DNA from: a virus
IMG/VR virus record: IMGVR_UViG_3300031418_000005
Span: 64,001 to 128,000 of that record
Length of the DNA stretch: 64,000 nucleotides
Strand: one strand, 5' to 3'
How positions within the stretch are numbered: position 1 is the first letter of the stretch; each line of letters starts with the position of its first letter. The notes beneath the pieces are model-generated. The model saw nothing but the letters and a program-made list of their open reading frames with translations, did not search any database and was not told the origin of the DNA. Shown piece after piece: positions 1 to 64,000 of the stretch. A program made the translations under genes and the position numbers.

Positions 1-1
1 G

Positions 2-1489
2 CGTTTCCCTGACCCGAAGAAACGCCTGCGCCAGGTATGTACCAGTCCGTACGTATATTGGGCAGACCTTCCCATTACGAGCTGGATTAAACAGAAGTAT
101 TTAAAGAAGTACCCAAACAGTGTCACACCTAACCGCCTGTGTATCTACGACGTGGAAACACGCGAAGAAGACGGTTCGCGTGACCCCTGGCTGATGAGCT
201 TTGTGCTGGACGATGAGATTCACTTCTACGCTACCAAAGATTACCTGGCACGTTGTGGCCGGGAGAACTTTGAAGAACGTCTGCGTAAACGTGCAGCTGA
301 ACTGCTGTGCAAAATCGAGTTCCGTGAAAAGAACAAGAAGACCGGTGAGGAGGAAGTTAAGGCCCGTGACGTATTAGCAGGCTTTACCATCTATGCGCAC
401 GAAGGGGTAACGTCTGGCCACTGTATCCAGATGATGTTCGAAGAGATTCATCCCAAGCTACCCGACCTGATGGTTGCCTGGAACCACGAGTTCGATATCT
501 CACGTATGTTAGAAGCACTGGCGCGTGACAATATCGACCCGGCAGATGTGTTCTGTCACCCGTCGGTGCCGAAGCAGTATCGTAAGGTGTGGTTTAAGAA
601 AGATGAAGCCTCGAAGAAGACGGAGTCCAAGTCATTGACTAAAGCCCCGTCTCAGCAGTGGCACATTCTGTACTGTGTGGCGTCGTTCTACTTTGTGGAT
701 GCAATGTGTCTGTTCCGTTCGCTGCGTGTGCACGAAGGGCAACGTCCGTCATACAAGTTGAACGCCATTCTGGATAGTGAGCTTGGCTTAAACAAACTCG
801 ATATCCCAGGACTGCCGTATGAAGAGAAACTGGAGTGGCACTTACGGGCGCAGAAGGAGTATCCGCTGGAATACAGCGTGTACAACATCTTCGATAACCT
901 GATGATTTTGTTGTTGGACAAAAAGACTAATGACTTGTCCTCAGCAATCTCGATTCTCGCCGGTTACTCGATGTACGATATCTTCCCGTCACTGCCGAAA
1001 CGAATCTGTGTAGCCTTTACCTATTACCTGTATGAACAGAACCCGAGTCTGGTCATTGGGTGCACGGGTCAGGCGATGCGTAACGACTTCGATGAGGAAG
1101 TTATCGGGACGGACGGATGGATTGTTACGTTAACAGCGTGCATGAACTCCGAGAACGGATTGAACAATATCTTGAAAGAGATTCCAGTGTTCCATTCGGC
1201 CTTCCGTGGTCAAACGGCGGATGCAGACTTAACACAGGCTTATCCGTCAGCCACCAACATGATGAACCAGTCGCGTGAAACCACCCTGATTGAGCTGTTG
1301 AGTATCACCGGTGTCTCCGAAGAGATACGTCGTCGTACCGGTGTGAACTTAACCGCAGGGCGAGTGAATGCGATGGAGATTGCCACGGACTTCTTCCGCT
1401 TGCCGGATAAAGACCAGGTACTCACCGCCTTCCTGGTACGTCAAGGTGAAACAGTTACTGACCCGATCGAATACATCAACGGTTTTTGA
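2..1489 (+). CDS. Split family-B DNA polymerase, exonuclease-containing subunit (phiKZ gp82-like); 5' partial
   Basis: The frame is open from the window edge (RFPDPKKRL...CIYDVET). ExoI (YDVET), ExoII (AWNHEFD), ExoIII (YNIFD) and a motif-A-like DADLTQAYPS are present. Confidence 0.8.
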   Translation, partial: RFPDPKKRLRQVCTSPYVYWADLPITSWIKQKYLKKYPNSVTPNRLCIYDVETREEDGSRDPWLMSFVLDDEIHFYATKDYLARCGRENFEERLRKRAAELLCKIEFREKNKKTGEEEVKARDVLAGFTIYAHEGVTSGHCIQMMFEEIHPKLPDLMVAWNHEFDISRMLEALARDNIDPADVFCHPSVPKQYRKVWFKKDEASKKTESKSLTKAPSQQWHILYCVASFYFVDAMCLFRSLRVHEGQRPSYKLNAILDSELGLNKLDIPGLPYEEKLEWHLRAQKEYPLEYSVYNIFDNLMILLLDKKTNDLSSAISILAGYSMYDIFPSLPKRICVAFTYYLYEQNPSLVIGCTGQAMRNDFDEEVIGTDGWIVTLTACMNSENGLNNILKEIPVFHSAFRGQTADADLTQAYPSATNMMNQSRETTLIELLSITGVSEEIRRRTGVNLTAGRVNAMEIATDFFRLPDKDQVLTAFLVRQGETVTDPIEYINGF

Positions 1490-1490
1490 C

Positions 1491-1538
1491 AAAAAAAGAA
1501 GTATACCCACTCCCGCAAAGGAGTGGGTACTTTTATTT
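1491..1538. terminator. Bidirectional intrinsic terminator
   Basis: A-tract, then TACCCACTCC-cgcaaa-GGAGTGGGTA hairpin, then T-tract, between convergent genes. Confidence 0.8.
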
Positions 1539-2040
1539 AAGCCGCCCCGAACGCATGAGCCAGCAGTGAGGCCAGCTCCTGGTCGGTTACGCGGTCAGTG
1601 ACACGACTGACTTTGTTCAGCTCAAGCCAACGACGCTTGTCAGAGGCCCCGGCGAAACGTACCAGCATGTTGATGAACACCACGAACACTTCGCGCTCGC
1701 TACTGTCCGGGAAGTTCACTTCCGCATAACGGGTAACCAGCGGTTGATAGAAGATACCGCGTTTATGCTTCTGGGCTGCTGCCACGAATGCGTAGAACGC
1801 ATCGAGGAATGCCTGACCACGCAGATTAAACAGCGCACGGAACGAGCTGTGCAGCTTGTTATACGCGTCTTTCTCTGCCTGGGTACCTTTGGCTTTGTTT
1901 GGGCCAACGGCCGCGCCTGCTTCGTCCAGCTGTGTGGTAATCAGCTTAACCTGATGCTGGTCATCCTGGCCGTAAGAGACAGCCGCACGCTGGGTAGCCG
2001 TAGGACGTTCGTCCTGCGTATTGATATCGGTTGATGCCAT
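1537..2040 (-). CDS. Conserved jumbo-phage hypothetical protein (probable virion protein)
   Basis: 167-aa ORF with an SD (AAGGA), directly downstream of the vRNAP subunit gene. Confidence 0.6.
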   Translation of the reverse strand: MASTDINTQDERPTATQRAAVSYGQDDQHQVKLITTQLDEAGAAVGPNKAKGTQAEKDAYNKLHSSFRALFNLRGQAFLDAFYAFVAAAQKHKRGIFYQPLVTRYAEVNFPDSSEREVFVVFINMLVRFAGASDKRRWLELNKVSRVTDRVTDQELASLLAHAFGAA

Positions 2041-2051
2041 GGTAATAATCC

Positions 2052-3359
2052 TTAAGTGATGTGGATTAACGGTGTAAACTCTTGCACGACAGTTTCACGG
2101 CCGTGCATTGCACCCATCGCGTTGGTCATAACGTTCGAGAACGCGGAGGAGATGTCCGCGGCGATAGCGCGAGGTTCTTCTGCTTTGTGGGCAGACGAGC
2201 ACGCAGAACAGCAGTCTACGTGGCCCAGTTGACATAAGATGGGGCGACGTAAACGCACCACTTTACCCATTTGTTCTTTCAGATACGCTTCGGTAAGTGG
2301 GGTGAGCTTACCGTTAATCACGGCGTTCATCCCTACATAGCGCGACACGTTACCCATGTTAATCACCACTGGGTGGGTTAACTTGGTACCGCAGTCACCG
2401 GCGACAATGCGGTGGTTCTGGAAGATCATCTGGATGATACGTACCTGTTCACCCCCTTTGGCAGTTTCCGCACCACGGGAGAATGACCCTTCACGGGTAT
2501 CGTTGAATTTCTCCACCAGGTTCTTCATCCCGCCTTCATCCACCTCCATCAAACTGGTCGGTATCAGGGTGAAGTCGTTCCCCTCTTTAAACGCCGTCTG
2601 AATACCGTACATCAGCATCAGTTTACGACGACGCATACGGGACTTCGGTGAGTTATAGAACTCAATCGATTGGTCACCGGATAACCACTCTTTGTCCAGC
2701 TCGTCCAGCGCTTTTTCAATCTGCACAATGACCGCCGGGTTATCCAGTTCGTCTTTGTGCTTGATAAGCAGCGCATCACGTACCTTATACGCATCAGGAT
2801 GCGTTGTAAGCGATCGTAACGTACCTGTGGCGGCAATCCCACGGGTCATCGGTGCGAGCTCGTGTAGACCGCCTACAAAGCGTCCTATCATGCTTGGACG
2901 AATGGCCCCGTCGTTCTCAGGTTCATCGTCTTCGTGGTCAAGACAACGACGGTACATCTCTTTCTGGTATTCCAACGGGTTCTTGGAGATGGCCATGTAC
3001 GGCAGGCGAGTACCAAACGCGTAATAGATGACAATCCAGTTAAAGACATAACGCCCGACGGTGGTTTCAATCGGACCGTCTAAGCCTGGATACATATCTG
3101 GACGCAACTCAAAGGTTTCTTCCGGGATGAACAACTCATCATCCTTTTTACACCCTTCAATCGGTACCCACTTCGCATCCTCACCTTCTACCGGGATATC
3201 CCAGAAGTGTGGCAGGCCATCAATGTAGGTCAAGTCCCACTGCTCAGGCGCTTCGCCATCCTCATTAAAGATAGCCACGTTGAATACCGCGATACGCCAC
3301 ACCAGTCGACGCCAAGCTTCTGCTTGACAGGCAGCGACCAGGTACTCAATCCTGTTCAT
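2052..3359 (-). CDS. Virion RNA polymerase beta-prime subunit fragment (phiKZ gp80-like)
   Basis: Bridge-helix-like SFSRGAETAKGG, GDCGT and a Zn-binding RRPILC...CCSAC, all typical of beta-prime. Synteny supports the virion enzyme. Confidence 0.8.
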   Translation of the reverse strand: MNRIEYLVAACQAEAWRRLVWRIAVFNVAIFNEDGEAPEQWDLTYIDGLPHFWDIPVEGEDAKWVPIEGCKKDDELFIPEETFELRPDMYPGLDGPIETTVGRYVFNWIVIYYAFGTRLPYMAISKNPLEYQKEMYRRCLDHEDDEPENDGAIRPSMIGRFVGGLHELAPMTRGIAATGTLRSLTTHPDAYKVRDALLIKHKDELDNPAVIVQIEKALDELDKEWLSGDQSIEFYNSPKSRMRRRKLMLMYGIQTAFKEGNDFTLIPTSLMEVDEGGMKNLVEKFNDTREGSFSRGAETAKGGEQVRIIQMIFQNHRIVAGDCGTKLTHPVVINMGNVSRYVGMNAVINGKLTPLTEAYLKEQMGKVVRLRRPILCQLGHVDCCSACSSAHKAEEPRAIAADISSAFSNVMTNAMGAMHGRETVVQEFTPLIHIT

Positions 3360-4209
3360 AATTCTCTTCCTCAGTCACGTTGTCATGACCGTAGATGGTT
3401 TTCAGGGCAGCCATCCCCTGTTCCAGAATTGGTAGCGTAGGGTAGCCATCGGTATTGAGCTTCTCTAAGTTCCCCGCGAGTGCCGCGTAGGCATCCTCGT
3501 ACGTATCCGCAGGAATCACCGACAGACCCACGCTGTACATCAGCAGCAGTTCATCTTCCGGGTATTCTTCTTCGTCAAACGTAAAGGATTGTTGCACCAC
3601 TTGCAGGTCAGGTTCCTGAGGCAGGTTCAAGAACACAAACGCTGACGGGTTCTGCGGGAATACGCGCAGGTAAGCCGCGATACGGCCGATACGCAGGTAA
3701 TCGTTATCGCCTTTTTGTTCGTCCAGCGCAGAAGCCGCCAGGTAGTTACGCATCACGGTCATTACCCGTGGGCCAACGCGAACAATCAGGTCTTCGAAGT
3801 GTAGGTTGTTGTCTCCGTACACCAGACGACACATGTTCTCGAGAATGAACTCCGGGGTTTCACCGGACATCACAATTCCGTAGAGACTGTCGCTGTCATC
3901 GAAGTCTTCGAAGGTTTCTAACAATCCGTGCAATATACGCACGGTCTCTTTCGGTTTTTGATACACGATTTGGGGATTCAAGGCCACGCCCAAACGGTTG
4001 CCTAAGGCGACAGCACATTTTACAATGATGCCTTCTAACCGGATGGTTTCATCGGCCGGGTCAGCAGACGGTTCGAAATACACGTCGCTTAAGGCCACAT
4101 CATAACCGTAATCAATACCGAGGGTAACTAAGTCTAGCATCGGCGCTGCCCGGTCTTCGTGGCGGTTGACCGTCAGGACGGCCGCGTAGTCGGTATAAAT
4201 GTCAATCAT
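3346..4209 (-). CDS. Conserved hypothetical protein
   Basis: Likely start MIDIYTD at 4209, because the longer ORF-finder start runs through a terminator. Overlaps the next gene's start. Confidence 0.6.
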   Translation of the reverse strand: MIDIYTDYAAVLTVNRHEDRAAPMLDLVTLGIDYGYDVALSDVYFEPSADPADETIRLEGIIVKCAVALGNRLGVALNPQIVYQKPKETVRILHGLLETFEDFDDSDSLYGIVMSGETPEFILENMCRLVYGDNNLHFEDLIVRVGPRVMTVMRNYLAASALDEQKGDNDYLRIGRIAAYLRVFPQNPSAFVFLNLPQEPDLQVVQQSFTFDEEEYPEDELLLMYSVGLSVIPADTYEDAYAALAGNLEKLNTDGYPTLPILEQGMAALKTIYGHDNVTEEENYEQD

Positions 4210-4246
4210 GGTGGGTTCCAGGACTTTGGAGGATTCATACCAAGGC

Positions 4247-4282
4247 AAAAAAAGAAAAGAAAAAGGGGCCGAAGCCCCCTTA
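4247..4282 (-). terminator. Intrinsic terminator
   Basis: GGGGC-TTCG-GCCCC hairpin followed by a long T-tract on the minus strand. Confidence 0.8.
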
Positions 4283-4690
4283 GGTACGACCCTGCATTTC
4301 TTTTTCCAAACCACGCATCTCTTTGTTCTCATCGAGTTGCTGCTGAATATCTTTATTCAAGATAGCCATGCGGCGACGTACCGCTTCCAGCATGATCATA
4401 ATCTGCCAGCGCGGACGGTTGAGAAACTCATCGAACGAGAGACGGAAGTGTTCTCCAATTTGCTCACGTAAGTACGTGGCATACCAGATTTCATACAGAC
4501 TGCCCATTACCGGGTTTTCAAATTCCGACATCCCGATATGGCTTTCACCGGTATCCAGCCCCAGCGTCGCATCGTAGGCTTCCAACAGTTCGTTGTGGGC
4601 TTCTTGATACGTGATGGGGCGGGTACTGCGTTGTTTGAACAGTGAGGTGGTGTCTAGCTTGAGAGTCGTGATTATCTGGTCGGACGGCAC
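4280..4690 (-). CDS. Conserved hypothetical protein
   Basis: 136-aa ORF in an operon with the upstream gene. Confidence 0.6.
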   Translation of the reverse strand: MPSDQIITTLKLDTTSLFKQRSTRPITYQEAHNELLEAYDATLGLDTGESHIGMSEFENPVMGSLYEIWYATYLREQIGEHFRLSFDEFLNRPRWQIMIMLEAVRRRMAILNKDIQQQLDENKEMRGLEKEMQGRT

Positions 4691-4701
4691 TTCTTCGTGG
4701 T

Positions 4702-6819
4702 CTAGCCAGTAACGCCGTATTGTCTGAGCAGATACTTCTGAATCTCGGACACCACTCGAGAGAGCTCGAAAAAAACCCTGTCCGGTGAAATGGTAACGAT
4801 ACCACGGTACGGGCCTTCTTTCTCCCCGCCATGGTCACCACCACACTGGGAACATTTCTGTCCCATGTACCCGAACACAGCCAAACGAGAACGCTCGTTG
4901 TAGTTGGCGATAGCCGCTTCGAACTCAGCTACGTACAGACGGTCAGGTGATAACTCTTCGAGCATCTTGACAATCTTCGCGTAGTCGCGTTCGGTTTCCG
5001 TGGTCTGTACGGTTTCCCCGTCCACAGTGCGTTCTTCCACCACGGTGATGGATTCCACCAGGTGCGCATAACGGGTCAGACGACGCGTTTCTGCGGTAAG
5101 GCGCATGTGGTTCTCTTTCTCACGTTCCGTCCCGTTAGACGACAGCGCAGCCGTGGTAGAGGCATTGATGTCAGACATCCAGGTTTCGGTGTGGTCAAAG
5201 AAGTCACCCAGGGTGCAGCGACCGAAGGTTACGGTAACACCGTCACGTTCAAACACCGCAGACGGGTCTTTGAGGTGCTGGTTCACGAACTCGGCTTGTT
5301 GTGCCTGTGTGATGGTGTAGTCATCGACACCACGCTGATGTGCCCACAGGTTACGTTGCAGGTCAGTGTACAGGCTGGTACCCATGCGGATACAGCGTGC
5401 AATGTTCAGCTTCACATCTTGCTGATGCCCACAACCGTCGTGACCACAGACCAGCGTCCACGGCAGACCTGCTGGGAACTTCGCCTGAATCGGACCGAGA
5501 ATCACTAACCAGTAGTCAGCGATATCAATCTTATCCAGCAGCACGGTCTTCATGTCGTTGCCTTCACAGTCGAGCGTACACTCGGTCACAAAGCCCAGAG
5601 CGAACTCTACCATGTGGCGGATGTAGACACCCGAAGAAGAAGACAGCATCAGACCGTACGTCTGCATCCCGATGGTGGCCGTTTCCAGCGTCAACTGCAT
5701 ATCGAAATCGCAGAACTCACGCTCGTTCGGTGCACGGAAGCCCACGTAGATGCCGGTGGCCGGTAACCACACTGAGTTCGGGATACCGGTCTTACGGCGA
5801 CGACGCAGAGCCGCAATCGGGCCGCTGTGCATATTGTCGCGCGGTGAGATAAGACCCGCAGGCTTTTCAAAGCCCGGCAGACGAACACGTTGTTCCCATG
5901 GGGTGTCGTCACGCGACAGCGCCATATCGAAAGCCTGGGCTGTGTTGTGGAGCGTCGGTGGCGTCATGTTCAGCGCAGCATAAATCAGACTATAACGCTG
6001 TTGCTGTTCTTCGCTTTCAAACAGCAAACGCCCGTCATCCGGTGAACGCTTAACACTGGAGAAGAAACGTTGCAAGTCCTTACCAATCAGGTTCGGGTCT
6101 TGCATCGGGCCAACCAGACGACGCAGACCGGTTAGGATTGCATCACGATCGTCCTGCGGCAGCTCGGCCATTTCCGGCTGATACGGTTGATTACCGAAAT
6201 TCACCTCACGCTCGCTCTCGGTGGACTTCACCTGAGGGGCGGCGTTCTTCTCATGGTCAGGACGCACTTCCTGCTTTTCCGGCGCATGAGGGGTAAACGG
6301 TTTGGCATCTACCGGCTGCGTTTCTTTCTGCTCAGGCGCAGACTGGTGCACATGCTGATGAACTATCGTGGGTTCCGGTGAACGCGGTACAGGTTCAGGT
6401 GCGGCTTCGGGTTTCGGTTCCACGAAGATTGTGGTGTTCGACCCACCTGGCTGTGTGGCAAGTGCGGGCGGAAGCTCTTTTTCTTTAAGGGCATGAATCG
6501 GGTTGACCTCCTCGTGCCTCGCTGGCTGCGCAGAGGAAGGCGGTGCCGGGGGTTCTTCCTGCTGGAAGACCGGACGCTGCAACACCGGTTCTTCTACTTG
6601 CAGATGCAGAGCGTAGTGTTCTTGGTACACTTGCTCTGCGCGGGCAAAAGAAAAACCGGGGTTCGATTTCTTAATCAGGAACACCGCGTCTTCGCTATCC
6701 ATTTGTTGGATGCGTTCGGCAGGTGGCAGCACCAGCTCCTGGGTGTCTTGCGACACCTCAGGCTGGCTAGGGTTCGGACGGCGCGCGTTAGACGGGCGCT
6801 GATCTAGCGGTTCAGACAT
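4702..6819 (-). CDS. Conserved protein with Pro/Glu/Gln-rich disordered N-terminus and two Cys pairs (possible baseplate-hub assembly protein)
   Basis: Start MSEPLDQ overlaps the upstream stop. Contains CGHDGC and CSQC motifs and a ~230-aa low-complexity N-terminus. The function is inferred. Confidence 0.5.
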   Translation of the reverse strand: MSEPLDQRPSNARRPNPSQPEVSQDTQELVLPPAERIQQMDSEDAVFLIKKSNPGFSFARAEQVYQEHYALHLQVEEPVLQRPVFQQEEPPAPPSSAQPARHEEVNPIHALKEKELPPALATQPGGSNTTIFVEPKPEAAPEPVPRSPEPTIVHQHVHQSAPEQKETQPVDAKPFTPHAPEKQEVRPDHEKNAAPQVKSTESEREVNFGNQPYQPEMAELPQDDRDAILTGLRRLVGPMQDPNLIGKDLQRFFSSVKRSPDDGRLLFESEEQQQRYSLIYAALNMTPPTLHNTAQAFDMALSRDDTPWEQRVRLPGFEKPAGLISPRDNMHSGPIAALRRRRKTGIPNSVWLPATGIYVGFRAPNEREFCDFDMQLTLETATIGMQTYGLMLSSSSGVYIRHMVEFALGFVTECTLDCEGNDMKTVLLDKIDIADYWLVILGPIQAKFPAGLPWTLVCGHDGCGHQQDVKLNIARCIRMGTSLYTDLQRNLWAHQRGVDDYTITQAQQAEFVNQHLKDPSAVFERDGVTVTFGRCTLGDFFDHTETWMSDINASTTAALSSNGTEREKENHMRLTAETRRLTRYAHLVESITVVEERTVDGETVQTTETERDYAKIVKMLEELSPDRLYVAEFEAAIANYNERSRLAVFGYMGQKCSQCGGDHGGEKEGPYRGIVTISPDRVFFELSRVVSEIQKYLLRQYGVTG

Positions 6820-7402
6820 GTGCAGCTTCCTCGACAGTCTCAGCAGCTTCGTCAACCGGTTTCGCCTGATCTGCTTCGGCTTCTGCCAGCATCTTCAGCG
6901 CGACTTCCCAGTCAACATCGTTTTTCAAAGCCTGCTTAACAAAGTTGACACGACCATTGTACAGAGACAGAATCTCAATGGCCGCACCCTGAATCTGCTG
7001 ACCGATGATAGTTGCATCGGTGGCATAGGACGCCAGCTCCATTTCCAACACCGGGTAGGTGTGTTTAATGGCATCCCAGCGGTTTTCATTTACCAGGTTC
7101 AACAGCTCCATGGCTTTGGCATCAGCTGCGACGTTCAGGGCGTCCAGCTTTTCTTTGCCTTCTTTCATCAGCCCGATGAAACCGGCTTTGGCTTCATCCA
7201 GCTTTTCCAGCGTAAACAGACGCAGAGGTTCGTAACCGATAGTCCCGGAGACTTCGGCTTCCTGGTCAATCTTCGCGGAGAGAATTTTGGTTTCGTCTTC
7301 AAACAGCAGACTGACAGACAGGATACCCTGCATCGTCTTGCGGATGTAGTCACGCGCGTTCTGGCGAGGGTTGAAACCGGAGGATTTTTTGGCACGACTC
7401 AT
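6812..7402 (-). CDS. Hypothetical helical/coiled-coil protein
   Basis: Start MSRAKK with an AAGGA SD. Confidence 0.6.
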   Translation of the reverse strand: MSRAKKSSGFNPRQNARDYIRKTMQGILSVSLLFEDETKILSAKIDQEAEVSGTIGYEPLRLFTLEKLDEAKAGFIGLMKEGKEKLDALNVAADAKAMELLNLVNENRWDAIKHTYPVLEMELASYATDATIIGQQIQGAAIEILSLYNGRVNFVKQALKNDVDWEVALKMLAEAEADQAKPVDEAAETVEEAAHV

Positions 7403-7459
7403 CGAAATATTCCTTATTGGGAGGGTTGGGTGTATACACAATATACACCCGTTTTGTTT

Positions 7460-7843
7460 TTAACTGGCATCATGCGGGACAGTAACCCAATCGTGCCACT
7501 TTTCTGAAAACAGCTGGTAGGCCATTTTCGGGTTCTGGTCGACACTCCCGGCGGGGTTCTCATTCCACAACACATAACTGTACAGCTCGTACGACGCTGT
7601 CGTACGGATACTGGAGTTACGCGTGATGTAATAAGTGAGGCCCCGCTGGAGTATCTTTAACCCGGCAAAGTGTTCGGTGACCATGTAGTAATGGAACGCC
7701 GGTTGCAGTGTCGGGTCGGTGCACAGCGCTTTAGCGACGTCTTCGACGCCGGGATACGCTTTTAAAACGGTTTCGAGTAAACTTGCTAAGGTCAGCCCGG
7801 CATAGGGTGGCATTGGCGCGGGCGGAAGCGGCGGAGTGAGCAT
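7460..7843 (-). CDS. Hypothetical protein overlapping the helicase 3' end
   Basis: 127 aa with an AAGGA SD 6 nt before the ATG. Fills an otherwise empty gap. Confidence 0.5.
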   Translation of the reverse strand: MLTPPLPPAPMPPYAGLTLASLLETVLKAYPGVEDVAKALCTDPTLQPAFHYYMVTEHFAGLKILQRGLTYYITRNSSIRTTASYELYSYVLWNENPAGSVDQNPKMAYQLFSEKWHDWVTVPHDAS

Positions 7844-9437
7844 TGGATTTCCTTACGACGTACGGAGACGATGCAATCTTAAATGACAACACCACATCAC
7901 TGAGTGACTTCTGGCGCGAGTTCAGATAGTTGCAATGCTTCGGCACATTGTGCGAATGGAACAACCACACCTTCGGATCGATTTCACCCCAATCCTTGTG
8001 CATGATTTTACGTGGACGACCGGCCATTTGCTCATTGAGCTGTTGGTCTTCAACCGGGGTCGAAATGTACATGTGTACCAACCCTGGCTTATCAACCGCG
8101 GTACCTGCTTTCCCCGGTGTGGAGACAGAGATATCCGCTAAGATGAAGTCGTCATACGAATCGCCCGCATTAAACTTCGCCACCATCAACGCATGGAACA
8201 TTTCCGACTGCGCCAGCTTGTCCTTCACAAACTCCGTGAAGAACTCACACATGGCCACCGTTGCAAAGATGCACAGGATTTTCTGCCCGACCTGGTATTC
8301 TTTCAGGTAAGTTTTCTCAATCATGTCCCAGTACATTTCCGCATAGCTGATGTGGAGATTCTCTTTGATGAGTTTCCCTTCGAACAGCTTGTGATTGTAC
8401 GGGGTCATCTTTGACGCCCAGAATGCGAACTTGCGGTCTTCGATGGTGTAATATAAAGCACGTACGTGCACCACCGGAATCACCGGGATCGAGATACGCA
8501 GGTCAGGCGGGAAACGTTCCAGATACCGCTCGGCAATAAACGCTTTGCTGGCACCCGGCGTCAGGGTCGCGGACATTTCAACACTCGGTGGCGGGTTTAG
8601 CATAATGCCTGCCTGATAAACCAGATGGAAATGCTCGTGCACTTCATCCATGGCCAACAGACCCACGCCCAGGGTGTCGTAGAACGTGTCCAGGTTAACC
8701 GGGTTAGTCGCCGCGGTGTTGATGTACTCTTTCAGGAAGCGTTGCAGGGTTACCGTGGGGATAATGATAATTTTAATCCCACGACGGTCGAGTTCCCCGG
8801 TTTCTCCCATCTCCAGCACTTCATAGACGGCTTGTACGCCCGTCACCACCCATACCCCTTCCTTATCTTCACGCAGCCCTGTAGGGTCTTCTGTGGTGTC
8901 AAACAGCCACTTAGACACATACGTGGGTCGGTGAATCAGCAAGGTACGCACCCCTTTCTTTACCATTACTTTCATACAGGTTTTGGTTTTCCCGCGACCG
9001 GTCTGAATAGCAAAGATGGTTTGCTGACGTGACTCATCGCACGCCGCATCCACAACCTCGTTCTGATAGTAGAAGCGTGACTCGGGATCGGTCTCCAGCA
9101 TCTCAAAGCCGTAGTTTTCAAAACTGCAGCGATAAGGTGCTTTCCGCTCCACCCGATGGTGATAAAGGTTATAACGAATATTGTATTCCAGAGATGCGCG
9201 CTGGATTAACGCCTGAATCCGCTCGGCGAACATCTTGTGGAAAATGAACGTGCGCAGCGAAGGAATGTGGACATAGAACGCATCCCCCCGTTCGGTGGTG
9301 ATACGACCTTGTTGCTTGCCCATTTTGGGGGCGTGCATATTCTCTTCGGCCCACCCGAGTATGGCCGACTCCATCTGTCGGTTGGGGATTTCTACCCTTA
9401 CCCCCATACTCGTGTAAGTCATGTGAATCTCGACCAT
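7731..9437 (-). CDS. Superfamily 2 DExH helicase (phiKZ gp75-like)
   Basis: Walker A QTGRGKT, DEVH, SAT (motif III) and QMAGRPR (motif VI). Confidence 0.9.
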   Translation of the reverse strand: MVEIHMTYTSMGVRVEIPNRQMESAILGWAEENMHAPKMGKQQGRITTERGDAFYVHIPSLRTFIFHKMFAERIQALIQRASLEYNIRYNLYHHRVERKAPYRCSFENYGFEMLETDPESRFYYQNEVVDAACDESRQQTIFAIQTGRGKTKTCMKVMVKKGVRTLLIHRPTYVSKWLFDTTEDPTGLREDKEGVWVVTGVQAVYEVLEMGETGELDRRGIKIIIIPTVTLQRFLKEYINTAATNPVNLDTFYDTLGVGLLAMDEVHEHFHLVYQAGIMLNPPPSVEMSATLTPGASKAFIAERYLERFPPDLRISIPVIPVVHVRALYYTIEDRKFAFWASKMTPYNHKLFEGKLIKENLHISYAEMYWDMIEKTYLKEYQVGQKILCIFATVAMCEFFTEFVKDKLAQSEMFHALMVAKFNAGDSYDDFILADISVSTPGKAGTAVDKPGLVHMYISTPVEDQQLNEQMAGRPRKIMHKDWGEIDPKVWLFHSHNVPKHCNYLNSRQKSLSDVVLSFKIASSPYVVRKSNAHSAASARANATLCRADLSKFTRNRFKSVSRRRRRR

Positions 9438-9450
9438 GCTACCCCTCTAC

Positions 9451-9477
9451 AAAAAAAGAGGGGCACATGGCCCCTCT
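9451..9477 (-). terminator. Intrinsic terminator
   Basis: AGAGGGGC...GCCCCTCT hairpin followed by T7 on the minus strand. Confidence 0.75.
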
Positions 9478-9479
9478 AC

Positions 9480-11585
9480 TTAATGCACCACCACGGCACC
9501 CAACCCACCGTCATACAGCGAGGCTGGAACTTGATGGTCTGTATAGAACCCGACATTATCGAGGTTGTTTTGCTGACCTTCGAACAACAACATCGGGCCA
9601 GCGGAACGAATCGCAATGAGCGTATTGTGGTCCACAAAACGTTTACCGGAGACGGTCGTCGCATCTTCGCTATCGAAGCCGACTGCCGGGAACGAGTTCG
9701 TTGGAGATTCCACACGCGATATGGCGAGCATAATCGCAATATGCGTCATCGGAATACCGTTCAGCTTACGTTGGATGTATTTGAACGTGTCGAACAATGC
9801 ATAAGTACACTGTTTCTCCGTCGCACCACCCATTTCTACCAGAGTAATTGGTTTCACTCTGCCCTGCTTCTTGTTCATCTTCATCGTCGTGTTGGCGTTG
9901 ATAATCTCCACGACTTCATCGTTCTTATCCGCCGCTACAGAACGGAGTTTGGTCTCCAGTCCGGCCACGAACTCAGCCATCGATTCAGAACGGTTGGTGT
10001 AGATGAGCACCGGTAACTTTTGCGACCAGCCTTTCAACGGAATGTGTACCGTTTTCTTGGTAGGGAAGCGCAAGTCAGCACGATGCTTCAAGAAGAAATG
10101 CAAGAAGGCTTTAGAGAAGTTCCCACAAACCCCCATGCGCACATCCACCGATTCTTCGGACAACACCTGACCATCCGCATCCCGACGATAGAACGTGAGA
10201 TCGGTGATTTCAGGCAGTGCCGTTTCATCAATATCATCCAGGTGTTCATGATACGCAATCTGGCTCAACTCGGAATACACCTTGTCGGAAACAACCAGCT
10301 CATATTCATCCCACACGCCAAACTGTGGCTTCGGACGCAGACACAAGCCTTTGACCGCATTGTGCTTGTACTCGACCATATAGTCCTTCATGCGCGGCGT
10401 CAACACGAGGTTGAGCAGGTAACGCAAGAAGTCCAGGTGTTTGGTGGACAGAATCCCCTGGGTACCCTTCTCCGAAATGGAGGTAGAGGCCAGGTGACCC
10501 GGTGATGTGCCTTCGGACAGATTGTAAATCAAGTCCCCCATACAGACCGCACAGATGCCCTGGTCGGCCATGCGTTTACACGTCATGGCACTGCGGAACA
10601 CTATGGGCTTGCCGACAACTTTGTCAAACTCGTCTTCTTCAAACCGACGCCACGGACCCGTTTCGCCATCAAAGCGGTAACGCATCCCCTTCATCGACTT
10701 GAATGCTTTCTCATCGAGTTTCACATCCTGGAAGGTGTGGTGGTGCACATGGTGCGTACCACAGTCTTCGTAGGAGAAGTACATCAGCACGTTTGCCGCC
10801 AGCTGCAGTTTACGTGACGCGTATTCTGCTTCGGCAATTTTATCTGTGTTATACAGATGCGAACGTGAAGTTGCACCGGACTCTTTGAGGCGGCTGATTA
10901 CCGAGTGCATCCCGGTGAAGAAACCTTCCCACACCTGGTTGGAATAAACGCGTGAGTCAATCTCGGACGTTTTACCACGCACGAATGCCTGGAGCACCTG
11001 GTTCATCTTAATGGTTTTGTCAAGTACCGACATCACCACCGGATTGTATTTCAGTGCTGGGTCCTGGAAGATTTTCTCAATCAGCTTATACGCTTCTTCC
11101 ACCATGTCCACGCCTTCTTCATCATACCCGGTCGGATAGACTTTCGACCATTCCCGGATAATCTTGAAGTTGTCGTGGTTGTAGATTTCCATCATCGTGT
11201 CATAGTCGATGGTGGTACAATAGGCGAGCAGGTTCTTCACCGTCATGTTGAACGCATCAGCGTACACATGTTGGCTCAGGATGTAACGCGTGTCGGCGAG
11301 ATCGATACCGGCTTTGCGTGCCAACACACTGGCCTCAGACATGAAGTCAATGTGTCGGTCATCGGTTGCCACCTCACCCGGACGGTAGGCCAGGGTTGAC
11401 GGGGTTGGTACCTGCGGATAGAACCGCGAGATACCCCAGTAAGGCCAACTCAGCTTGATGTGCCGAGATGACATTTCCAGTTTCTTACCGTCATCAAACT
11501 CCACGTAATAACGACCACGGAGCTTCCAGACCTGATCCGAGTTCAGGGCACGTAATTGATGAACATGGACGGAACGACCTTGCAT
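9480..11585 (-). CDS. Non-virion RNA polymerase beta-prime C-terminal subunit (phiKZ gp74-like)
   Basis: AEAEYASRKL bridge helix, EDCGT, RSAMTC...GICAVCMG Zn site and SISEKGTQGILSTKH trigger loop. Confidence 0.88.
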   Translation of the reverse strand: MQGRSVHVHQLRALNSDQVWKLRGRYYVEFDDGKKLEMSSRHIKLSWPYWGISRFYPQVPTPSTLAYRPGEVATDDRHIDFMSEASVLARKAGIDLADTRYILSQHVYADAFNMTVKNLLAYCTTIDYDTMMEIYNHDNFKIIREWSKVYPTGYDEEGVDMVEEAYKLIEKIFQDPALKYNPVVMSVLDKTIKMNQVLQAFVRGKTSEIDSRVYSNQVWEGFFTGMHSVISRLKESGATSRSHLYNTDKIAEAEYASRKLQLAANVLMYFSYEDCGTHHVHHHTFQDVKLDEKAFKSMKGMRYRFDGETGPWRRFEEDEFDKVVGKPIVFRSAMTCKRMADQGICAVCMGDLIYNLSEGTSPGHLASTSISEKGTQGILSTKHLDFLRYLLNLVLTPRMKDYMVEYKHNAVKGLCLRPKPQFGVWDEYELVVSDKVYSELSQIAYHEHLDDIDETALPEITDLTFYRRDADGQVLSEESVDVRMGVCGNFSKAFLHFFLKHRADLRFPTKKTVHIPLKGWSQKLPVLIYTNRSESMAEFVAGLETKLRSVAADKNDEVVEIINANTTMKMNKKQGRVKPITLVEMGGATEKQCTYALFDTFKYIQRKLNGIPMTHIAIMLAISRVESPTNSFPAVGFDSEDATTVSGKRFVDHNTLIAIRSAGPMLLFEGQQNNLDNVGFYTDHQVPASLYDGGLGAVVVH

Positions 11586-13825
11586 TATTTCTCCTCCCGT
11601 ACTGGACGGATTAGCTCAAACCCTTCGGCGCGATGGATGTTACGAATCATACGGTCAACCTGTGAATCACCCATCGGGAACTTCTTACGGTCAACCAGAT
11701 AGCCAGGGTTCGTTGGCGTTGGAGAATTAAACAGCCCGGTAACAATCTGGCGATGTACTGCCGGATCGTTCGCGCGGTTATGCGCTTCATCGTAGTTACC
11801 TGGGCCAAAGCCTTCCAGCAGACGGTGCTCAGACGGGCCACCCCACTTCAAAGCTTTGAGGTTAATTGGGAACGACCCACGACCTTGGTTAGAGGCATCG
11901 ATGGTTCCCATAAAGTTCAGGTACATGGAAGAGATACTGGAGAACTCACGACCGGTTTTATCCAGGCGCAGCGTTTCCACTAACCCCACGTAGAACTCGT
12001 TCTTCGTCCACTCTTTCTCACCGTCGTAATTGGTAATCAAGAGTTTCGATTTCTTCGGCTTAAACTCGCCTAAGCGTTCGCAGATATCCACCGGCAGGTC
12101 ATCCAGCTCATGTGGCAGCCAGATGCGAATGGTGAAGTCGTAAATCTCCGCAAAGAGTTTACGCTTCAGTTCGACCGTGTCGTGCGTGGCATTCAGTGCG
12201 TTTACCCAGTCCGGGTTATAGCGCACCAGATAATCCATCATCACGTTCCAGGCCCCTTCGACATCATTCTGATCCAGCATCGGTTGCATACGCATCTTCA
12301 ACTGTTCAGAAGCCGCTGACCAATACATGTGGAACAATGCAGCATAGGTCGAGCGACGTACCACGGCGTTCATCGAGCGGATAACATGGACACGTTCACC
12401 GAATTCATTAATCGGCATATCCTCATCATCCAACACACGACCAACGATACCTTTGGTACCGGAGCGGTCAGTGATTTTCGACGACACCGTAACCGGGATC
12501 GGATAGCTTACGACGATTTTGATGGTGTAGGTATTGATAGGGTCACGCAGACCACGCTGCACTGGAGAAGTCAGCTTGGAGATAATCTGCTGTGACACGC
12601 CATCTTTACCGTACTCACCACGACGGATAGATTCGTCGATAACCTGTTTGATTTCGTCACGGAACTCGGCATACACTTCGTACGTTTCCGAAGCAAATGC
12701 TTTGTCCAGCAACACACAGGCTTTCGGTGACCAGACAATACTCTTGTCCTTGGACATCGCGAAGTAGAAGCGAACGATGGCACGATAATACTCTTTCAGC
12801 GCCAGCGCGTACTTATCCAGTTCACGTTTGTTCTCTTCGGTACAATTGATATTGTTGACACCGTGGCTACAACTGGTTTCATCACGCCAGACCTGAATGT
12901 CTACCACGCGAGAACCGGTCTTCTCCATCTTCTCGTAGTCGTTTTCCAGCGACGCTTTGTAATGCTCGGGATCGGCATCGACATATTCGCAACGATCCAT
13001 GTGTGGCGAGATGTGTTGCGTCTCACCCAGCGTGGTATCAATCGCCGCATACAGCTTGTCGAACCGGCGGGCCGCAATCACCAGACCGTCATCACGAATT
13101 GCTTCGCCGACGTTTGGCAGATAGCGCGGTACCCGTACCCCGTTGAGATCGTTAAAGCCATACGCATCCAGCAGGAACTCATCGTCACGCAAGGTGAACT
13201 CGATGGTCTTTAAACCGAACGCGTGCATGGCCGCTGCCGCAGTCTTGGAGATGGTATACGCATCTTCAATGATATCAGGGTGTGACATCGTGACTGTGGA
13301 CAAACTGACGCCGTCGACAAACTCACCGTCTTTCAGTGCGTTGAACGTCGTCAGGATTTCATCCTTTTCTAACTGTTCCGTTTCCCCGTTCAAGAGTGAG
13401 CGTAACTTATTCGTTTCGCGTTTCTCTGAGGAGAAGATGTTGTCGTGGTTGGTGTAGAAGTTTACCTCCAACACGTCAATCATCGTTTTCTTCTGTATCG
13501 TTTGCTCAGCCCGTTTAAAGAAGATAGCGTACTCCAATGCCTTAGAGTCGCCCTGCCGACCGTATCGTGCAAACGTTGCACGACGTTGACGCCCATCTTT
13601 GGTCATGTAACTGCAGGTGGTCCCACTGTCCTCAACAATGTCGTTAAAGACAAAGTCATGGTAGTTTACATCCGCACCCGTAAAGTGGGGTGACGGTTGT
13701 GGATGGTCAATCGGGACATTCGACTTCATATGTCCACCGACCATTGATGCACGCGCACCGGATACCATTGGGATACCGGGTTCACGGTCAGCCACACTAC
13801 TCATGAGTTCGACTGGTGTCTTCAT
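11585..13825 (-). CDS. Non-virion RNA polymerase beta C-terminal subunit (phiKZ gp71-73-like)
   Basis: ARASMVGGHM, IIEDA, SKITDRSGTKGIVG (beta conserved KxxxRxGxKG) and DDEDMP motifs. Confidence 0.88.
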   Translation of the reverse strand: MKTPVELMSSVADREPGIPMVSGARASMVGGHMKSNVPIDHPQPSPHFTGADVNYHDFVFNDIVEDSGTTCSYMTKDGRQRRATFARYGRQGDSKALEYAIFFKRAEQTIQKKTMIDVLEVNFYTNHDNIFSSEKRETNKLRSLLNGETEQLEKDEILTTFNALKDGEFVDGVSLSTVTMSHPDIIEDAYTISKTAAAAMHAFGLKTIEFTLRDDEFLLDAYGFNDLNGVRVPRYLPNVGEAIRDDGLVIAARRFDKLYAAIDTTLGETQHISPHMDRCEYVDADPEHYKASLENDYEKMEKTGSRVVDIQVWRDETSCSHGVNNINCTEENKRELDKYALALKEYYRAIVRFYFAMSKDKSIVWSPKACVLLDKAFASETYEVYAEFRDEIKQVIDESIRRGEYGKDGVSQQIISKLTSPVQRGLRDPINTYTIKIVVSYPIPVTVSSKITDRSGTKGIVGRVLDDEDMPINEFGERVHVIRSMNAVVRRSTYAALFHMYWSAASEQLKMRMQPMLDQNDVEGAWNVMMDYLVRYNPDWVNALNATHDTVELKRKLFAEIYDFTIRIWLPHELDDLPVDICERLGEFKPKKSKLLITNYDGEKEWTKNEFYVGLVETLRLDKTGREFSSISSMYLNFMGTIDASNQGRGSFPINLKALKWGGPSEHRLLEGFGPGNYDEAHNRANDPAVHRQIVTGLFNSPTPTNPGYLVDRKKFPMGDSQVDRMIRNIHRAEGFELIRPVREEK

Positions 13826-13857
13826 TCGCTAAATGCTCCTTATGGTTACCTCAGTAG

Positions 13858-13869
13858 GATAATATCTAT
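13858..13869 (-). promoter_or_regulatory. Putative early (vRNAP) promoter motif ATAGATATTATC
   Basis: The same 12-mer recurs upstream of several minus-strand operons. Confidence 0.65.
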
Positions 13870-13893
13870 CTATTTTATTTTAGGAGAAGCGTG

Positions 13894-14217
13894 ATGCTCG
13901 ATAGCTTTGCTACCCTATCCGAGGTGATACCTTCACCCAATTCCAGAACGTGGAAAGTGTTACACGATTACACTGACTTTCTGCGTAAGCACCCCAAGAC
14001 CAAAACCGAGATTGTTGACCCGAGATACAGCTGGCCGGAGATTCACAACTTCTATGCCTATTGTCGTCTCAAGGATTACGACGCTTCAATCGTATACCCC
14101 ATGATGTTGCTCAACGGGTTGGAAGACCCGATGAACTTCACACCCGCGGTCACGGAACTGTTGGTACCAGATGCCGGTGTCGTCAATGACATTCTCTCGA
14201 CCATTATCGAAGATTAA
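13894..14217 (+). CDS. Hypothetical protein (possible LysM-like/baseplate wedge-like)
   Basis: AGGAG SD. The MLLNGLEDP...LLVP pattern is LysM-like (inference). Confidence 0.5.
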   Translation: MLDSFATLSEVIPSPNSRTWKVLHDYTDFLRKHPKTKTEIVDPRYSWPEIHNFYAYCRLKDYDASIVYPMMLLNGLEDPMNFTPAVTELLVPDAGVVNDILSTIIED

Positions 14218-14254
14218 AAAAAGAAGGGACGCCCAGTCCCTTCTTCCTTCTTTT
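14216..14254. terminator. Bidirectional terminator
   Basis: AAGAAGGGAC...GTCCCTTCTT hairpin flanked by A-rich and T-rich tracts between convergent genes. Confidence 0.7.
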
Positions 14255-15617
14255 ATGCCCGGCTGAACGCTGAGCTGAATGATCCGCCGCTACCGCCCAG
14301 CAGTGAGCCTAAGCCACCGCTGCTGCCGCCAAGACCACCACCCATACCGCCGCCTAAGCCTCCGCCTAAACCACCGTCCAGACTTCCCAGACCACCGCCC
14401 CCTAATCCACCGGAATTACCCAGCAGACTCAGTGACTTCTCTTCCTTCTTACCGCCAAAGGCATCAACCAGTGACACTTTCGCCACTTCTGGCTTGTCAA
14501 GGTTAATGTTGCCTTTCTCTTCGTACATGCGTTGCAATGCAGGAGAGAGGTTCTTCAGCGGGTTCTGGTCGTTAGTCACTGCTGCACGTTTACGGAAGAA
14601 GGCCACCGGATCATCATCATCCAGTTCTGGCGCTTTTGCCGTATCCGACGCTTTCTTCATCGGGATCTGTTGTCCCGCAGGTTGGCGATCTAACCGGAAG
14701 TCGTGCGCACTGGTATCCTTTTCAGGCGTATCAGAACGCGGCCCGGTGTTATACGGCAGCGTCTGAATCACGTTGTCGTACACTTCCATGTTGTCGAGCT
14801 GTGAAATCCACTCATCGTCCAGGGTTTTCAGATGCGTATGGTCACGCAGTCCTTTTACCACCAGATTGTAGTTGACCACATACTGCGCCCAACCACGCGC
14901 CAGGCAACCGAAGTACGGACGGGAATCGTTAGACCCCACCACACTTGGATACCAGCCGAAGAGTGTAGACAGCAGGCGATGGATAATCACCTTGTCCTGC
15001 TTACGCTGCAGCTTCGCACCGAAATAGGTTGCGGTACCGTCCAGCGACTCTTCTTCGAACATGTGCTTATAGTTCGCCACGCGGTGGAACTTCGCACCGT
15101 CAATTTCCATCGATGGGCTGATGAAGATGTTCGTCACTTTATACTTCTTGTCTTTCTCCAACAAGTTGTACACGTACGCCTTCACCGTTTCCCACGATTT
15201 CACCAGACGGTCATCAAAGGTCGGCTCTTTCATGCCTTCGCAGATGATGTCGCTCATGAACTTCTTGTACCCTGCCAGACGCACAGATTTACCGGCGGCC
15301 GCAGTTTCCAGAATCGCGTCAATCAGTTCGAAGTTGCGCAGGAACAGATTGGTGCGGATGCTGTTCTTCAGGAAACGGATAGTGCCGGATTCACCCGACA
15401 GAATCGATTCACACAGCGGATGGAAGGCGTGACACTCACGACCCTCTGCATCCTCCAGACCCTGCTTAATCATGGCAGGGGTAGGAAGCGCCAGGCGGCG
15501 CTTCACTTTGTTGTAGGTGAACTCAGCAGGCTGGTCACCGTCAACAGTTAACAAATCACCATCGAACCCGTAACCCTGTGATTTCAGGAACGAGGTGTAA
15601 AATTCAATAATCTTCAT
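14253..15617 (-). CDS. Conserved chimallivirus core protein (phiKZ gp70-like) with Gly/Leu-rich tail
   Basis: Contains an FHPLCESILSGES motif. Synteny next to the nvRNAP genes. Confidence 0.6.
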   Translation of the reverse strand: MKIIEFYTSFLKSQGYGFDGDLLTVDGDQPAEFTYNKVKRRLALPTPAMIKQGLEDAEGRECHAFHPLCESILSGESGTIRFLKNSIRTNLFLRNFELIDAILETAAAGKSVRLAGYKKFMSDIICEGMKEPTFDDRLVKSWETVKAYVYNLLEKDKKYKVTNIFISPSMEIDGAKFHRVANYKHMFEEESLDGTATYFGAKLQRKQDKVIIHRLLSTLFGWYPSVVGSNDSRPYFGCLARGWAQYVVNYNLVVKGLRDHTHLKTLDDEWISQLDNMEVYDNVIQTLPYNTGPRSDTPEKDTSAHDFRLDRQPAGQQIPMKKASDTAKAPELDDDDPVAFFRKRAAVTNDQNPLKNLSPALQRMYEEKGNINLDKPEVAKVSLVDAFGGKKEEKSLSLLGNSGGLGGGGLGSLDGGLGGGLGGGMGGGLGGSSGGLGSLLGGSGGSFSSAFSRA

Positions 15618-15635
15618 GGGAACATAATCCTTAAA

Positions 15636-17396
15636 TTAGAGACCGCCGCGATTGTTACCACCGCCTAACCCACCACCGAGTCCGCCGCCCAGGCTACCCA
15701 GTCCGCTATCTGAACTCAACCCACCAAGGGTGTCGCCCAGTACCGCATTCGGGTTCAAGCCACCAAGGTCGGTGCCGAGACCAGAAGCTGCGGTCGGGAT
15801 ATTGGATTTCAGGCGGGTAATGCCGCTGTTGCGTTCGAACTCGTTGAAACCTTCTTCCACATGCTTAAGGAGGCCAGCGGTATTTTTCGCCAGACGTCCT
15901 GCATAGGTGAGATCGGTTGTGTTGCCGTTGTGCAGACGGAACTGCATAAACGACGCGAAGGTATACCATTCGGTCAGGTCGCCGTCGATGGTGATTTCGA
16001 TACGGGACACCGTACCCACCAGACAGGTCACCACCATCTTACAACGGATGCGGTTGTGTTTGGTGACTTGAATCATCACCGCACGCAGGTCGTTCAGGAA
16101 ACGACGCGCCATGACATCCGGCAGTGGGCCATCGGTCAGTGAACCCACGTTGTGCGGGAACACTTTCAGAATCGGTTCTTGCAGGATATCCGCATTACGG
16201 TTATCAAACATGAACGACACTTCGCCGAGCAGGTTACGGGTCATGGTTGCACCCAGCATCATTGCCAGGTCGTACGCCACGAGTGAACCCTGGGTGGACA
16301 TGTCATTACGTCCAATCCAGTTATCGGTCTGCTCGATTTGGCCCAGACCACGCTGCTCAGCCAGTCGGATCGATTCACCAATCCACACATCCATGTCCAT
16401 CGGGTTCGAGATGCACGCACGCAAATCGGCCAGACGGAAGGTGGCTTTACTGGTTGCTTTCCAACCACCGCTGATATCAGAGGTAGCGTTGGTCAGCGCC
16501 GCACGCATGGCTTTGATCAGCTCGTAGTTGTTAAAGTTACGAACCACGCCAAGGTTAGTCAGCTCTGAGTCAATCCCGATACTGGTGTTACCGGCGAAGA
16601 AGCTATCGACCTGACCCAGCTCTGTATCGATACCTGCGGTTGACAGGTACGCATTGGAGATGGCAGAGACGAACGCTTCCGGACGGGTTAACTGACCGGT
16701 CAGCAGTTGTGGGGCATGTTGCGCATTCGGCGACAGCATCGTATTGGCATCCGGCACGAAATCTTCATTCGATGCCAGCTCAATACGTTTCACCATGTCT
16801 GCAGATTTCGCCACAGAAATGATGTCTACACTGTTTTCGCTATAGCCCACATGCGACAGCGACTTCGACAGCACGTAGTTATCGACCAGACGATAAGAGT
16901 CCGGGTTGATACGACGACCACCCAGTCCATCACCGTCGTACGTACATTGCAGACCGTAGATGTCGTTAATGTACAGCACCATGTCATCAGGCAGTTTACC
17001 GAACAGGGATTTCTCTGCCTGTGAAGTATAGCCGGATACCACGTACTGGGTCTCTTGTGACTTCGAGCCTGCAATCGGCTGCGCCACAATGATTGCCACG
17101 AAGTTATAGACGCCCGTATCGTTCGACCCGAACTGGAACTGAATCGGGTTCGCATCGTCATCACTGACGTTCACGAACGGACGCTCGAATCCATCTTTGC
17201 CGTCATCGAAGCCCACGATTTGTGACAACGCCTGCTGATATTGCAGGGTGCCAGTGGCTTTGGTACCACCCATGGCTACCGCAGTAGCCAGGTCATCCAG
17301 GGCACCGGTGCTGGCATTAAAGCCAACACGACGACGAATCTGCTCCGGTACTTCGTAAACCGGGTACATTGCGAGTTTCAGTAATTTCATTGCCAT
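15636..17396 (-). CDS. Probable phage-nucleus protein import factor PicA/Imp1 (phiKZ gp69-like)
   Basis: 586 aa, at the syntenic position directly downstream of the gp68-like gene. No diagnostic motif was verified. Confidence 0.55.
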   Translation of the reverse strand: MAMKLLKLAMYPVYEVPEQIRRRVGFNASTGALDDLATAVAMGGTKATGTLQYQQALSQIVGFDDGKDGFERPFVNVSDDDANPIQFQFGSNDTGVYNFVAIIVAQPIAGSKSQETQYVVSGYTSQAEKSLFGKLPDDMVLYINDIYGLQCTYDGDGLGGRRINPDSYRLVDNYVLSKSLSHVGYSENSVDIISVAKSADMVKRIELASNEDFVPDANTMLSPNAQHAPQLLTGQLTRPEAFVSAISNAYLSTAGIDTELGQVDSFFAGNTSIGIDSELTNLGVVRNFNNYELIKAMRAALTNATSDISGGWKATSKATFRLADLRACISNPMDMDVWIGESIRLAEQRGLGQIEQTDNWIGRNDMSTQGSLVAYDLAMMLGATMTRNLLGEVSFMFDNRNADILQEPILKVFPHNVGSLTDGPLPDVMARRFLNDLRAVMIQVTKHNRIRCKMVVTCLVGTVSRIEITIDGDLTEWYTFASFMQFRLHNGNTTDLTYAGRLAKNTAGLLKHVEEGFNEFERNSGITRLKSNIPTAASGLGTDLGGLNPNAVLGDTLGGLSSDSGLGSLGGGLGGGLGGGNNRGGL

Positions 17397-17414
17397 TTAT
17401 AATACTCCTTTAGG

Positions 17415-19061
17415 TCAAGCCGATGCTTTGTCATTAAACCAGTCAACTTCTTCTACTTTCTTGCGAGCCTGAATTAACAGGAACTCTGCAAGCATGTTCT
17501 GAATACGTTTGTGCGGTGCGTATGCTTCGATATCCATTTCACACTTCAGCAGCATTGCCGCTTCTGGTGTTGCCCTGAGATGGAAGAAGAACGGACCAAC
17601 GTGTTCACGCAGAAGAAGATTAAGGGAATCGCGTAACGTGGAAGTCTCGCTCGTGTTGCGTTGTCCACGGTATGCTTGAGGATAATATCTATCCGTCTTT
17701 ATTTTGATTTCATTGTCGATAGGTTCAATCGGATACCCGGTACTGAGGTCAGACTGAATCATTTCACAACTAAGCAGCTGTGCGATTTCAGGCATCCCGT
17801 AGTTCAGGTACACCGCTTGCGCTAACCCCATACCGCACATGAACGCTTCGGCGTCAATGTCTTTATAGGTGCGTCTATCGGCAAACCGATGCAGGGCAGC
17901 CGCTATCAGCCACTCGTGCAGTTCGTAAAACGGCGAGGTGTGGTTCAACTGAATGGAATCAATCAGTATCTTCACATCAGCCGGTGGCACCGCAATGTCG
18001 ATGCTCTTGAGCGCCCGGCGGTAATCTTTAAAGAACACCTCGGTACGCACGTACTCTTTGATGGGGGCAGTAGTACGCGCCTGAATCAAATCAGTCGAGT
18101 TTATCTTACCACGCTCACCGTTGAACACCACGTTTTCAGGATGTTGCTTTAACAGCACGTTCTGATTCGAGATCTTAGAAGCGAACCCCGTTTCAATTTC
18201 CTGCTTCACGTTAAAGAACAAACCCGCCACCATGTTGTTCTCAACCATGGTACCTTTCGGCAGTTCAGCCCCGATTAAGCGCATGGACAACAGACGAATG
18301 ACAGCGAACGCCATCACATACTCGTCTGTCATGTCTGTGCCATAGCCGCTGACAGTAGCCAGCACCGACAGACTGGTCGACATCATGCCTTTGTTAGATT
18401 GGTCACGCTGCACTTTTTCCAGCACGCAATCCAGGAAGCCACGCAATTTCGGAATCGCTGGCAGTTTCATGATATCGGTATCGTTCAGGAGATCCATGCA
18501 ATACGTCAGGTTATAGACGTTCTTACGTTTCATCTCCACCGCCGCCCCTTTACTGGTTGGGAAAGCCCCAAGCGTCAGGAACACCGGAATGAACGGTTTA
18601 ATTAACATCACCAGAATAATCAGCTCGTAATAGTCCGAGACGATATACGTCATGGCTTCGGGATAGTTGGTTGACATGTCGTCGTACGTCATTGACATGT
18701 TTTCCGGAATCCAGACCGAGCTGAGTGGATACAGTTGCTTAAAGCGTTCAGCACTATGATAACGAGAAATCTTGTTCACCAGTCGAGGCGCATGTTTGCG
18801 TACCACTTCCGGCGGTTCATTGGCCAGCAGTTCCAGCTCAGCGTAGGCACTGAACAGGTCAGCTTTTTCATCGGCGGTTAAGGTTGACCAATACCGCTCA
18901 ATTTCCATGAACATAATCCGGTCGCGGGGGATCACCGCTCCCTTGGCGTCGTAAATCTCCGGAACATTCTGGTCTTTACGGCTGCCACGAAAGCCGTTGA
19001 ATCCTACCTCACTATCGCCCAATCGGACGACCAGGCGGTCACGAATTTTCTCAATTTTCAT
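17415..19061 (-). CDS. Probable nvRNAP sigma-like promoter-specificity subunit (phiKZ gp68-like)
   Basis: 548-aa helical protein at the syntenic position, with an early-promoter motif upstream. Confidence 0.6.
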   Translation of the reverse strand: MKIEKIRDRLVVRLGDSEVGFNGFRGSRKDQNVPEIYDAKGAVIPRDRIMFMEIERYWSTLTADEKADLFSAYAELELLANEPPEVVRKHAPRLVNKISRYHSAERFKQLYPLSSVWIPENMSMTYDDMSTNYPEAMTYIVSDYYELIILVMLIKPFIPVFLTLGAFPTSKGAAVEMKRKNVYNLTYCMDLLNDTDIMKLPAIPKLRGFLDCVLEKVQRDQSNKGMMSTSLSVLATVSGYGTDMTDEYVMAFAVIRLLSMRLIGAELPKGTMVENNMVAGLFFNVKQEIETGFASKISNQNVLLKQHPENVVFNGERGKINSTDLIQARTTAPIKEYVRTEVFFKDYRRALKSIDIAVPPADVKILIDSIQLNHTSPFYELHEWLIAAALHRFADRRTYKDIDAEAFMCGMGLAQAVYLNYGMPEIAQLLSCEMIQSDLSTGYPIEPIDNEIKIKTDRYYPQAYRGQRNTSETSTLRDSLNLLLREHVGPFFFHLRATPEAAMLLKCEMDIEAYAPHKRIQNMLAEFLLIQARKKVEEVDWFNDKASA

Positions 19062-19096
19062 TATGGTAAAGCTCCGCGAATAGTCGATTGCACCAA

Positions 19097-19108
19097 GATA
19101 ATATCTAT
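19097..19108 (-). promoter_or_regulatory. Putative early promoter motif ATAGATATTATC
   Basis: Exact copy of the recurrent motif, about 35 nt upstream of the 19061 start. Confidence 0.65.
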
Positions 19109-19152
19109 CTCAGTTCTCTTTCACTGCACTCTGATACACATAGCTGCTTTAT

Positions 19153-19176
19153 AGCCCGAGGGATATCCCTCGGGCT
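19153..19176. terminator. Perfect palindromic hairpin (terminator-like)
   Basis: AGCCCGAGGGATATCCCTCGGGCT in the intergenic gap. Confidence 0.55.
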
Positions 19177-19190
19177 CTGCGCTTTATTTT

Positions 19191-19859
19191 TTATACGAAA
19201 TCGTCGTAGCTGTCAGTTGTTGACGGAGGCTGAGATTGTTGCTGTTGCTGATAGCCGCCACCGTTACCACGGTTGCCACCACCATTACCGCCACCACCAT
19301 TGTAGCCGCCACGACCGAAGTTTCCACCGCCAGTGTTGTTGAACTCACGCGGTTTGTACTTCTCTTCGAGATCTGTAACGAACAGTTCGAAGTTCTTGAT
19401 GAAAGCGCGCGCTGCGCGTTCCGCCAGTTCCAGATCGCTTACCTGCTCACCGTTACGGAATACACGGAAGCCTTTCGGGTAAGAGAAGTAGAACTTCTTC
19501 TGGCGCGCGCCTGCGCCCTGGATTTCACCAGAGATAGCCATGAACGGTACCAGGTTCTCATCACGACCAACGTGAAGACTTACCGGCGGTTTGTTACCGT
19601 TTTCGTTCGTGAACTTGATGACCGACTTTTCTGATTTCATCAGCGTAGACTGAAGGCTGTCGACGATGTCACGACACACAGACAAAGGTGCTGAGAAATA
19701 CAGACCTTCGCCTTTCGCGAAGGAATAGTTGAACTTCATCCCTTCGACGTCACCGTTAAAATCATTCGGCTCGATACCCAACTTACGGGTACGGTTCTGC
19801 TGATCCGGTTCAGTCTGCGGATAAAGCCATTTTTCTTTGAAGATGTTTTGATTGACCAT
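19191..19859 (-). CDS. Putative single-stranded nucleic-acid-binding protein (phiKZ gp67-like position)
   Basis: Start MVNQNIF with an SD. Gly/Asn/Gln-rich linker and an acidic-aromatic C-terminus (DSYDDFV) like SSB tails. Confidence 0.55.
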   Translation of the reverse strand: MVNQNIFKEKWLYPQTEPDQQNRTRKLGIEPNDFNGDVEGMKFNYSFAKGEGLYFSAPLSVCRDIVDSLQSTLMKSEKSVIKFTNENGNKPPVSLHVGRDENLVPFMAISGEIQGAGARQKKFYFSYPKGFRVFRNGEQVSDLELAERAARAFIKNFELFVTDLEEKYKPREFNNTGGGNFGRGGYNGGGGNGGGNRGNGGGYQQQQQSQPPSTTDSYDDFV

Positions 19860-19922
19860 TAAATTAATTCCTTCGGAAAAGCATGTTTGGGTTCCCACAG
19901 GATAACCCTAATGCGTAAATTT

Positions 19923-20759
19923 TTAGCGGGAGCAGCGACGTAAGAATTCCATCACATGCGGTTCATTCATTAAGCGCAAGCAACTGTGAATCCTGTCCAT
20001 GGTGGTATCCTGACGCCAGTGGTATTTCTCCGCTGTTTTCAGTAACACACCCCGGACTTTACGGTCTAACGGAGCGAACATATACGCATCACCAAAGATA
20101 GTTAAAAACGCTTTGTTGAACGGTATCTGCTCGGGTTTGTTGTTCAGCTTGGTGTACCATTCCAGTTGGGTCTTCACCTTTCCGGTATGGGACTCTAACA
20201 AGCCTAACTTTGGAAAATCAGTACGCGCCAACAGGTCTGCTGGCAGATGGGTTAACATCAGTGTGTCTTGCTTACCGTCTGGAAAGACATCAAACTTACG
20301 GTAAGCTTCGGGCCACTTCTCATCGAACAGTTTCAGCGTGTCATGCTCCAGTGCATTATAGTGGAGCATGGTCGGCGTCATCTTGTTTTCACCGCTGGCA
20401 ATAGAACGGAATGAAGCTTCCGGGAACACTTTGTTCACGCTTTTATACGTGCACATGTACGGCACACATAACACCGAAGGGGCTACCGCTTGCGCGGTAG
20501 CCATGATATTTGTAATATCTTCTTCAATCGATGTCAGTAAGACGTCAGCTGTTAATCGTTCACGGTTCTCTTCAAACGCGTAAAATGCGTTACGGAACAA
20601 GGTCCGGAGATTCAGGAAAATTTCCTGATAGTCATGGATGGGCAGTTCGCCTTTCCAGTCGGCATATTCGCCGCTATGAAGTAGCCCTTCAAACGCCAGT
20701 GAAGTGGCGATGGACATCTGATAAAACCCAAATTTGCGGTCTACGCTAATCGGGGTCAT
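19923..20759 (-). CDS. Conserved core protein, possible PIN/5'-nuclease-like fold
   Basis: Contains NLRTLFRN, LLESHTG and IFGD motifs. Translationally coupled to SbcD. The fold is inferred. Confidence 0.5.
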   Translation of the reverse strand: MTPISVDRKFGFYQMSIATSLAFEGLLHSGEYADWKGELPIHDYQEIFLNLRTLFRNAFYAFEENRERLTADVLLTSIEEDITNIMATAQAVAPSVLCVPYMCTYKSVNKVFPEASFRSIASGENKMTPTMLHYNALEHDTLKLFDEKWPEAYRKFDVFPDGKQDTLMLTHLPADLLARTDFPKLGLLESHTGKVKTQLEWYTKLNNKPEQIPFNKAFLTIFGDAYMFAPLDRKVRGVLLKTAEKYHWRQDTTMDRIHSCLRLMNEPHVMEFLRRCSR

Positions 20760-21907
20760 GCAACGCTCCTGATAATGCTGGTGACAATAGCAGCATCGTA
20801 TTTAAACGGTGCCAACTCTTCCAACATGATACGCTCGACGTTGTCTTGCGTAATAATCTCATCGACAGGTGCATCGATAGAGAAGCCTTGTACCAACAAC
20901 TCCTCCTCTTCGGAGGTTCGTACCCGTTCCCCAGATACGTGGAACGAATATTCTTTTTTCCACTGATTCACATGCTCGGCCAGTGGAGAACCGGGGTAAT
21001 ACTCGACTTCGAACCGACCGATACAAGCGGACGGATGGGAATCGATATACTCTAACGCAGAGAGACATTCGGCGTATTGCGCTTCGTAGTCTTCCTGTGC
21101 CCGCACTTTACGCTGAGGGCAAGCGCGCGGATTGACCAAGAAATAATCTCGTGCAATCTCAGGGGTGAAATCGACAATGGCAAAACCCTTGTCTTCTTCT
21201 TCACCTTGTGACAACCGCTCAGGGCTGCCGGTGACACGAATCTTTCCCTTCTGTTTACGTCTATGGTCGTGGTGAATGATTATCAAATGCTCGACTCTCG
21301 ATTCCCAAAACTCTTCGTTAAACGAACGGGGCGACTCTATCGGGAGTTGGAACTGGAAACAACCGTGCATGAAGAAGAAACCTACTTTCTCCAGACCGCG
21401 TGTTGCCATCAACTCTGCCATTTCCGCCTCGGTGGATTTGGCATTGATTTCAGGTGCGCCGTTGGCCTTGTACTCATCCTGCACCCAACCGACATACGTT
21501 TCCAGTGCGCTATCGTAAAAGACGCCAATCTTCTCGAGATACAGACAATCGGCACCAATGGTTGCATTGAGTGACTCGACGATCTTCGATTGATTGTGAT
21601 CGTGTGACGGCGTACCTTCCACAACACGGACAGCCGTGTTTGTCTCTTTTGCCCAGTTGAGCAACCAGGTCAGAAAGCCCACTGCTTCATGGGAGTCCTC
21701 TTGGCGCAACTGTCGGGAATCATCAAATAAATCCCCGGCTATATAAAGGGCATCAATCGTATTTCCACATGCCAACAGTGCCTCTTTAAACACCATGACA
21801 ATGTGCCAGGTTGGCACCCGCTTATGCAGCAGGTGCACATCCCCGGTACTGAAGATTCGCTTCACCCCCACAGGTTTGTGTGGAGGATTAGTAATCGTCA
21901 TCACCAT
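20756..21907 (-). CDS. sbcD: SbcD/Mre11-like metallophosphoesterase nuclease
   Basis: GDVH, AGDLFD, GTPSHD, MHG and HHDH motifs. Start trimmed to MVMTITNPP. Confidence 0.85.
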   Translation of the reverse strand: MVMTITNPPHKPVGVKRIFSTGDVHLLHKRVPTWHIVMVFKEALLACGNTIDALYIAGDLFDDSRQLRQEDSHEAVGFLTWLLNWAKETNTAVRVVEGTPSHDHNQSKIVESLNATIGADCLYLEKIGVFYDSALETYVGWVQDEYKANGAPEINAKSTEAEMAELMATRGLEKVGFFFMHGCFQFQLPIESPRSFNEEFWESRVEHLIIIHHDHRRKQKGKIRVTGSPERLSQGEEEDKGFAIVDFTPEIARDYFLVNPRACPQRKVRAQEDYEAQYAECLSALEYIDSHPSACIGRFEVEYYPGSPLAEHVNQWKKEYSFHVSGERVRTSEEEELLVQGFSIDAPVDEIITQDNVERIMLEELAPFKYDAAIVTSIIRSVA

Positions 21908-22601
21908 CGCCGATACCGCCCGCTTTAACTTGTGGCTGTGGCTGCGCTTGTGCTTTACCTTGCTGGTTTGGCACAACTGAGGTTTGTGTGGTTGCCTGTG
22001 CTCCGGCAACGCCACGCTTCTCAGCATACGCGACCACGTCCAGTAAACCTTCCGGGTATTCTAACTGCCCCCCGACCTGATAACGGCGGAAGACCCAGTT
22101 AATGAGATCGATTTTGTACTTGGCGGCAATCGCATTTTCCAGATACGACAACTGCTCAATCCCTTCCAGGGTTTGGTCAATCATCTGGTGCATTTGCTGC
22201 TCACCGACTTCGGAGAGAATATCAGCCTGTAAACGGATGTTCTCCGTCTCTTCGGTTAAGCTGACCTGCCCTTCAACGTGCTGGAGAGAACGCCCGGTAT
22301 TCATCAGTGGCGGGATCGTAAACAGCAGTTTGGAGTGATCCATGTCTGATACGATTTGCAGGGGCACGAACGCATTACCGACGTAGCTTTCCCAGGCCGC
22401 ATCATTAAACGACCCATCCAGCATCCCGGTCAGCAGCGGCAAGCCTTGGCGACGGAACATGGCTTCGGTAAACGTACTGCACACATTCTGACCGCCCAGC
22501 AACTCCTGCTCGTAATCAACCAGCTTCTCGTATTCAAACTTCATCTTCCCATCTAAACGGTCGATGGGTACCCCGTTAAACTCACCCGGCTTATGGCTCA
22601 T
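21888..22601 (-). CDS. Conserved hypothetical protein
   Basis: 237-aa ORF with overlapping start/stop junctions on both sides. Confidence 0.6.
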   Translation of the reverse strand: MSHKPGEFNGVPIDRLDGKMKFEYEKLVDYEQELLGGQNVCSTFTEAMFRRQGLPLLTGMLDGSFNDAAWESYVGNAFVPLQIVSDMDHSKLLFTIPPLMNTGRSLQHVEGQVSLTEETENIRLQADILSEVGEQQMHQMIDQTLEGIEQLSYLENAIAAKYKIDLINWVFRRYQVGGQLEYPEGLLDVVAYAEKRGVAGAQATTQTSVVPNQQGKAQAQPQPQVKAGGIGDGDDDY

Positions 22602-22984
22602 GATTCGTCCTCTACTGTACTACTTTCTGTTTCCACATAGCGAATCGCATCAATCCACTCTCCGTTCTTCATGACACGCAAAGAGATGGTAATGCGATAA
22701 CGCACATCCGAATCCTGGAGATACTCCCAGGTCGTTTCTACCTCGACACCTTCCGGGAACACATTCCCGTACAGGTTCTCCAGGTCGGATTTAATTCGGT
22801 TGGCCAACCCCTCGGGATCTTGTGAAAAGATTTGTTGCGCTTTTGCTAAGGATTTCACGTTGCCCTGATAAATCTGCGACTGGCTAAAACCGGCCTCAGT
22901 GTAATGATTCATCAGTTCTCGGATCTGTTCCTTTGCTGTGCGCGCCCACCCACGGGTTGAAACGGTACCAACAGCTATCGGCAT
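22598..22984 (-). CDS. Conserved hypothetical protein (possibly gp25/GPW-like fold)
   Basis: Start MPIAVG with a GAGG SD after a terminator. Confidence 0.55.
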   Translation of the reverse strand: MPIAVGTVSTRGWARTAKEQIRELMNHYTEAGFSQSQIYQGNVKSLAKAQQIFSQDPEGLANRIKSDLENLYGNVFPEGVEVETTWEYLQDSDVRYRITISLRVMKNGEWIDAIRYVETESSTVEDES

Positions 22985-23001
22985 CTTCTCTTCCTCTTTA
23001 G

Positions 23002-23029
23002 AAAAAAAGAAGAGGCCGAAGCCCCTTCC
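23002..23029 (-). terminator. Intrinsic terminator
   Basis: GGC-TTCG-GCC-cored hairpin followed by a T-tract. Confidence 0.65.
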
Positions 23030-23033
23030 TTTC

Positions 23034-23624
23034 TTAGCACGTTGCGCCGAGTTCCGAACAGGGATCACCATCTTCCCAGTCGAAGTCCCGCATACGTGTC
23101 CAGTTGATTTGCATTTCCACCTTCTGAATACTCGTAAGACGGTTTGCACGATTTTCATTGGACGCCCAAATCCAAATCTTCTCGTCGTCGTACTGCGTAC
23201 TCATCCCGGATGTCACTTCACGATAGTTGTCGTCGGTGTGCATATACGCATTACCGCGGAACGCATCGATTTGTGAATATCCGTTCTCATAACCAGTGGC
23301 CATCTTCTCGTTATACAGCTTACGATACTCTGGCATGGCTACGAGGAAAGGCTGCAATGCCTCGTTGGCGAACTGGAAATCACCCAGCTCATCGAGCTGT
23401 CGCACCACGTCGGTCACGTCATTATAACGTAACTTACGTGCGGCACTAAACGTCTCACGCCAACGCTCCAGCGAGATAAGCTCACTGGTATGTTTCTTGA
23501 CGCTGTCGAGCATATCGGAGGCGATTCCGTCGAGCGTAAATTGCTCTTTGAATGTATCGAACATCCCAGAACCTTCCGACTGTCTGCCCCAGACGGTACT
23601 GCCTTGCAACCACATGCCTGCCAT
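23034..23624 (-). CDS. Conserved chimallivirus protein downstream of nvRNAP beta-prime N (possibly phiKZ gp59-like)
   Basis: 196 aa with an AGGAG SD. Assignment by synteny only. Confidence 0.5.
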   Translation of the reverse strand: MAGMWLQGSTVWGRQSEGSGMFDTFKEQFTLDGIASDMLDSVKKHTSELISLERWRETFSAARKLRYNDVTDVVRQLDELGDFQFANEALQPFLVAMPEYRKLYNEKMATGYENGYSQIDAFRGNAYMHTDDNYREVTSGMSTQYDDEKIWIWASNENRANRLTSIQKVEMQINWTRMRDFDWEDGDPCSELGATC

Positions 23625-23627
23625 TCA

Positions 23628-25229
23628 TTACTCCTGTGCAAGAATCTCTTCTAACGGCAGCCCCATTACATCATCCTCATCTGCTTCCATGAGGAACTGG
23701 TTCTGCATACTGATAAGCTCGTTATGTAAAATCATGCCATGTTCGACACGATCCACATCGGTACTGGACATAAAGCCATTGTCTGGACGGTATGCCAGGG
23801 CCAGCTCCATTTCACGCTGGTCAACCGGACGACGTACCTGGAATTGGTCGCCATCGAAGTCACCGTTCGCCATCTTAATAACACGGTCAGAGATACGCAG
23901 AGAACACTGGTTCACATCGGTGACAATCTCATCGATGTACAACGTCTGTACGGACAACTGTACCAACGTTGGGTTACGCAGTGGCTCAACCATAATCCCC
24001 AAGCCGCCAGGCGATTCGGCTATCAGCTCTTTGAAGATTTCGTGGACCAGTGGGATATACTGCATACACGCTTTCGCGACGATGCGTTCGCACTGGCGAG
24101 GACTGTACCCCCGGCGTAGCAACTTGTTCTCGATATCGACGGCCATCAGACCCACCGACCAACGCCATGGTGCTTTGAGTTTCCAGGCATCGTGTGGTTC
24201 CGAGATCGGAGAAATCGTTGCACGGCCACCGAATGGAATATAGGTTGAACCTATCTTCGCACGGTAGTGACCAGGTTTGCCTTCCATCGACTCACGGCGA
24301 TAATCGATGTAGAAGTACGCCAACTGACGGTTTGCCTTAATCGCTTTACTCACCAAGAAGCGAGGTTCCAGCGACTTACTGCGAGTATACAACAGCGCAA
24401 TATTTTTCACCGCATCAATAGCGCCGGTAAATACCGGATCTATCATGACCCCACGTCGCCCTTCCTCCGTCACAATCAGCTTCGGAGAGATAAGTGGCAA
24501 ATGCGTTGGGAACATTGCGTGCGCTTGTGTTTCAAACATTGTCTTCCACTGCATCCGCTGCAATTCACTGTCGCGTGCATTGTGTCGGGTTGGTGGATAG
24601 ATTTCACGCCATGCTTCACTGCTGGTTAAGATGGCGAAGATTGTTTTGTGGTGGTCGACGAAGTTCCGTAATCCACGCTCGAAGCGATGTTCTTCTAAGA
24701 TGCGTTTCACCACATGGGCACGTTTCCCGTCAGGTTCGTCCGGACGATAATAGGGATCGATCATCCACATCATCAAATCCGACCCACGTTCTACCGTGAC
24801 CTTGTTGCGGTCGAACTTCTTAAACTTGCTGCCAAAGAAGGCGTTAAACAAACTCCAGAAACGCGGGTTAATGAAATTGCCCATCTCTTCTGGTGCACGA
24901 ATCCAGACTTCAGACTCAATGCGATGCTCCGTCACTACGTAGCCACAGGTTGGACACTTACGTCCCAGGTTGGGGCGGTGTGCAATCGGTTTCTCGCAGG
25001 TCAGGCTACAGATGGGTGCCGAATTCAGTTCCTCATCAACAATGCGGTTCTGAATTATCTGATCGATAAGCTCGGCTGTTTCAATTGCATCTCCGTTCTC
25101 GGCAACGTCGTTAATAACGGTTGGCGGTTTAATGCCTTTTGCAGCAGCCTCAATATAGAGGTCACGCAAATACCCGTCATGGTTAATCAATCGGCCTGAT
25201 ACGCCGTAATACTTCGGTGCCCTTTCCAC
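23628..25229 (-). CDS. Non-virion RNA polymerase beta-prime N-terminal (catalytic) subunit (phiKZ gp55-56.1-like)
   Basis: N-terminal Zn finger (CSLTC...CPTC), GRATISP, RNPTL and the catalytic NGDFDGD. Confidence 0.9.
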   Translation of the reverse strand: MERAPKYYGVSGRLINHDGYLRDLYIEAAAKGIKPPTVINDVAENGDAIETAELIDQIIQNRIVDEELNSAPICSLTCEKPIAHRPNLGRKCPTCGYVVTEHRIESEVWIRAPEEMGNFINPRFWSLFNAFFGSKFKKFDRNKVTVERGSDLMMWMIDPYYRPDEPDGKRAHVVKRILEEHRFERGLRNFVDHHKTIFAILTSSEAWREIYPPTRHNARDSELQRMQWKTMFETQAHAMFPTHLPLISPKLIVTEEGRRGVMIDPVFTGAIDAVKNIALLYTRSKSLEPRFLVSKAIKANRQLAYFYIDYRRESMEGKPGHYRAKIGSTYIPFGGRATISPISEPHDAWKLKAPWRWSVGLMAVDIENKLLRRGYSPRQCERIVAKACMQYIPLVHEIFKELIAESPGGLGIMVEPLRNPTLVQLSVQTLYIDEIVTDVNQCSLRISDRVIKMANGDFDGDQFQVRRPVDQREMELALAYRPDNGFMSSTDVDRVEHGMILHNELISMQNQFLMEADEDDVMGLPLEEILAQE

Positions 25230-25243
25230 GCTGCAACCTCAAC

Positions 25244-25284
25244 AAAAAAAGAGAGAAGGGACAGGAGCGTTAGCCCCTGTCCCT
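25244..25284 (-). terminator. Intrinsic terminator after chimallin
   Basis: AGGGACAGG...CCTGTCCCT hairpin followed by a T-rich tract. Confidence 0.75.
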
Positions 25285-25316
25285 ACCTAACTTACTACAA
25301 CCTGCCTAACCCAGCC

Positions 25317-27173
25317 TTACAGGCCCAGGTCGAGGCTACCGATTGACACACCCAGAGAGTAGTCAGAACCCTGCGCGCTGCTACCAGTTCCAGACAGGGT
25401 GAAGTTCTCACCGCCGTTGTTGAAGAACAGGGAGTTAGCGATGCTGTTGTGCGCAGATACGCCAGTCAGCTGCCAGTTGCAGTTCTCACGTACGAAGTCC
25501 AGCACGCATTTACCGAAGATCGGGTTCAGAGCCATATCCAGAGATTCGCCGGTAGTGCGCGCATCTTTAGCACCGAACAGAACCGCTGCCAGTTTCAGCA
25601 TGTAGATACGCTGAGCACGGGCGTTCAGTTCACGGTGGGAGTAGGACTGAGCGTGCAGGTAGGTGTACACATCAGTTTGGTTGTCGCCGAACTTCGTCAG
25701 TACCGACACCAGGTCCATATCCTGGAAGCTGCGTTTCTGAGCGTTGCCGGTGTAAACACCAGATACGTTCGGTACGGCCGCTTTCACGATGTCAGAGCAG
25801 GTGATGGTGTCTTTGCCCAGTGCAGTAGCAAAGCGCTGAGTGAAGTTCTTCACGCCAGTGTTGCCGACCAGCTCGTCGTTGTTCTTTTTGGCTTTCGGGG
25901 TCATGCCATTCAGAATGGTGAGGAGCTGTTTCAGTGCGATGTCGGAACCGTTGGCAATTTCAGACAGGATGGTGCTCAGGCCGCCGATACCGTTACCGGC
26001 ACGATGGCTGACAACCAGCGCTGCTTCACGCGGTGCGAACATATCCAGGCAACCTTCAATAGCTTCGCGACTATTGTCGATTTTGGAGATGTCCGGACGT
26101 GCATCGGTACCCCAGTTCAGGTACTCAACAACACGAGACCATTTACGGTCAGATTTGTTCAGACCCTTCATGAACAGTTCGCGCCAGCCGCCGATAGAGG
26201 CGATTTCTGCGAAGGCTGCCAGCTCCAGTACCTGACGTTCCATCGGAACGCGAGAACCTTCTGCCTGAGAGTCCATCAGCGACACGACGATTTCCGCCTG
26301 CAGCTGTTTCAGATCGACCACGCCGTTGACCGCAGGTTTCTGACCGGTGAAACGCATGTTGACATAGCCAACACCGTGAACACGCGGATAGACCTGAGCC
26401 TGGCTGTTGTCCATCAGGGTCGGGGTAGCGTTATCGCTGGTAGCCGGAACGTGTTCCAGCGTCACACCGAAGTCAGCACGCTGCGCATGGCCGTTACCGT
26501 CCAGCACAGAGCCGTCGTCCAGCTGGAAGACCTGCGCGGTGAAGCGATCAGATTTGCTCAGCTGCATCTGGCCCAGGAAGCCCTGGATACGACCGAAGAT
26601 GCCCAGCGCCAGTTGGCCGGTCAGCTGCTGTGCCCACTCTTTGGTCAGCTGCTTACCGAGATCCGGTACGGAGTTGACGGACATGAAGTGCGCGTTCGGC
26701 AGCTGGTGCGTACCCTGGATAGTTTTGGATACAGTTTTCAGGAACTCAGTATCCAGCAGCTCAGTGATGGTGTAGTAGGATTCTGCACCGTTCACAGATT
26801 CTTTCAGACGCAGAGACTGACCGCGTTCGAAGAACAGGATACCGTAGAGCCAGTGGCCGTTGTAGTCGCCAGCGATATACGCTGCGGAACCCATCTCGGC
26901 ACCGACGCCTTCTACGATGCCCCATTTGAAGCCGCGCAGGTAAGGGTTTTCTTTCGCCAGTTCTTCGAGCTGTGCGATATAGGCGGAAGCGTAAGAGTTA
27001 GTGCTCTGCCAGCCAAAGGCACGGTCGAAGGTACCGACGTTGCCCAGAGAGCTAACAGCAGTGGCTGCAGAAGAAGTCTGCTGAGAACCACCCAGAGGTG
27101 CCGTGTTCACAGTTTCCTGAGAAGCGGTGTTGTTCTGAGATGCGTTCTGGTTGTTGTCTACTACTTTTACCAT
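25317..27173 (-). CDS. chmA: Chimallin, the major phage nuclear shell protein
   Basis: 618 aa with strongly biased codon usage and disordered termini. Sits between PolB and nvRNAP beta-prime N, as phiKZ gp54 does, with two early-promoter motifs upstream. Confidence 0.75.
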   Translation of the reverse strand: MVKVVDNNQNASQNNTASQETVNTAPLGGSQQTSSAATAVSSLGNVGTFDRAFGWQSTNSYASAYIAQLEELAKENPYLRGFKWGIVEGVGAEMGSAAYIAGDYNGHWLYGILFFERGQSLRLKESVNGAESYYTITELLDTEFLKTVSKTIQGTHQLPNAHFMSVNSVPDLGKQLTKEWAQQLTGQLALGIFGRIQGFLGQMQLSKSDRFTAQVFQLDDGSVLDGNGHAQRADFGVTLEHVPATSDNATPTLMDNSQAQVYPRVHGVGYVNMRFTGQKPAVNGVVDLKQLQAEIVVSLMDSQAEGSRVPMERQVLELAAFAEIASIGGWRELFMKGLNKSDRKWSRVVEYLNWGTDARPDISKIDNSREAIEGCLDMFAPREAALVVSHRAGNGIGGLSTILSEIANGSDIALKQLLTILNGMTPKAKKNNDELVGNTGVKNFTQRFATALGKDTITCSDIVKAAVPNVSGVYTGNAQKRSFQDMDLVSVLTKFGDNQTDVYTYLHAQSYSHRELNARAQRIYMLKLAAVLFGAKDARTTGESLDMALNPIFGKCVLDFVRENCNWQLTGVSAHNSIANSLFFNNGGENFTLSGTGSSAQGSDYSLGVSIGSLDLGL

Positions 27174-27223
27174 GGTAAATATTCCTTAAGTGGTTTTATA
27201 TCAATCGTAGTGAAGTTCACAGT

Positions 27224-27327
27224 AATAATATCTGCCTGAGAATTTATGGGATACAAGTAAGCCGTCGCTTATTGCGAATCACATATACCACGCAAATGTC
27301 CGGAACTCTCACTATGATAATATCAAT
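27224..27327 (-). promoter_or_regulatory. Two tandem early-promoter-like motifs upstream of chimallin
   Basis: AATAATATCTGC at 27224 and GATAATATCAAT at 27316 (plus-strand text). Confidence 0.55.
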
Positions 27328-27380
27328 CTGTAATTTTTTTGACTGTGACCAGTTCCTATGTGGAACCAAAGGAGCCCGTC

Positions 27381-28442
27381 ATGTTCAGTCAAGCCGAGTT
27401 AAACCAAGTGGCCATAAAGGGTCACGTCGCGGACCCCTCCGCTATACAATTGGTTGCTGCCGTAAAAAATAATCAGCAGCGCATTCGTAACTATCTCGAA
27501 TCGGTGCAGACGCGTGTGGAATCCGGTCACCTCATCTTGAAAATCCTATCCAGTATCGGCTATGCAGCCGACCCGGACTACCTCGATATCGAATGGGCCT
27601 GCCGTCGCAAGCTTTCCGATATTGGTAATGCGCTACGTTTAATCTCGCCCGGCAACTTTGGGCAAGTGTACAACGGTGCCTTTATTGAGGGACAAGATGA
27701 GTTGATCTCACTCGTCGCTCGCCCGGTAGATCCGGATCTGCCATTTCGTGATTACACCCCCGCCGTTTACCTCTACCACGAGTATACCAATCTGAACTGG
27801 CAGTTTGGTGATAACCGTCCTCGGGGTGTGGCAATCATTGAAATTAACCTGGTCGCCTTACTCTGGCAATATGTTCTTGCAGAACAACATTACCGGAAGT
27901 CAACAGAACAGATGACCAGCGTGGTTTATGCTCAGCGTCATGTGATTACCCGCATGTTACCGAGCTATATGGACATCGCATTTCTGAATGTCCATCGGGC
28001 AGTCGCGTTTGACCAAGAGATGGAAGATGACCTGCCGATGCGCGTTATCAATGTTCCGCCGTTACACGACCTCGCGGTACGGCACGCACGGAACATTCGC
28101 AAAAGTCTTCTCGCGGGAACACCACACCCCGGTGCGGTATTAGCCCACGTACCCCAATTCTTCGAAGACCCTGCAAATCCTTCTACAGCAGTTGACCGTG
28201 TGCAGCACCATTACTCCGGTGCAACAACACAGGCCAGCTGGCACCAGAACATCATTAACTGGTACTGGGCGTTGTTCGCGTTGCAATACAACAACCCGAG
28301 CATGGACAAGTTCAAATCGAACCTGAACATCGACATCGCCCGCTTTGAGGATTCTAAGGTGCTCCAACGTCAAACCCGGTCACTGCAAACGTATCTGCAA
28401 CTGAACCTGATTAAGCCGTTGTACGCAGCCCTCGAAAATTGA
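27381..28442 (+). CDS. Conserved hypothetical/virion protein (phiKZ gp52-like position)
   Basis: Start MFSQAEL with an AAGGAG SD. Divergent from chimallin. Confidence 0.6.
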   Translation: MFSQAELNQVAIKGHVADPSAIQLVAAVKNNQQRIRNYLESVQTRVESGHLILKILSSIGYAADPDYLDIEWACRRKLSDIGNALRLISPGNFGQVYNGAFIEGQDELISLVARPVDPDLPFRDYTPAVYLYHEYTNLNWQFGDNRPRGVAIIEINLVALLWQYVLAEQHYRKSTEQMTSVVYAQRHVITRMLPSYMDIAFLNVHRAVAFDQEMEDDLPMRVINVPPLHDLAVRHARNIRKSLLAGTPHPGAVLAHVPQFFEDPANPSTAVDRVQHHYSGATTQASWHQNIINWYWALFALQYNNPSMDKFKSNLNIDIARFEDSKVLQRQTRSLQTYLQLNLIKPLYAALEN

Positions 28443-28494
28443 CACTTACCCTCTCCCAGCAAAGATTCTTTCGAATCTCCCATATAATAGGTAA

Positions 28495-28536
28495 ATAACT
28501 CTACACTTCGGTGTAGGGTTATCCCTTTCTTTTTTT
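28495..28536 (+). terminator. Intrinsic terminator
   Basis: ATAACTCTACAC-TTCG-GTGTAGGGTTAT followed by a T-tract. Confidence 0.75.
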
Positions 28537-28980
28537 CGCCTGATAGAACTGCACGCCGAGATCTTTACAAATACTCGCGATGTTCTCATCGGTGAAACGG
28601 TGTAGCCGTGTCCGCCCCTGCTTATCCATGACAATAAAGTCCATGTCGATGATAGTGTTCGGGCCATGCACTTCCACACCCACATACCCGTCATGCAGGC
28701 GGAACTGATTCCGTGTCCAGGGGAGGACGTTTAGCATTTCGACGATAGCCTGCTCTTTGGTGAAGTAGCAGTCATCGTATTCCGGAACATCGCCCTCATC
28801 CCTATCGAGCAGGGCGACGTAACGGTAGTCCATTTCTTTTAATAGCTGACGCCCCACCGGCGAGCTTGGATGGTAGGTAACAGTAACAGCTGTTCCTTTA
28901 CCACCTCGCTGTTCAATCACCATGCCGAGGGGAATCCGGTAGTCCGGAATATTCACGGACGGCTTCTCATCCTCTTTCAT
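28519..28980 (-). CDS. Hypothetical protein
   Basis: 153-aa ORF coupled to the upstream gene. Confidence 0.55.
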   Translation of the reverse strand: MKEDEKPSVNIPDYRIPLGMVIEQRGGKGTAVTVTYHPSSPVGRQLLKEMDYRYVALLDRDEGDVPEYDDCYFTKEQAIVEMLNVLPWTRNQFRLHDGYVGVEVHGPNTIIDMDFIVMDKQGRTRLHRFTDENIASICKDLGVQFYQAKKRKG

Positions 28981-29165
28981 TTATTCTCCTGTGCCAAGTA
29001 CGGCTGGCCGTAAACGCTTATCTGGCGTTTCTTCTTGGGATCGATAGCGGTGATGTGAATGAACTCACCGCCACGATGTAAAGTGATTTCCGTACAGTTC
29101 CGGTCTTCCAGGTCTTTACGGATTTCGTTTATCATTGCAGATGCGATAGCCGGATTACGGTACAT
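28977..29165 (-). CDS. Small hypothetical protein
   Basis: 62 aa with overlapping stop/start junctions at both ends. Confidence 0.55.
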   Translation of the reverse strand: MYRNPAIASAMINEIRKDLEDRNCTEITLHRGGEFIHITAIDPKKKRQISVYGQPYLAQENK

Positions 29166-31450
29166 TATTCTTCACCACCCTCGTCCTCATCTTCGTCTTC
29201 ATCCTCACGCTCATCATTCTTCACATAGGTGATGGCTGCCAGTTCCTCAGCCAACTCCGCATCCAACGATTCGCCGTAGTAATCCGACAGCAGACGGGTA
29301 CGGTTCTTATCCATCATGAACACACCCAGACATTCCAGGATGTGGTAGTAAGGTTCTACTGTTGCAAATGCAGTACGACGGATATCCGCGACATTGATCA
29401 GCTCCTGTGGAATGCCGTAGTTCTCTACCAGGTGCTCTGGCAGAATCAGTGTACGGTAAGTACGGAAGTTGTTCGCTTCAAACCACTGGGTAGCCGAAGC
29501 TTTAATCATCGGATCTTTAATCGACTCCAGCCACTCTTTTACCGCTGTCTTGGTCTGCAGACTCACCGGCAGTTTTACCGCATCATACGGTGGTTCGCCG
29601 ATAAAGCCAAACTTCGGCCCAAAGACCTCGTTGTAGAAGCGGTGGTAGTGATAGTTCTTCTCGTCGTTCTCGTTGTAGGCGGTACGTTCCTTGATGTTGG
29701 TGGTTTTCAGATAACCCGCATTACCACTACGGATGGAGTCGGCCACGGTGTGTTCAATACCGGCGACTTTTTCCAGCAGTGGGATGATTTCAATTTTATC
29801 GCCCCGCGCTACAATCTTACAGAGTTCTTTAATAGTGCGTTTGAACTCTTTCATGATAACCGGCGGAATGTTAGACGTACGCAGAGACACACCCTTCACT
29901 TCGAGCTCTGGGTCTTTCTTCAGCTGGCCTTCCTGTCCGGTAATAATGGAGAAGTAGTGCTTAGCTTTGGTGGTCAGTGCAAAGGAGTCGAACTTGTACT
30001 CGTTCTTCATTGCGTACAGGAACAGACGCTCTTTTGCCACACCGATGTTTGCTGACATACTGGCCATTAAATGGCGCAGGTGTTGCGTCGTCAGGTAAAT
30101 CATCGCATCAGAAACACGGGTTGCTTCAACCCCATAGTGCTTACCGGTGTACCACTTTGCCCACCACTGTGCGGTCATCATCGTGGAGTCGGTATCAGAT
30201 ACTACACCCACGCTACGTACCACATCAGGCATCCTGGCGATGTTAATCGGCAGGTTTTTGGTGGTCAGGATATTCTTAATCAAACACGCATACTGCCCAA
30301 TGGTTTTCTGCAGGTACACCGCAGAGCGAATCAGCTCTTTGTATTTGTCCTGCTTGTCCCACGGCTCAGCTTTGTTCGTGTCTTCATCTTTTAACTTCAC
30401 ATCAGAGAACGACTTACCGAGCGGCACGATATCAGTGCGGAACTGAGAGATAATAATCTCCATGTCCCCATCAATCGATTTCTCAGCGGCGTCCCAATCC
30501 GTGATTTCGTCTTCCATCTCCTCGGCAATCAACGCACCGATAAACCCACGCATGAATTGATCGTTGTACTTGGCCAGGTGATAGAAGTCGCCCATGTACA
30601 CGAACGCTGCACGCGTCAGTGCAGTTGTGTTAGTGGCGTACTGACGAATGAACGCCATACCTTCTGGGTTGATGAAGTAATCTTTCGCAGAATGCTCCAC
30701 CACTTCCATGACTTCGTCGACGGTTGGATAGTGCAGGTTGTATTTGTCCATGCACTCTTTGAATCCAATCCAGTCGGTAAGGGTACCGATAGACAGGAAG
30801 TGATCCAGAACACGCGACGGTGTGTCGTAGTGGCGACGACCGCCCAACAAACGTTCGTTACCGGCATTACCAAACGAAGTCGCTGTACGACAGGTAGATG
30901 TCAGTACCGAGTGCGAAGACTGGTTAAAGATAACGGTGTACGGTGACGAGAACGCGCCCGACATCCCGTTGTTCAAAGTCTTAACGGCGTTCTGTTCGTT
31001 CTTTTTGTTAATCTTTAAGACTTCGTTACCCGCTGCGGCGGCCACGTACATTTCTTTCTTTACCACGGCACGTTTACGCACGTTCTCTGCGGTAAACTCC
31101 GCAAGCTTAGAACGCTTAACATGCTCAGGCACGTAGAAGGTCAATGACGGGGCCGAAATAATTTGCTTGTCAATTACTGTACGGAACAGGCGGTCAACCG
31201 TGGTGTATTTCTCTTCACGGTCGCCGGTCTTTTGGTTGCGCACCCACATCTTACAAACCGGAAATTCATGCAGCAGCTCGCCGCCCGGCTTGAACATATC
31301 TTCAACTTGCTCACGGCAAAACTCAATCGAGTATTTACCGGCAGTTACGGTGTGGATGTATAAGGCCAACTGTTCGTAGTACGCATCGATAATGTCGATA
31401 TCTCGATGGTATTCGTCTTGCGATAGACGAAATGGTGAGTTGTATTCCAC
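29165..31450 (-). CDS. Split family-B DNA polymerase, catalytic (palm/thumb) subunit (phiKZ gp50-like)
   Basis: Motif B QNAVKTLNNGMSG, motif C SDTDS, plus KAKHY and EVKGV. Confidence 0.88.
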   Translation of the reverse strand: MEYNSPFRLSQDEYHRDIDIIDAYYEQLALYIHTVTAGKYSIEFCREQVEDMFKPGGELLHEFPVCKMWVRNQKTGDREEKYTTVDRLFRTVIDKQIISAPSLTFYVPEHVKRSKLAEFTAENVRKRAVVKKEMYVAAAAGNEVLKINKKNEQNAVKTLNNGMSGAFSSPYTVIFNQSSHSVLTSTCRTATSFGNAGNERLLGGRRHYDTPSRVLDHFLSIGTLTDWIGFKECMDKYNLHYPTVDEVMEVVEHSAKDYFINPEGMAFIRQYATNTTALTRAAFVYMGDFYHLAKYNDQFMRGFIGALIAEEMEDEITDWDAAEKSIDGDMEIIISQFRTDIVPLGKSFSDVKLKDEDTNKAEPWDKQDKYKELIRSAVYLQKTIGQYACLIKNILTTKNLPINIARMPDVVRSVGVVSDTDSTMMTAQWWAKWYTGKHYGVEATRVSDAMIYLTTQHLRHLMASMSANIGVAKERLFLYAMKNEYKFDSFALTTKAKHYFSIITGQEGQLKKDPELEVKGVSLRTSNIPPVIMKEFKRTIKELCKIVARGDKIEIIPLLEKVAGIEHTVADSIRSGNAGYLKTTNIKERTAYNENDEKNYHYHRFYNEVFGPKFGFIGEPPYDAVKLPVSLQTKTAVKEWLESIKDPMIKASATQWFEANNFRTYRTLILPEHLVENYGIPQELINVADIRRTAFATVEPYYHILECLGVFMMDKNRTRLLSDYYGESLDAELAEELAAITYVKNDEREDEDEDEDEGGEE

Positions 31451-31498
31451 GTCTGGCCCCTTGGTGTATTCTCAGCTATAAGACTGGTCAGATACGTG

Positions 31499-31541
31499 AA
31501 AAAAGAAAAAAAAAAAGAAAGCCCACTCCGAAGAGTGGGTC
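31499..31541 (-). terminator. Intrinsic terminator
   Basis: CCCACTC-TTCG-GAGTGGG followed by a long T-tract. The same stem occurs at 38683. Confidence 0.8.
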
Positions 31542-31545
31542 AATC

Positions 31546-31959
31546 TTAACCTGCCACGTTTTCAATGATTTCAAACTTCACATCATTGAACCCGCGCGCT
31601 GCCAGTGCCAGTTTCAGGTCATCGATTTCCTGTTTGTTATCCAGGGTCACTTTGAACTGTACCTGGATGGTCTGCACGATAGCGACATTACGAATCCACG
31701 CATCTGCCGCAACCGTTGGTTTGCCATCCGCACCTTTAAACAGCAGGTAGGTGTATTTGGTCGGATCGTCATCCGGTTGTGCGACGAGAGAAGAATAGAT
31801 GTTCTTCTGTTCGGCTCGCACATCCATATACGTTTTCGCCAGGTCGAAACCCACGTTGGAGGCCAGCACCAGTACGCGGGATTCATTGCCTTTTAGTGGG
31901 GTGTCATAAACGATGTTTATCACGCTCCCCGGTTCGATACTCTTAACGTCGTACATCAC
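31546..31959 (-). CDS. Conserved chimallivirus protein (phiKZ gp49-like position)
   Basis: 137 aa, last gene of the coupled operon. Confidence 0.6.
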   Translation of the reverse strand: MMYDVKSIEPGSVINIVYDTPLKGNESRVLVLASNVGFDLAKTYMDVRAEQKNIYSSLVAQPDDDPTKYTYLLFKGADGKPTVAADAWIRNVAIVQTIQVQFKVTLDNKQEIDDLKLALAARGFNDVKFEIIENVAG

Positions 31960-32552
31960 TCCTCCGGGACATCTACCATCAACTTCAAATCAAGTGCCGA
32001 CATCCCTTCCACCGGAAAGTGAATGTACAGGTCGAAGCTCTTGACTTGGTCTTTGTGTACGGTCATAAACATATCCATCGGTTCGGCGAAATGTTCCTTG
32101 ACTGCATCACAGATGGCCTGCAGCATCAAACCATTGGCATATTCGCGCAGGACATCCCACGCAGATTCACCCTGAGTCTTACACTGTTCGTAGACAGCCA
32201 ACAACGGTTTCAGGTCATCGAACACGACACTCGGTGACCCGCTTTCCATCATCTCGTCAAACTTCCAGCGACGGTACTCAACATTCAACGCCCTCAGGTA
32301 TTCGCTCAGCTGATGGAAATCTGAACGGGTGCCAGGGAAACGCAGTTCCCGTGTGGAAGACAACAGCGCCCAACCGGTATTCCGGTGGAGCTCCGCTTCA
32401 TTCAATTCTTCCACCGGTAAACTGATATGGAGTCGGGGGATGCTGCGGATGTACTGAATCACCCGCTGCAAGAACCATTCGCCATCGTTTACATAACCCA
32501 GCACACCTAAGTCGACGCAAATAAGGTGGTTCGCTCTCACCCTATATAACAT
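31956..32552 (-). CDS. Hypothetical protein
   Basis: 198-aa ORF in the coupled operon. Confidence 0.55.
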   Translation of the reverse strand: MLYRVRANHLICVDLGVLGYVNDGEWFLQRVIQYIRSIPRLHISLPVEELNEAELHRNTGWALLSSTRELRFPGTRSDFHQLSEYLRALNVEYRRWKFDEMMESGSPSVVFDDLKPLLAVYEQCKTQGESAWDVLREYANGLMLQAICDAVKEHFAEPMDMFMTVHKDQVKSFDLYIHFPVEGMSALDLKLMVDVPEE

Positions 32553-32561
32553 CTTCGCCCC

Positions 32562-32993
32562 TTAACATTCTACGCAAATGGTTGCACTACCTATCTCTTT
32601 CATAAGGAGAGAGACCTGGGTGCGTTTAGCCGCTTCTTCTCGCGGAAGACCGGTTTCTGTCCACATCCGCTCCACAGTATTGAGGATACGGGTAAACTGA
32701 ACGTCTTCGCTAATCTTCCACGACATGTGCGACATCAGCAACGGTACCACCTTCTCGCGACCCCACATTTGGGATAACTGCGTCACAATAAGATGAGGCT
32801 CAGGTGCAATAAAGGTTAAGAACCCTTCACCCTCACCGGCACGCTTTGCAATAGAACGCACGGTTTCTTCGGCGTACTTCGCCAGAAATAAATAAGCGAT
32901 AGCGGGCTCCACCTCGTTCTCGTTCGCGAGGTGTGCCCGTTCAATCAGCTCATCAAAGTTGTAGATTTCCGCCACGTCCAAGTAAAGTTTCAT
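32562..32993 (-). CDS. Hypothetical protein
   Basis: 143-aa ORF in the operon. Confidence 0.55.
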   Translation of the reverse strand: MKLYLDVAEIYNFDELIERAHLANENEVEPAIAYLFLAKYAEETVRSIAKRAGEGEGFLTFIAPEPHLIVTQLSQMWGREKVVPLLMSHMSWKISEDVQFTRILNTVERMWTETGLPREEAAKRTQVSLLMKEIGSATICVEC

Positions 32994-33543
32994 TGCAGAT
33001 CACCACCATACCTTCAAATGATTCCCCGATGTAACTGACGATTTCGCCTGGTAACATCGATTCAATCAGAGCAGCTAACCCGGTTCGGGTAGATAGCTCT
33101 TTTGTTAGTTGCTCCTTCGCTGCCACCAATGCAGCGAAATGATTTAGCTCATCGCTGTCTTCGGCACAGAGAAACGTGCTGCTCTCGTCTTCGGTTTCTG
33201 AGAACGCATCATCGATAATAAGCATGTGTTGTGGCAACAGCTTATCACCGGGATTCGCACCTAATTGAATTTCCATGCCGGATGAGTCGCATTGCGGATT
33301 CCAGTTCCCAATCGGGTTACAGGTCATGTGCATCAGCAAACTGTCAAGCATGTCTGGGTTGCGGTACTTGGTAGCAATGATGTACGCCCAGGCATAGTCC
33401 TGATAGAACTGCCGAATGTTGTGTTCAGCAATTTCCAGATTTCCGGCCTCGATACAACCGAGGACGTTATCGCGCACATTCTCAAAGAACTTTAACGAGC
33501 CATAACGGTTGACTTCGTTGGGCACGTCGTAAATGAGTCTCAT
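32953..33543 (-). CDS. Hypothetical protein
   Basis: 196 aa with a GGAGG SD. Confidence 0.55.
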   Translation of the reverse strand: MRLIYDVPNEVNRYGSLKFFENVRDNVLGCIEAGNLEIAEHNIRQFYQDYAWAYIIATKYRNPDMLDSLLMHMTCNPIGNWNPQCDSSGMEIQLGANPGDKLLPQHMLIIDDAFSETEDESSTFLCAEDSDELNHFAALVAAKEQLTKELSTRTGLAALIESMLPGEIVSYIGESFEGMVVICNETLLGRGGNLQL

Positions 33544-34049
33544 AGCTTCCCTCCAAGATTACCAAACAGCATTTCGATTACTGCCAGTAATGTTGGCGTC
33601 ACACGCTCAGCCATCCCTGGTTGTTCGTATTGTGGAAACTTCTGCATGGAATAACGCAGCAGAAACTCAACACCCCCGGTGCGACTTTTCGCACCGTATC
33701 GCGCACCTACCCAGGTTCCGTATCGAGTAAACCAATACGGGTGGTTAGACACGGCGGTCATAAACGCTTTGCCGACTTCCTGAATAGCGACAGCGTACTC
33801 AATCACTGCGTCACCTTCGATGACGTAGCCGTGGGAGTTCAGTTCACGCGCCACGTAGTCAAACGTCTTCGGCATACTGAATCCCACGTTGTCCCCAATG
33901 GTACCCTTTTCCACAAACGACATCGCCAAATTGATGATGCTGTTCAGGTCATCATTCACCTCTCGAAGAACGGCATTGGGATCGAACTCCGAGAGCGGAC
34001 CGCAGATAAGCTGGTAGTCCGGGATAAAGAAATATTCGCTATCCAACAT
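33540..34049 (-). CDS. Hypothetical protein
   Basis: 169 aa with an AGGAG SD. Confidence 0.55.
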   Translation of the reverse strand: MLDSEYFFIPDYQLICGPLSEFDPNAVLREVNDDLNSIINLAMSFVEKGTIGDNVGFSMPKTFDYVARELNSHGYVIEGDAVIEYAVAIQEVGKAFMTAVSNHPYWFTRYGTWVGARYGAKSRTGGVEFLLRYSMQKFPQYEQPGMAERVTPTLLAVIEMLFGNLGGKL

Positions 34050-34434
34050 GGGTCACTCCTGCTGTATACATTTTCCAGATTCCGAACTCCACATGCCAGA
34101 GCAGAAAATCAGAACTGGGGAGCATGGTCAACTCCTGTTCCACTAATTCCCATAAACGAGTGGAATGCTGTAAATAAGTTTCGATTGCTCGACTGTTGAA
34201 GTATTCTTCGTTAGGGTCAAGTATCGGGTGCCGTCTTACCATATCGCCAAAGATATCACGGAGTATGGGATACGCAATGTCATGACGACGTCGCATAACC
34301 TCCAACCGGATAAGTTGCTCGAGATAGTAATCAACTGTATCCGATACATCCAGATAACCCTTGTACGCAAACTTCTTGACAATCGACATGATTTCCGTAT
34401 AGGTGTGCGGAAAGTCAAGGTAGATAGTCATCAT
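34039..34434 (-). CDS. Hypothetical protein
   Basis: 131-aa ORF in the operon. Confidence 0.55.
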   Translation of the reverse strand: MMTIYLDFPHTYTEIMSIVKKFAYKGYLDVSDTVDYYLEQLIRLEVMRRRHDIAYPILRDIFGDMVRRHPILDPNEEYFNSRAIETYLQHSTRLWELVEQELTMLPSSDFLLWHVEFGIWKMYTAGVTHVG

Positions 34435-34783
34435 AAATGTCAGTCATCTTCCGAGGGATAAAGCGGATAAACCTACCCACTATCCGGTAGTGATATCGCC
34501 AGCCTTTGAGAGGAATGCCCATTTCCTCACTCATGGCCTGACGGACATGTACTGCCATCATGCTTACTTCGGCAGCGGTAGAACGCCGGTAACAATTTAC
34601 GATAGCCGCCACGACACGACTGTCCCATGCACCGTGTTCGGTTACATTGCCCACGAAATACTCAATCAAGTCCAGGATAATGTGTTTGATTTGCTGCACG
34701 TCGTAACCTTCCCGACGAACCAGCACATCATCATTCAAAATCCTCAGATACGCCTTGCTCGCGATATGGTCGATGAGCGTCAT
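34415..34783 (-). CDS. Hypothetical protein
   Basis: Likely start MTLIDHIA at 34783. Confidence 0.5.
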   Translation of the reverse strand: MTLIDHIASKAYLRILNDDVLVRREGYDVQQIKHIILDLIEYFVGNVTEHGAWDSRVVAAIVNCYRRSTAAEVSMMAVHVRQAMSEEMGIPLKGWRYHYRIVGRFIRFIPRKMTDIYDDYLP

Positions 34784-35384
34784 GTGGACGATATCTTTTG
34801 TTTGGGAAGGACTTGCGGTAGTGGATGAATCTGATGTCCTCTCCAATTTTGAGCTCCAGTGAGGCCACTTGACCACGCGGGGTAAGATGAGGTTCAACCT
34901 CTACCGTCGCGTAACGATTGAACGGCTGCTTCGCGGCAATGAACGCAGCTTTGATAACGTTCTCGACTTCATCGAGAAACACATCGTAGCAAGGTTCAAA
35001 CGCTATCCCCAACAGATAACGCGTTGGTTTTAACACCGCGACTTCCTGACGATTATATCCCATTGGTGACGAACCCAACCCGTCATGGGAAACCATCATT
35101 GTCCGGCGCTGAATCCGTTTCGGTGGGGCGATGAGTTGGTCAGCGACTAATGCCATTGACAAATCAAACGCATCCACAAACGGTTCCAGATGATCCGGTA
35201 AACGACAGTTTGGTTGTTCAGGAATGGAGTAGAAGATATCTTCCAGTGCTGTGTGAAGTAGCTGTACAGTAACAGTCTGCTTCTCTTGGGGTGTCATCCG
35301 CAAAGTGGTAGCATATGAGGATGATTCCACTGCGCTCCAGAAGCAATTATGAACCGCATTTGGCTCGAGGTGAATTCTGACCAC
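34731..35384 (-). CDS. Hypothetical protein
   Basis: 217-aa ORF; the start could be MTPQEK at 35297. Confidence 0.5.
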   Translation of the reverse strand: MVRIHLEPNAVHNCFWSAVESSSYATTLRMTPQEKQTVTVQLLHTALEDIFYSIPEQPNCRLPDHLEPFVDAFDLSMALVADQLIAPPKRIQRRTMMVSHDGLGSSPMGYNRQEVAVLKPTRYLLGIAFEPCYDVFLDEVENVIKAAFIAAKQPFNRYATVEVEPHLTPRGQVASLELKIGEDIRFIHYRKSFPNKRYRPHDAHRPYREQGVSEDFE

Positions 35385-35617
35385 GTTTGCACAACTCCGT
35401 TATTATAAAGGAAAGGATTACGATGGTATGGACCGAGTGCCGAGATCGTGTACCACGCTTCCGAGCCGAAATATCTTTCGGCAATGCTTAATTGCTCAGA
35501 CGGTAAGTCATGAAGTCCAGGAAAGATTAACTCTTGCATACAGAGCAAGGTTAGTTCCGGACTGGTATCAAGAATGTGACTCACGTCTAATCGAAAATTG
35601 AAAAACACGCGCGTCAT
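35294..35617 (-). CDS. Hypothetical protein, first gene of the early operon
   Basis: AAGGAG SD with an early-promoter motif directly upstream. Confidence 0.55.
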   Translation of the reverse strand: MTRVFFNFRLDVSHILDTSPELTLLCMQELIFPGLHDLPSEQLSIAERYFGSEAWYTISALGPYHRNPFLYNNGVVQTWSEFTSSQMRFIIASGAQWNHPHMLPLCG

Positions 35618-35646
35618 TTAATACTCCTTAAGGGGAACTTCACGAA

Positions 35647-35658
35647 GATAATATCTAT
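35647..35658 (-). promoter_or_regulatory. Putative early promoter motif ATAGATATTATC
   Basis: Exact copy of the recurrent 12-mer. Confidence 0.65.
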
Positions 35659-35777
35659 GCAAAATATCTTCGAGTATGGTGCGCACAGGAAGGGCGCTAC
35701 GCGTATTTTTTATTGGCAGTATACACTGCATTACCCGATGCTATGAATCGTCGTACGTGCTTCACAGGAGCTCTAGA

Positions 35778-36590
35778 ATGAGTGTTATCGATTATTGCCT
35801 CCGGCGTGTACGTCGGAAAATACCGGAGCCCATTTTACGGGCTGCGTTTGTCCCGGAGAACATGCGCCTGCTTGGCATCGCCTCGTCTCTGGATAATGAG
35901 ATTATGGAAAAGGTCTTTAAAGAGTATCTGATCCCTGAGGTCTCCCGCATGGGTCAATACACCGAGATTGACTTACAGGGGGTCGCCTTTGAAAACGATA
36001 CGCAAGACTACTACAGTCGTGTCTATTACATCGACGACATCAAAACCGGTGGTCGTCCGCTTATTGATGCACATCTCGCGGTCACTCCGGTCGCCGGGCA
36101 GGCGTACACGCTACCGCCCGCAGGTTCATATCTTGACGGTGCAACGTCCGGGATAATGGCCTCGACTCAACAGGTGGTGGATAGCCAGTCTGCAATGCCG
36201 CGTATCGGTTCCCCAGAATGTAAAGTGTTGGGGCCGAATGTCATCCGTATCAAAGATCCTGGTATGTTTGTGTACGCCACCAAAATCATGGCGAAGTTCA
36301 TGCTGTCCGATGACCTGAACGAAATCAAAGCGCCTTTCTGGCCGGTGGTTGCCGATCTGGCCGTCTATGCTACCAAAGAACAAATCTATAACAAGATGAT
36401 GTTCGATATGGACGCCGGGAAGATTGAAAACGGGATGGAGTTTGGTGCCTTCCGTAATATCATCGAAGGGTACTCAGATGCCGGTGAGATGTTTGATGAT
36501 AATCTCCCGCGTATGCAGCGTGCACTGGTACACAACGATGACCTGGGCAACCGTTACAACTATCTGAATGGCGGACGCTACAAAGCGTAA
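35778..36590 (+). CDS. Probable virion structural protein (phiKZ gp42-like)
   Basis: Start MSVIDY with an AGGAG SD and an IPEPIL N-terminal motif. Synteny supports the call. Confidence 0.55.
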   Translation: MSVIDYCLRRVRRKIPEPILRAAFVPENMRLLGIASSLDNEIMEKVFKEYLIPEVSRMGQYTEIDLQGVAFENDTQDYYSRVYYIDDIKTGGRPLIDAHLAVTPVAGQAYTLPPAGSYLDGATSGIMASTQQVVDSQSAMPRIGSPECKVLGPNVIRIKDPGMFVYATKIMAKFMLSDDLNEIKAPFWPVVADLAVYATKEQIYNKMMFDMDAGKIENGMEFGAFRNIIEGYSDAGEMFDDNLPRMQRALVHNDDLGNRYNYLNGGRYKA

Positions 36591-36591
36591 G

Positions 36592-36640
36592 AAAAAAAGA
36601 AACATCCCCCTACTCTTTCGAGTAGGGGTACTTCTTTTTT
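36592..36640. terminator. Bidirectional terminator
   Basis: A-tract, CCCCCTACTC-TTTC-GAGTAGGGGG hairpin, T-tract. Confidence 0.8.
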
Positions 36641-37028
36641 AACTGCCCTGGGTTAACATGTTCTTCAAATGGCACGCGGTACCGGCAGCCCACGCATCAC
36701 CTTCACGAACCACCTCGGACTGCGCGTTAAGTAAGCGGCGCAAAGAGATAATGTTTTCAGCCTCACCCGCAACCGGGAATCGGGCAGGTTGAGTGGCGCT
36801 TGCAACATAGGCTTCGACATCGTCAAAACCGTCTGGTACAGACCAGTCAATTTCCGCGTCAGCGGCCACATCCAAATGTCGCGTGTTGTGGTGTTCATCC
36901 GGATGAAATGTGAAACCCCACAACGTCATCTCGATGAGTGCGGCATCGAGTTCAGTGCGTGGCTTGATATTCTGAAGAGAATCCGGGTGAGCCATAATCA
37001 CGTCCATCGGACGCAGTTTCTTCTTCAT
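36639..37028 (-). CDS. Hypothetical protein
   Basis: Start MKKKLRP with an AAGGAG SD. Confidence 0.55.
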   Translation of the reverse strand: MKKKLRPMDVIMAHPDSLQNIKPRTELDAALIEMTLWGFTFHPDEHHNTRHLDVAADAEIDWSVPDGFDDVEAYVASATQPARFPVAGEAENIISLRRLLNAQSEVVREGDAWAAGTACHLKNMLTQGS

Positions 37029-37096
37029 GATACGTCTCCTTTGGAATCTATTACAGCACAGACTCCCAAAAGGATTGGTAGGTGCCGTAAAAAAGG

Positions 37097-37504
37097 TCAA
37101 TGTAGGGTGGACAATGTTTTATAGTGTTTGAGTTGGAATGTATAAAACCCGTCCAGTAACACCGCGAAAATCTCCTCATAGGGATGGCTTTTGCTTTTGA
37201 GTGCCAGCGCCATCTCTTTCATAAACGAGTTGATAAACCGTTCGGTGGGTGAAGTGCATTCGGTACGCGTGATGTTAATCCCGGTATCAACAACGGGGAT
37301 ATCCGGGCCACGGCGAAACCCTACAGCTTTAATTGCTGACAGAGACTGGAACCAGTGAATGTAATCTGGGTGCATTGTCAACAGGGGAATCAAATCCAGG
37401 AAAAGGTGTTGCTCCCATTCACAACCGGGTAAGCAGGTGGTTGGGATTTGCCCGTCACTCAGGGCGGAGTAAAACTCGATGTGGTTTAAGCTTGTATGTT
37501 TCAC
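37097..37504 (-). CDS. Hypothetical protein
   Basis: GTG start with an AGGAGG SD. Confidence 0.55.
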   Translation of the reverse strand: MKHTSLNHIEFYSALSDGQIPTTCLPGCEWEQHLFLDLIPLLTMHPDYIHWFQSLSAIKAVGFRRGPDIPVVDTGINITRTECTSPTERFINSFMKEMALALKSKSHPYEEIFAVLLDGFYTFQLKHYKTLSTLH

Positions 37505-37591
37505 GGCGACTACCTCCTATAACTATTAGCAGAGCCGTAAAAATGCAAAAAAAAAATGGGGCCACAAAGGACCCCAAAGCATCGACTTCAC

Positions 37592-38563
37592 CTACAATAC
37601 GGTGTGCCAGTCTTCGGGAGTAAACATATCGAAGACGTCGTTTGGCATGGTTACACTGATAGTATTTTTCGGTGTGGTGTAACCGATTGGAAAGACCTGG
37701 TCGACTTGCGGTAAGTTCAAGCGCATGTACCCAGTTGGGTCAATGCTATCACCGAAGACGTGGTTATTGAGAATCAAGGAACGGTGGTACATCGTGTACG
37801 CTGGGAAGATATCCGGCGACGTCAGTACCGTTAACACATCAGAGCGCAGACGATTGAACTCATGACGGCTAATGATTTCTTTGTCCCGGCGCATAGCTTG
37901 CAAGTCGAGATAACGGGCAATGTCATAACCGTCTTGCATCGGGTTCACCCAGTGGGCTTTACGGTCGAAACGACTTCCGTGTAACGTCCGATGAATGCGT
38001 TCACCTGCCCGCCAGGCTGACAGAACTTCTTTCACGTTAAAGGTATCCGCCGGAGGCGGTACTTCTACCCTCTGCGTCATTATCCGACGGCCGGTTAATT
38101 GCTGGGCATCGTCTTGTGCACCCACGGCATCGAACAGGTCACGCAAGACACGGGTCTTGATACGCAACCCACCGTTGACGTAGGTCAAACGACGACCGAG
38201 ACCTTCACCGCCATGTTCCGTATACAGAGCCTGGCCAAAGTGGCGGATAAACTCTATTACGGTAAACTCGGCACTAAAGGTTGGTGACTCGTAGTGCATC
38301 TTCACATACGGGCTGGTTGGGATGTGATTCATTTCCTGGTCACGCCAGAAATAGAAACGGAACTTGTGGCGGTCGTACGTCAGGGCATCGGCTACCGCAC
38401 GGTACGCATTCCAGAACTCGTAGTTCGCACTCGGCAACGCTACGTAGTTATCAAAGTGCAAAGGCAGGAACGGACGAATCCGGGTGGCTTCTTCACGGCT
38501 GTAGTGGGCGGCTACTAAACCATCAATAGCAGAAGCAGCAGTAGGGCGGTAATTACGTGGCAT
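37592..38563 (-). CDS. Hypothetical early protein
   Basis: 323 aa with an AAGGAG SD and a conserved promoter/leader upstream. Confidence 0.6.
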   Translation of the reverse strand: MPRNYRPTAASAIDGLVAAHYSREEATRIRPFLPLHFDNYVALPSANYEFWNAYRAVADALTYDRHKFRFYFWRDQEMNHIPTSPYVKMHYESPTFSAEFTVIEFIRHFGQALYTEHGGEGLGRRLTYVNGGLRIKTRVLRDLFDAVGAQDDAQQLTGRRIMTQRVEVPPPADTFNVKEVLSAWRAGERIHRTLHGSRFDRKAHWVNPMQDGYDIARYLDLQAMRRDKEIISRHEFNRLRSDVLTVLTSPDIFPAYTMYHRSLILNNHVFGDSIDPTGYMRLNLPQVDQVFPIGYTTPKNTISVTMPNDVFDMFTPEDWHTVL

Positions 38564-38569
38564 GGTATA

Positions 38570-38661
38570 ACTCCTTTAAGGCTATAGTCGAATGGGTCGC
38601 TTGGAGATAAGGTTTTCTCATCTCGTATAGGTAAAATATATCTGTGATATTTTCGAATGCA
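38570..38661 (-). promoter_or_regulatory. Promoter/leader cassette, paralogous to 61905-61986
   Basis: TGCATTCGAAA-n5-ACAGATATATTTTAC, a hairpin, then TCGACTATARCCTTAA(A)GGAG. Confidence 0.65.
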
Positions 38662-38703
38662 AAAAAAATAAAAAAGAATACACCCACTCCGAAGAGTGGG
38701 TGC
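38661..38703 (-). terminator. Terminator closing the tRNA/ncRNA array
   Basis: CACCCACTC-TTCG-GAGTGGGTG followed by T-tracts. Confidence 0.8.
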
Positions 38704-38867
38704 TTCCCTGGTACTGGCATTGAAATTACAACAGGAGCGTCTTCCTGGGCAGAACGCGGGTCGCGTTCGGAAGACATTTAGCGCATCGGCATGGGCTAAT
38801 TGATTCCGGTTACATCCGCACCAACGCACCAGGCAGGGTTCACGGAAATGATGATGCAACCAGAAAG

Positions 38868-38931
38868 TGGTTCACCATCCCGTACCCCGAAACGCGTCTG
38901 GAGACTAACGTAAAGGATACGGAACAGCGAA
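38868..38931 (-). ncRNA. CCA-terminated long-stem RNA (tRNA-like)
   Basis: TTCGCTGTTCCGTATCC pairs with GGGTACGGGATGGTGAA (17 bp including G-U pairs), followed directly by CCA. Confidence 0.45.
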
Positions 38932-39005
38932 TGGTTTTTCGTGCTACCCCCGACCATGGATGGATTTGTCTTAGGAATGTCTCCGGGACAAGGGTAACAC
39001 AAAAG

Positions 39006-39081
39006 TGGCGACTCCGGCAGGACTCGAACCTGCGACGAGATAATTAACAGTCATCCGTTCTACCAACTGAACTACAGAGTC
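39006..39081 (-). tRNA. tRNA-Asn(GTT)
   Basis: Cloverleaf with loop CTGTTAA, TTCGA T-loop and encoded CCA. Confidence 0.95.
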
Positions 39082-39086
39082 ATAAA

Positions 39087-39165
39087 TCGCGAACACCGTA
39101 CTGGATTCGAACCAGTGAAAAATCCGATTATGGGTCGGGTGCTTTTTCCTCAAGCTAACGGGTTC
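39087..39165 (-). tRNA. Degenerate tRNA-Met/Ile2(CAT), possible pseudo-tRNA
   Basis: The T-arm CACTGG-TTCGAAT-CCAGT is intact and the anticodon loop is CCCATAA (C33). The acceptor stem is bulged and there is no CCA. Confidence 0.6.
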
Positions 39166-39171
39166 ATTGTA

Positions 39172-39247
39172 AGGTCAACGGTTATGGGATTCTAACCCAC
39201 CTGGTCTGTTCGCGAGCACAGTGCATCACAGTTTTGCTTACCGTCGA
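39172..39247 (-). ncRNA. Degenerate tRNA-like RNA (CGC-centred loop)
   Basis: 8-bp acceptor-like stem, short D-arm, CTGT/ACAG arm and a T-like arm GTGGG-TTAGAAT-CCCAT. Ends in ACCT. Confidence 0.5.
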
Positions 39248-39252
39248 TAAAA

Positions 39253-39373
39253 GGGAAGTCACCACCGGACTTGAACCGGTAACCGCACCACTACGCCACC
39301 GCCATTATTGCACCGCGGTGCGTGTTGGTCAGTATTGGTCGTAAGGTGTGCTCTAATCTTGAGCTAGGCGACT
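39253..39373 (-). ncRNA. tRNA-like RNA with a ~45-nt insertion in the anticodon arm
   Basis: Canonical acceptor (AGTCGCC/GGTGACT), D-arm (GCTC/GAGC) and T-arm (ACCGG-TTCAAGT-CCGGT). The anticodon loop is replaced by a long imperfect hairpin. Confidence 0.7.
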
Positions 39374-39380
39374 ATAGATT

Positions 39381-39470
39381 TGGCGGAGAATGAAGGATTC
39401 GAACCTTCGGGCAGCTTGCGCCACCACTCCCTTAGCAGGGGAGCTCTTTCGGCCACTCGGACAATTCTCC
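39381..39470 (-). tRNA. tRNA-Ser(GCT)
   Basis: Class II cloverleaf with loop CTGCTAA, G73 and CCA. Confidence 0.95.
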
Positions 39471-39475
39471 GGAAC

Positions 39476-39553
39476 TGGGGTGTATGGAGAGACTCGAACT
39501 CTCGACCACTGACGTCACAAGCCAGTATTCTAACCAGCTGAACTACATACACC
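39476..39553 (-). tRNA. tRNA-His(GTG)
   Basis: Loop TTGTGAC, G-1:C73 pair and CCA. Confidence 0.95.
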
Positions 39554-39559
39554 ACTAAA

Positions 39560-39640
39560 TGGGGGAACACCCAGGCTTCCACCCAGTCGAGTGGGGACGA
39601 ATCCATCACTCCTGTCATCACTGATGGTGACAATGTTCCC
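39560..39640 (-). ncRNA. CCA-terminated tRNA-like RNA without canonical T/D loops
   Basis: GGGAACA/TGTTCCC stem followed by CCA. Internal hairpins TGTCA/TGACA and CCACTC/GGGTGG. Confidence 0.55.
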
Positions 39641-39647
39641 ATAATGC

Positions 39648-39724
39648 TGGTTGTCTCGAGTAGACTTGAACTACCGACCTCCCGCTTATCAGGCGAGCGC
39701 TCTAACCAACTGAGCTACGAGACA
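39648..39724 (-). tRNA. tRNA-Ile(GAT)
   Basis: Loop CTGATAA, A73 and CCA. Confidence 0.95.
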
Positions 39725-39733
39725 ATTTAAAAA

Positions 39734-39810
39734 TGGCAGAACCGATGGGGCTCGAACCCACGATCTCCTCCGTGACAGGGAGGCGTCTTAACCAACTCGA
39801 CTACGGCTCT
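39734..39810 (-). tRNA. tRNA-Asp(GTC)
   Basis: Loop CTGTCAC, G73 and CCA. Confidence 0.95.
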
Positions 39811-39814
39811 ACAA

Positions 39815-39959
39815 TGGGTGACACTTCTCCGAATCCCACGGAGTTATACGGCTGCGCTTAGCGACCCTCTATCCGAGACCCTCAGGCCCAGTAGACGGTG
39901 GATGCTTTTATTGGCTGCCAGACCTCTAAGCTGCTCAAAGGCGGCGAGGGTCAGTGTCA
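39815..39959 (-). ncRNA. 145-nt CCA-terminated tRNA-like RNA
   Basis: TGACACT/AGTGTCA 7-bp acceptor followed by C-CCA. T-arm-shaped CTCCG-7nt-CGGAG and a large internal domain. Confidence 0.6.
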
Positions 39960-39964
39960 TTGTT

Positions 39965-40040
39965 TGGCGTTCCTGCGGAGAATTGAACTCCGGTTGCCTG
40001 GTTGAAAACCAGGTGTCCTGGACCACTAGACGACAGGAAC
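39965..40040 (-). tRNA. tRNA-Glu(TTC)
   Basis: Loop TTTTCAA, G73 and CCA. Confidence 0.93.
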
Positions 40041-40046
40041 AAATAT

Positions 40047-40132
40047 TGGTGGCGCGGGTTGGATTTGAACCAACGAAGGCCGAAGCCAACAGATTTACAG
40101 TCTGCCCCCTTTAACCGCTCGGGAACCTCGCC
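40047..40132 (-). tRNA. tRNA-Tyr(GTA)
   Basis: Class II, loop CTGTAAA, A73 and CCA. Confidence 0.95.
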
Positions 40133-40240
40133 AATACGTCTGAGAACTCAACTTCGAATTCGCACACGTCTTGGGTGTTTTACATATATTGGTGCAGTCT
40201 TGTAGCGAAATGGGGAAATCGCTATAAGTCGTTGATTTAT

Positions 40241-40316
40241 TGGAGCGAGTAATGAGATTCGAACTCACGACCCTCTGGTTGGGAACCAGATGCTCTACCA
40301 GCTGAGCTATACTCGC
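40241..40316 (-). tRNA. tRNA-Gly(CCC)
   Basis: Loop TTCCCAA, U73 and CCA. Confidence 0.93.
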
Positions 40317-40322
40317 ATTAAG

Positions 40323-40391
40323 TGGGGTTGATGGACTTCTTCTTCTGAGCCAGAGCAGGACTCCGGTCTTAGCGCCTCCAAGCACCAACCC
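40323..40391 (-). ncRNA. CCA-terminated small structured RNA
   Basis: GGTTGGTG/CATCAACC stem followed by CCA, ending 6 nt before tRNA-Gly. Confidence 0.45.
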
Positions 40392-40534
40392 TACTTACTT
40401 TCTTTTCGTGACGTACCGGCCGTATGAGGTACCGCGCCAACTGCAGCACACTGCTGCTCATTCACACTGGGAACTCAATCCCATCAGTTACATTCAGATT
40501 GTGGGGTGAAGGTTGCCTATGTCAGCGAGTCGGC

Positions 40535-40720
40535 TTAATGGGCCGGTGCTTGACCTTCGTCTACAATAGACGTCGCCTGGGTTGAGGACTCTCGTCCTAA
40601 AACAGGTTTATGGCGTTCAGTCCCACATCCTGATAACCAATAAGTATCGAGCTTCCAGAGCTTGAGGTCTTTCAACCAGGTACCCATACGGTACAGAAAC
40701 GCTCTGAACAACTCTTCCAT
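40535..40720 (-). CDS. Possible small protein (61 aa) within a structured region
   Basis: AGGTGA SD 6 nt before the ATG. The 3' half overlaps hairpins, so it may be non-coding. Confidence 0.3.
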   Translation of the reverse strand: MEELFRAFLYRMGTWLKDLKLWKLDTYWLSGCGTERHKPVLGRESSTQATSIVDEGQAPAH

Positions 40721-40730
40721 GTTTAGTCAC

Positions 40731-40869
40731 CTGATAAGTTCATAACGGCAGGATTGCCTACCCGCAGATAGTTCTTTGTGCAATCCGGTTAACGTGGACT
40801 TATTGGCGTGCCACGTTTCTTCACTTCATCCAACCCCAAAAGATGAAACCGTTCCAACAGGGATATCAG
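40731..40869 (-). ncRNA. Four-way-junction structured element
   Basis: CTGATA/TATCAG and AACGG/CCGTT stems enclose three perfect hairpins (TTCATC/GATGAA, AACGTGG/CCACGTT, GGATTGC/GCAATCC). Strand is assumed from context. Confidence 0.5.
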
Positions 40870-40894
40870 CCCCGTCAGTGCAATTAACACACAG

Positions 40895-41731
40895 CTATTG
40901 TTTGGCCGTCCCCATGATGCGTGGTGCATTTTTCAGGAGGATGGATGAAACGGCTTCCAGCAGATCGTCACCGGCATCGGTATTAGCGACTACCAGTGTT
41001 TTGGTGCAAGGGACTTTAACGTCACCACCGAACCACGCGCTGTTGTCAACTTTCGCGGACTTCTTCTCGTAGACCGCTTGCCCGTTAGGCAGTTTGTCGT
41101 TGACGTTCCAGTTGTTCATGTCGATGAGTTTCAGACCTGAACTCTCCTGGTTAACCGCTTCCAGAAACTTATTAGGTTTGCCCGGCGCACTTACCCACAT
41201 GAACGCGTCGTATTCACCCGTGGCCACTTTGGACAGAGAACGGATGCCGCCTTTCGCATAGGTTTCGGTTTTCGAATACTGCTTCACCAAACCTTGCAGG
41301 TATTGCCAACTGGCGTATGAGCCAGAGTCCGGTTCACCGACAGCAATCTTAATGCTGTCTTTGAGGTCAGCTTCATCACCGACCTTACCGTCTTTCTTCA
41401 CAGCCACGAAGACACACTCGTCACCCAACTGGCCAACGATGTCTACGTTCTGAGCTTCGTTCGGGTGCTGTGCGCGCCAGAACTGGAATGCGTCTGCCTG
41501 TGTAAAGCCGAGCTGCGCCGTACCGGCAGCCACTTTATCCAGGTTGTCCAGGGAACCTTTTGACGGTACCACTGTGGACTTGTTGCCGAACTCGTTCAGA
41601 GCACTGGCAAGATTAACGCCGTACGTGGCGTTGTACGTTAAACCCTGTTGACCGGTGGTAATGGTCACGTCCTGTCCTGCAAACGCGCTAAAGCTAATGG
41701 CTGCTACTAAACCGATTAGAAGCTTTCTCAT
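40895..41731 (-). CDS. TAXI-family (TRAP) periplasmic solute-binding protein
   Basis: Sec signal peptide (MRKLLIGLVAAISFSAFA) and TAXI motifs ITTGQQGLTY, SKGSLDNL, LGFTQAD and VGEPDSGS. Confidence 0.8.
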   Translation of the reverse strand: MRKLLIGLVAAISFSAFAGQDVTITTGQQGLTYNATYGVNLASALNEFGNKSTVVPSKGSLDNLDKVAAGTAQLGFTQADAFQFWRAQHPNEAQNVDIVGQLGDECVFVAVKKDGKVGDEADLKDSIKIAVGEPDSGSYASWQYLQGLVKQYSKTETYAKGGIRSLSKVATGEYDAFMWVSAPGKPNKFLEAVNQESSGLKLIDMNNWNVNDKLPNGQAVYEKKSAKVDNSAWFGGDVKVPCTKTLVVANTDAGDDLLEAVSSILLKNAPRIMGTAKQ

Positions 41732-41793
41732 GATTATACCTATTTTTAGATGAGAATTAGAGGAGGTGCGGGGGAACGACCCCGCACCATCAA

Positions 41794-41976
41794 TCAGACC
41801 TTCTTCGCCTTCGCTTTTGACTTAGCGGCAAAGGTTTTGATCACTGGCCATGCCAGGTAGGCTACTAAGCTGATTACAGCGACGTAGGCAATGAGCGTAA
41901 ACGCACGGCCTATGAAGTTGCCAAGCAGCATCAGCAGCAACGCGGCCGCGATGTATAACTTGGTTTTCAGCTTCAT
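41794..41976 (-). CDS. Small membrane protein (two hydrophobic segments)
   Basis: 60 aa with a hydrophobic core and basic termini. Confidence 0.65.
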   Translation of the reverse strand: MKLKTKLYIAAALLLMLLGNFIGRAFTLIAYVAVISLVAYLAWPVIKTFAAKSKAKAKKV

Positions 41977-41979
41977 GGC

Positions 41980-42408
41980 TTAGGCGTCGTAACGCAGACC
42001 CATCGCTTCGGCGATCTGTTTCAGCATCGCTTCTTCGGCAGGTTCGATTTCGCCATCCGCGCGCGCGATAGCAACAGCCACGTCCAGCACGTCTTCGGAC
42101 TCACGCTGGTCGCCTTTCACGTCAGCAATCTGACGAAGGGCAGCACGACGACCGATGTCGATGTCGGCTTCCAGCTGTGCAATGATCGTGGACGCGATAG
42201 CATTAAGTTCACTCTGGAAGTTAGAGAGAACCGGGTTCGCGCGCAGCACTTGTTCGATTTTCGCTTTCTCGGAAGACTCCAGCTCGCCGTCAGCATACGC
42301 AATCAGATACGCAGCATTTACCACAGCTTCGGCCAGGTCGCGTTTGTCGAACTTTTTGATTTCAGACATCGCACGAGAAGAACGTTTCTTTAAGAATCCA
42401 AACATCAC
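41980..42408 (-). CDS. terB: Tellurite-resistance TerB family protein
   Basis: Duplicated AYADGELESSE / ARADGEIEPAE motifs and an AAGGA SD. Confidence 0.85.
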   Translation of the reverse strand: MMFGFLKKRSSRAMSEIKKFDKRDLAEAVVNAAYLIAYADGELESSEKAKIEQVLRANPVLSNFQSELNAIASTIIAQLEADIDIGRRAALRQIADVKGDQRESEDVLDVAVAIARADGEIEPAEEAMLKQIAEAMGLRYDA

Positions 42409-42541
42409 TATTTTCCTTTAGGTGGGTGAGCCAGGGCTCAGGAGTGAAAGACCGTAGAGTAACAAGCACTCCATCTGGCAACACCCCCGAAAGGCTCTAC
42501 GGGTTTTCTATTTCAAAAGTAACACACCGAGCCAAGTGTGT

Positions 42542-42617
42542 TGGAGGGGCAAGCCGGACTTGAACCGACCTGATCCGAATTTGCAATTCGTCGCCTAACC
42601 ACTCGAGCCATTGCCCC
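42542..42617 (-). tRNA. tRNA-Cys(GCA)
   Basis: Loop TTGCAAA, U73 and CCA. The D-arm is slightly irregular. Confidence 0.88.
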
Positions 42618-42647
42618 AAGGTGTGGTGGGCCGAAGCCCACCGGTAT

Positions 42648-42872
42648 TCAGCCTGCGTTGAACGATTCGTGGACGACCCCTTCCGGTAAGTGCGTTGTGC
42701 CAATGTGTTTGCATCTCAGGATTACTCCGTCTTCGTTGCGAAACACATCAGTCCAGCGCCCATGGTTGGGCTTCGTTGCGCGCGCAGCTTGCTCCGTAGG
42801 AGCAGCAACGACTATGGAATCAAACTCGTCGTAACCGACATCGTCTTCACGTTCTAGCAAATACAAGTTCAT
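42648..42872 (-). CDS. Small conserved phage protein
   Basis: MNLYLL...GYDEFDSIVVAAPTE...SFNAG, a common small phage protein pattern. GGAG SD. Confidence 0.65.
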   Translation of the reverse strand: MNLYLLEREDDVGYDEFDSIVVAAPTEQAARATKPNHGRWTDVFRNEDGVILRCKHIGTTHLPEGVVHESFNAG

Positions 42873-42935
42873 GAGAATCTCCAGCGAATGGTCAATTGTC
42901 CTTTCGTGGTTTCTCACATTCTTGCTGGCTAAATT

Positions 42936-43011
42936 TGGCAGGGGAGACAGGACTCGAACCTGCAACATTCGGTTTTGGAGACCGACGCTCTACCAGTTGA
43001 ACTACTCCCCC
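42936..43011 (-). tRNA. tRNA-Trp(CCA)
   Basis: Loop CTCCAAA, G73 and CCA. Confidence 0.95.
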
Positions 43012-43022
43012 AGAATTCTTCA

Positions 43023-43117
43023 CTCAGGTGCCATGCGGATAGGTGGCGATTTCTTGCGTTGGCCAAACAGCGTCAACACCGTATCCCGCAGCCCTAGCTG
43101 TTTTGGTTCTTCCTGAG
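43023..43117. ncRNA. Pseudoknot-capable structured element
   Basis: CTCAGG/CCTGAG closing stem, internal GGATA/TATCC and GGTG/CACC stems, and AAACAGC/GCTGTTT cross-pairing. Confidence 0.4.
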
Positions 43118-43119
43118 GT

Positions 43120-43623
43120 TTATTTTGTTTTTGAGACATGACTAATCTCCCGAATCTCACCGCCAGTGTTCACATCGAACCGTGCCGCAATACTCACTGC
43201 GTCAGCAGCGGATGCACCTGCGGCCATCGCACCGATGGCGAACTCAGAACCACTACCCACCGCAATGGGTGCTGTGACTTTGGTTAGCCATGGCATCTCG
43301 TCGTTCTCGTATTGACCACCGGCGTAAACGTTACCACCCTCGGTAACGACCAGGTAGCTAATCACAATCCCTTTCGGGAACCGTGTGCTGCCGGTCAAGC
43401 CCTGGTAACCCTTCATGCAACTGGACAAGGCTTCACGCAGTGCGTTGTTCCCTTGCAGGCATCCGGCTACCCCGAACGATATCGCTCGCTCTCCGTTCAC
43501 CACCCAGGACTCACCTGGTTGCGGTGTAAAGATTTTCACAGCGTGCATCGACAGGCGGATATCGCCTTGGGTCGTTTGGGAATCACCCGCGAGGGTTTTC
43601 CCGTCGTAGGCGATTGTGGTCAT
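43120..43623 (-). CDS. HslV/proteasome-beta-like Ntn peptidase
   Basis: N-terminal MTTIAYDG...AGDSQ, K33-like VKI, GVAG, AVGSGS and DVNTGG motifs. Confidence 0.85.
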   Translation of the reverse strand: MTTIAYDGKTLAGDSQTTQGDIRLSMHAVKIFTPQPGESWVVNGERAISFGVAGCLQGNNALREALSSCMKGYQGLTGSTRFPKGIVISYLVVTEGGNVYAGGQYENDEMPWLTKVTAPIAVGSGSEFAIGAMAAGASAADAVSIAARFDVNTGGEIREISHVSKTK

Positions 43624-43658
43624 CGCAGTTCTCCGTGGGTTGTTTAACATACCCAACG

Positions 43659-44255
43659 GCTAACTTGTAAATTTTATTCAGCCAGGCATCGACGCTTCAC
43701 AGCGAGAACACCCACCCCTCTCGTCTTCCCGAGCCGCCAAGATTGGATCACCTCCCTCGGGAGTAACCCCAAGTCTACGGTTCTACACGCAGACCCCTAT
43801 CGACGCAACGCCGAATTCGGATTGGCCGCACCCCAGAGCAGGAACAACGAGGACTACCGGAGGTAAGTTCAACGGCGTATACTCGAAGTCCCGCATCTGG
43901 AGCTGCCACGGTACCCGGCACATGTGTGGCGGTGAAAGCGCCCTGCACTACGGCCCCTGAGCCGAATGCAAAAGCCAGATACCTGAATGGGTGGGTGGTT
44001 CAAAGTTTCCCCGCTCGGAACCACCCGTTCGAAGTGCCGCGAAACACTTTGACCGAACATAATAAACAAAACGACAGTGTTAGGCTGAGCGATTTGCTTT
44101 GTCGAGGGCTTCCACGGTCGGAAATTCTCGAAAAAGCACCCTGGCTGGTGAAGACCAGGGTGGAGCTCTGCACATGCAGACAAGACAGCTTCTCAGTGCA
44201 GTGACGCTTGAGAATCATTTCGCATATAACTACTGGCTGACGTAATCGAGTTGGC
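43659..44255 (+). ncRNA. Candidate large (~600 nt) ornate structured ncRNA
   Basis: The two ends pair, and more than 10 internal helices are visible. G-U pairs favour the plus strand. No credible ORF. Confidence 0.6.
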
Positions 44256-44262
44256 AGGGGAG

Positions 44263-44293
44263 AAAAAAATAGCCCCGAGGTTTCCCAGGGGGC
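44263..44293 (-). terminator. Terminator-like hairpin
   Basis: GCCCCCTGG-GAAA-CCTCGGGGC followed by T7 on the minus strand. Confidence 0.6.
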
Positions 44294-44501
44294 GGAGCCA
44301 ACACACAGCAGTCCCTACGACTCTCGGGTCGCTTGGGTTCCCCATCTTACCAGCCTGTAAGAATTCGTTGTTGAAAAATCGCCACTCCCATTCACGCTAC
44401 GTGGAGCTGAGACTCATTCTCGGTCGGGAGTGGCTTTCCCGTAATGCCATCGGGGTCAACTTGTCACACTACTGGGTAGCCTTGTAAAAAATAATTGCTC
44501 C
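44294..44501 (+). ncRNA. Candidate ~200-nt structured RNA
   Basis: GGAGC/GCTCC closure. GCCACTCCC/GGGAGTGGC encloses two hairpins, and further hairpins are present. Confidence 0.45.
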
Positions 44502-44520
44502 CGGTTCACCCCTCGCTCCC

Positions 44521-44730
44521 GATCACGATCTCGTAATAAGGATCACGCGCGCTCGCACACGCGTTTTAAATATATTTATTTATATCTAAAGATATTTATA
44601 TATTTTAATATATTTAATAATATCTAAAGATATTAATATAATAATTATATTTATATATATTTAAAAGATCCTGGAGGATACGGGTGTGCGCGTACGCGCG
44701 TATAATGAAAGCGATCCGCCCAAGATCAAA
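44521..44730. other. Candidate replication origin (symmetric AT-rich core)
   Basis: 103 bp (44564-44666) with only 4 G/C, a direct repeat of ATATCTAAAGATATT and inverted ends. Flanked by CG-alternating tracts and six GATC sites. Confidence 0.55.
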
Positions 44731-45103
44731 ACCTGAAAACCAGTGAGTGACGTAAGTCACTAATTTAAAAAGGAATTTTTAAATAATCCCGGCCTTAGGG
44801 GCCGGATAGGCAGTAAGTCAGGAAAAGCACTCGAAGGTAATTCGCAGAGATGCGAATTACAAATCGATCCACTCTCCCCTTCCCCTCCAACGCGAAGCGT
44901 ACATGATATTTTGATCGTCGCGGCGGTCGGCTCGCCGGGTCGGGGATGTCGCTCAGACGTCCTGTACGGCACGACAAGGCCATAAATGGGGGTAAGACAC
45001 CCAAACGTACCGGGTCAAGATAAATGCCCTCAGAGAGCTTTTTAGACCCCTTATCGCCGCTGGTTAAAAAGTGTACAAAGTCTGTTCAAAAAGTGAGCAG
45101 GGC

Positions 45104-45134
45104 AAAAAAATAAACGGGTACCCGAAGGTACCCG
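45104..45134 (-). terminator. Intrinsic terminator
   Basis: CGGGTACC-TTCG-GGTACCCG followed by a T-tract. Confidence 0.8.
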
Positions 45135-45139
45135 ATTGG

Positions 45140-45688
45140 TTAAAATTTGTACAGCAGATTGCCTAATTTGAAACCTGCTTGTTCGAGACCGGCGATGTCG
45201 TCATCGGTAAAATTACCCATCATGAACAGTACCGGCGACAGCCCCGGTGTTAAACTATTGCGGTGACGGATAACCTCTTCGCCAGCGCTACCGATAAACT
45301 GCATGATTACGTCGTCTGTAACGCTCTCTGGGATGTCGATAGCTACCCCGATATACGTTACCCCTGCTACTTCCTCTGGACGTCCTACAGACGCGCACAG
45401 GAGGTATTTGTCCAAGGGAACTTCTTTACTCAACGTTTCGCGAAGTCCCAACCCGGTTTCTTCATTGAGGTGATGTTTCACGTAGACGTAATGGCGGTCT
45501 TCTACCGGTGCCACCACGAAGATGAAGTAGGGCTTGTCGTCTTTGTACCAGACAACATACTGGTTGTCGGTACGATCGGTACGCACCAAGTCACGCAGCT
45601 GACTTGCGATGTCTTCCTGCCAGTTTTCCGCCATCGCAATGTTTGGCGTGGAAGTCAGGGTGAAAATGTCTTTGTGCAATTGAAACAT
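45140..45688 (-). CDS. Hypothetical protein
   Basis: 182 aa with an AAGGA SD. Confidence 0.6.
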   Translation of the reverse strand: MFQLHKDIFTLTSTPNIAMAENWQEDIASQLRDLVRTDRTDNQYVVWYKDDKPYFIFVVAPVEDRHYVYVKHHLNEETGLGLRETLSKEVPLDKYLLCASVGRPEEVAGVTYIGVAIDIPESVTDDVIMQFIGSAGEEVIRHRNSLTPGLSPVLFMMGNFTDDDIAGLEQAGFKLGNLLYKF

Positions 45689-45760
45689 GAAATTATCCTT
45701 CAGGCAGTTTACGATTTTAAAAAGAAATTGCGCACCCTCCGAAGAGAGTGCGCCGGACAG

Positions 45761-46270
45761 TTAGCACTTGACGGTTAACCCATCAAGTCCCAGGTGTACA
45801 GGTTTTACCCATAGACCCGGTTCGCCGAAGATATTCAGGTCGTGCGTTGGGTAGTGCATGATCTTTGCCGGAACATGCACGCCCATCTTCGCCATGAAAT
45901 CCCAGACGGCTACGTAGCGTTCACGCGTGATGAACATCATCCCCGCGTCAAAGCCTGAACCAATGTCCAAGAAATTGCCGATGCCGCTATCAAAGCTTGA
46001 TACACCGTCTTGCGTTAATGCCACCAACCCTTTCGCTAAATCTGCGTGGTTATCGATAAAGTCACACAGATCCACGATTGTGAAATGACCGTAAATACGA
46101 CGGAGCACGGCGGCAACTGCCAATATCTCGCTGGTATTTCCGTAGTCACCTAAAGGGTTGTGGGTCATCATCGCAGTAAGTATGCTCTGGTCGCAGAGAG
46201 CCATCAGTCGTGCATCTTGGCACGCTACCTGCAGGCTGCTACCAGAGAGCATGGTTGGCGCAGTAAACAT
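45761..46270 (-). CDS. Hypothetical protein
   Basis: Start MFTAPTML with an AAGGAG SD. Confidence 0.6.
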   Translation of the reverse strand: MFTAPTMLSGSSLQVACQDARLMALCDQSILTAMMTHNPLGDYGNTSEILAVAAVLRRIYGHFTIVDLCDFIDNHADLAKGLVALTQDGVSSFDSGIGNFLDIGSGFDAGMMFITRERYVAVWDFMAKMGVHVPAKIMHYPTHDLNIFGEPGLWVKPVHLGLDGLTVKC

Positions 46271-46280
46271 GGGGTGCTCC

Positions 46281-47414
46281 TTAAGTTTCCATTGACTGTG
46301 GTGCGGTTTCAGCGTAACACAGCCCAAGTCGTTGCAGACTATAGCCCGTCGCCCCAAATATTTGGGTAGCAACGCTTTCTACGAAAGCCGTGGGGTCTAT
46401 TGCATCTACTGCGAACTCAGACACGAAACGCCAGGTTTCAGTCTTCCCTTTATTTTCGAACTGAGCCGCATACATACCGCGGGATACACCAGGTTCGAAT
46501 TTAAAGAGAGTCTCACCGGACTCCCGCTCCACACCATAAATTACCCCGTCCTTTTGCACGATATCCGCACGGCCGCAACGCGTTACAGTCAAGAGCGCTG
46601 GATTGCTTCCGCCGGGTAAAGGCTTAAAGGGTGTGGGGCCATCGTATGACGCAGGGTAAGAGTCGCCCAGATTATCCAGGGCATAGCTTCGAAAGATTAT
46701 CGAAGACTTATAGTTGCACAGTCGAGTCCCTTCGGTAAACATTGTGTATTCGATCTTAACCTCAGTGCCGATAAGATCATCCGGTCGCACGTTATGGTGT
46801 TTTAGTTGCGACTGAATTCGACGTGAGATCATTGTTGCCAGGAAGGTGTGGCCTGTGGGTGTGCGAACCACATAGCCGTACTCTGTACAGTCAATGATTT
46901 TCCCGGTGGTGTTACGTACCGGTTCAAGTCGGTAATATTCGCCGTTTGCCTCAATGATAAATTGGGACACGGCGTTATTGCGGGATTTCTGTTTGATGAT
47001 ATCAAACACAGCCCCAGCTTTAACCAGAATTGGTTCCACCACGTTAACCTGAAATGGCAAAGGCTTTTGCGGATATTGTCCCATTGTGGTAACGGTGACG
47101 GAACTTAGTTCTGGATCAGATTCACTGGGGTCAGTAGACAGCCAGTGCGTTAGCCAACGTGATAAGGTCTGCGGTATAACGCGGGTCGTGTAAAACAGTA
47201 CCTCGTTTTCGATACCCGCGTCTAAGAGCGTCTTTGCCAGGAATGAGTTTACGGCATCATAATTGCCGTTACGAAGAATAGGCAGTCCACCGATTCGGGT
47301 GAGTTCGCAAATCACCCCGTGTGGCAGAACCCACATCTTCACATCCTGGTCTTGTGAGATTGCTTCGGTACGTAGCGCACGGTGCCACGTCGTTTTACGT
47401 TCATATTTCTTCAT
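46281..47414 (-). CDS. Hypothetical early protein, possibly a degenerate ATP-dependent DNA ligase fold
   Basis: Start MKKYERK with an AAGGAG SD. An OB-domain-like segment DDLIGTEVKIEY is present, but there is no KxDG. Confidence 0.5.
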   Translation of the reverse strand: MKKYERKTTWHRALRTEAISQDQDVKMWVLPHGVICELTRIGGLPILRNGNYDAVNSFLAKTLLDAGIENEVLFYTTRVIPQTLSRWLTHWLSTDPSESDPELSSVTVTTMGQYPQKPLPFQVNVVEPILVKAGAVFDIIKQKSRNNAVSQFIIEANGEYYRLEPVRNTTGKIIDCTEYGYVVRTPTGHTFLATMISRRIQSQLKHHNVRPDDLIGTEVKIEYTMFTEGTRLCNYKSSIIFRSYALDNLGDSYPASYDGPTPFKPLPGGSNPALLTVTRCGRADIVQKDGVIYGVERESGETLFKFEPGVSRGMYAAQFENKGKTETWRFVSEFAVDAIDPTAFVESVATQIFGATGYSLQRLGLCYAETAPQSMET

Positions 47415-47450
47415 GGGAAAAATCTCCTTTAGGTATACTACTATCAAAAG

Positions 47451-47462
47451 GATAATATCTAT
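47451..47462 (-). promoter_or_regulatory. Putative early promoter motif ATAGATATTATC
   Basis: Exact copy of the recurrent 12-mer. Confidence 0.65.
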
Positions 47463-47488
47463 CCGTAATTTTTTAGAGGTTCATTGCC

Positions 47489-48865
47489 ATGTCCGATCTA
47501 GTTTATGATTTTACATCAGGCGTTTATACCAGTCCTGAGGTAAAAGTAGCCCGTGAAAGACACGGCCGTGACCCGTTCTTTGACGATGGTTCTTTCGCCA
47601 CGGGACTGTATTACGACTACGGGTTTGGAGGCTACGTCCCGATGGGGATGGTGGTTGCCACCGAAGCTCTTAAGAATGACCGTTTGCGTAAAGCGTTCGA
47701 TACCGCGTTTAAGAACGTGGTGATTGACCGTAAGCTGGCGCAACGTATTCGCATGTACGTCGCCTCGGTAATGGGACGTGATGGTAACGTCGAATGGAAA
47801 GGGTCAAACCTGCTGGGTGTTCACCAGATTCGTTTTTACGACTCTGACCGTAATCGCCTGTTCGATGAAGTGTTGAAAGTCGATGAAGACTACCTGGCTG
47901 AGCTCATCAAAGAAGCCGAGGCAATCAACACTGACTGGAACGTCGCCGGGGACACGTTTAACCTCTGCATCGTCTATCTGCTGCACCTGATGATGAAGAA
48001 GTTCACCGACAAAGAGATTCACGCCGCTGCTGTTGATTTGGTTGTGGTGCTCCAGTTTAAGTTCTACTCGAGTATTTACTACCACTTCTTCCCGAAACCG
48101 GTGGACATGAATGCCGCCGAAGCGACGTACTCGATGCTGTCGTTGAAGTTTGATATTCGTCGTTTGGGTAACTGGGGCCTGCACATGCAAGAACGTGCGG
48201 AATATTTCTGCTCGCCGGAATACCCGAACTACGATGCGGTCAAACGCTTCGACACACCTGATCTGGTGTTGCGCTTCATCACCGACCTGAACACCCGTAC
48301 CAAGCAAACCGTGAAGGACTATTACGCGGTGCTCGACCGGGTACGTCGTGAGAACAGCCGTATGGTGGTGCAGTCATCGCGTATCGAGTTGGATGGCGAG
48401 TCCATCATTCGTGACAAAGTGGGGGCGCTGGATATCGCCAAGCAAAACCTGTTTGACGCGTCCTACGACATCAACAACCTCTACAAAGAGGAGTTGGCAC
48501 GAGTGGTGTTGGAGATGGTGCCCAAGGCGTCACCTGCTGCGTTAAAGACACTGCTGATTTACATTGCTGGATTGCCGCTTGGTAAGAAACGCGATGAAGT
48601 CAACAGCATCATGGAAGACACCTTGTCACACGCTTTCGATGAGGTGGTCAGCAGTCGGTTGAACTTTAATGATGCCGGAACAATTCTCCTGCGGATGCGT
48701 TCACTTTACCAGGCTTCGAAATCCCCGAACCCGTACGTATTATCGTTACGTACCCGGATTGAGAAACTGGCCGCCCGTGAAACCCACATCCGTCACGAGT
48801 CTGCGTTGGCAGCTTTGCGTAATGCCCTGCTGTTGTACTTCCTGATTCGCTCACTGCAAAAATAA
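47489..48865 (+). CDS. Conserved virion/head protein (phiKZ gp32-like)
   Basis: 458 aa with an SNLLGVH motif and a candidate AxE maturation site (VVATE). Adjacent to the terminase. Confidence 0.55.
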   Translation: MSDLVYDFTSGVYTSPEVKVARERHGRDPFFDDGSFATGLYYDYGFGGYVPMGMVVATEALKNDRLRKAFDTAFKNVVIDRKLAQRIRMYVASVMGRDGNVEWKGSNLLGVHQIRFYDSDRNRLFDEVLKVDEDYLAELIKEAEAINTDWNVAGDTFNLCIVYLLHLMMKKFTDKEIHAAAVDLVVVLQFKFYSSIYYHFFPKPVDMNAAEATYSMLSLKFDIRRLGNWGLHMQERAEYFCSPEYPNYDAVKRFDTPDLVLRFITDLNTRTKQTVKDYYAVLDRVRRENSRMVVQSSRIELDGESIIRDKVGALDIAKQNLFDASYDINNLYKEELARVVLEMVPKASPAALKTLLIYIAGLPLGKKRDEVNSIMEDTLSHAFDEVVSSRLNFNDAGTILLRMRSLYQASKSPNPYVLSLRTRIEKLAARETHIRHESALAALRNALLLYFLIRSLQK

Positions 48866-48929
48866 AATAAAAAGCCACTACCCCATGAAACGGGTAGTGG
48901 CTAACTCGAATTAATTTTTTGAGTTGTGA

Positions 48930-49169
48930 TCAATGGACTCCGGAGACTGCTAACGCATGGAGTGTAAACACCACATGCGCCGCGTAGGTTGTGCCCGTGC
49001 CGACGACAAGTAAACCTAATACACCAGTGAACTGTGCTGCGCGAACCGTGCGTACACACGCCCCGTTACGCCGCCCGTATATGTTCACTACGGTGCAGGT
49101 ATGTCTTACCATCAAGAACAGACAAACCCACATAAGGGCTACTACGATATAGTAAGTAAGAGTCATCAC
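48930..49169 (-). CDS. Small two-TM membrane protein
   Basis: 79 aa with two hydrophobic helices. The start overlaps the terminase stop. Confidence 0.5.
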   Translation of the reverse strand: MMTLTYYIVVALMWVCLFLMVRHTCTVVNIYGRRNGACVRTVRAAQFTGVLGLLVVGTGTTYAAHVVFTLHALAVSGVH

Positions 49170-51274
49170 TTCATCCTCTGACGTTGGATAAGCTCTTTTA
49201 AGCTTTCCATCGACGCGACATTCCGCGTATCAGTGTTGAGTTGGGCAATGAGAGATTGCAACCGATTTCGACTCCGCATTTGGGCAACTGGGTCTGTGAG
49301 ACCGTTGGCCTCCCGCATCGCCGCCTCGATTTCCCCCATCAGTTTTTGTTGCTTTTCTTCCTCCTCGACCTGTTCCTCTTCATCGATGTTCTCATTGTTC
49401 TCTAGCAGGTTGCGGTTACGCATCATCAGGCGACTGTTGCTTATGCCGTAATGGCCTAAGTTGTTGCCGAAGAGAAGTAGCCACATTGCCAGTAACCATG
49501 AAACAACCAAGTCATCGTGACCGGACGCTTTGTGGTCAATACGACCATTACGTTCAACCAGACTAAGGATTTGGTCGATTAGTTCCCCCGACCGCAATGT
49601 ATCCGCGGTGAGGCGTAACGCCATGGTGAAGACTTCACCGTACAACTTACGGCGTTTATCCTGGTCGGTTGAGAAACCGATGTATTTACGGAATTTGTCC
49701 CAGAACCGTTCTGCACTCCCCACCGGACCACGGTGGAACTCTTTATAGAGCTCATGAGTACGAGCATAGTCCTGGGTCACTTTCACATACAAGCGACGGT
49801 GTAAGTCGGGTACTCGCGTCTGCAGCTGAAGGATGATTGCGTCTGCTACGGAGGAACCGGTTGACCGTCGTTCCAGAATCAGGACAGTGTTCGGATACCG
49901 CACCATAAAGTCTGCCAAGTGAATAGCAAACCCGATGACGTTGGTTTCGTTCACTGTAAGTTTACCAGCATATTCCCCGTTGCTGGAGTTCACGATAGAC
50001 ATGGCTATCGCATCTCGACCAACCGCTTCTGAGGTATCCAATCCGATGATGTGGCGATCGTGTAACTTGGTGATCATTTCTTCTTCGGTGTAATACCAGT
50101 CTGTTACGTAATTCGACGGCGAGATGTCCTTGTAAACCGCACGCATTCTCGAGGCGTTCATGCGACGCGCGTCATCGCCCGAGAACGGCTTGTTAAAGCC
50201 ACCGGTTGTCCATTCCCCACCGAAGTCACGGCGGATTTGGTCTGGGGTACCTGGGGCGTTGGCGATCATGTCTGCCAGCTCCTCATCGGTGGTGCCCAGT
50301 TGACGGTGGTTGTATTTCACGTAGAACATGATACGTGGAATCTTCGCGGTAGACCCTTTGCGGATAATGTCTATCAGCTGGGTACGCGATGGGATGTCAA
50401 TGTAACGTTCATCCCACATAATTCCGGATGTCATCAGTTCGTACATGTACGCACCTTCCTCCGTGGCCAGGTCGCCTGGCGTTGTGGCGAAGACGTTACC
50501 GTAAGGCACACCTTCGGCTTCGTTGATACGGCGTGCAGCCGTTCCCGATGCCAGAGCCGCAGGAAGAATGTGGTGGATGTTTTTGGTGAAGGGGCCTTCA
50601 TCGCCGAACAGTCGACCGGCTGTCAGTCCACGGCCCACACCGTTTGCTGATTCTGCATCGTTCTGGCCGATGCCGGTAATCAACTTGTTACCCTGTGCCA
50701 GACAGGCGAATGTCTCGCGGTTGTCGGGGTCATCTGGGTGATGTGGCCAGAGGTAGTCCGGTAATCCGTTGCGCAACTGTTTCATCTTGTTGATGGTTTC
50801 TTCACGCAGGGCAGGGCCTTTGGTCACGAGAATCGTACGGGAGTTTTCCAGGAAGCGCATCAGCCATAACAGCAGCGCAGACATCCCCACCGTCTTACCG
50901 TGCTGACGAAGGAACTCGACAGCCGCATCGATGTTGTTAAAGAAAATCCAGTACATCGAGAAGTTACCGCGGTCGATACGAAAAGGTAAACCGTTTTTCA
51001 TACCATCCGCAGGTACGCGCACACATTCACGAAAGAAGTACCACGGGTTCTCAGCGCACTCAGTAATGATTGCAGCCTTCTGCTCCAACGTCAGGTCTGG
51101 AGAGAACGGGTCGACACCCAGCAAATCTGGATTGTGCAGCGCGAGGTGGACGTAATAATGCTTGACGCCCAATTGTTTTAGCAAACTCGCAAATTTCATA
51201 AAGCTCTTATTGGGTGTGGTGTCATCCGGCAACGAGCCCGGATAGTACCCCCAATCAGATTCACGCAGTATCAT
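49166..51274 (-). CDS. terL: Terminase large subunit
   Basis: ENPWYFFRE, Walker A RQHGKT, Walker B LFGDE, ATT coupling motif, and nuclease motifs GLDTS and HDDLV. Confidence 0.92.
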   Translation of the reverse strand: MILRESDWGYYPGSLPDDTTPNKSFMKFASLLKQLGVKHYYVHLALHNPDLLGVDPFSPDLTLEQKAAIITECAENPWYFFRECVRVPADGMKNGLPFRIDRGNFSMYWIFFNNIDAAVEFLRQHGKTVGMSALLLWLMRFLENSRTILVTKGPALREETINKMKQLRNGLPDYLWPHHPDDPDNRETFACLAQGNKLITGIGQNDAESANGVGRGLTAGRLFGDEGPFTKNIHHILPAALASGTAARRINEAEGVPYGNVFATTPGDLATEEGAYMYELMTSGIMWDERYIDIPSRTQLIDIIRKGSTAKIPRIMFYVKYNHRQLGTTDEELADMIANAPGTPDQIRRDFGGEWTTGGFNKPFSGDDARRMNASRMRAVYKDISPSNYVTDWYYTEEEMITKLHDRHIIGLDTSEAVGRDAIAMSIVNSSNGEYAGKLTVNETNVIGFAIHLADFMVRYPNTVLILERRSTGSSVADAIILQLQTRVPDLHRRLYVKVTQDYARTHELYKEFHRGPVGSAERFWDKFRKYIGFSTDQDKRRKLYGEVFTMALRLTADTLRSGELIDQILSLVERNGRIDHKASGHDDLVVSWLLAMWLLLFGNNLGHYGISNSRLMMRNRNLLENNENIDEEEQVEEEEKQQKLMGEIEAAMREANGLTDPVAQMRSRNRLQSLIAQLNTDTRNVASMESLKELIQRQRMK

Positions 51275-51317
51275 ACAATCTCCTCACCTCCTCCCCCGAA
51301 GGAGAGGAGGAGTGGTT

Positions 51318-52961
51318 TTACTCGATGTGGTGCGCCAGCATTGGCGTGGCCGCAAGATTAAGCGTATCGGTCGGTGTGCGACGTAACCAACGGATAACCA
51401 GTTGTGCATCCAACGGCACACGGTAGTCGATGACTTTCTTCGTCATCCACTCATCGACGGCGTAGGTATAGACCTGGCCCCCAACGTGGATTTCGAAGTG
51501 GGTCGGTTCGAGCGGCCCGGTTTCGTTGCGACGATCGTACAGTGGATACACCGGCTCATACAGCGCTTTAAGCCATTCGGCTTTCGAGGCTGCATCGACA
51601 CTGACGTCCAGTTCGGAATAGTTGACGTTCGAGTATTTGAATTCGGCCCAGATATTCTCGCCGTATTTCAACCCGTCCGGCAGATACTCCAGCAGGAAGT
51701 TAGTGTTCAGCTCATTACCCGGATTCACCAACGTGATGGAGAAGGACTGCGCCTGAATAAACGCACGGAACTGCGGGTCAACTTTAGAGATGTCGACCTG
51801 TACGTTCAGACGTTGTTTCACACCCATCAGCAGCGGGTCAAAGGTTGTACCACTGGTGTACTGGATATTCGCGCTGGCATCGTACACCTTACCACGGGTC
51901 AGGTTATACAGCAGGAAGTCCAGACGGAAGCCACGGTTTGCATCCAACCAACGTGGCACCACGAACAGTTTCATGGAGTAGGCCCCATCAACTTGTTCGG
52001 TGACTGCCGTGTAGTCTTTGACAATCGTGTCCCCGACCACATCCGTCCCGCCATACGTTTCCCCTTTCGCCAGCTGATAACTCAGCACACACGGCAGGTT
52101 GTTCCCGGCATTCGACGAGATGTAGAAGGTGTCCTGCGAACCGGAGTTACGCAGACCATTGAACTTCACACGCGCCTGGTCAATTGGCAGACGTTTGGTA
52201 CCGTCACTGTACTGGATATCACACCACAGCGGAATAGAGTCCAGCGGCATGTTAATCGGCAGCGTCAGTGTGGTGCCATCGTCGTCAACCAAGAACGGTG
52301 ACACGAGTTTAATCCCGAGTACCGTACGGGCAGGCGTTTCCTGCGCCATGACCAGGTTGGTTTTGATAACACGACCGTGGCAAATCTGCACCACATTACC
52401 GACGTCCGAGTACACGACGAACATGCACTCTTCCCCGTTGCTGACTTCCGCCAGACAACTTCCCGGTAAGGTTTTCTTCACCACTGTTTCTGCCCCTTCC
52501 ACCGAAATGGTCTGGGTCGGCAGATAGGTGTATTTCAGTTTGCCATCTTTGTAGAAGCCAGAGAGAATCTCGGCACTGTCCGACACGTTGGAGCCACGCA
52601 GAATGCGCACCCCGTCAATGTCCGGGCCGTCCCAGGAGATGTCGGCATCAATCACCATGGTCGCAGGCAGTTTAGAACTGTCCACGTACACACGGTATTT
52701 GTCAGAGCGCAGCGGATAGTGACCGTTCAGTCGCCCATCCTGATTCGCTACCCCTACACCACCGAACGGTTCAACTTCCCAGCTCGGTACGGCGTAGTTC
52801 GTGCTGACCACACGGTCGAAACCACTGGTCAGTTCGTTGATGATAAGGTCGCGCGGGTTGGGGACATACCCAGTAGGTCGCCCCGCCTCGTACAGTTCCG
52901 ACGGGTCCCAGACTTCGAACCCGCGATCCTTGTCGATTAGTTTGGTCGCAATCTTGGCCAT
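51318..52961 (-). CDS. Virion structural protein (phiKZ gp26-like)
   Basis: 547-aa beta-rich protein, syntenic between the terminase and tail sheath. Confidence 0.6.
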   Translation of the reverse strand: MAKIATKLIDKDRGFEVWDPSELYEAGRPTGYVPNPRDLIINELTSGFDRVVSTNYAVPSWEVEPFGGVGVANQDGRLNGHYPLRSDKYRVYVDSSKLPATMVIDADISWDGPDIDGVRILRGSNVSDSAEILSGFYKDGKLKYTYLPTQTISVEGAETVVKKTLPGSCLAEVSNGEECMFVVYSDVGNVVQICHGRVIKTNLVMAQETPARTVLGIKLVSPFLVDDDGTTLTLPINMPLDSIPLWCDIQYSDGTKRLPIDQARVKFNGLRNSGSQDTFYISSNAGNNLPCVLSYQLAKGETYGGTDVVGDTIVKDYTAVTEQVDGAYSMKLFVVPRWLDANRGFRLDFLLYNLTRGKVYDASANIQYTSGTTFDPLLMGVKQRLNVQVDISKVDPQFRAFIQAQSFSITLVNPGNELNTNFLLEYLPDGLKYGENIWAEFKYSNVNYSELDVSVDAASKAEWLKALYEPVYPLYDRRNETGPLEPTHFEIHVGGQVYTYAVDEWMTKKVIDYRVPLDAQLVIRWLRRTPTDTLNLAATPMLAHHIE

Positions 52962-52963
52962 GA

Positions 52964-55483
52964 TTAACCTTTGATTTTCAGATACTGGTTAAGCTGCACC
53001 TCGCCATTCAGATAGCGCTGATTTACGCGATCCAAGAAAGCAAAGCCTAACTCGTTCACTTCCACCACTTCGTACTTGACATGCGGATGCAGTTTCACAA
53101 ACGCTTTGTCGTAACCGATATATGCTGGGTCAAAAGGCAGGAGGTCTTTGTAACGTTCCATGACTTCGTCCAGCTGTGTGGTAGAGATACGGTATTCCGG
53201 GTCGTCCTCTTTCAGAATCAAAATTCCACCGAGGTAATCCCAGAGGATTTTGTTCAGGGTCGGGGAGTACAGATGATACCGCCCTGGAAGTGGTACCGGG
53301 TTAACCGGGGGCGGCGTTGGGAACCAGTTGGTGAGGTAAGCCTCAACACGCTCGTCCAAATCACGCGCCTTATCACGCAGCGTATACAAATCGCCACTGA
53401 TAAGCGTACGCAGAGGTATTGTCGGGTCGGCTACGGAATACGGGAAACCGTCCGCCACCAAATCCGTACCTACCGCATTGTCCTCACGGAACACCACTTC
53501 ATCACGTAATAACAGCGAACCCCCGCCGATGACACGGATGACTTTATCGTCACGACAGTCATACTGGCTGTTGTTCGACAATAAGCCGCTTGACACAAAT
53601 CCACACTTCGGAATGCGCATTGTTCCGGTCACGCCCCGACAGCGGATCGCTACCCGGTTAGTGTCGCCGTCACTCATCCACGACTTACAAGTTACCACGA
53701 CCTCAGGCCAAATCCCCACGAAATCAATGGTCTGCACCAGGGGGTGGCCGTTCAGCCACGCTTCTGTCGACTCCATCGGAATCCACAAAGTGCGCTGCTG
53801 GTCATCCTGATTACGTGCGACGATCGGTACACGAATCTGCCCTTCGCTAACTTTGACATCCACTTCGAAGAACAAATGTTTGTCGTCGTAAATCACTGTA
53901 GGGTGGCGACGTGTCCGGTCAACCGTCCAGGTAATCTGATTATCGGTACGCTGATAATCTTCCCCTTCCACAGCCTGGTAGTAGTTATCCGTGGGCACTT
54001 CGTTTTTCAACATGCGTATCCACAAGTTAACATTTTCACCTTCGGCAATTTCAAAGTCAGGTGCGTTATCAACGATGTGCACTGCGTCCGATGACTCAGA
54101 GGCAATCGCTTCGATAATCCGGGCATCGGGATCGCGGGCGATGTAAACGTCGTAACCTTTGTTCGCGTGTTTACCCAACAACACCCCATCGGCGTCATAC
54201 TCGTACACAGTCGAGAGCGCAGCCAGATGATCAGGCAACACTGCTTGCCAGGTACCGTTAGCCTTCGCCGTTAAACGTTGCGGGGTATCTGCTGCATAAC
54301 GGCTCACCGCATTATAACCGTAAGCATCAGTGCATAGGTCGCGAGTGATGTTCCGAAGCTTAGCCGCCGCCAACTGGTTCGCAGCGGATTGCTCCAGGTT
54401 CGCAGCCTGCCACTCCGTGACATTGGCATTCGCCCCGACCATCGCATCGATAATCAGTTCGTCAGACAACCGATAGAGGTCATGGGTGTGAGACGAATTG
54501 TACAGCGGTGCCAGGTCAAGATAGTCGTCACGAATGATTACCCGGATGGTAAGTTCGTCGATATCGTTGAGTGGGGTGCTGAACGCATTACGGTATTTCG
54601 AGATGCGCTCGGTCGGGATGGCCAGGTCGTTCCAGGTGAGCTGACGAACCGACTGCATCCGGTGTCGGTGGTAATAACGCCCCTCACCTTTCCACAGCAA
54701 CTGGATTTCGCAATCGTCGTTAAACACCCACTGTGTATCGCGCTTCGGAATGTGCAGGAGGTATTTACGGGTTTTATCCAACTCGGAGTAGAAGGTCGGT
54801 AAGTCACCGCAGCGGTAATCGATAACCCGTCGTGCACGCCCATCAACCCGGATATCCACATCGTCCCAGGACTTCATGCTTGCCGTGGTTGGGTTCACAA
54901 TTAACTTACCGTTCACCCACAGGTCAACGTAGCCAATGTTTTGTGCCCGCAACAGGTTATAGCGATCGAGCACCACCTGAATCTGTTGTGGGTTAGGCGG
55001 GGCGTAATACTCAGTGAAAGTTTTCTTAATCACCGGGGCATTCTCACCACCGTCGTACCCGGCGTAGATACGCAGATAACACGGTTCAGTGTCTAACCAC
55101 TTGTAGCGATCGGTTTGCGGGATAGCCATGAAAATCTGCCCTGCCACCGTACGCCAGAAATACACGGAGTCCGCCGGAACAATTGTCCCGTCTTCGTTGT
55201 AAACCTGCATCCAGGTACTGAACCCGTTCATGCAGGTAGACAGTTTCTTCCAGCGCTCCACCGGTATCGCTAAGTTACCGCGGTTAACGTGTAACTTATC
55301 AATCGCAAACGCGTGCCACCAACTACCCTCTTTCGGAAGAGGGATAGCCTGCCGACCGTATTTGAAAAAGCCGATCGCCCCGGTTTGCGGAGAGAGTCGG
55401 AGGGGTGCTATGTTTAACACCCCATCGAGGTAGGGACGCTGCCACGCGTTTTTCACCGCGTGGGCGACCAGCCAGTTCTCCAT
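52964..55483 (-). CDS. Virion structural protein (phiKZ gp27-like)
   Basis: 839 aa; assignment by synteny. Confidence 0.6.
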   Translation of the reverse strand: MENWLVAHAVKNAWQRPYLDGVLNIAPLRLSPQTGAIGFFKYGRQAIPLPKEGSWWHAFAIDKLHVNRGNLAIPVERWKKLSTCMNGFSTWMQVYNEDGTIVPADSVYFWRTVAGQIFMAIPQTDRYKWLDTEPCYLRIYAGYDGGENAPVIKKTFTEYYAPPNPQQIQVVLDRYNLLRAQNIGYVDLWVNGKLIVNPTTASMKSWDDVDIRVDGRARRVIDYRCGDLPTFYSELDKTRKYLLHIPKRDTQWVFNDDCEIQLLWKGEGRYYHRHRMQSVRQLTWNDLAIPTERISKYRNAFSTPLNDIDELTIRVIIRDDYLDLAPLYNSSHTHDLYRLSDELIIDAMVGANANVTEWQAANLEQSAANQLAAAKLRNITRDLCTDAYGYNAVSRYAADTPQRLTAKANGTWQAVLPDHLAALSTVYEYDADGVLLGKHANKGYDVYIARDPDARIIEAIASESSDAVHIVDNAPDFEIAEGENVNLWIRMLKNEVPTDNYYQAVEGEDYQRTDNQITWTVDRTRRHPTVIYDDKHLFFEVDVKVSEGQIRVPIVARNQDDQQRTLWIPMESTEAWLNGHPLVQTIDFVGIWPEVVVTCKSWMSDGDTNRVAIRCRGVTGTMRIPKCGFVSSGLLSNNSQYDCRDDKVIRVIGGGSLLLRDEVVFREDNAVGTDLVADGFPYSVADPTIPLRTLISGDLYTLRDKARDLDERVEAYLTNWFPTPPPVNPVPLPGRYHLYSPTLNKILWDYLGGILILKEDDPEYRISTTQLDEVMERYKDLLPFDPAYIGYDKAFVKLHPHVKYEVVEVNELGFAFLDRVNQRYLNGEVQLNQYLKIKG

Positions 55484-55493
55484 AGTGGGCCTC

Positions 55494-56402
55494 TTACTTA
55501 ATGTTCAGGGGTTTTGTGTACTGGTTCATCAACACGTTGAAGGACGTTTCGAACTTGTCGCGTTTCTTCGCTGCGTTGGATTTCTTCACTACGCCCCCGA
55601 AACGGAAACGGTTAAAGATGTTATTGTCCAGACACGCTTTGGTCATGCAGAACAGCGCAGGAGGGTACTCGATAGCGCAGGTGGTCAACTGACGATCGTA
55701 ACTGACCATCGGACCGAAACTGGCGGAGAGCATCCCTTGCAGGCTGACTACACTGAGATCTTTCAGACGAGAACTGATGTCCGCCGCTTTCACCATCTCG
55801 ACGAATTCGGTGATGTTGCGGGGGAATAAGTAATCAGTATGTCCGGTCACAGATTCAAAAACTTCCGCAGCAATCCCCAGTTCGTTCTCCAACATCTGCT
55901 GCATACGCAGCGCTTTGACTTCGTCTTCGAAGTTGTTGTAGAACTGTCCAACGGAGAAAAGTGCGGCCAGTGCTTTGACTTGTGCGCTTTGATATGGAGC
56001 GAGTGAATTTGCGTGGTCGATAGCATCGACTACCCACTTACTGAAAATCTCATGGTGATAATACATCTGGGACATCAGTGCACCCAGCTTTCCACCATTC
56101 CGTTTCCACACTAATTCCCAACGTGCCTGGTCGAGTCGCAGTGCGTGCTCAGTCAGGTTACGAATTTTTAGCTCGCCGGATTTGTCCAGCGTGGTAAACG
56201 TGCGTGCGTCTACGTACACATCGTCGCCGATCACAATCGGCAGTGGAAACGATTTTACATCGGCAGTTTCAATAACGTAGTGAACTTCGTCAGACTGCGC
56301 TCTGGTTTGATTAAGGGAACGGGCCAATTCCAGCCCAGCTTTGATGCCTGTCAGGTCAATGCTGTTAAAGGGATTGCCGCTGTAAGCGTTTTCGAGTGCC
56401 AT
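55494..56402 (-). CDS. Virion structural protein (phiKZ gp28-like)
   Basis: 302 aa with an EYPP motif; assignment by synteny. Confidence 0.55.
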   Translation of the reverse strand: MALENAYSGNPFNSIDLTGIKAGLELARSLNQTRAQSDEVHYVIETADVKSFPLPIVIGDDVYVDARTFTTLDKSGELKIRNLTEHALRLDQARWELVWKRNGGKLGALMSQMYYHHEIFSKWVVDAIDHANSLAPYQSAQVKALAALFSVGQFYNNFEDEVKALRMQQMLENELGIAAEVFESVTGHTDYLFPRNITEFVEMVKAADISSRLKDLSVVSLQGMLSASFGPMVSYDRQLTTCAIEYPPALFCMTKACLDNNIFNRFRFGGVVKKSNAAKKRDKFETSFNVLMNQYTKPLNIK

Positions 56403-56460
56403 GAGATTGATACCTTAGTATGACCCACAGGTCTTTTAAGACGAATTATGGAGACGTTCC

Positions 56461-58503
56461 ATGACTTTTATTCCACGAAACGGCGCGCCGTTGAATAACA
56501 AGCAAGGCTGGCAGGATAACTCCGTCGCCGCGCTTGTACGGACCCCTACGGGTGATCCGATTCATAAGCCGCTGATCTTCACCTTTGCCGCGCGCGGGGT
56601 AGACAACGAGGCGTTCCCGTTAACCGGGGATAATGCACTGTCTCTGCTTGGTCGTAGTATCTTTGACCTGCGCGGCCCGTACGCGACGTTCAACACGCCT
56701 TACCAGGCGATGTTCAACGCCAACGGCAACGAGTGTATGTATCAGCGTCTGGTTCCGGATGATGCGAAAACTGCAGCTATCCGTGTGTTTGCTGACGTGC
56801 TCGAAACGAAAGTTCCGGCGTACGAACGCGTAAATGGGGTTATCCAGTACGATGCGACTGGCAAGCCCAAAGTCAAAGAGCAGGTTGACGGTATCGTCAT
56901 CGTGTTCCGTTCTGTTGTCATCGATAGCACGACTCCCCCTCTCAAGGGTGGTCTCGTAACCGACGGCACCATGACCGGCGATGGCGGTACCAAATCCAAG
57001 CTTTACCCGCTGTTTGATGTCCAGGGTCCGTACGCGGGCGCTGACGTAAACGGCTTTGGCTTCAAGATGGTTCCACTGAACGAGAAGTCCAATCCAACGA
57101 TGGCTTCCTCGTACCAGAATACTGTCGGTGGTCGCATGTACCAACTCCAGTGGTTCGAAACCCTGGAAGGTGTGACGTCACCGGTGGTCTGGAAAACCAT
57201 CAACGGTCTCAGCAGCATGAACTTCAGCTTTAAGCCTGATGCATACTATCTGCCGATGCGCACCCAGCTCGACTTCGAAACCATCATTCCTGATGGCTAT
57301 CGTAAGACGATGCCGGATGTCGGTGGGCTGCCAGACTACGGTCCGTTCGAAGAGTTCTATATCTACCGTGAGAACCTCGAAACTGTTCTGGGCCTGGCGC
57401 AAGCTGCTGTCCAAAACGTCACGATTGCCGACCCGTACATGGTCGACATCTTCGGCGGCCTTGACCTGATCGGTCAGCCGTATGACGGCCTGCAGGTTAA
57501 CCCTGCTACCGAAACCGGCAAGATGGTCTTCTCCGGGTCTAACATCCACTACCTGCAAGGTGGTAGCGATGGTACCATGGGTGACACCGTTTACGATGAA
57601 CTCGTTCGTCGTGAAATGCTGCTGTTCCCTGAAGACGGAAAAGTCCGTTACGATAACGAACTGAAATATTCACTCGGCTGCTTCTGGGACTCGGGCTTCT
57701 CGTTCGACACCAAAGAAGCGTGTGTGAACTTCATCGGCAAGTCGCGTAACACCTTCCTGACGCTGTGTACCCACGTCTTCGACCAGGGCCGTAATGACCT
57801 GCAAACCGAAGAGGGTGCCAAAGTCGCGCTGATCGAACTCATCACCTCCGTTCCGGAAAGTGCCTACTACGGTACCCCGGCTGCGCGTGGTATGGTGACC
57901 GGTCAGACTGCGTTCATCCGTAACTCTTCTTACAAGAAGCCGGTTCCGATGAACTACAGCATCGCAAGCTTCTTCTCGAAGTATCTCGGTGCTGGCGAAG
58001 GTCGTGCGAACCCTGCATACCGCTTTAGCCGCGGTGAAGAGACGATCATCGAAGATCTGTACGATCTGAGTATGCCGTGGAAAGGCAATGAAGTGTATGC
58101 GTCCGACTGGGATGTGTCGCTCATCACTGCCCGTAGCCGTGACTACTATCGTCTGTTCATTCCGGCGATTCAGTCCATCTACAGCGAAGACCGCTCCGTG
58201 CTGAACAACGCACTGTTCAACTTCATCATGACCTACGTTTACCGTGTGTCTGATGGTGTGTGGGCAGACATGTCTGGTGAAAACCGCATGACGGACAGCG
58301 AACGTGCTAAAATGATCGAAAACAAAGTCACCGAACGGTTGGAAAACCGCCTCGATGGCATTGCGGACGTGACCCCAAGCGCGTACTTCACGGCTGATGA
58401 CAAAGCGAACGGTTATTCCGTCACGCTGGATCTGAATGCGACCGGCGGTGTGTTGCTGACTCAGTTCAACACCACTATCAAAGTCTACCGTCGGGAGAGC
58501 TAA
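56461..58503 (+). CDS. Contractile tail sheath protein (phiKZ gp29-like)
   Basis: 680 aa with YLQGGSDG, WDSGF and PESAYYGTPAARG motifs. Followed by a tube-sized gene. Confidence 0.85.
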   Translation: MTFIPRNGAPLNNKQGWQDNSVAALVRTPTGDPIHKPLIFTFAARGVDNEAFPLTGDNALSLLGRSIFDLRGPYATFNTPYQAMFNANGNECMYQRLVPDDAKTAAIRVFADVLETKVPAYERVNGVIQYDATGKPKVKEQVDGIVIVFRSVVIDSTTPPLKGGLVTDGTMTGDGGTKSKLYPLFDVQGPYAGADVNGFGFKMVPLNEKSNPTMASSYQNTVGGRMYQLQWFETLEGVTSPVVWKTINGLSSMNFSFKPDAYYLPMRTQLDFETIIPDGYRKTMPDVGGLPDYGPFEEFYIYRENLETVLGLAQAAVQNVTIADPYMVDIFGGLDLIGQPYDGLQVNPATETGKMVFSGSNIHYLQGGSDGTMGDTVYDELVRREMLLFPEDGKVRYDNELKYSLGCFWDSGFSFDTKEACVNFIGKSRNTFLTLCTHVFDQGRNDLQTEEGAKVALIELITSVPESAYYGTPAARGMVTGQTAFIRNSSYKKPVPMNYSIASFFSKYLGAGEGRANPAYRFSRGEETIIEDLYDLSMPWKGNEVYASDWDVSLITARSRDYYRLFIPAIQSIYSEDRSVLNNALFNFIMTYVYRVSDGVWADMSGENRMTDSERAKMIENKVTERLENRLDGIADVTPSAYFTADDKANGYSVTLDLNATGGVLLTQFNTTIKVYRRES

Positions 58504-58506
58504 TAG

Positions 58507-59385
58507 ATGTCTATCAAAGATCGTATGATCCTTCCTGATCAGGGGCTGCATGTCGACGGTGGTACGTACGACATGGTCAACCCGTTCTCCTCGGGCCAAA
58601 ACGGCCCGGTTGGACAGGTTGGTAAGTTCGTTACGAACGCCAGCCGTCTGCGCCGTAACGTCATCGCGCGCGTCATGGAATTCCCTCGTTGGGTGGATTA
58701 CATGCCGAACCCGCAGCTGTGGCGTCAGGCAATCAAATCGTTTATCGAGGTTCACACCACGATTACCGGTTTGGACAAAACCCTGAGCGCTGAGTATGTG
58801 CAGACCCAACAGGGTCGTAACAACCGCGTCCAGTATGAAGCTGGCCTGGTAACGGAAGCGCTGTCTTCTGTTACTCACACCACGCCGGATAAACTCGGTA
58901 AGGTGTACCAGAACATGCTGTGGGCATGGCTCGTGTACGGTGTGTGCGATCCCCAGACTGGTCACCCTGGTCTGGCCGCTATCAACCCGAACGTGCCGGA
59001 TCACCTGCCAGACATGTACAGCATGACCGTGCTGTACTTCGAACCGGATGCGTACAACCGCAAACCGCAGAACGCCTGGTGGTTGACCAACATGGCTCCA
59101 GAAACTTCTGGTCAGGATATCGGTGAGCGTGACCCGAACACCGGTCCTCAGACCAACGAACTGTCTATCACCTTCACCTCCCAGCAATGGACAGGTTGGG
59201 GCCCGATGCAGGCAGCGGCGAAGGAACTGGAACGCATGAAGCTGTACGGTCTGCGCCCTTACGAGCGTAAACTGTGGCTGACTCCGTCTCAGCAGACTGA
59301 TGGCATTAACCCTGATGTCGATGCGACTCCGGGTGGCTACCGTTCTGTTTCTGACGAGCAGATGGCTCAGCAGCTCCGCGGCTAA
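58507..59385 (+). CDS. Tail tube protein (phiKZ gp30-like)
   Basis: 292 aa directly after the sheath. Contains YFEPD...AWWLTNMAP...ELSITF, a tube-like pattern. Confidence 0.75.
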   Translation: MSIKDRMILPDQGLHVDGGTYDMVNPFSSGQNGPVGQVGKFVTNASRLRRNVIARVMEFPRWVDYMPNPQLWRQAIKSFIEVHTTITGLDKTLSAEYVQTQQGRNNRVQYEAGLVTEALSSVTHTTPDKLGKVYQNMLWAWLVYGVCDPQTGHPGLAAINPNVPDHLPDMYSMTVLYFEPDAYNRKPQNAWWLTNMAPETSGQDIGERDPNTGPQTNELSITFTSQQWTGWGPMQAAAKELERMKLYGLRPYERKLWLTPSQQTDGINPDVDATPGGYRSVSDEQMAQQLRG

Positions 59386-59387
59386 GC

Positions 59388-59441
59388 AAAAAAAAGAAGC
59401 GCGCCTCACTCCTTTACGGGAGTGAGGTACGTTTTATTTTT
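59388..59441. terminator. Bidirectional terminator
   Basis: A-tract, CCTCACTCC...GGAGTGAGG hairpin, T-tract. Confidence 0.8.
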
Positions 59442-60021
59442 TCTGTCCTTTCGTGTTATCTTTTTCATCTTCACGCATTTGCATTGCGGCCCCTGCACGG
59501 ATGATAAGGTTCTTCATCTGCATCAGCAGCAGGAAAGAAGACAGCAAATCATATTCTGCCGGTGGTGCCAGGTCAGGACTGTCCGGATGAGCAATTTTCC
59601 ACAGCGTGGTTTCGTTTGGCCCAGCACCCTTTTCAGCAGTAACAATGTCACCGGGCTGCAGTGTCACCAGCTCACGCTCCAGACAACCGATAACGTAGTC
59701 ACCGAATTCAATCAACAGCAGCTGTTTGAAGCGGATGATAAACCCGGCAATCACACGCCCTGCTGAGGACTTGGTGATGTCGTCGAGAAAACGTTGGTAA
59801 CCGTTGACGGTGTGGGGAATCATCTCTGCGGCAAAACCCGCGGTATGTTCAAAAGCGGTTTCATCTACCACCTGGCGCAGGGACAAGGTGAAGACGTCGC
59901 CAATCTGATTAAGGCGCTGGATGATTTCATCACGATTCATCGCGCTTCGCATGACAGTATTCTCGGGAGCTTCTGACGTATGGTTCAGCACATGGCCCGA
60001 GAACAGTGTTTCATCTCTCAT
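59434..60021 (-). CDS. Hypothetical protein
   Basis: 195 aa with a GGAG SD. Confidence 0.6.
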   Translation of the reverse strand: MRDETLFSGHVLNHTSEAPENTVMRSAMNRDEIIQRLNQIGDVFTLSLRQVVDETAFEHTAGFAAEMIPHTVNGYQRFLDDITKSSAGRVIAGFIIRFKQLLLIEFGDYVIGCLERELVTLQPGDIVTAEKGAGPNETTLWKIAHPDSPDLAPPAEYDLLSSFLLLMQMKNLIIRAGAAMQMREDEKDNTKGQKK

Positions 60022-60073
60022 TGTTTACTCCAGGATCAAAAAAAAGAGGCAGTCATAAGACCGCCTCTATTTG

Positions 60074-60280
60074 TTACCGCTTCCGACGATAGTGCGCAGC
60101 AATACCTTCGAGAGGTTTCGGCGGCGGCATCTGTCGTGGGAAGCTAATCGTAATCCCAATCTCATCGGGAGGAGCAACTGTGTTGTCCCAACGCAAACCC
60201 GTAGCAGGATTCACGTTAGGGTGACATGTTACTTTACCCCCGAGAGACTCTGCGAGCTGTTTCGGGGAGAAGTCGAACAT
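60074..60280 (-). CDS. Small hypothetical protein
   Basis: 68 aa with TAATG coupling to the upstream gene. Confidence 0.45.
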   Translation of the reverse strand: MFDFSPKQLAESLGGKVTCHPNVNPATGLRWDNTVAPPDEIGITISFPRQMPPPKPLEGIAAHYRRKR

Positions 60281-60765
60281 TACTCTTCGTCTTCCTCATC
60301 GCCCGCCATCATGGCAGCCGCAAAGCTTTTACGCAGTTTGCCTTCCAGCGCTTTAGACTTCGGTGCGCCGTAGCCGAAGCCGATAGAGGCTTCCCATTCT
60401 TTCTTGGTCGGCTCATCACCGGTCGGGCGAGCGAAGACAGTCGAGAAGCTGGCGTTACCGATATCCAGTTTCAGGTCCAGCGCAGCAACGTCTTTGTCCG
60501 CCTTCGCGCGGTCAACGATAACACCACTGGCGATACCGCCGTACACTTCGAGGAAGTTCGCATCGTGCTGGCGCAATGCGTTAGCATCTTCCAGCGTGAA
60601 GCGATATTCCAGATCGTTGATTTTGGTGGTCGGCAACGTCTCTTCGTAGAGCTTCTGCATCGGCTCAGCTTTCAGAGACAGGTCTTCGTTCAGTACAACG
60701 GTCGGACCTTCGATAGCGTCGATCAGGGCAGACAGTTCTTTGATAGAGGTTACTTTAGTGGTCAT
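60280..60765 (-). CDS. Hypothetical acidic protein
   Basis: 161 aa with biased codon usage and an AAGGA SD. Confidence 0.6.
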   Translation of the reverse strand: MTTKVTSIKELSALIDAIEGPTVVLNEDLSLKAEPMQKLYEETLPTTKINDLEYRFTLEDANALRQHDANFLEVYGGIASGVIVDRAKADKDVAALDLKLDIGNASFSTVFARPTGDEPTKKEWEASIGFGYGAPKSKALEGKLRKSFAAAMMAGDEEDEE

Positions 60766-60782
60766 TGCTTTATCCTTCAGGG

Positions 60783-61454
60783 TTACTTGGAATGAAGACG
60801 AGCTTCGAGCTCATCAGTGATTTCGGGTGTGAAGCAATCGATATCCAATTGTTCCACATGGTCTAACCGGGCCAACAGTTTCTCAGCAAAGAGTGTGTGG
60901 TACCAGTCAGGAACTTTGGACTTACCGTCTTTACCAAACTTCTCTTTGATGTGGCGCACAGCATGGAATTTCGCATCGGTGACGCTTTTGCCATGGTCGC
61001 GTGCATACAGGTAAGAGCGATAAGCATAATTCATCACATCGTCCACAGACGGGATGCCGCGGTCAGCAGCAGCCACAATCTCAGAGACAATGCCGTTGTA
61101 GTTCCCTTTGTGAGAACTACGATGTTCTAATACCGCGTGGGCGATGATAAGACACTCGTCATCGGTGAGTTTGTATTTACGCTTGAGTACCGGCTTGTTG
61201 TCCAGTATCCAGCTGTAGCCTTTGATGTGGTGTGAAGCACGGTCTTCTTTGGTTGAGAAGATATCGTGTGCCGCAATCGCAATCAGCGCCAACTTCAAAT
61301 GCTCGGTTTCACCCAACAGGTACGCAATCCGAATCGCGTTAGACTTCACAGACTGGATGTGGTCGATGCGGTGAGCGCTATCGGTATACAGATAGAAGTC
61401 ACGGAATTGACGTACCAGTTTTTCCCACAGCTTGTTGATTTCGGTGCCTTGCAT
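60783..61454 (-). CDS. HD-domain phosphohydrolase
   Basis: H...H (AHRIDH), AHD, EHR and AADR motifs. Confidence 0.85.
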   Translation of the reverse strand: MQGTEINKLWEKLVRQFRDFYLYTDSAHRIDHIQSVKSNAIRIAYLLGETEHLKLALIAIAAHDIFSTKEDRASHHIKGYSWILDNKPVLKRKYKLTDDECLIIAHAVLEHRSSHKGNYNGIVSEIVAAADRGIPSVDDVMNYAYRSYLYARDHGKSVTDAKFHAVRHIKEKFGKDGKSKVPDWYHTLFAEKLLARLDHVEQLDIDCFTPEITDELEARLHSK

Positions 61455-61494
61455 TGTTTTCTTTTCCTAAAAGGTAATGGTCGAATTGAATTAC

Positions 61495-61899
61495 TTACGC
61501 TGCGGTGAGTTCCGCAAACTTCTTAGCGGCAAGAGTCATGGTCGTTTGAAACTCCGCTAACTCTTCACCGGCGATGATGCCTTTGAGGTGCTGGTCGCCC
61601 GTCACCAGTTCGCCGAAAGCGAACGGTAAGTTGGCAAACTCACCTTGCAGCTGATGTTCCTGACGCCATTGTGCGTCAGTCATCAACAAGATGAATTTTG
61701 CAGCATCCGGACTTTGAAGTGTGGTGGCCATGTCGGTGGTGTTTGCTTCGTGCAGACGTTTATCACGCGCTACACACAGCTCAACCGGGTCAGACAACAA
61801 CGAGATTAAATCGTCTTCGTTGCTGGCAGCTTTTGCCGTTAACATTAACATCACGAACGGGTCGCGGCAAAGGTTTACAATTTGGTCTGAAATGTTCAT
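61495..61899 (-). CDS. Hypothetical early protein
   Basis: 134 aa behind the conserved promoter/leader cassette. Confidence 0.6.
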   Translation of the reverse strand: MNISDQIVNLCRDPFVMLMLTAKAASNEDDLISLLSDPVELCVARDKRLHEANTTDMATTLQSPDAAKFILLMTDAQWRQEHQLQGEFANLPFAFGELVTGDQHLKGIIAGEELAEFQTTMTLAAKKFAELTAA

Positions 61900-61904
61900 A
61901 AGGT

Positions 61905-61986
61905 GCTCCTTAAGGTTATAGTCGAGTAAAAGATTAGGAATGTAATCTCACCTAAGTAAAATATATCTGTAAGAATTTCGAATGCA
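61905..61986 (-). promoter_or_regulatory. Promoter/leader cassette, paralogous to 38570-38661
   Basis: Same TGCATTCGAAA-n5-ACAGATATATTTTAC, hairpin and TCGACTATA-SD blocks. Confidence 0.65.
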
Positions 61987-62034
61987 CTTAAAATAAAACG
62001 GGTAGTCCTCTCGGGTGAAAGGACTACCTAAGGA

Positions 62035-62583
62035 TTAAATCGGCAACAGAGTTCCCGAGAGATTAATCGGGTCTTCGTAGAACGCTTCGCATTGACTACA
62101 GACGGCCGGGATATTCGGCTGTTCTGTTCGTACCCAAATCGCTCCCCCGCCCTGTAGCACCCATTCACGACAGTTCCGACCATAATCGTCGACAAGCAAA
62201 TTCCCCCGTGAGGCGTAAGCTGCTTTCTGCCCAGAGTTCTCAGTGACAATGACTTTATCTGACGGCACACCAAAGTGCTTTAAGAACCAGCGCTGTTTCG
62301 ACTCAACCACCAACTGGTGGTCAAAGTGGTCTTCAGAACCGGATGTCAGTATTGCCCACGAATCACACAACTTTTCCAGCGTTTCAATAATCTTGCCCGC
62401 CTCGGGAATAGGCTGGAGCTTATAGAACAAATCTGGATCACGCTGATACATCTCGCGTGTCAGACTGCGACGACGTAGCTCAGGTAACGCATTGAACTCC
62501 TTAATCGTCAATCCCGGAAAATGTGTGGATAATACGTAGGTACGCCAACGCGCAAATAACCCATCGCTATCCAAATAGAACAT
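62035..62583 (-). CDS. HAD-family 5'(3')-deoxyribonucleotidase
   Basis: Start MFYLDSDG (DxDG), with ILTS, K..W and LLVDD...N..EW motifs. AAGGA SD. Confidence 0.85.
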   Translation of the reverse strand: MFYLDSDGLFARWRTYVLSTHFPGLTIKEFNALPELRRRSLTREMYQRDPDLFYKLQPIPEAGKIIETLEKLCDSWAILTSGSEDHFDHQLVVESKQRWFLKHFGVPSDKVIVTENSGQKAAYASRGNLLVDDYGRNCREWVLQGGGAIWVRTEQPNIPAVCSQCEAFYEDPINLSGTLLPI

Positions 62584-62641
62584 GTTTGCTTCCTTTAAAA
62601 TTGTAATCCCCAACACATGAACTACCAGAACCGTAAAAAAA

Positions 62642-62941
62642 CTACAACTGCTTAATGGTGATGTTGGAACGGTACGGCTCCGCCAACAAGAAATAGGTGC
62701 GGGTGTAATCGATAGTAACTCCTGCTGAACGAATATCGCAATAGAACTGTGCGATGTCTTGTTGAGCAATACCCGCGACAATGTTGTTGATCTTCCGCTT
62801 GGTGTCAAAACGCCCACCGAGAATTTCAGCCAGCACATCTCGACCACAGCGTTCCTGAACCGCGTAGAGAGCCAGAGCTTTCAGTTCGTCCGGTGTCAAC
62901 GTTTGCAGCGTCGAGGGTATTGCGATGTTAACGACTTTCAT
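62642..62941 (-). CDS. Hypothetical protein
   Basis: Start MKVVNIA with a GGGGA SD. Confidence 0.5.
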   Translation of the reverse strand: MKVVNIAIPSTLQTLTPDELKALALYAVQERCGRDVLAEILGGRFDTKRKINNIVAGIAQQDIAQFYCDIRSAGVTIDYTRTYFLLAEPYRSNITIKQL

Positions 62942-62993
62942 GCTTTCCCCCTGATTACGGTAAGTGGTGATTTGCAGACCACGAACTTGCCGG

Positions 62994-63623
62994 TCACGGG
63001 GTGACAGTGTATTCGTTAATGGCGGCGTCGAAGGCAGTTCGACCGACTTCTTTCGCATCACTGCATTTGAGTGTTTCTTTCTCCCAATCTACAGTGACGA
63101 AAGCTTCGTAGAAGACATCTGCTTTCAACAGTTGGTAGGAGTTCCAGCGAACATCCTGACCGAAACACATCTGGTACGTGAACTTACTACCGGCCTCGCC
63201 GAGCGATGATAAACGCATCTCGCCAAGTACAGTTGGTTTGATATCCCAGTTCGACATACGGTGCGGAACAATCCACACTTCGCCTGCGCGATTGGGTTCG
63301 CACGTTAAGTCCACTGACGGTTGTACGACCGCGCGTTCTTGAAACCCGTGTAAGAATAACCGGGTCGGAATCTCAATGGTAGAAAAGAGATGCCGGACAC
63401 CGTGAATACAACGGGTGATATCTACCGAGCAGCAAATACGCGGCACGGTCATATCTTCATCACGCGCAACAGAAAGAGGGATACGCGGTGAGAACACCGA
63501 GATCTTACTCTTGCTCAGATGCAGTGGCTGTTCGTTAAGTTGGCGTAACTTTACTTTCTTAACGACACGCGGCATTTGCTGCTGCAGCCAGCGCTCTAAT
63601 GAGGGGTCGACGTTTTCGCTCAT
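62994..63623 (-). CDS. Conserved hypothetical protein
   Basis: Start MSENVDP right after the protease stop. LHLS...FSPRIP...ED.TVPRICCS...C..G motif. Confidence 0.55.
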   Translation of the reverse strand: MSENVDPSLERWLQQQMPRVVKKVKLRQLNEQPLHLSKSKISVFSPRIPLSVARDEDMTVPRICCSVDITRCIHGVRHLFSTIEIPTRLFLHGFQERAVVQPSVDLTCEPNRAGEVWIVPHRMSNWDIKPTVLGEMRLSSLGEAGSKFTYQMCFGQDVRWNSYQLLKADVFYEAFVTVDWEKETLKCSDAKEVGRTAFDAAINEYTVTP

Positions 63624-63624
63624 T

Positions 63625-63999
63625 TTACCAGCTTCCCTTACCCATGCCCATGACACGCAGGTTAGAGCGACGCGGCGTTAACGCCAGGTACTCTTGTGCG
63701 ATACCACGCAGTGCTCCACGACGAGACTCCGTAGCCACAGTAGACACTGCGGTCGGGTTGTAGATGATGTCTTCCAGCACTTCCATGCTGATCGGACGGT
63801 CAACGTACGTACGGGTTGATTCTTGCGCCACTTTAGAGCCACGCTGAATCGCGGAATATTTGTTGCAGATTTGCAGCCCGTCTTCGATAACCCAGTCAAA
63901 GGTCACCAGTTTATCGATACGACGCACAACCTGCCCACCGATACGACCTTCGCGTACGATGGCACGCAGCGAGAAGCACACGTTCTGATGTGGGTTCTC
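63625..63999 (-). CDS. Prohead (maturation) protease, C-terminal part (phiKZ gp175-like); 5' partial
   Basis: ENPHQNVCFSLR (catalytic Ser region) and VTFDWV motifs. The C-tail carries AQE/ATE/AQE sites. Confidence 0.75.
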   Translation of the reverse strand, partial: ENPHQNVCFSLRAIVREGRIGGQVVRRIDKLVTFDWVIEDGLQICNKYSAIQRGSKVAQESTRTYVDRPISMEVLEDIIYNPTAVSTVATESRRGALRGIAQEYLALTPRRSNLRVMGMGKGSW

Positions 64000-64000
64000 G

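Follow-up and report, generated by a model that had tools for sequence, protein, structure and literature searches.

About ten structured RNAs, each in a slot of its own, accompany eight tRNA genes in the array of a 246-kb jumbo phage that shares ~86% identity with the Erwinia phages Stratton and phiEaH2. The units are common to phages of four genera (Erskinevirus, Wellingtonvirus, Machinavirus, and Seoulvirus), among which their structures are conserved by compensatory change and the units themselves are shuffled like cassettes. As judged from their modelled folds, U2, U3, U4, U5, and U6 appear to derive from tRNAs or to share the tRNA shape, and U1 with its upstream part, T1, and T2/T3 are conserved non-tRNA RNAs, probably of the same transcript. 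The window analysed is a stretch of 64,000 nt of this genome (positions 64,001 to 128,000 of IMG/VR record IMGVR_UViG_3300031418_000005), in which the RNA island runs along the minus strand from ~40580 to a terminator at 38665.

Two RNAs of the phage T4 tRNA cluster have been unexplained since the 1970s, and two examples gave comparison little power. The present clade supplies ~10 such RNAs, several of clearly tRNA-derived form, with variation over four genera that is enough to define their structures, and it retains them even in phages in which nearly all tRNAs have been lost. The old T4 question thus becomes testable in cultured relatives (Stratton, phiEaH2, and SPN3US), with defined units and concrete hypotheses, namely that RNase P releases the units, that their CCA is completed, and that U3 binds histidyl-tRNA synthetase (HisRS). 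Annotation is affected as well: in most public records, these intervals are blank or are labelled “tRNA-Ile(aat)” or “hypothetical protein”.

Layout of the array

A previous reading of these letters, made from the sequence only, had described folded same-strand units between the tRNAs, set off for the most part by the same 5-8-nt spacers. This description held. The units are discrete, every tRNA and unit of the array lies on the minus strand (Table 1), and the spacers, which measure 4-9 nt (n = 13), are of the same kind beside tRNAs and units and are A/T-rich (65 of 82 nt, against 48% in the region). By both ARAGORN and Rfam, the range contains eight tRNAs with strong scores of 48-71.5 bits (for Asn, Ser, His, Ile, Asp, Glu, Tyr, and Gly) and a ninth, weak call, Met(CAU), which is our U6 and has 33.7 bits where the cut-off is 29. 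As had been anticipated, the tRNA finders miss most of the units, the weak Met being the only one detected by default ARAGORN and the Rfam tRNA model, and the interiors of the units are unrelated to each other (no unit-to-unit match at E<=1e-4). The stem of the terminator that closes the island has a compensatory change in Stratton.

Table 1. Features of the RNA island, in the coordinates of the window
Feature	Position	Strand	Basis
U0b+U1, ~250-nt conserved structured RNA	40324..40580	-	14-sequence alignment
U1, terminal stem-loop of U0b+U1	40324..40392	-	13-sequence alignment
tRNA-Gly(CCC)	40241..40316	-	ARAGORN; Rfam 71.5 bits
Gly|Tyr gap, two hairpins without closing helix	40133..40240	-	z -3.02; 90.8% identical to Stratton
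tRNA-Tyr(GTA)	40047..40132	-	ARAGORN and Rfam
tRNA-Glu(TTC)	39965..40040	-	ARAGORN and Rfam
U2, expanded cloverleaf	39815..39959	-	Covariance model R1, alignment A4, constrained folds
tRNA-Asp(GTC)	39734..39810	-	ARAGORN and Rfam
tRNA-Ile(GAT)	39648..39724	-	ARAGORN and Rfam
U3, four-way junction	39560..39640	-	Alignment of 5 sequences
tRNA-His(GTG), G-1 included	39476..39553	-	ARAGORN, Rfam, and sequence reading
tRNA-Ser(GCT)	39381..39470	-	ARAGORN and Rfam
U4, tRNA frame with anticodon loop replaced by long irregular hairpin	39253..39373	-	z -2.91; Stratton 97.5% identical
U5, degenerate cloverleaf	39173..39246	-	Alignment of 4 sequences
U6, aberrant tRNA-Met/Ile2-like (CAT)	39091..39164	-	33.7 bits; sequence and fold
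tRNA-Asn(GTT)	39006..39081	-	ARAGORN and Rfam
T1, stem-loop module	38941..39000	-	9-sequence alignment
T2, 18-bp hairpin	38871..38931	-	z -5.29; pair table
T3, multi-hairpin 3' domain	38704..38870	-	Pair table; 89.6% identical to Stratton
Intrinsic terminator, closes the RNA island	38665..38703	-	10-bp stem, 6 G-C pairs, then T run

Structures and ends of the units

In U2 to U6, an acceptor-type helix is stacked on a T or T-like hairpin, and the anticodon arm is lost or replaced: a long hairpin takes its place in U4, and U2 and U3 have none. The closing helix together with the T arm is the portion of a tRNA that is read by RNase P and the 3' trimming enzymes. A 5-bp anticodon stem with a 7-nt loop and U33 is seen in none of U2-U6 (position 33 is C in U6, and in U5 the stem has 4 bp and the loop 8 nt). 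Scores on the Rfam tRNA model form a gradient, from 48-76 bits for tRNAs through 33.7 for U6 and 24.1 for a U5 homologue (the SNUABM_29 copy) to nothing for U2 and U3; only U6 reaches the RF00005 gathering cut-off of 29 bits, and U1-U5 give no tRNA match at E<=10 in the window.

U2 consists of a 7-bp acceptor-like helix, two long arms, a 6-7-nt linker, and a T-like arm (CTCCG-TGNNATT-CGGAG), followed by a discriminator C and C(C/T)(A/T). Across 11 distinct sequences, aligned by fitting to the covariance model itself, 90.4% of cells are paired with 15 double-change cells, a level that 0 of 500 shuffles attained. The T-like arm never varies and therefore carries no covariation evidence; the discriminator and the next C are likewise invariant (11 of 11). 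U2 is a single-copy element in the genome and, like U5, carries an additional nucleotide where the T stem joins the acceptor strand. Two alternative pairing partners for GACCCTC in U2 have no counterpart in Stratton or phiEaH2.

U3 has an 8-bp closing helix with CCA directly after it, and three hairpins capped by UCAG, UUCG, and GGAA. In five related sequences, 99.2% of 130 cells are paired and five pairs have compensatory change. In tRNA-His, an extra 5' G paired with C73 makes an 8-bp helix that runs straight into CCA; C73 is special to tRNA-His in E. coli and is among the HisRS identity elements. U3 has this layout, with 8 of 8 pairs in all five sequences and an immediate CCA in four of them, and the window's own tRNA-His ends in the same way.

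The three aberrant cloverleaves of the sequence-only reading (39087-39165, 39172-39247, and 39253-39373; our U6, U5, and U4) were all confirmed by folding and ARAGORN. U4 keeps the acceptor, the D arm, and a canonical T arm (TTCAAGT), and ends in T-CCC; its three homologues are near-identical, so that its inner fold is a prediction only. U5 has a 3-bp D stem, a T loop TTAGAAT, and the end A-CC-N, of which A-CC is kept in four of four related sequences; in these, 100% of 76 cells are paired, with three compensatory pairs. In both U3 and U5, nearly all change falls in the stems and the loops are invariant. U6 has C at position 33 instead of U, a bulged acceptor, and no CCA.

The non-tRNA units are of other designs. 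U0b+U1 has 40 consensus pairs, 13 of them compensatory, in 14 sequences, and gave no Rfam match at E<=10. U1, its terminal part, is a 10-bp stem with invariant internal loops and without a CCA tail; among 13 sequences, 97.4% of cells are paired with 29 double-change cells, and 0 of 500 shuffles scored as high. At its other end, U0b+U1 starts within the 3' part of an ORF of 61 aa (40535-40720), which lies upstream of the range of the sequence-only reading and is the only ORF with gene-like behaviour. T1 has a covarying closing stem of 9-13 bp followed by RGAACC(A/C/T), with compensatory change at five pairs in nine sequences. T2 contains seven G.U pairs and so folds only as a minus-strand transcript, and variant letters preserve its pairing. 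Together, T2 and T3 form a domain of ~230 nt.

Four units had been proposed to close with an acceptor-like helix followed by an encoded CCA. In the window sequence, CCA does follow the helix at all four sites, and an end-to-end helix of 7-9 bp occurs in four of the five gaps tested, with a helix as good in 35, 27, 75, and 31 per 1000 shuffles; the Gly|Tyr gap has no closing helix, its best end helix being matched in 205 of 1000 shuffles. The proposal stands for 39815-39959 (the expanded cloverleaf U2) and 39560-39640 (the four-way junction U3, whose 8-bp helix leads into CCA). It fails for 40323-40391, the 3' stem-loop U1 of the ~250-nt RNA, where both C's sit within the 10-bp covarying stem and none of the other 12 aligned sequences has a CCA tail, and for 38868-38931, the T2 hairpin, where relatives have CCC pairing with GGG at the end of the larger domain, the closing helix of T3 taking up the “CCA/CCC” just 3' of T2. 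Nor did conservation of the CCA ends prove general. U2 has CCA in five of 11 distinct homologues (CCT in three, CTA in three), U3 in four of five sequences, and U4, U5, and U6 have no encoded CCA. Encoded CCA is thus not a conserved feature of the unit set, and in our alignments the tRNA-like mimics keep only the discriminator plus C. Since 105 of 109 canonical tRNAs of the clade encode CCA, against 5 of 11 in U2 and none in U4-U6, the mimics escape a constraint that holds for tRNAs. Folding energy sets few of the units apart: z is ordinary (-0.75 to -1.7) for U1, U2, U3, U5, and U6, and among the units noted by the previous reading it is outstanding only at 39253-39373 (-2.9) and 38868-38931 (-5.3).

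Distribution and likeness to known RNAs

Conservation in relatives, the lack of which the sequence-only reading had listed among the things that would refute it, was found for the stems: they are kept with compensatory changes in four phage genera. The structures used were drawn from how the window itself folds, and this gives them an advantage in the slid controls. U1 is present in 12 of 13 named phage loci, U6-related copies in 11, and T1, at varying array positions, in 10. U3 occurs in 28 phage records with 80-91% identity and is annotated in none, and U5 is 93-98.6% identical in Wellington, Kwan, SNUABM_6, and SNUABM_29. SPN3US, Proteus phage 7, and SPLA1a, with one to three annotated tRNAs, still have U0/U1, T1, and a U6-like unit, and the latter two also keep U3; the U2 model has no match in SPN3US, Caitlin, ChrisDB, Proteus phage 7, or T4. 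Comparison with Stratton shows a mosaic of units, which range from 100% identical to replaced, and contigs of close relatives skip U5 precisely (39170->39252) or skip U3 together with tRNA-Ile (39557->39732).

The U2 T-arm motif gave 12 loci in IMG/VR, four of which (L014, L017, L023, and L025) are chance matches in unrelated sequence, and the U1 core gave 19 in metagenomes, seven of them without U0/U1 similarity by blastn and taken as chance. There were no matches to the U3 motif in IMG/VR or to the U1 core in the species genomes, and three species-genome matches to the U3 motif were discarded as chance because their flanks are unlike. RNA-library contigs without any difference from the window span 38721-38937 (the full length of a 217-nt contig, at depth 16.5) and portions of U2, a weak hint of expression, as such contigs may hold DNA and no ends, strand, or abundance can be read from them. 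Contigs of four RNA-library runs leave most of 40446-40658 (three runs) and 39168-39238 without cover, which is uninformative on expression.

No Rfam family fits any unit: in the window and in SNUABM_29, searches at gathering and E-value thresholds returned only tRNA and sub-threshold noise. A search of the main texts of mostly open-access papers found none that describes such RNAs, whether for SPN3US-like phages or for Erwinia jumbo phages. For phiKZ, a dRNA-seq study reports a single predicted 75-nt sRNA, which a northern blot did not confirm (PMC8244752).

In layout, not in sequence, the closest known counterparts are T4 rnaC and rnaD (species 1 and 2 RNAs), which were detected by northern blot and are described as “RNAs of yet unknown functions” (PMC9697503). 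They too are non-tRNA genes in a phage tRNA cluster, on the same strand and with spacers of a few nucleotides: rnaC (139 nt) and rnaD (119 nt) lie 1-6 nt behind tRNA-Arg, compared with 4-9 nt here. rnaC has a canonical T arm beside the closing helix in a multi-arm junction fold, and rnaD ends in ...CACC with A as the next letter. A tRNA-like end of this T4 type (a T arm next to the closing helix, or 3' letters of the CCA type) is seen in U2, U3, U4, U5, and U6, and not in U1, T1, or T2. Searched with the model of U2, the only unit treated in this way, the T4 locus (L026) gave no match at E<=1. Moreover, T4 has two RNAs appended to its tRNAs, whereas the window phage, a jumbo phage of the SPN3US-like lineage unlike T4, has ~10 units of at least six unrelated designs interleaved with them.

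With canonical tRNA (RF00005), the units share cloverleaf topology, acceptor helix, T arm, and a slot in a tRNA operon. tmRNA and Y RNA (YrlA, RF02553) share an acceptor/T-arm mimic on a non-tRNA body; in YrlA, the RNA ends form a Ro-binding stem, not an acceptor mimic. Default ARAGORN found no tmRNA, and a relaxed threshold gave two permuted calls, each across several tRNAs. YrlA matches (19-22 bits against a cut-off of 69) were located on real tRNAs and rejected, and Ro60/TROVE had no match in the 246-kb genome. Besides tmRNA, RNase P processes other non-tRNA substrates, those of phages including the P1/P7 C4 antisense RNA and phage M3 RNA, and some T4 tRNAs need CCA addition (PMC11143913). 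C4, M3, and the mascRNA of MALAT1 resemble the units in having a tRNA-like fold, which in their case lets tRNA enzymes free another RNA. Herpesvirus tRNA-miRNA units are likewise tRNA-like processing handles. However, all of these are single elements with known products, whereas here the tRNA-like fold would itself be the product, without cargo RNA. The mascRNA model gave weak matches only (27.5-29.5 bits) and was set aside.

Possible roles and alternative explanations

On balance, we lean towards the reading that the tRNA-derived and other units are released from the island as stable RNAs, which would act on proteins that recognise the acceptor end of tRNA. A long precursor would be cut within the A/T-rich spacers, host RNase P would trim the 5' ends and host exonucleases the 3' ends, and missing last letters would be completed by the host CCA-adding enzyme, as in some T4 tRNAs. 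By analogy with T4 species 1 and 2 RNAs, each unit would thus be freed as a stable small RNA. We infer co-transcription, excision by tRNA enzymes, and stability; in the phage, a CCA-adding enzyme (PolyA_pol) and RtcB had no match, so that no partner is indicated. The processing chassis proposed by the sequence-only reading survives in part: conserved, covarying RNAs do occupy tRNA slots, and U2-U6 do place a closing helix on a T-arm or T-like hairpin. The part that does not survive concerns the CCA ends, which the set as a whole does not conserve, and two of the four intervals said to carry them, which do not mimic an acceptor.

Any binding or decoy role is speculative. The freed RNAs might take no part in decoding and bind instead to proteins that recognise tRNA by its acceptor/T-arm end; the G-1:C73-like end of U3 would suit histidyl-tRNA synthetase or a tRNA-His-reading factor. 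The roles that the sequence-only reading offered, as nuclease decoys, sponges for synthetases or EF-Tu, or mimics of uncharged tRNA, are speculative too, and decoys for anticodon nucleases are unlikely among units without an anticodon loop. Toxins that act on the tRNA acceptor end exist. A bolder idea, which we hold to be rather doubtful, is that SPN3US-like jumbo phages keep at least six undescribed RNA families, freed from the operon by tRNA-processing enzymes, as acceptor-end mimics, which would soak up or misdirect host factors of the tRNA 3' end; candidate targets would be acceptor-end toxins, synthetases (with U3 as a mimic of the tRNA-His end), and CCA-adding or repair enzymes. If true, acceptor-end mimicry would also explain T4 RNA C and RNA D.

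It seems unlikely that the units act only in cis, as structured spacers or end-caps that order RNase E/P cleavage, shield the tRNAs from exonucleases, or punctuate transcription and have no life after processing. U1, T1, and T2/T3, which lack tRNA features and lie at the two ends of the array (5' and 3'), would suit such a role, as would the terminator directly after T2/T3 and the unconserved CCA of several units; yet the units are still present in phages that have hardly any tRNAs to be processed, their modules stand at differing places in different arrays, and neither their loops nor their internal loops change in sequence over four genera, a constraint for which a simple spacer or clamp has no need.

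Still less probable is that some units are unusual working tRNAs: U6 a Met/Ile2 tRNA, U4 a tRNA-Ile(AAU) with a removable insert, and U5 a reader of unusual codons through its 8-nt loop. U6 does exceed the Rfam cut-off and its Stratton counterpart has a normal loop (CTCATAA), U4 and U5 have good T arms, and the Stratton record annotates U4 as tRNA-Ile(aat) of 120 nt, a call that ARAGORN repeats only if a 35-nt “intron” is allowed. However, the U4 insert matches no Rfam intron family in 38300-43300 at E<=10, and we know of no bacterial mechanism for removing a 35-48-nt tRNA insert, which counts against a spliced U4. The C33 and bulged acceptor of U6, the 4-bp stem and 8-nt loop of U5, which ARAGORN detects only at a relaxed threshold, and the absence of CCA from U4-U6 in a clade whose tRNAs nearly always encode it also speak against decoding.

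Decaying tRNA pseudogenes or neutral junk between tRNA genes are a very improbable explanation. The graded loss of tRNA score, the mere 62% identity of U6 to its Stratton copy, and the gain and loss of units between close relatives are what decay might produce; by contrast, compensatory change keeps the pairing in every unit with enough homologues (U1, U2, U3, U5, and T1), for which the alignments largely refute this reading, the identities of U3 and U5 across genera are high, and UUCG and GGAA, both stable tetraloops, cap some of the hairpins. Finally, small proteins can scarcely account for the intervals: minus-strand ORFs of 81-114 aa overlap the island, and hypothetical proteins are annotated over parts of it in Stratton, Huxley, and Wellington, but these ORFs traverse tRNA genes and the terminator, none of five has a PHROGs family or a Pfam match above cut-off, and codons are altered by compensatory changes in the stems, where G.U pairs also occur.

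Folded units in the gaps of the tRNA array

The source virus record is 246,337 bp long; the window covers its bases 64001-128000 and contains all of its 11 tRNA genes. Over 95% of its length, the segment 38600-40700 aligns at about 86% identity with two members of the genus Erskinevirus, Erwinia phages vB_EamM_Stratton and phiEaH2, and parts of it match further Erwinia and Salmonella jumbo phages, with 35 records matched in total. Between 38739 and 40391, ARAGORN and Rfam give eight strong tRNAs and one weak tRNA-Met(CAU) (39091-39164, 33.7 bits); the features of the array considered below all lie on the minus strand. The sequence-only reading had proposed that the gaps between these tRNAs hold a family of tRNA-mimic RNAs. 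In the Rfam search, tRNAs were the only family reached in the array, even at E ≤ 10; the remaining units match no Rfam family at that threshold.

The tRNAs and the units alike are set apart by short spacers (n = 13, 4-9 nt), which are 79% A/T compared with 48% for the region. Four of the five gaps tested are closed by an end-to-end helix of 7-9 bp, and the gap between the Gly and Tyr tRNAs has no such helix. Taken singly, the closing helices are just modestly unusual (matched in 27-75 of 1000 shuffles), and most units have an ordinary folding energy. Therefore, the window sequence alone would not decide whether the units are real, and it is the comparison with relatives that does so. For this comparison, the syntenic region was taken from 15 named phages, together with IMG/VR and metagenome contigs.

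Units of the array in transcript order, with copies among the first 13 named loci (blastn; for U2, a motif scan as well)
Unit	Coordinates	Strand	Remark	Loci with a copy
U0b+U1	40580-40324	-	first unit in transcript order	12/13 (U1)
Gly|Tyr gap	40240-40133	-	named unit	
U2	39959-39815	-	named unit	9/13
U3	39640-39560	-	named unit	3/13
U4	39373-39253	-	named unit	2/13
U5	39246-39173	-	named unit	2/13
U6	39164-39091	-	named unit	11/13 (U6-like)
T1	39000-38941	-	named unit	10/13
T2	38931-38871	-	named unit	
T3	38870-38704	-	named unit	
terminator	38703-38665	-	last element in transcript order	

The tRNA-like units and their 3' ends

An acceptor helix followed by an encoded CCA had been ascribed to four units. 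This description fits U2 and U3 in the window, whereas in U1 and T2 the CCA overlaps stems. U2 is an expanded cloverleaf with a 7-bp acceptor-type helix, two long arms, and a 6-7-nt linker; its T-like arm (CTCCG-TGNNATT-CGGAG) is followed by one extra base and then by the acceptor 3' strand, and its 3' end carries an invariant C-C, then C/T, then A/T. U3 is a four-way junction with hairpin caps UCAG, UUCG, and GGAA, and its 8-bp closing helix directly abuts CCA in four of five sequences. The G-1:C73 end layout is the mark of tRNA-His; the end of U3 has this layout, as does the window's own tRNA-His.

The three units described earlier as aberrant cloverleaves are indeed so. In U4, the acceptor, D arm, and T arm are of textbook form, and a long hairpin takes the place of a normal anticodon loop; ARAGORN has to be allowed a 35-nt intron before it reports U4 as tRNA-Ile(aat), the label also chosen by the annotators of Stratton. 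U5, which has an 8-nt loop, is a degenerate cloverleaf, and the tRNA model gives one of its homologues 24.1 bits. U6 can be described as an aberrant tRNA, carrying C33 and a bulge in its acceptor. Other phages hold comparable objects. In Machina (4765-4861 of its locus) and Huxley (4768-4864), a 97-nt unit annotated "tRNA-Ile(aat)" lacks CCA, its variable arm is long, and its first acceptor pair is mismatched; this further non-canonical unit is alignable with U4 only in the tRNA frame. Erwinia phage pEa_SNUABM_29 has tRNA-like units at 4255-4323 and 4654-4717 of its locus, scoring 29.5 bits against the mascRNA model and 19.1 against that of tRNA-Sec, both below cut-off.

CCA is encoded by 105 of the 109 tRNAs that ARAGORN gives across the 15 loci; of the other four, three are aberrant units like those in the array. 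CCA is found in 5 of 11 U2 sequences and in none of U4, U5, or U6. Because the mimics retain the discriminator and the following C, trimming and then completion by the host CCA-adding enzyme would be possible; PMC11143913 describes this route for some T4 tRNAs. No CCA-adding enzyme was found among the phage's own genes.

Conserved structure, including units that are not acceptor mimics

The units are structured, and their structures are conserved. In related phages, compensatory change (both sides of a base pair changed, pairing kept) occurs in U1, U2, U3, U5, and T1. In the U1 alignment (13 sequences), 97.4% of cells are paired and 29 are double-change cells, with 0/500 shuffles as high; when the partners were slid, pairing fell to 36-55%. 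For U2 (11 distinct sequences), the values are 90.4% and 15 (0/500 as high), obtained from sequences aligned to a covariance model, a bias favouring the structure; its T-like arm is uninformative on covariation because it is invariant. U3 is 99.2% paired with five compensated pairs (5 sequences), U5 100% with three (4 sequences), and T1 has five (9 sequences). The 18-bp stem of T2 is preserved despite changes in Stratton, phiEaH2, and one metagenomic variant, and it contains seven G.U pairs, so that T2 folds only as minus-strand RNA. U4 is 97.5% identical to its Stratton counterpart, which makes it one of the best-preserved units here; its homologues are all near-identical, and its inner fold is a predicted one.

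U1 is the terminal stem-loop of an RNA of about 250 nt in which five or more helices covary (13 of 40 consensus pairs compensated in an alignment of 14 sequences), and for which the Rfam search gave no match. Its supposed acceptor CCA consists of two stem C's and one base, and CCA follows the stem in 0/12 other sequences. T2 is a hairpin within a T2/T3 domain; the relatives have CCC in place of its CCA, and this triplet is base-paired to GGG at the T3 end.

The RNA of about 250 nt is kept across Erwinia, Salmonella, and Proteus jumbo phages, and its last stem-loop has invariant internal loops. Three or more alternative versions of its central domain occur, and the window has that of SPN3US, not that of Stratton. 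A 61-aa ORF (40535-40720, minus strand) encodes a protein kept in Stratton, Wellington, and SNUABM_11, and weakly in Machina-type phages. A hairpin overlaps its final codons, and the compensatory changes in this hairpin replace amino acids; therefore, RNA structure seems to take precedence over protein sequence at this 3' end. In the Gly|Tyr gap there are two hairpins (z -3.0) that do not vary; the gap is conserved in Stratton and phiEaH2 alone and may serve as an internal promoter or as a site of processing.

Short contigs identical to the window are present in two wastewater RNA libraries. One of 217 nt matches 38721-38937 perfectly over its whole length, at a depth of 16.5 compared with 5.6 for a second identical contig from the same run, and further identical contigs fall on U2. 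The 217-nt contig hints weakly at an accumulation of T2/T3 as RNA; the contigs, from which RNA ends cannot be read, may come from carried-over DNA.

Whole cassettes and a proposed phage RNA island

Identity to Stratton differs from unit to unit, from 100% (tRNA-His) down to 70% (tRNA-Asn). Stratton has a normal tRNA-Met at the position of U3 and a different tRNA-like unit at that of U5. Contigs of close relatives (runs X9 and X11) join exactly across U5 (39170-39252) and across U3 plus tRNA-Ile (39557-39732); these units are therefore present or absent as whole cassettes. The position of the units in the array also varies between phages. Even where just one to three tRNAs are annotated, phages retain U0/U1, T1, and a U6-like unit; two of these phages, Proteus phage 7 and SPLA1a, retain U3 too. 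A search of the entire phage collection gave 28 records with U3, six with U5, and three with U4, nearly all copies lacking annotation; the U1 core and U3 are absent from 185,579 bacterial and archaeal species genomes.

As for known RNAs, tests for tmRNA, YrlA/Ro60, and intron-containing tRNA all spoke against these identities. The layout is that of T4 rnaC (139 nt) and rnaD (119 nt), which lie directly behind tRNA-Arg, although the sequences are unrelated, the U2 covariance model giving no hit in the T4 region: rnaC has a canonical T arm adjoining its closing helix, and rnaD ends in ...CACC, with A as the next letter. The functions of both are still unknown according to PMC9697503. The array of interleaved folded units is real and wider than had been claimed, "acceptor plus CCA" being true of part of the set only. 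On the best reading, it is a phage RNA island, from which host tRNA enzymes would release the tRNA-derived members, these then working through their tRNA-like ends.

It should be mentioned that two entries of the Stratton annotation are likely slips: a CDS (gp19, 3416-3757 of its locus) is drawn across the T3 RNA domain and the terminator, and gp12 (4603-4682), labelled tRNA-His(gtg), is tRNA-Asp(gtc) in ARAGORN.

Follow-up and report, generated by a model that had tools for sequence, protein, structure and literature searches.

A tRNA-shaped gene with a 48-nt anticodon-loop insert among the tRNA genes of a jumbo relative of Erwinia phages

A long tRNA-like gene in a phage tRNA island

The stretch of DNA analyzed here (the window, 64,000 nt) comprises bases 64001–128000 of a complete 246,337-bp virus record. 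Judging from its sequence, the record is a 246-kb jumbo phage related to the Erwinia phages phiEaH2 and vB_EamM_Stratton (genus Erskinevirus), to which the tRNA region is 86% identical. Nearly all sampled words of the phage genome are present in DNA runs labelled phyllosphere metagenome. The tRNA island spans 39006–43011 of the window and contains 11 tRNAs according to ARAGORN and 11 according to Rfam, all on the minus strand. Downstream of tRNA-Asn, a strong terminator-like hairpin of the intrinsic type (38703–38680, minus strand), recognized by its match to the consensus and made up of a 10-bp stem, a UUCG loop, and a T run, closes the co-oriented RNA array. The island is a mosaic: one 81-nt element is carried by some variants and missing from others, and Stratton has a replacement in another slot. 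Further tRNA-shaped elements without anticodon loops, mostly CCA-ended, also occur in this island.

The gene of interest lies within the island on the minus strand, running from 39373 to 39254 (120 nt) with an additional C at 39253, so that the element proposed at 39253–39373 from the letters alone is real. It starts 7 nt past tRNA-Ser(GCU) (39381–39470, minus strand) and ends 2 nt ahead of the next element. Positions within the RNA are given below as an index equal to 39374 minus the window position. Membership in the tRNA family was defined as a score at the RF00005 gathering threshold (29 bits) or a call by a standard tRNA finder; RF00005 gave no match on 39254–39373 even at E-values up to 10, and ARAGORN in its default mode made no call. 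Literature searches turned up no paper describing this gene or inserts in the tRNAs of Erwinia phages, and PMC7886860 contained none of three tRNA-intron terms looked for.

Architecture of the gene

The two ends of the RNA are those of a tRNA. The acceptor stem is formed by AGUCGCC (index 1–7, 39367–39373) and GGUGACU (39257–39263), both read on the minus strand, which make 7 bp including one G.U pair in every fold that we computed as well as in the intron mode of ARAGORN; the 5' strand is unchanged in Stratton/phiEaH2 and in a further relative known from contigs of runs X11 and X15. The T-arm (39264–39280), ACCGG-UUCAAGU-CCGGU, has the canonical G53-C61, U54, U55, C56, and A58 and is invariant in these three variants. 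The sequence-only reading had called both modules textbook, which holds, and had applied the same word to the D-arm, which does not deserve it. This arm (39350–39364), located by ARAGORN and likewise invariant in the three variants, follows U8-A9 and has a 4-bp stem, GCUC/GAGC, and a 7-nt loop, AAGAUUA, with a single G and without the G18-G19 pair of residues that is near-universal in the D-loop elbow of tRNAs. The variable loop, GGUU (39281–39284), is 4 nt long in the intron-mode frame of ARAGORN and not 5 nt as first read, and the 3' end read as TCCC is confirmed as a U-CCC tail (39253–39256), that is, a discriminator U with no encoded CCA. Among the tails of the island, CCA is encoded by 10 of the 11 canonical tRNAs, leaving our candidate and a weak tRNA-Met without it.

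What separates the D-arm from the variable loop is a decoding arm that has been interrupted. On the 5' side (39339–39349), the anticodon-stem strand ACACC is followed by the loop remnant UU-ACG-A, with the ACG at 39340–39342; on the 3' side (39285–39290), U84, which is nt 38 in ARAGORN's frame, is followed by the anticodon-stem strand GGUGC. Both are delimited by ARAGORN and by a frame test. Between them lies a 48-nt insert (39291–39338), delimited by ARAGORN in intron mode and by constrained folding, whose 3' end, CGUA, pairs with the anticodon and in which the perfect palindrome GCACCGCGGUGC lies. Both the insert and the 12-nt palindrome occur once in the 246-kb genome, and a mobile repeat was rejected on that ground. 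A loose GC-hairpin motif, seemingly shared with inserts of ChrisDB and Caitlin tRNA-like genes, was dropped after it proved to occur at 0.33 per kb in the island versus 0.38 per kb genome-wide.

Descent from tRNA-Arg(ACG)

In intron mode, the check suggested by the sequence-only reading, ARAGORN finds a tRNA-Arg(acg) of 72 nt whose UUACGAU loop is interrupted at the canonical 37/38 position by the 48-nt insert. This is the only extra intron-mode call on both strands of the 246 kb, and it falls inside the island. The anticodon call is nevertheless weak on its own, because shuffling the middle 69 nt while keeping the arms still yielded an intron-tRNA call in 132 of 400 cases. Better evidence comes from gene order and alignment, both compared with E. 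coli only. In E. coli, serV (Ser GCU) is directly followed by argV (Arg ACG); in the phage, the candidate comes next after a tRNA-Ser(GCU) of clear homology to serV. Alignment of the candidate with argV reveals the common blocks TAGCUCA..AG, (C/U)UACGA, GCGGU, and GGUUC.A.UCC. The third of these consists of the variable loop GGUU with its preceding GC, and the D-arm aligns with that of argV but is shorter. By blastn, the candidate had no match in E. coli genomes. On the strength of gene order and the argV alignment, the candidate is the descendant of a tRNA-Arg(ACG) gene that travelled together with tRNA-Ser(GCU).

This ancestry is one of the foundations of a reading in which the gene still makes a decoding tRNA. 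The insert would be cut near 37/38 by host proteins or unrecognized phage proteins and the halves rejoined, giving the phage its only tRNA-Arg, for CGU, CGC, and CGA codons. In the 144 long ORFs, 83% of Arg codons are CGU, CGC, or CGA, and ARAGORN found no second tRNA-Arg in the whole 246-kb genome, both of which speak for such a split tRNA, as do the synteny and similarity with serV-argV, the 37/38 placement, and the solitary intron-mode call inside the island. The frequency of that call among shuffled sequences counts against it. With the evidence on splicing and decoding given below, we regard a split tRNA-Arg(ACG) as possible though unlikely.

Two folds for the interrupted decoding arm

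A 124-nt stretch containing the gene has a minimum-energy fold of −47.2 kcal/mol (z = −3.3), a value matched by 1 of 200 shuffles. In that fold, index 41–48 is paired with 84–92 and 25–40 is single-stranded. A different structure is obtained at −44.8 kcal/mol by forcing the ACG to pair with the CGU at 79–81. Here, index 26–34 is paired with 79–88, leaving U84 bulged; A35 is bulged as well; C36-G78 and C37-G77 follow; 41–44 is paired with 73–76 and 46–48 (CCA) with 70–72 (UGG); and the tip is a 4-bp terminal hairpin with a CGCG loop. Under this constraint, the insert pairs with the ACG, and in place of the anticodon loop the anticodon stem runs on into a rod of about 22 bp. The CACC/GGUG, UACG/CGUA, and CCA/UGG helices picked out in the sequence-only reading are all present in the rod. 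So is the terminal GCACC..GGUGC hairpin, although the 2-nt loop that it was given is impossible and the fifth pair gives way to the CGCG loop.

Because the unconstrained minimum-energy fold pairs otherwise, the rod is one of two near-isoenergetic folds. It is available in all three variants (−44.8, −42.4, and −44.0 kcal/mol), and the alternative is better by 1.6 to 3.3 kcal/mol across them, a modeled gap that is too small for the energy parameters to choose between the two. The alternative fold is also compatible with several of the variant changes described next.

Natural variants and conservation

phiEaH2 and Stratton have the same 120-mer, and its departures from the window are confined to index 82–86 (A82G, G83A, and one G fewer), which leaves 117 of 120 positions identical to the candidate. 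The third form, from the X11 and X15 contigs, has an A added between index 25 and 26 together with C28U, U30G, U67C, and C89U; these contigs lack the neighboring 81-nt element. Seven of the eight changes among the three variants are in the proximal helix and one is in the insert loop, while the acceptor, D-arm, and T-arm have none; three of the eight fall within 39339–39349, the 5' strand of the anticodon stem and the loop remnant. All 5 substitutions in the proximal helix keep or create a rod pair (A.C to A-U, through the C at 39285 that is U in X11/X15; C-G to U.G; U-A to U.G; U.G to U-A; and U.G83 to G.U84), and the Stratton deletion converts a C-G pair plus bulge into a C.U mismatch. Strict two-sided covariation is absent, because only three variants exist. 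The comparison of homologues advocated in the sequence-only reading speaks against an unconstrained insert, which is identical at 46/48 positions in Stratton and 47/48 in X11/X15, with the rod kept throughout.

The same comparison bears on whether the gene is an inert relic, that is, a captured tRNA-Arg that was killed by the 48-nt insertion and by small deletions and is now carried, and perhaps processed, as part of the operon. Its accumulated defects are of the kind that such a relic might show: the D-loop is short, CCA has become CCC, position 26 is missing, there is an A.C mismatch, and Stratton has lost a further G. Cassettes of the island come and go, and the lineage is narrow. Exact-pattern scans with parts of the gene returned only phiEaH2 from IMG/VR and no match from JGI metagenomes or GTDB genomes, and a blastn search of 50,697 phage records with both halves yielded, chance and T-arm matches aside, no more than phiEaH2 and Stratton. 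Against decay, the candidate is 117/120 identical to Stratton even though the adjoining functional tRNA-Ser differs at 10 of 90 positions (80/90 identical) and the cluster as a whole is 86% identical. The other island tRNAs compared with Stratton are identical at 59/78 positions (tRNA-Asp), 61/77 (tRNA-Ile), 71/86 (tRNA-Tyr), and 77/77 (tRNA-His). The acceptor, D-arm, and T-arm are unchanged in three lineages, and the substitutions cluster in one helix with its pairing kept. This pattern favors constraint over decay, and we consider the relic improbable, placing it below the split tRNA; the high identity of the candidate could, however, stem from a recent cassette exchange within the mosaic island.

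The X11 and X15 Logan contigs carry the gene in its unspliced form, and no skip of the 48 nt appears among the contigs, a kind of data that cannot show absence. Any RNA origin for them is a guess, and they may be DNA because each spans several genes. Contigs of X13 (a metatranscriptome) and X14 (probably DNA) contain only partial neighboring canonical tRNAs of low likeness and leave the candidate uncovered. The homologue in the Stratton database record is mislabelled as tRNA-Ile(aat).

A function of the insert at the level of DNA was also considered. On the minus strand of the insert, CTGACC is separated by 17 nt from AATAAT, and a TG stands ahead of this second hexamer, a weak sigma-70-like arrangement; the spacer holds the perfect 12-bp palindrome GCACCGCGGTGC, unique in the genome. 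Within a dead tRNA gene, the insert might then serve as an internal promoter under regulation or as a binding site for a protein. The promoter-like match scores only 9/12, with 9 such sites in the region versus 5.0 +/- 2.4 in shuffles, its second hexamer is AACAAT in X11/X15, and phages of the candidate's group bring their own RNA polymerases. Pairing with the anticodon is left unexplained as well. We regard this DNA-level reading as very improbable.

Fitness as a decoding tRNA

Scored as a tRNA, the candidate has the acceptor stem, the D-stem, and a T-arm with the conserved T-loop UUCAAGU, but the D-loop is without G18-G19, and in place of an open 7-nt anticodon loop on a 5-bp stem there is a loop interrupted by 48 nt. 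Removing the insert restores a decoding arm only in part. In the window copy, U33-ACG is reached only without position 26, and 4 of 5 stem pairs form; in the same frame, Stratton/phiEaH2 forms 3 of 5 anticodon-stem pairs; X11/X15 has position 26 and 5/5 stem pairs, but G32.

These differences cut both ways for a split tRNA. The added A of X11/X15 and its change from A.C to A-U look like changes that would be expected from selection on a mature tRNA, and the presence of position 26 with a full stem in that variant supports the split reading. On the other side, the mature product would be without G18-G19 and an encoded CCA in all variants, the window and Stratton products would also be without position 26 and the full stem, and the insert is conserved as much as the exons are. 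Since the mature arm of each lineage is flawed in a different way while the rod is kept, and since G18-G19 and CCA are absent, selection for decoding is unlikely. The burial of the ACG in a helix in the predicted rod, the D-loop, the tail, and the anticodon-stem geometry all argue against decoding. One of the two ideas offered in the sequence-only reading was an anticodon-less elbow mimic; UU-ACG-A is retained, so the RNA is not anticodon-less, but with the ACG buried and decoding argued against, that idea comes close to the reading that we prefer below.

Routes by which the insert could be removed

The other idea was a short intron that would need a phage endonuclease and ligase. Its placement at the canonical 37/38 site is borne out, and Pfam finds no such enzymes in the phage. 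Profiles for RtcB, Rnl1, Rnl2, and the tRNA intron endonuclease EndA had no match in the complete phage, and neither did those for the ATP-dependent ligase adenylation domain, RNase III (PF00636), or the CCA-adding enzyme. PF01974 and PF01139 were absent while their positive controls were detected; PF09511 also had no match, a weak blank given that its control matched nowhere either. The RNA ligase or RtcB gene that the sequence-only reading had proposed to look for was thus not found by Pfam in the complete phage. The nearest approach is the ORF at 46281–47414, which has no Pfam match but whose structural model, with a mean pLDDT of 82, matches the DNA ligases of Chlorella virus, ASFV, T4, and T7 at E-values of about 2e-6. 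Its alignment has an invariant LPHG at the proposed place of motif I, which suggests a ligase fold seemingly without the motif I catalytic lysine.

Self-splicing finds no better footing, as had been anticipated from the size of the insert, which at 48 nt falls far short of a group I ribozyme core (at least about 200 nt); it matches none of the ribozyme and intron families in Rfam. Protein-spliced tRNA introns of archaea and eukaryotes lie at 37/38 and are recognized at a bulge-helix-bulge site, in which two 3-nt bulges on opposite strands flank a 4-bp helix. The candidate resembles them in the 37/38 position, in the pairing of the 3' part of the insert with the anticodon region, and in the 4-bp helix (U31-A82 to G34-C79) between the putative cut sites, and this helix is a further point in favor of a split tRNA. 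It differs in a bacterial host, in a phage without EndA or RtcB, and in its flanks, which in the window are a 1x2 internal loop and a 1-nt bulge. These flanks vary: X11/X15 has a 1-nt bulge and Stratton a C.U mismatch, and in none of the variants are they two 3-nt bulges.

Cutting by RNase III was considered from its geometry, worked by hand on the rod. The enzyme makes staggered cuts that leave 3' overhangs of 2 nt; if it cut after index 35, the partner cut would fall after 80 and the loop would have 10 nt, and a cut after 83 or 84 would lose the anticodon. This route fails because a 2-nt staggered cut cannot leave a 7-nt loop. A genuine intron would accordingly call for a protein route that is neither bulge-helix-bulge nor ribozyme, supplied by the Enterobacterales or by unrecognized phage genes. 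We find this doubtful and rank it between the split tRNA at large and the relic.

Short inserts in other phage tRNA genes

Short inserts of this kind have a precedent. For the tRNAs of Lak megaphages, the sections on tRNAs in Devoto et al. 2019 (PMC6784885) describe predicted, conserved, "enigmatic" short introns, which lends some support to the split reading of our candidate. What is common to the two, as far as those sections go, is a tRNA gene whose length defeats standard finders and which only intron mode can read, with an anticodon-loop insert that is near-identical between related genomes, has no ribozyme match, and is obscure in mechanism. The candidate thus shows the features of a Lak-type class: a tRNA frame, an insert of tens of nt after nt 36–38, no ribozyme, and conservation. 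The phages themselves are unlike: in the same account, those of the Lak group infect Prevotella, use an alternative genetic code, and have AT-rich genomes of 540 kb, and one insert may itself encode a tRNA (PMC6784885). Also unlike what is described there, the candidate has a 48-nt insert that forms a rod with the anticodon, visibly degraded exons, and homologues in two cultivated Erwinia phages.

A scan of IMG/VR for an Arg-like D-arm followed by a T-loop after 55–85 nt gave at least 119 loci, with 123 frames among the matches listed. A strict test required position 26, 5/5 stem pairs, Y32, U33, R37, and an insert after nt 36–38. Nine of the 123 frames among the matches listed pass, versus 2 of 2460 shuffles (0.1 expected), which is a point for splicing, although the candidate's own copy in the window fails. 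By loop sequence, the strict passers listed are tRNA-Tyr, Lys, His, Asn, and Arg(UCG) with inserts of 29–46 nt, and some encode CCA. Their inserts fold in diverse ways and are unrelated to the insert of the candidate, nor did the at least 119 loci with long tRNA frames listed contain any relative of its insert. ARAGORN in intron mode made 87 calls among the IMG/VR frames listed, calls that are individually unreliable, and in its default mode it made a call in only 1 of 87 frames listed (a tRNA-Asn, L067). Flawless phage tRNA genes with short inserts therefore exist, and a splicing route stays in play.

The IMG/VR matches listed suggest that short-insert phage tRNA genes are not rare. Since 2019, non-ribozyme inserts of this short kind in the anticodon loops of phage tRNAs have been described as "enigmatic", the tRNA sections of the 2019 report giving no mechanism (PMC6784885), and the candidate adds another case to these known but unexplained genes. 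If it were spliced by a new protein route, it would be a practical entry point to that pathway, and such a route, if true, could also explain many of the short inserts in phage tRNA genes.

A proposed processed, unspliced tRNA-shaped RNA

The reading that we prefer, tentatively and ahead of the others, is that the gene encodes a processed, unspliced, non-decoding tRNA-shaped RNA. It would be transcribed along with the rest of the minus-strand tRNA island, and its intact acceptor/T-arm module would allow the end-processing enzymes of the host (RNase P at the 5' end and 3' trimming) to excise and stabilize it. The insert would stay in place, giving an RNA of approximately 117–121 nt whose working part would be the rod on its tRNA body. 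The rod may bind, as a decoy or sponge, a host factor that recognizes tRNA-Arg or the anticodon arms of tRNAs, such as a defense nuclease; alternatively, it could be a docking site for a phage protein.

An unspliced product would make this a clear case of a tRNA-shaped RNA from a phage island with a traceable descent from tRNA-Arg, and would point to the reuse of tRNA bodies as carriers or as decoys against host defenses that cut tRNAs. The fate of the RNA is decidable at the bench, because near-identical genes are present in two isolated phages and the host, Erwinia amylovora, is cultivable.

Other tRNA-like phage RNAs

The species 1 and species 2 RNAs of T4, rnaC and rnaD, are processed like tRNAs, and to our knowledge rnaC has gone unexplained for decades. 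Both are stable RNAs, of 139 and 119 nt, in the annotation of NC_000866. Like the candidate, they are embedded in a phage tRNA array, share its strand, and lie a few bases from their neighbors. In the fold of rnaC, a terminal stem and long additional hairpins accompany a canonical T-arm (CCGGG-UUCGAAU-CCCGG), but no D-arm or anticodon remnant was identified in it, and the likeness to the candidate noted here is one of fold. The fold of rnaD, unlike the candidate, shows no tRNA features.

YrlA-type Y RNAs of bacteria and phages are tRNA mimics bound by Ro60/Rsr, according to the parts of Chen et al. 2014 (PMC4201824) consulted here. At about 100–130 nt, these RNAs resemble the candidate in outline, having D and T arms like those of a tRNA and, where a decoding arm would be, a long stem. 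YrlA is described there as non-decoding and as processed by tRNA enzymes (PMC4201824), as the candidate is proposed to be. The arrangement is otherwise reversed, as YrlA, in that description, ends in its long stem and has a closed acceptor, whereas the candidate ends in its acceptor. A Y RNA reading was rejected: the candidate has no GNCGAA motif of the kind described in those parts (PMC4201824) and no RF02553 match, and the complete phage has no TROVE/Ro60 gene by Pfam profile (PF05731). Weak RF02553 matches fall instead on other tRNAs of the island.

Homologues of the tRNA-Arg(ACG)-derived gene and a promoter-like site in its insert

The candidate, a tRNA-Arg(ACG)-derived gene on the minus strand at 39373-39254 that carries a 48-nt insert, has a homologue in the related Erwinia phage Stratton (4297-4416 of the Stratton record, 1502-1621 of our comparison locus L001), which GenBank lists as a 120-nt "tRNA-Ile(aat)". 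The "aat" read as its anticodon lies inside a loop of the insert, and this assignment is almost certainly an artefact of the tRNA finder. The homologous site in phage phiEaH2 is unannotated.

The insert itself contains a sigma-70-like site (39304-39332, minus strand) consisting of CTGACC, 17 nt, and AATAAT, with a TG preceding the second hexamer. The spacer between the hexamers is filled by a unique 12-bp palindrome, GCACCGCGGTGC.

Other tRNA-shaped elements of the island

All of the neighboring elements discussed here lie on the minus strand. An 81-nt tRNA-like cassette (39171-39251) is closed by the 7-bp terminal stem CGACGGU/ACCGUUG, contains GUGGG-UUAGAAU-CCCAU, which resembles a T-arm, and has A-CCU as its tail. 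The relative assembled in sequencing-run contigs X11/X15 lacks exactly these 81 nt. The cassette recurs with 92-99% identity in the other-genus Erwinia phages Kwan, Wellington, pEa_SNUABM_6, and pEa_SNUABM_29, at sites without any annotation.

The tRNA-Met(CAU) of the island (39091-39164) scores weakly against Rfam (33.7 bits) and, like the candidate, does not encode CCA. Its copy in Erwinia phage ChrisDB lies in the gap that separates tRNA-Ser from tRNA-Asn (ChrisDB locus L002, about 3726-3830). About 25 additional bases, placed between the anticodon stem and T-arm of this copy, form the hairpin GUUACCC-GGC-GGGUAAC, and ARAGORN makes no call for it. Stratton and Caitlin carry the plain tRNA-Met(CAU) without the additional hairpin.

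Between tRNA-His and tRNA-Ile lies a cloverleaf-like element ending in CCA (39553-39647), which has an 8-bp terminal helix, lacks the tRNA consensus, and folds no more stably than shuffled sequences (z = −0.6). The same slot in Stratton holds a canonical tRNA-Met, with only 34% of aligned columns matching. An RNA of about 145 nt within 39811-39964 combines a terminal stem and a C-CCA tail with a T-arm-shaped hairpin, CUCCG-UGGGAUU-CGGAG; it is 79% identical to Stratton overall, its ends being kept and its middle diverged. The "spacers" flanking tRNA-Gly (40133-40240 and 40317-40400) are likely structured RNAs, because they are about 91% conserved relative to Stratton, exceeding several tRNAs, and the first has a fold z of −3.0.

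A protein with a predicted ligase fold

The 377-aa protein encoded at 46281-47414 on the minus strand (phrog_8136) has no Pfam match. A Foldseek search with its AF2 model (pLDDT 82) returned the Chlorella virus, ASFV, T4, and T7 ligases as top matches (E-values of 2e-6 to 3e-5), and as modeled the protein adopts the fold of an ATP-dependent DNA ligase. The proposed place of motif I is occupied by an invariant LPHG, and homologues occur in SPN3US-like phages of Erwinia and Salmonella.

Long tRNA frames in other viruses

At least 119 viral contigs in IMG/VR (loci L009-L127) contain tRNA frames in which the D-arm and T-loop are 55-85 nt apart, and these are overlooked by default ARAGORN. Among the frames listed, 9 (L084, L071, and L035 being examples) represent flawless tRNAs for Tyr, Lys, His, Asn, and Arg-UCG in which an insert of 29-46 nt directly follows the anticodon. 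Families recur among the listed frames as well, such as "Thr(ggt)" with at least 7 similar members and "Val(cac)" with at least 6.

Follow-up and report, generated by a model that had tools for sequence, protein, structure and literature searches.

The tRNA cluster of phage T4 encodes the stable RNAs species 1 and 2, of ~120-140 nt, and houses the homing endonuclease SegB. As far as the accessible part of a preprint describes them (bioRxiv 10.1101/2024.12.08.627333), GOLLD is conserved in its 3' region and variable in its 5' region and has been cited for ribosome binding in pull-downs, and ROOL, of ~0.6 kb, shows a complex multi-helix fold, occurs in phages and prophages near tRNA islands and is given with no known protein partner or function. 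The RNA considered here resembles ROOL, in the part of its description that is accessible, by a size of ~0.6 kb, a multi-helix fold and the neighbourhood of a tRNA island; however, the conserved motifs are unrelated, and the RNA here is confined to one phage clade. With GOLLD it shares the phage or prophage site next to tRNA genes and, according to the same partial account, the conserved 3' and variable 5' organization, which is a resemblance and not homology, and the ribosome pull-down reported for GOLLD may be set beside a predicted 16S-complementary strand in the RNA here. It differs from GOLLD by its length (about 0.47-0.62 kb vs. >0.8 kb) and by its occurrence in Enterobacterales jumbo phages. 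GOLLD and ROOL assemble into RNA-only homo-oligomeric nanocages. Species 1 and 2 of T4 are comparable in being stable non-tRNA RNAs that share the transcript or the location of a phage tRNA array, and SegB within their RNA island parallels an HNH insertion in one lineage (L020) of the present family, but the RNA here is four to five times larger, with long-range architecture.

The window, i.e., the whole stretch of 64,000 nt (64 kb) that was analysed, belongs to an SPN3US-like phage, whose closest relative is Erwinia phage phiEaH2 (87% identical). From the comparative analysis, positions 43667-44245 of the minus strand probably encode, in a single copy, a structured non-coding RNA of ~555-580 nt, the gene of which heads the RNA island of the phage. 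The following features were distinguished:

43667-44245, minus strand: large structured RNA gene (probable), 579 nt as aligned; conserved block in 12 homologues
43680-43717, minus strand: terminal hairpin (helix 13) of 13-14 bp with a GNRA tetraloop, GUGA in the source phage
43720-43733, minus strand: invariant hairpin CUCG-GAAAGA-CGAG within ~26 nearly invariant nucleotides, identical in 16/16 sequences
43745-43758, minus strand: Shine-Dalgarno-like strand GAGGGAGGUGAUCC, with complementarity to the 3'-terminal 13 nt of E. coli 16S rRNA
43772-43795, minus strand: hairpin GGUCUGCG / CGUAGACU (helix 10) with the conserved 8-nt loop UGUAGAAC
43800-43814, minus strand: hairpin UCGGCG-UUG-CGUCGA (helix 9), 100% of cells paired
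43823-43911, minus strand: central domain (helices 4-7), in which 43895-43908 pairs with 43823-43838
43993-44025, minus strand: lineage-specific hairpin GGUGGUUC.../...GAACCACC, in the Erskinevirus and Seoulvirus forms and not in the Machinavirus-like ones
44096-44160, minus strand: 5' domain, with hairpin GCUUUUUCGAGA...UCGACAAAGC at 44096-44137 and hairpin CCCUGG...CCAGGG at 44138-44160
44263-44290, minus strand: intrinsic-terminator-like hairpin with a T-run, ending the preceding minus-strand unit just upstream of the RNA gene

The candidates for the 5' border are the conserved TTAC at 44245 and the G of the conserved TATG at 44223 (alignments A4 and A7), and the 3' border falls just past the terminal hairpin, at about 43667-43680. 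Along the minus strand, an AT-rich block is followed by a short terminated unit, the RNA, zero to two small genes, the HslV-like gene, tRNA-Trp and the other tRNAs. The homologues have a multi-domain fold, with a lineage-variable 5' half and a highly conserved 3' half containing the long-range helices, the invariant loops, the Shine-Dalgarno-like strand and the GNRA-capped terminal hairpin.

Homology to the locus was found in 55 phage records, exclusively of enterobacterial hosts (Salmonella 28, Erwinia 23, Escherichia 2, Enterobacteria 1 and Proteus 1), the nhmmer matches to relatives having E values from 1e-100 to 1e-136. With the invariant CUCG-GAAAGA-CGAG hairpin region of the 3' domain as the search motif, a first scan gave 11 IMG/VR contigs carrying the RNA, and a scan of metagenome contigs with a relaxed 17-base motif gave at least 119 loci, for which nhmmer returned L104, L110 and L121 as true at E <= 1e-20 among the matches listed; L076, L079 and L093 (E 0.004-0.005) were counted as chance, together with the remaining listed loci. 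The homologues range from 467 to 625 nt in 12 sequences; their 3' 100 nt are common to all nine lineages, and the 5' halves are unalignable between groups. The covariance model R1, which spans 100 nt, matched once per genome in each of four whole genomes, consistent with a single copy, and gave no match in Pseudomonas phage EL. In the latter phage, a 650-nt gap precedes an HslV homologue. According to ARAGORN, 11 tRNAs lie downstream on the same strand within the window, and tRNAs were downstream and co-oriented in all five further loci with enough flank. The gene directly downstream varies by lineage, being the HslV-like gene, a 129-aa ORF or other small ORFs. Several genome records begin or end near the RNA locus.

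The main covariation alignment comprised 12 homologues from SPN3US-like jumbo phages and 79 pairs. Paired cells made up 94.3%, against 85.7 +/- 0.7 in shuffles, and 31 of the 79 pairs were changed on both sides, against 20.4 +/- 2.3, neither value being reached by any of 500 shuffles; slid-alignment controls gave 6-10 such pairs. These shuffle statistics are inflated by relatedness, because the sample amounts to about nine lineages of one phage clade. In a six-sequence subgroup (alignment A7), 38 of 144 pairs were compensatory. The alignments thereby demonstrate that the homologues fold into a multi-domain structure, the helices of which are kept by compensating changes, and the large ornate non-coding RNA of ~0.6 kb that the first-pass annotation had proposed beside the phage tRNA cluster is upheld by this strong covariation. 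The sequence strings quoted in that annotation were all recovered where it had placed them, and several of its helices are confirmed as conserved: TCGAGGG/TTCTCGA lies within the 14-16 bp hairpin 44096-44137, CACCCTGG/CCAGGGTG is the helix at 44138-44160, TCTGC/GCAGA lies at 44166-44181, ACGCCG belongs to the hairpin 43800-43814, and GGGTGGTTC/GAACCACCC, at 43993-44025, is restricted to the lineages of Erskinevirus and Seoulvirus. Others of its helices, however, are not kept in the family; TCAGCCAG/CTGGCTGA is Watson-Crick in 18 of 96 cells across the 12 homologues, and the bases of CGAGA/TCTCG, TTCCCGAG/CTCGGGAG, ATCTGG/CCAGAT and GCTGCCAC/GTGGCGGT join other covarying helices.

In the terminal hairpin, helix 13 has 13 pairs, eight of them changed on both sides, with 98.1% of cells paired, including 38 G-U cells, and its loop is GNRA in all 16 sequences of alignment A5. 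A T-run follows it in seven of the 16 (L007, L011, L012, L013, L014, L020 and L021) and is poor in the source phage and SPN3US; read-through into the HslV-like gene is therefore likely. The adjacent hairpin 43720-43733 (helix 12) cannot be tested by covariation because it never varies. Helix 10 has five of seven pairs changed on both sides, and its mismatches, A-C on the plus strand, are G-U on the minus strand; in helix 9, a G-U pair has become G-C in the Huxley lineage. The long helix of the central domain encloses the hairpin 43856-43876 with the invariant loop UUGAACUUACCUC, and in this domain the distant L013 lineage has CUUGGG/CCCAAG in place of CUCCAG/CUGGGG. In the 5' domain, 15 pairs of helix 3 (44096-44137) are 95.6% paired, with five changed on both sides, and the hairpin 44138-44160 covaries within alignment A7. 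CCGU at 43908-43911 and GCGG at 43734-43737 form a candidate long-range helix, which is unproven because it is almost invariant, and the long-range partner of UUGGCGG is CCGU in the 12-sequence fold vs. CGUCA in the six-sequence fold. Loop pseudoknots proposed by eye (GUGUAG with CUAACAC; GAACUUAC with GUAUGUUC or UUCAGGU) are unproven, their partners being almost invariant, and the few variant lineages (Huxley and L011) do not clearly keep the pairing.

The locus was compared with Rfam 15 at the gathering score over the whole window and at E up to 10 on 43000-45200 and 43655-44300. No Rfam family could be assigned to the RNA. Neither GOLLD (RF01998) nor ROOL (RF03087) was matched in the window at the gathering score or in the RNA region at E up to 10, and there was no Rfam match at the locus to OLE, RNase P RNA or tmRNA, with no tmRNA predicted by ARAGORN; group I and II introns matched neither at the RNA nor around the HNH insertion in L020. 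Rfam 15 and ARAGORN agree with the first-pass annotation, in which the sequence could not be matched by eye to ROOL, GOLLD, tmRNA, RNase P or a self-splicing intron. The RNA is bordered not by exons but by a terminator on one side and the beginning of the HslV-like gene on the other. The riboswitch, T-box and ribosomal-protein leader models gave no match inside the RNA, and no constant downstream gene was found. A sub-threshold match of 31 bits to int-alpA (RF02996) sits in the inserted cassette of L020, outside the RNA proper, and a 14.5-bit match to the same model over the 3' domain (E 4) was treated as chance. No published description of the RNA was found in the searchable literature; the 8,495 IMG/VR candidate RNAs of PMC10690425, a source accessible in part, could include pieces of it. 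The earlier suggestion of a new large-RNA class holds relative to Rfam and the searchable literature.

The arrangement of the upstream terminator recurs in SPN3US, SPAsTU and pEa_SNUABM_29. A conserved AT-rich block adjoins the RNA, with GC-rich inverted repeats at about 44545-44700, and in the L020 lineage an HNH endonuclease gene is inserted into the RNA gene. The string TTTTTTAC occurs 15 times in the genome vs. 6.5 expected, 13 times on the minus strand; many copies directly follow GC hairpins and may be terminator tails, so no promoter is claimed for it. Sigma-70-like matches are limited to the AT-rich block and to 43644-43673 of the plus strand. Near the 5' border, the conserved TATG agrees with the late-promoter rule of phiKZ, as given in the accessible part of PMC5312081, but it is only a 4-mer, and the rule is that of phiKZ.

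The Shine-Dalgarno-like strand gives the best predicted duplex with the 16S rRNA tail, at the homologous site, in 15 of 15 sequences (dG -15.1 to -21.3 kcal/mol), and over the whole 246-kb genome, where 40 sites reach -15 or lower, it ranks second. The CUCC upstream (43759-43763) can pair with its GGAG core and may sequester it. The predicted mean unpaired probability of the strand is 0.17-0.46 vs. 0.32-0.39 over the whole RNA, and this average accessibility counts against a constitutively exposed site. That the RNA is linked to translation, the conserved 9-12 nt complement of the 16S tail docking it on the 30S subunit, is conceivable, if rather unlikely. A more specific proposal, which is quite unlikely, is that of a phage-made ribosome-docking RNA, in which a 'super Shine-Dalgarno' gated by CUCC/GGGG would pair with the host anti-Shine-Dalgarno. 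A large folded RNA, made with the phage's own set of tRNAs, would then be tethered to 30S subunits, by which host ribosomes might be sequestered or biased to phage messages, or tRNAs might be delivered to them.

The strand may also be an ordinary ribosome-binding site, since an invariant UUG lies 10-14 nt downstream, and on this basis a dual-function RNA or a small gene could be proposed, with a short ORF driven from the UUG, which appears very unlikely. It would be consistent with the invariance of the UUG in 16/16 sequences, with the resemblance of GGAGGUGAUCC to the two strongest genuine-looking ribosome-binding sites of the genome and, in the reading of A5, with the same 20-codon frame (43679-43741 in the source phage, including the stop codon) ending in an invariant GCUGA in 10 of 16. 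However, SPN3US and L110 carry a 1-nt insertion that shifts the frame, it is shifted again in L011, in L003 it runs on past the stop, and four sequences have it cut to 13 codons; in the first nine codons none of the three positions varies, and synonymous drift is absent, the later codons change in pairs that preserve the helix and radically alter the peptide, and the GGAGG-to-UUG spacing of 10-14 nt is a further point against it. The five ORFs of 48-104 aa inside the stretch carry frameshifts or stops in the five other A7 sequences, the 104-aa frame of phiEaH2 being a partial exception, without a stop and with a length that is not a multiple of three; the absence of a credible ORF was, thus, correctly noticed. 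The same annotation had read the RNA from the plus strand, as a ~600-nt transcript antisense to the tRNA island and closed by pairing of its ends, and this is highly improbable. The plus strand of the source phage does fold well (-209.9 kcal/mol, z -3.48), but so does the minus strand (-234.2 kcal/mol, z -3.35), with 0 of 100 shuffles as good for either, so that the z-scores leave the strands unseparated. Similarly, G-U wobbles on the plus strand are real for a few helices of the source phage, such as TCGAGGG/TTCTCGA in 44096-44137 (A-C mismatches on the minus strand, alignment columns 273/290) and the two closing helices, but the family reverses the sign: among 50 pairs predicted on both strands, 18 cells are G-U vs. 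6 A-C in the minus sense (3:1), helix 13 read from the plus strand would hold 38 A-C mismatch cells, and the conserved tetraloop would be UCNC instead of GNRA. The consensus energy for the same alignment is -76.88 kcal/mol for the minus vs. -45.23 for the plus strand, the minimum free energy is lower on the minus strand in 12/12 sequences, and between 43400 and 44800 the five terminator-like sites all belong to the minus strand, with none on the plus strand. The closing helices are missing in the rest of the family as well as in phiEaH2, where unrelated sequence stands in place of the right-hand arm of each. The comparative evidence is all for the minus strand, and from it the RNA is read co-oriented with the tRNAs and the HslV-like gene.

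On that strand, the RNA could act in cis on the HslV-tRNA operon, as a giant 5' leader or attenuator, but this is unlikely; a signal sensed by its upstream domains would set whether the terminal hairpin ends transcription or covers a ribosome-binding site. The position directly upstream of the next genes on the same strand, the 3' end resembling an expression platform, in which the GGGG, CUCC and GGAGG trio could switch and a terminator-like hairpin follows, and the weak T-run of the source phage and SPN3US, suggestive of read-through, are compatible with a leader. However, the immediate downstream gene is not constant, the size and invariant loops far exceed those of known leaders, and no riboswitch or T-box was matched. 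A phage nucleus encloses the DNA and excludes ribosomes; if the source phage forms one, coupled attenuation is unlikely for that reason. The relatives, in addition, transcribe with their own RNA polymerases, according to the accessible part of PMC5312081. A discrete gene is favoured over a leader because the next gene differs between lineages and the terminal hairpin carries a T-run in seven of the 16 sequences. A ribozyme, e.g., for processing of the tRNA-island transcript, self-splicing or self-cleavage, is very improbable; loops and junctions that never vary, helices of long range and a place in front of the tRNA array would suit it, but there is no match to RNase P, group I/II introns or small ribozymes at E up to 10 and no interrupted host gene. 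The least probable is an element acting as DNA, such as a replication origin, a packaging site or a protein-binding array with hairpins in the DNA; the adjoining AT-rich block with inverted repeats and the genome records starting or ending nearby speak for it, yet such an element would not give strand-asymmetric G-U pairs, GNRA loops and covarying helices 80-170 nt apart. By analogy with GOLLD and ROOL beside phage tRNA islands, we infer that the RNA is a discrete, stable product, presumably acting in trans.

The RNA accounts for a ~0.6 kb 'gap' in dozens of deposited jumbo-phage genomes, where the region is blank or filled with spurious small ORFs. To our knowledge, few large RNAs have elaborate conserved folds, and almost every one that is understood so far, such as the ribosome, RNase P, introns and, recently, the cages of GOLLD and ROOL, has led to new biochemistry. 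The present family adds such an RNA in culturable and well-studied pairs, such as SPN3US with Salmonella and phiEaH2, Huxley and others with Erwinia, in which genetics, antisense knock-down, RNA-seq and cryo-EM are feasible. The fixed position, the single copy, the near-invariant 3' domain, the 16S-complementary strand and the natural allele split by a homing endonuclease offer handles for the role of large phage RNAs near tRNAs. If the docking proposal is true, the RNA would represent a new viral takeover of translation by RNA alone.

The stretch lies within a gap of about 1.5 kb that is devoid of credible genes, and the strings quoted from it in the first-pass annotation are present where that annotation placed them. 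The gap carries a conserved, single-copy, multi-domain fold, encoded on the minus strand (43667-44245) and heading the tRNA island, in which 11 tRNAs, all on the minus strand, were found by ARAGORN and Rfam (39006-43011). The borders of the gap are as follows:

43623, minus strand, ATG start of an HslV-like gene (phiEaH2 homologue annotated 'peptidase HslV family')
45140-45688, minus strand, ORF on the other side

Compared with dinucleotide shuffles, the 597-nt stretch yielded z-scores of -3.48 (plus strand) and -3.35 (minus strand), with none of 100 shuffles as good on either strand; the folding energy indicates structure and does not discriminate the strand. In the alignment of the homologues, invariant runs alternate with segments of varying sequence and length that stay complementary. 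RNAalifold predicted, for 12 sequences in the minus sense, 79 pairs in 13 helices, with 94.3% of the cells holding standard pairs vs 85.7 +/- 0.7 in column shuffles, and 31 pairs changed on both sides vs 20.4 +/- 2.3. The observed values were matched by none of 500 column shuffles, a count that inflates the significance because the sequences are related; the slid controls, with the partners moved by 1-3 columns, are the fairer test and likewise fall far below the observed values (6-10 doubly changed pairs, 37.5-50.1% of cells paired). The alignment represents about nine lineages of one clade, with some variable hairpins misaligned by MAFFT. Restricting the alignment to Erskinevirus and Seoulvirus (six sequences, including the window) extended the fold to 144 pairs, 38 of them compensatory, with a consensus energy of -155 kcal/mol. 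The best-supported helices are:

43680-43717, minus strand, terminal hairpin (helix 13)
43772-43795, minus strand, hairpin
43800-43814, minus strand, hairpin
43895-43908 with 43823-43838, minus strand, long central helix enclosing the hairpin 43856-43876
44096-44137 and 44138-44160, minus strand, 5' hairpins

The central helix reads CUUGGG/CCCAAG in the distant lineage L013 vs CUCCAG/CUGGGG in the window, an independent set of double changes. The last 100 nt at the 3' end are common to all nine lineages, and the 5' halves of the main groups are unalignable. The local hairpins proposed earlier proved largely right, because hairpins are visible on either strand, whereas the two helices thought to close the ends are unconserved: TCAGCCAG/CTGGCTGA is Watson-Crick in only 18 of 96 cells, its left arm is the 3' strand of the terminal hairpin, and phiEaH2 has unrelated sequence in place of the right-hand arms of both closing helices.

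The first-pass annotation had also put the RNA on the plus strand, antisense to the tRNAs, which the comparative data contradict. The consensus energy of the same 12-sequence alignment is -76.88 kcal/mol on the minus strand vs -45.23 on the plus strand (-85.92 vs -47.13 with ten sequences), and the minimum free energy is lower on the minus strand in all 12 homologues. The 50 pairs predicted on both strands contain, in the minus sense, 18 G-U vs 6 A-C cells; the plus strand swaps these counts, so that it has three times more mismatches. Helix 13, proven by eight doubly changed pairs, contains 38 G-U cells, each an A-C mismatch if read on the plus strand, and its loop is GNRA (GUGA, GAGA, GCGA or GGGA) in 16 of 16 sequences, where the plus strand would give UCNC. 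All five terminator-like sites within 43400-44800 are on the minus strand, and a T-run follows the terminal hairpin in seven other sequences. However, the window has two A-C mismatches (minus sense) in the helix 44096-44137, which probably misled the earlier strand call.

Sensitive blastn with 43600-44500 matched 55 phage records, all of them jumbo phages infecting Enterobacterales (Salmonella 28, Erwinia 23, Escherichia 2, Enterobacteria 1, Proteus 1). The nearest relatives are the Erwinia phages phiEaH2 and Stratton, with 87% identity across the entire query, and the remaining records match partially at 72-78% identity. Scanning IMG/VR for a motif brought in 11 more contigs, including three new lineages, and a relaxed metagenome scan returned at least 119 loci, with only three true homologues by nhmmer among the matches listed. 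In 10 annotated loci, the homologous stretch is unannotated or covered by short 'hypothetical' ORFs varying between the records. That the stretch holds no credible ORF is borne out: none of the five ORFs inside it (48-104 aa) is conserved in the five other sequences of the subgroup alignment, where they contain 1-5 in-frame stops and/or have a length that is not a multiple of three, with the partial exception of the 104-aa frame, which is stop-free but frameshifted in phiEaH2.

A search of Rfam 15 (4,227 models) with inputs of 64, 2.2 and 0.65 kb found nothing within the RNA at the gathering score or at E up to 10, the best matches being at chance level (E 8.7 and 9.8), so the RNA is not a member of the GOLLD, ROOL, OLE, RNase P, tmRNA or intron families of that release. 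According to a cryo-EM preprint (bioRxiv 10.1101/2024.12.08.627333), GOLLD and ROOL are large, ornate, phage-borne RNAs of unknown function next to tRNA islands, and GOLLD has a conserved 3' and a variable 5' region. The RNA resembles both in being large, ornate, phage-borne and beside a tRNA island, and GOLLD also in its shared 3' 100 nt and divergent 5' halves. No published description of the RNA was found in the literature searched; an IMG/VR-wide screen (PMC10690425) might list fragments.

The conservation of the RNA begins at TTAC (44245); next comes a TATG, with its G at 44223, that the Machinavirus-like and Huxley forms share. In phiKZ, the late promoter of the non-virion polymerase is given as TATG with the G as the start site (discussion of PMC5312081), and by analogy the conserved TATG is a candidate promoter of this type. 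The terminator scan also flags an internal hairpin at 44137-44162 (minus strand; CACCCUGG...CCAGGGUG then CUUUUUCGAG), which is probably not a terminator, the U-rich tail being the 5' arm of the next helix in the consensus fold, and which could yield a shorter RNA comprising roughly the first 60-85 nt. A second conserved unit (44246-44515, minus strand) directly precedes the RNA; its features, and the copies of its TTTTTTAC in the window, are:

44290-44273 plus tail, minus strand, terminator-like hairpin and T-run directly upstream of the RNA
44484-44491, minus strand, invariant TTTTTTAC
27469, 37094, 44491 and 62640, minus strand, copies of TTTTTTAC from the whole-genome count

After TTTTTTAC, GUGUG, CGAUG and ACUGCUGUGUG blocks are conserved within a span of about 200 nt leading to the hairpin 44273-44290, and the same terminator-like arrangement is found in SPN3US, SPAsTU and pEa_SNUABM_29. 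The unit could be a separate small RNA, unsupported by covariation (term +2 with 5 sequences). TTTTTTAC occurs 15 times in the genome vs 6.5 expected, 13 times on the minus strand, often directly after GC-rich hairpins and 40-150 nt ahead of an ORF start, and may combine a terminator tail with a promoter element. Farther upstream (44545-44700), a near-pure A/T block of about 100 bp is flanked by GC-rich alternating inverted repeats; its position is conserved in all relatives examined, it has sigma-70-like matches on both strands, and several GenBank records and two IMG/VR contigs start or stop within 1-2 kb of it. For phiKZ-like phages, PMC5312081 describes the early promoters as extended AT-rich elements, and an early-promoter-type element would be one reading of the block.

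In three loci (L012, L020 and L104), the RNA gene is split by an insertion of about 600 nt:

L020:12379-12973 (also in L012 and L104), insertion with an HNH ORF, just upstream of the Shine-Dalgarno-like strand of the RNA

The ORF of 169 aa matches Pfam HNH_3 at 24.6 bits vs a cut-off of 24.8 (E 2e-5) and a homing-endonuclease zinc loop (E 5e-4). It is preceded by a structured element of about 65 nt, which ends in a hairpin and eight U and matches Rfam int-alpA with 31 bits, under the gathering score of 35.8; group I intron models gave no match around the L020 insertion. The usual targets of homing endonucleases are conserved, important sequences, and an insertion here is thus consistent with a functional RNA gene; it is recent, however, and is no proof that a split RNA works. 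Neither the near-identical L021 nor the related L013 has the insertion.

The Shine-Dalgarno-like strand, GAGGUGRUC(C), is present in every homologue about 70-80 nt from the 3' end of the RNA, and in the window is

43745-43758, minus strand, GAGGGAGGUGAUCC, complementary to the 16S tail

With the 3'-terminal 13 nt of the annotated E. coli rrsH (L146) taken as the target, the best predicted duplex fell on the homologous site in 15 of 15 sequences (dG -15.1 to -21.3 kcal/mol); for 14 sequences, 0-8 of 200 shuffles paired equally well or better, and for L013 30 of 200 did. Only 40 sites in the genome (492,674 nt, both strands) reach -15, the GAGGGAGGUGAUCC site being the second strongest; the other strongest partners are the extended Shine-Dalgarno GGAGGUGAUCG at about 189193 and 129212 of the whole genome (minus strand, outside the window), just before start codons. 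Some genes of this phage do have very long Shine-Dalgarno sequences. However, three features speak against a simple, exposed docking site: the motif has a predicted unpaired probability (0.17-0.46) not above the RNA average (0.32-0.39), the neighbouring CUCC can pair with the GGAG core (L011 has a compensating UCCC/GGGG variant), and an invariant UUG lies 10-14 nt downstream, where the window has a 20-codon frame. Ribosomes may nevertheless load at this site. As a conserved peptide, the UUG frame was rejected: SPN3US, L110 and L011 have it shifted, SPAsTU (L003) reads through its stop and four sequences truncate it, and its variable half changes via helix-preserving double substitutions.

We infer that the RNA would be released as a discrete, stable species acting in trans; that it might act on translation via the 16S-complementary strand is a guess, and rather an improbable one. 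The leading alternative is a giant leader acting in cis on the operon; the poor T-run in the window is compatible with it, but the change of the downstream gene between the lineages speaks against it. The RNA 3' end is just ahead of the next gene. In the window, phiEaH2 and SPN3US, this is the HslV-like gene, whereas small ORFs precede the latter in Salmonella phage SPAsTU and in the Erwinia phages pEa_SNUABM_29, pEa_SNUABM_9 and Huxley, these three with 1-2 of them; in SPAsTU, this is

L003:2571-2960, extra 129-aa ORF between the RNA and the HslV-like gene, no Pfam match

In Pseudomonas phage EL, the HslV homologue is preceded by an unannotated gap of 650 nt (L141:3351-4000), and the search of this phage with the covariance model R1, built from the last 100 nt of the RNA in 16 sequences, gave no match. 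The same model hits the window's own genome of 246,337 bases exactly once, as it does each of 3 other complete jumbo-phage contigs. The RNA is followed by tRNA genes in the same orientation both in the window and in all five further loci whose flank is long enough (L011, L012, L021, L104 and L121). Therefore, the RNA family is a marker of where the tRNA island starts in one clade, comprising Erskinevirus, Seoulvirus, Machinavirus and unnamed relatives.
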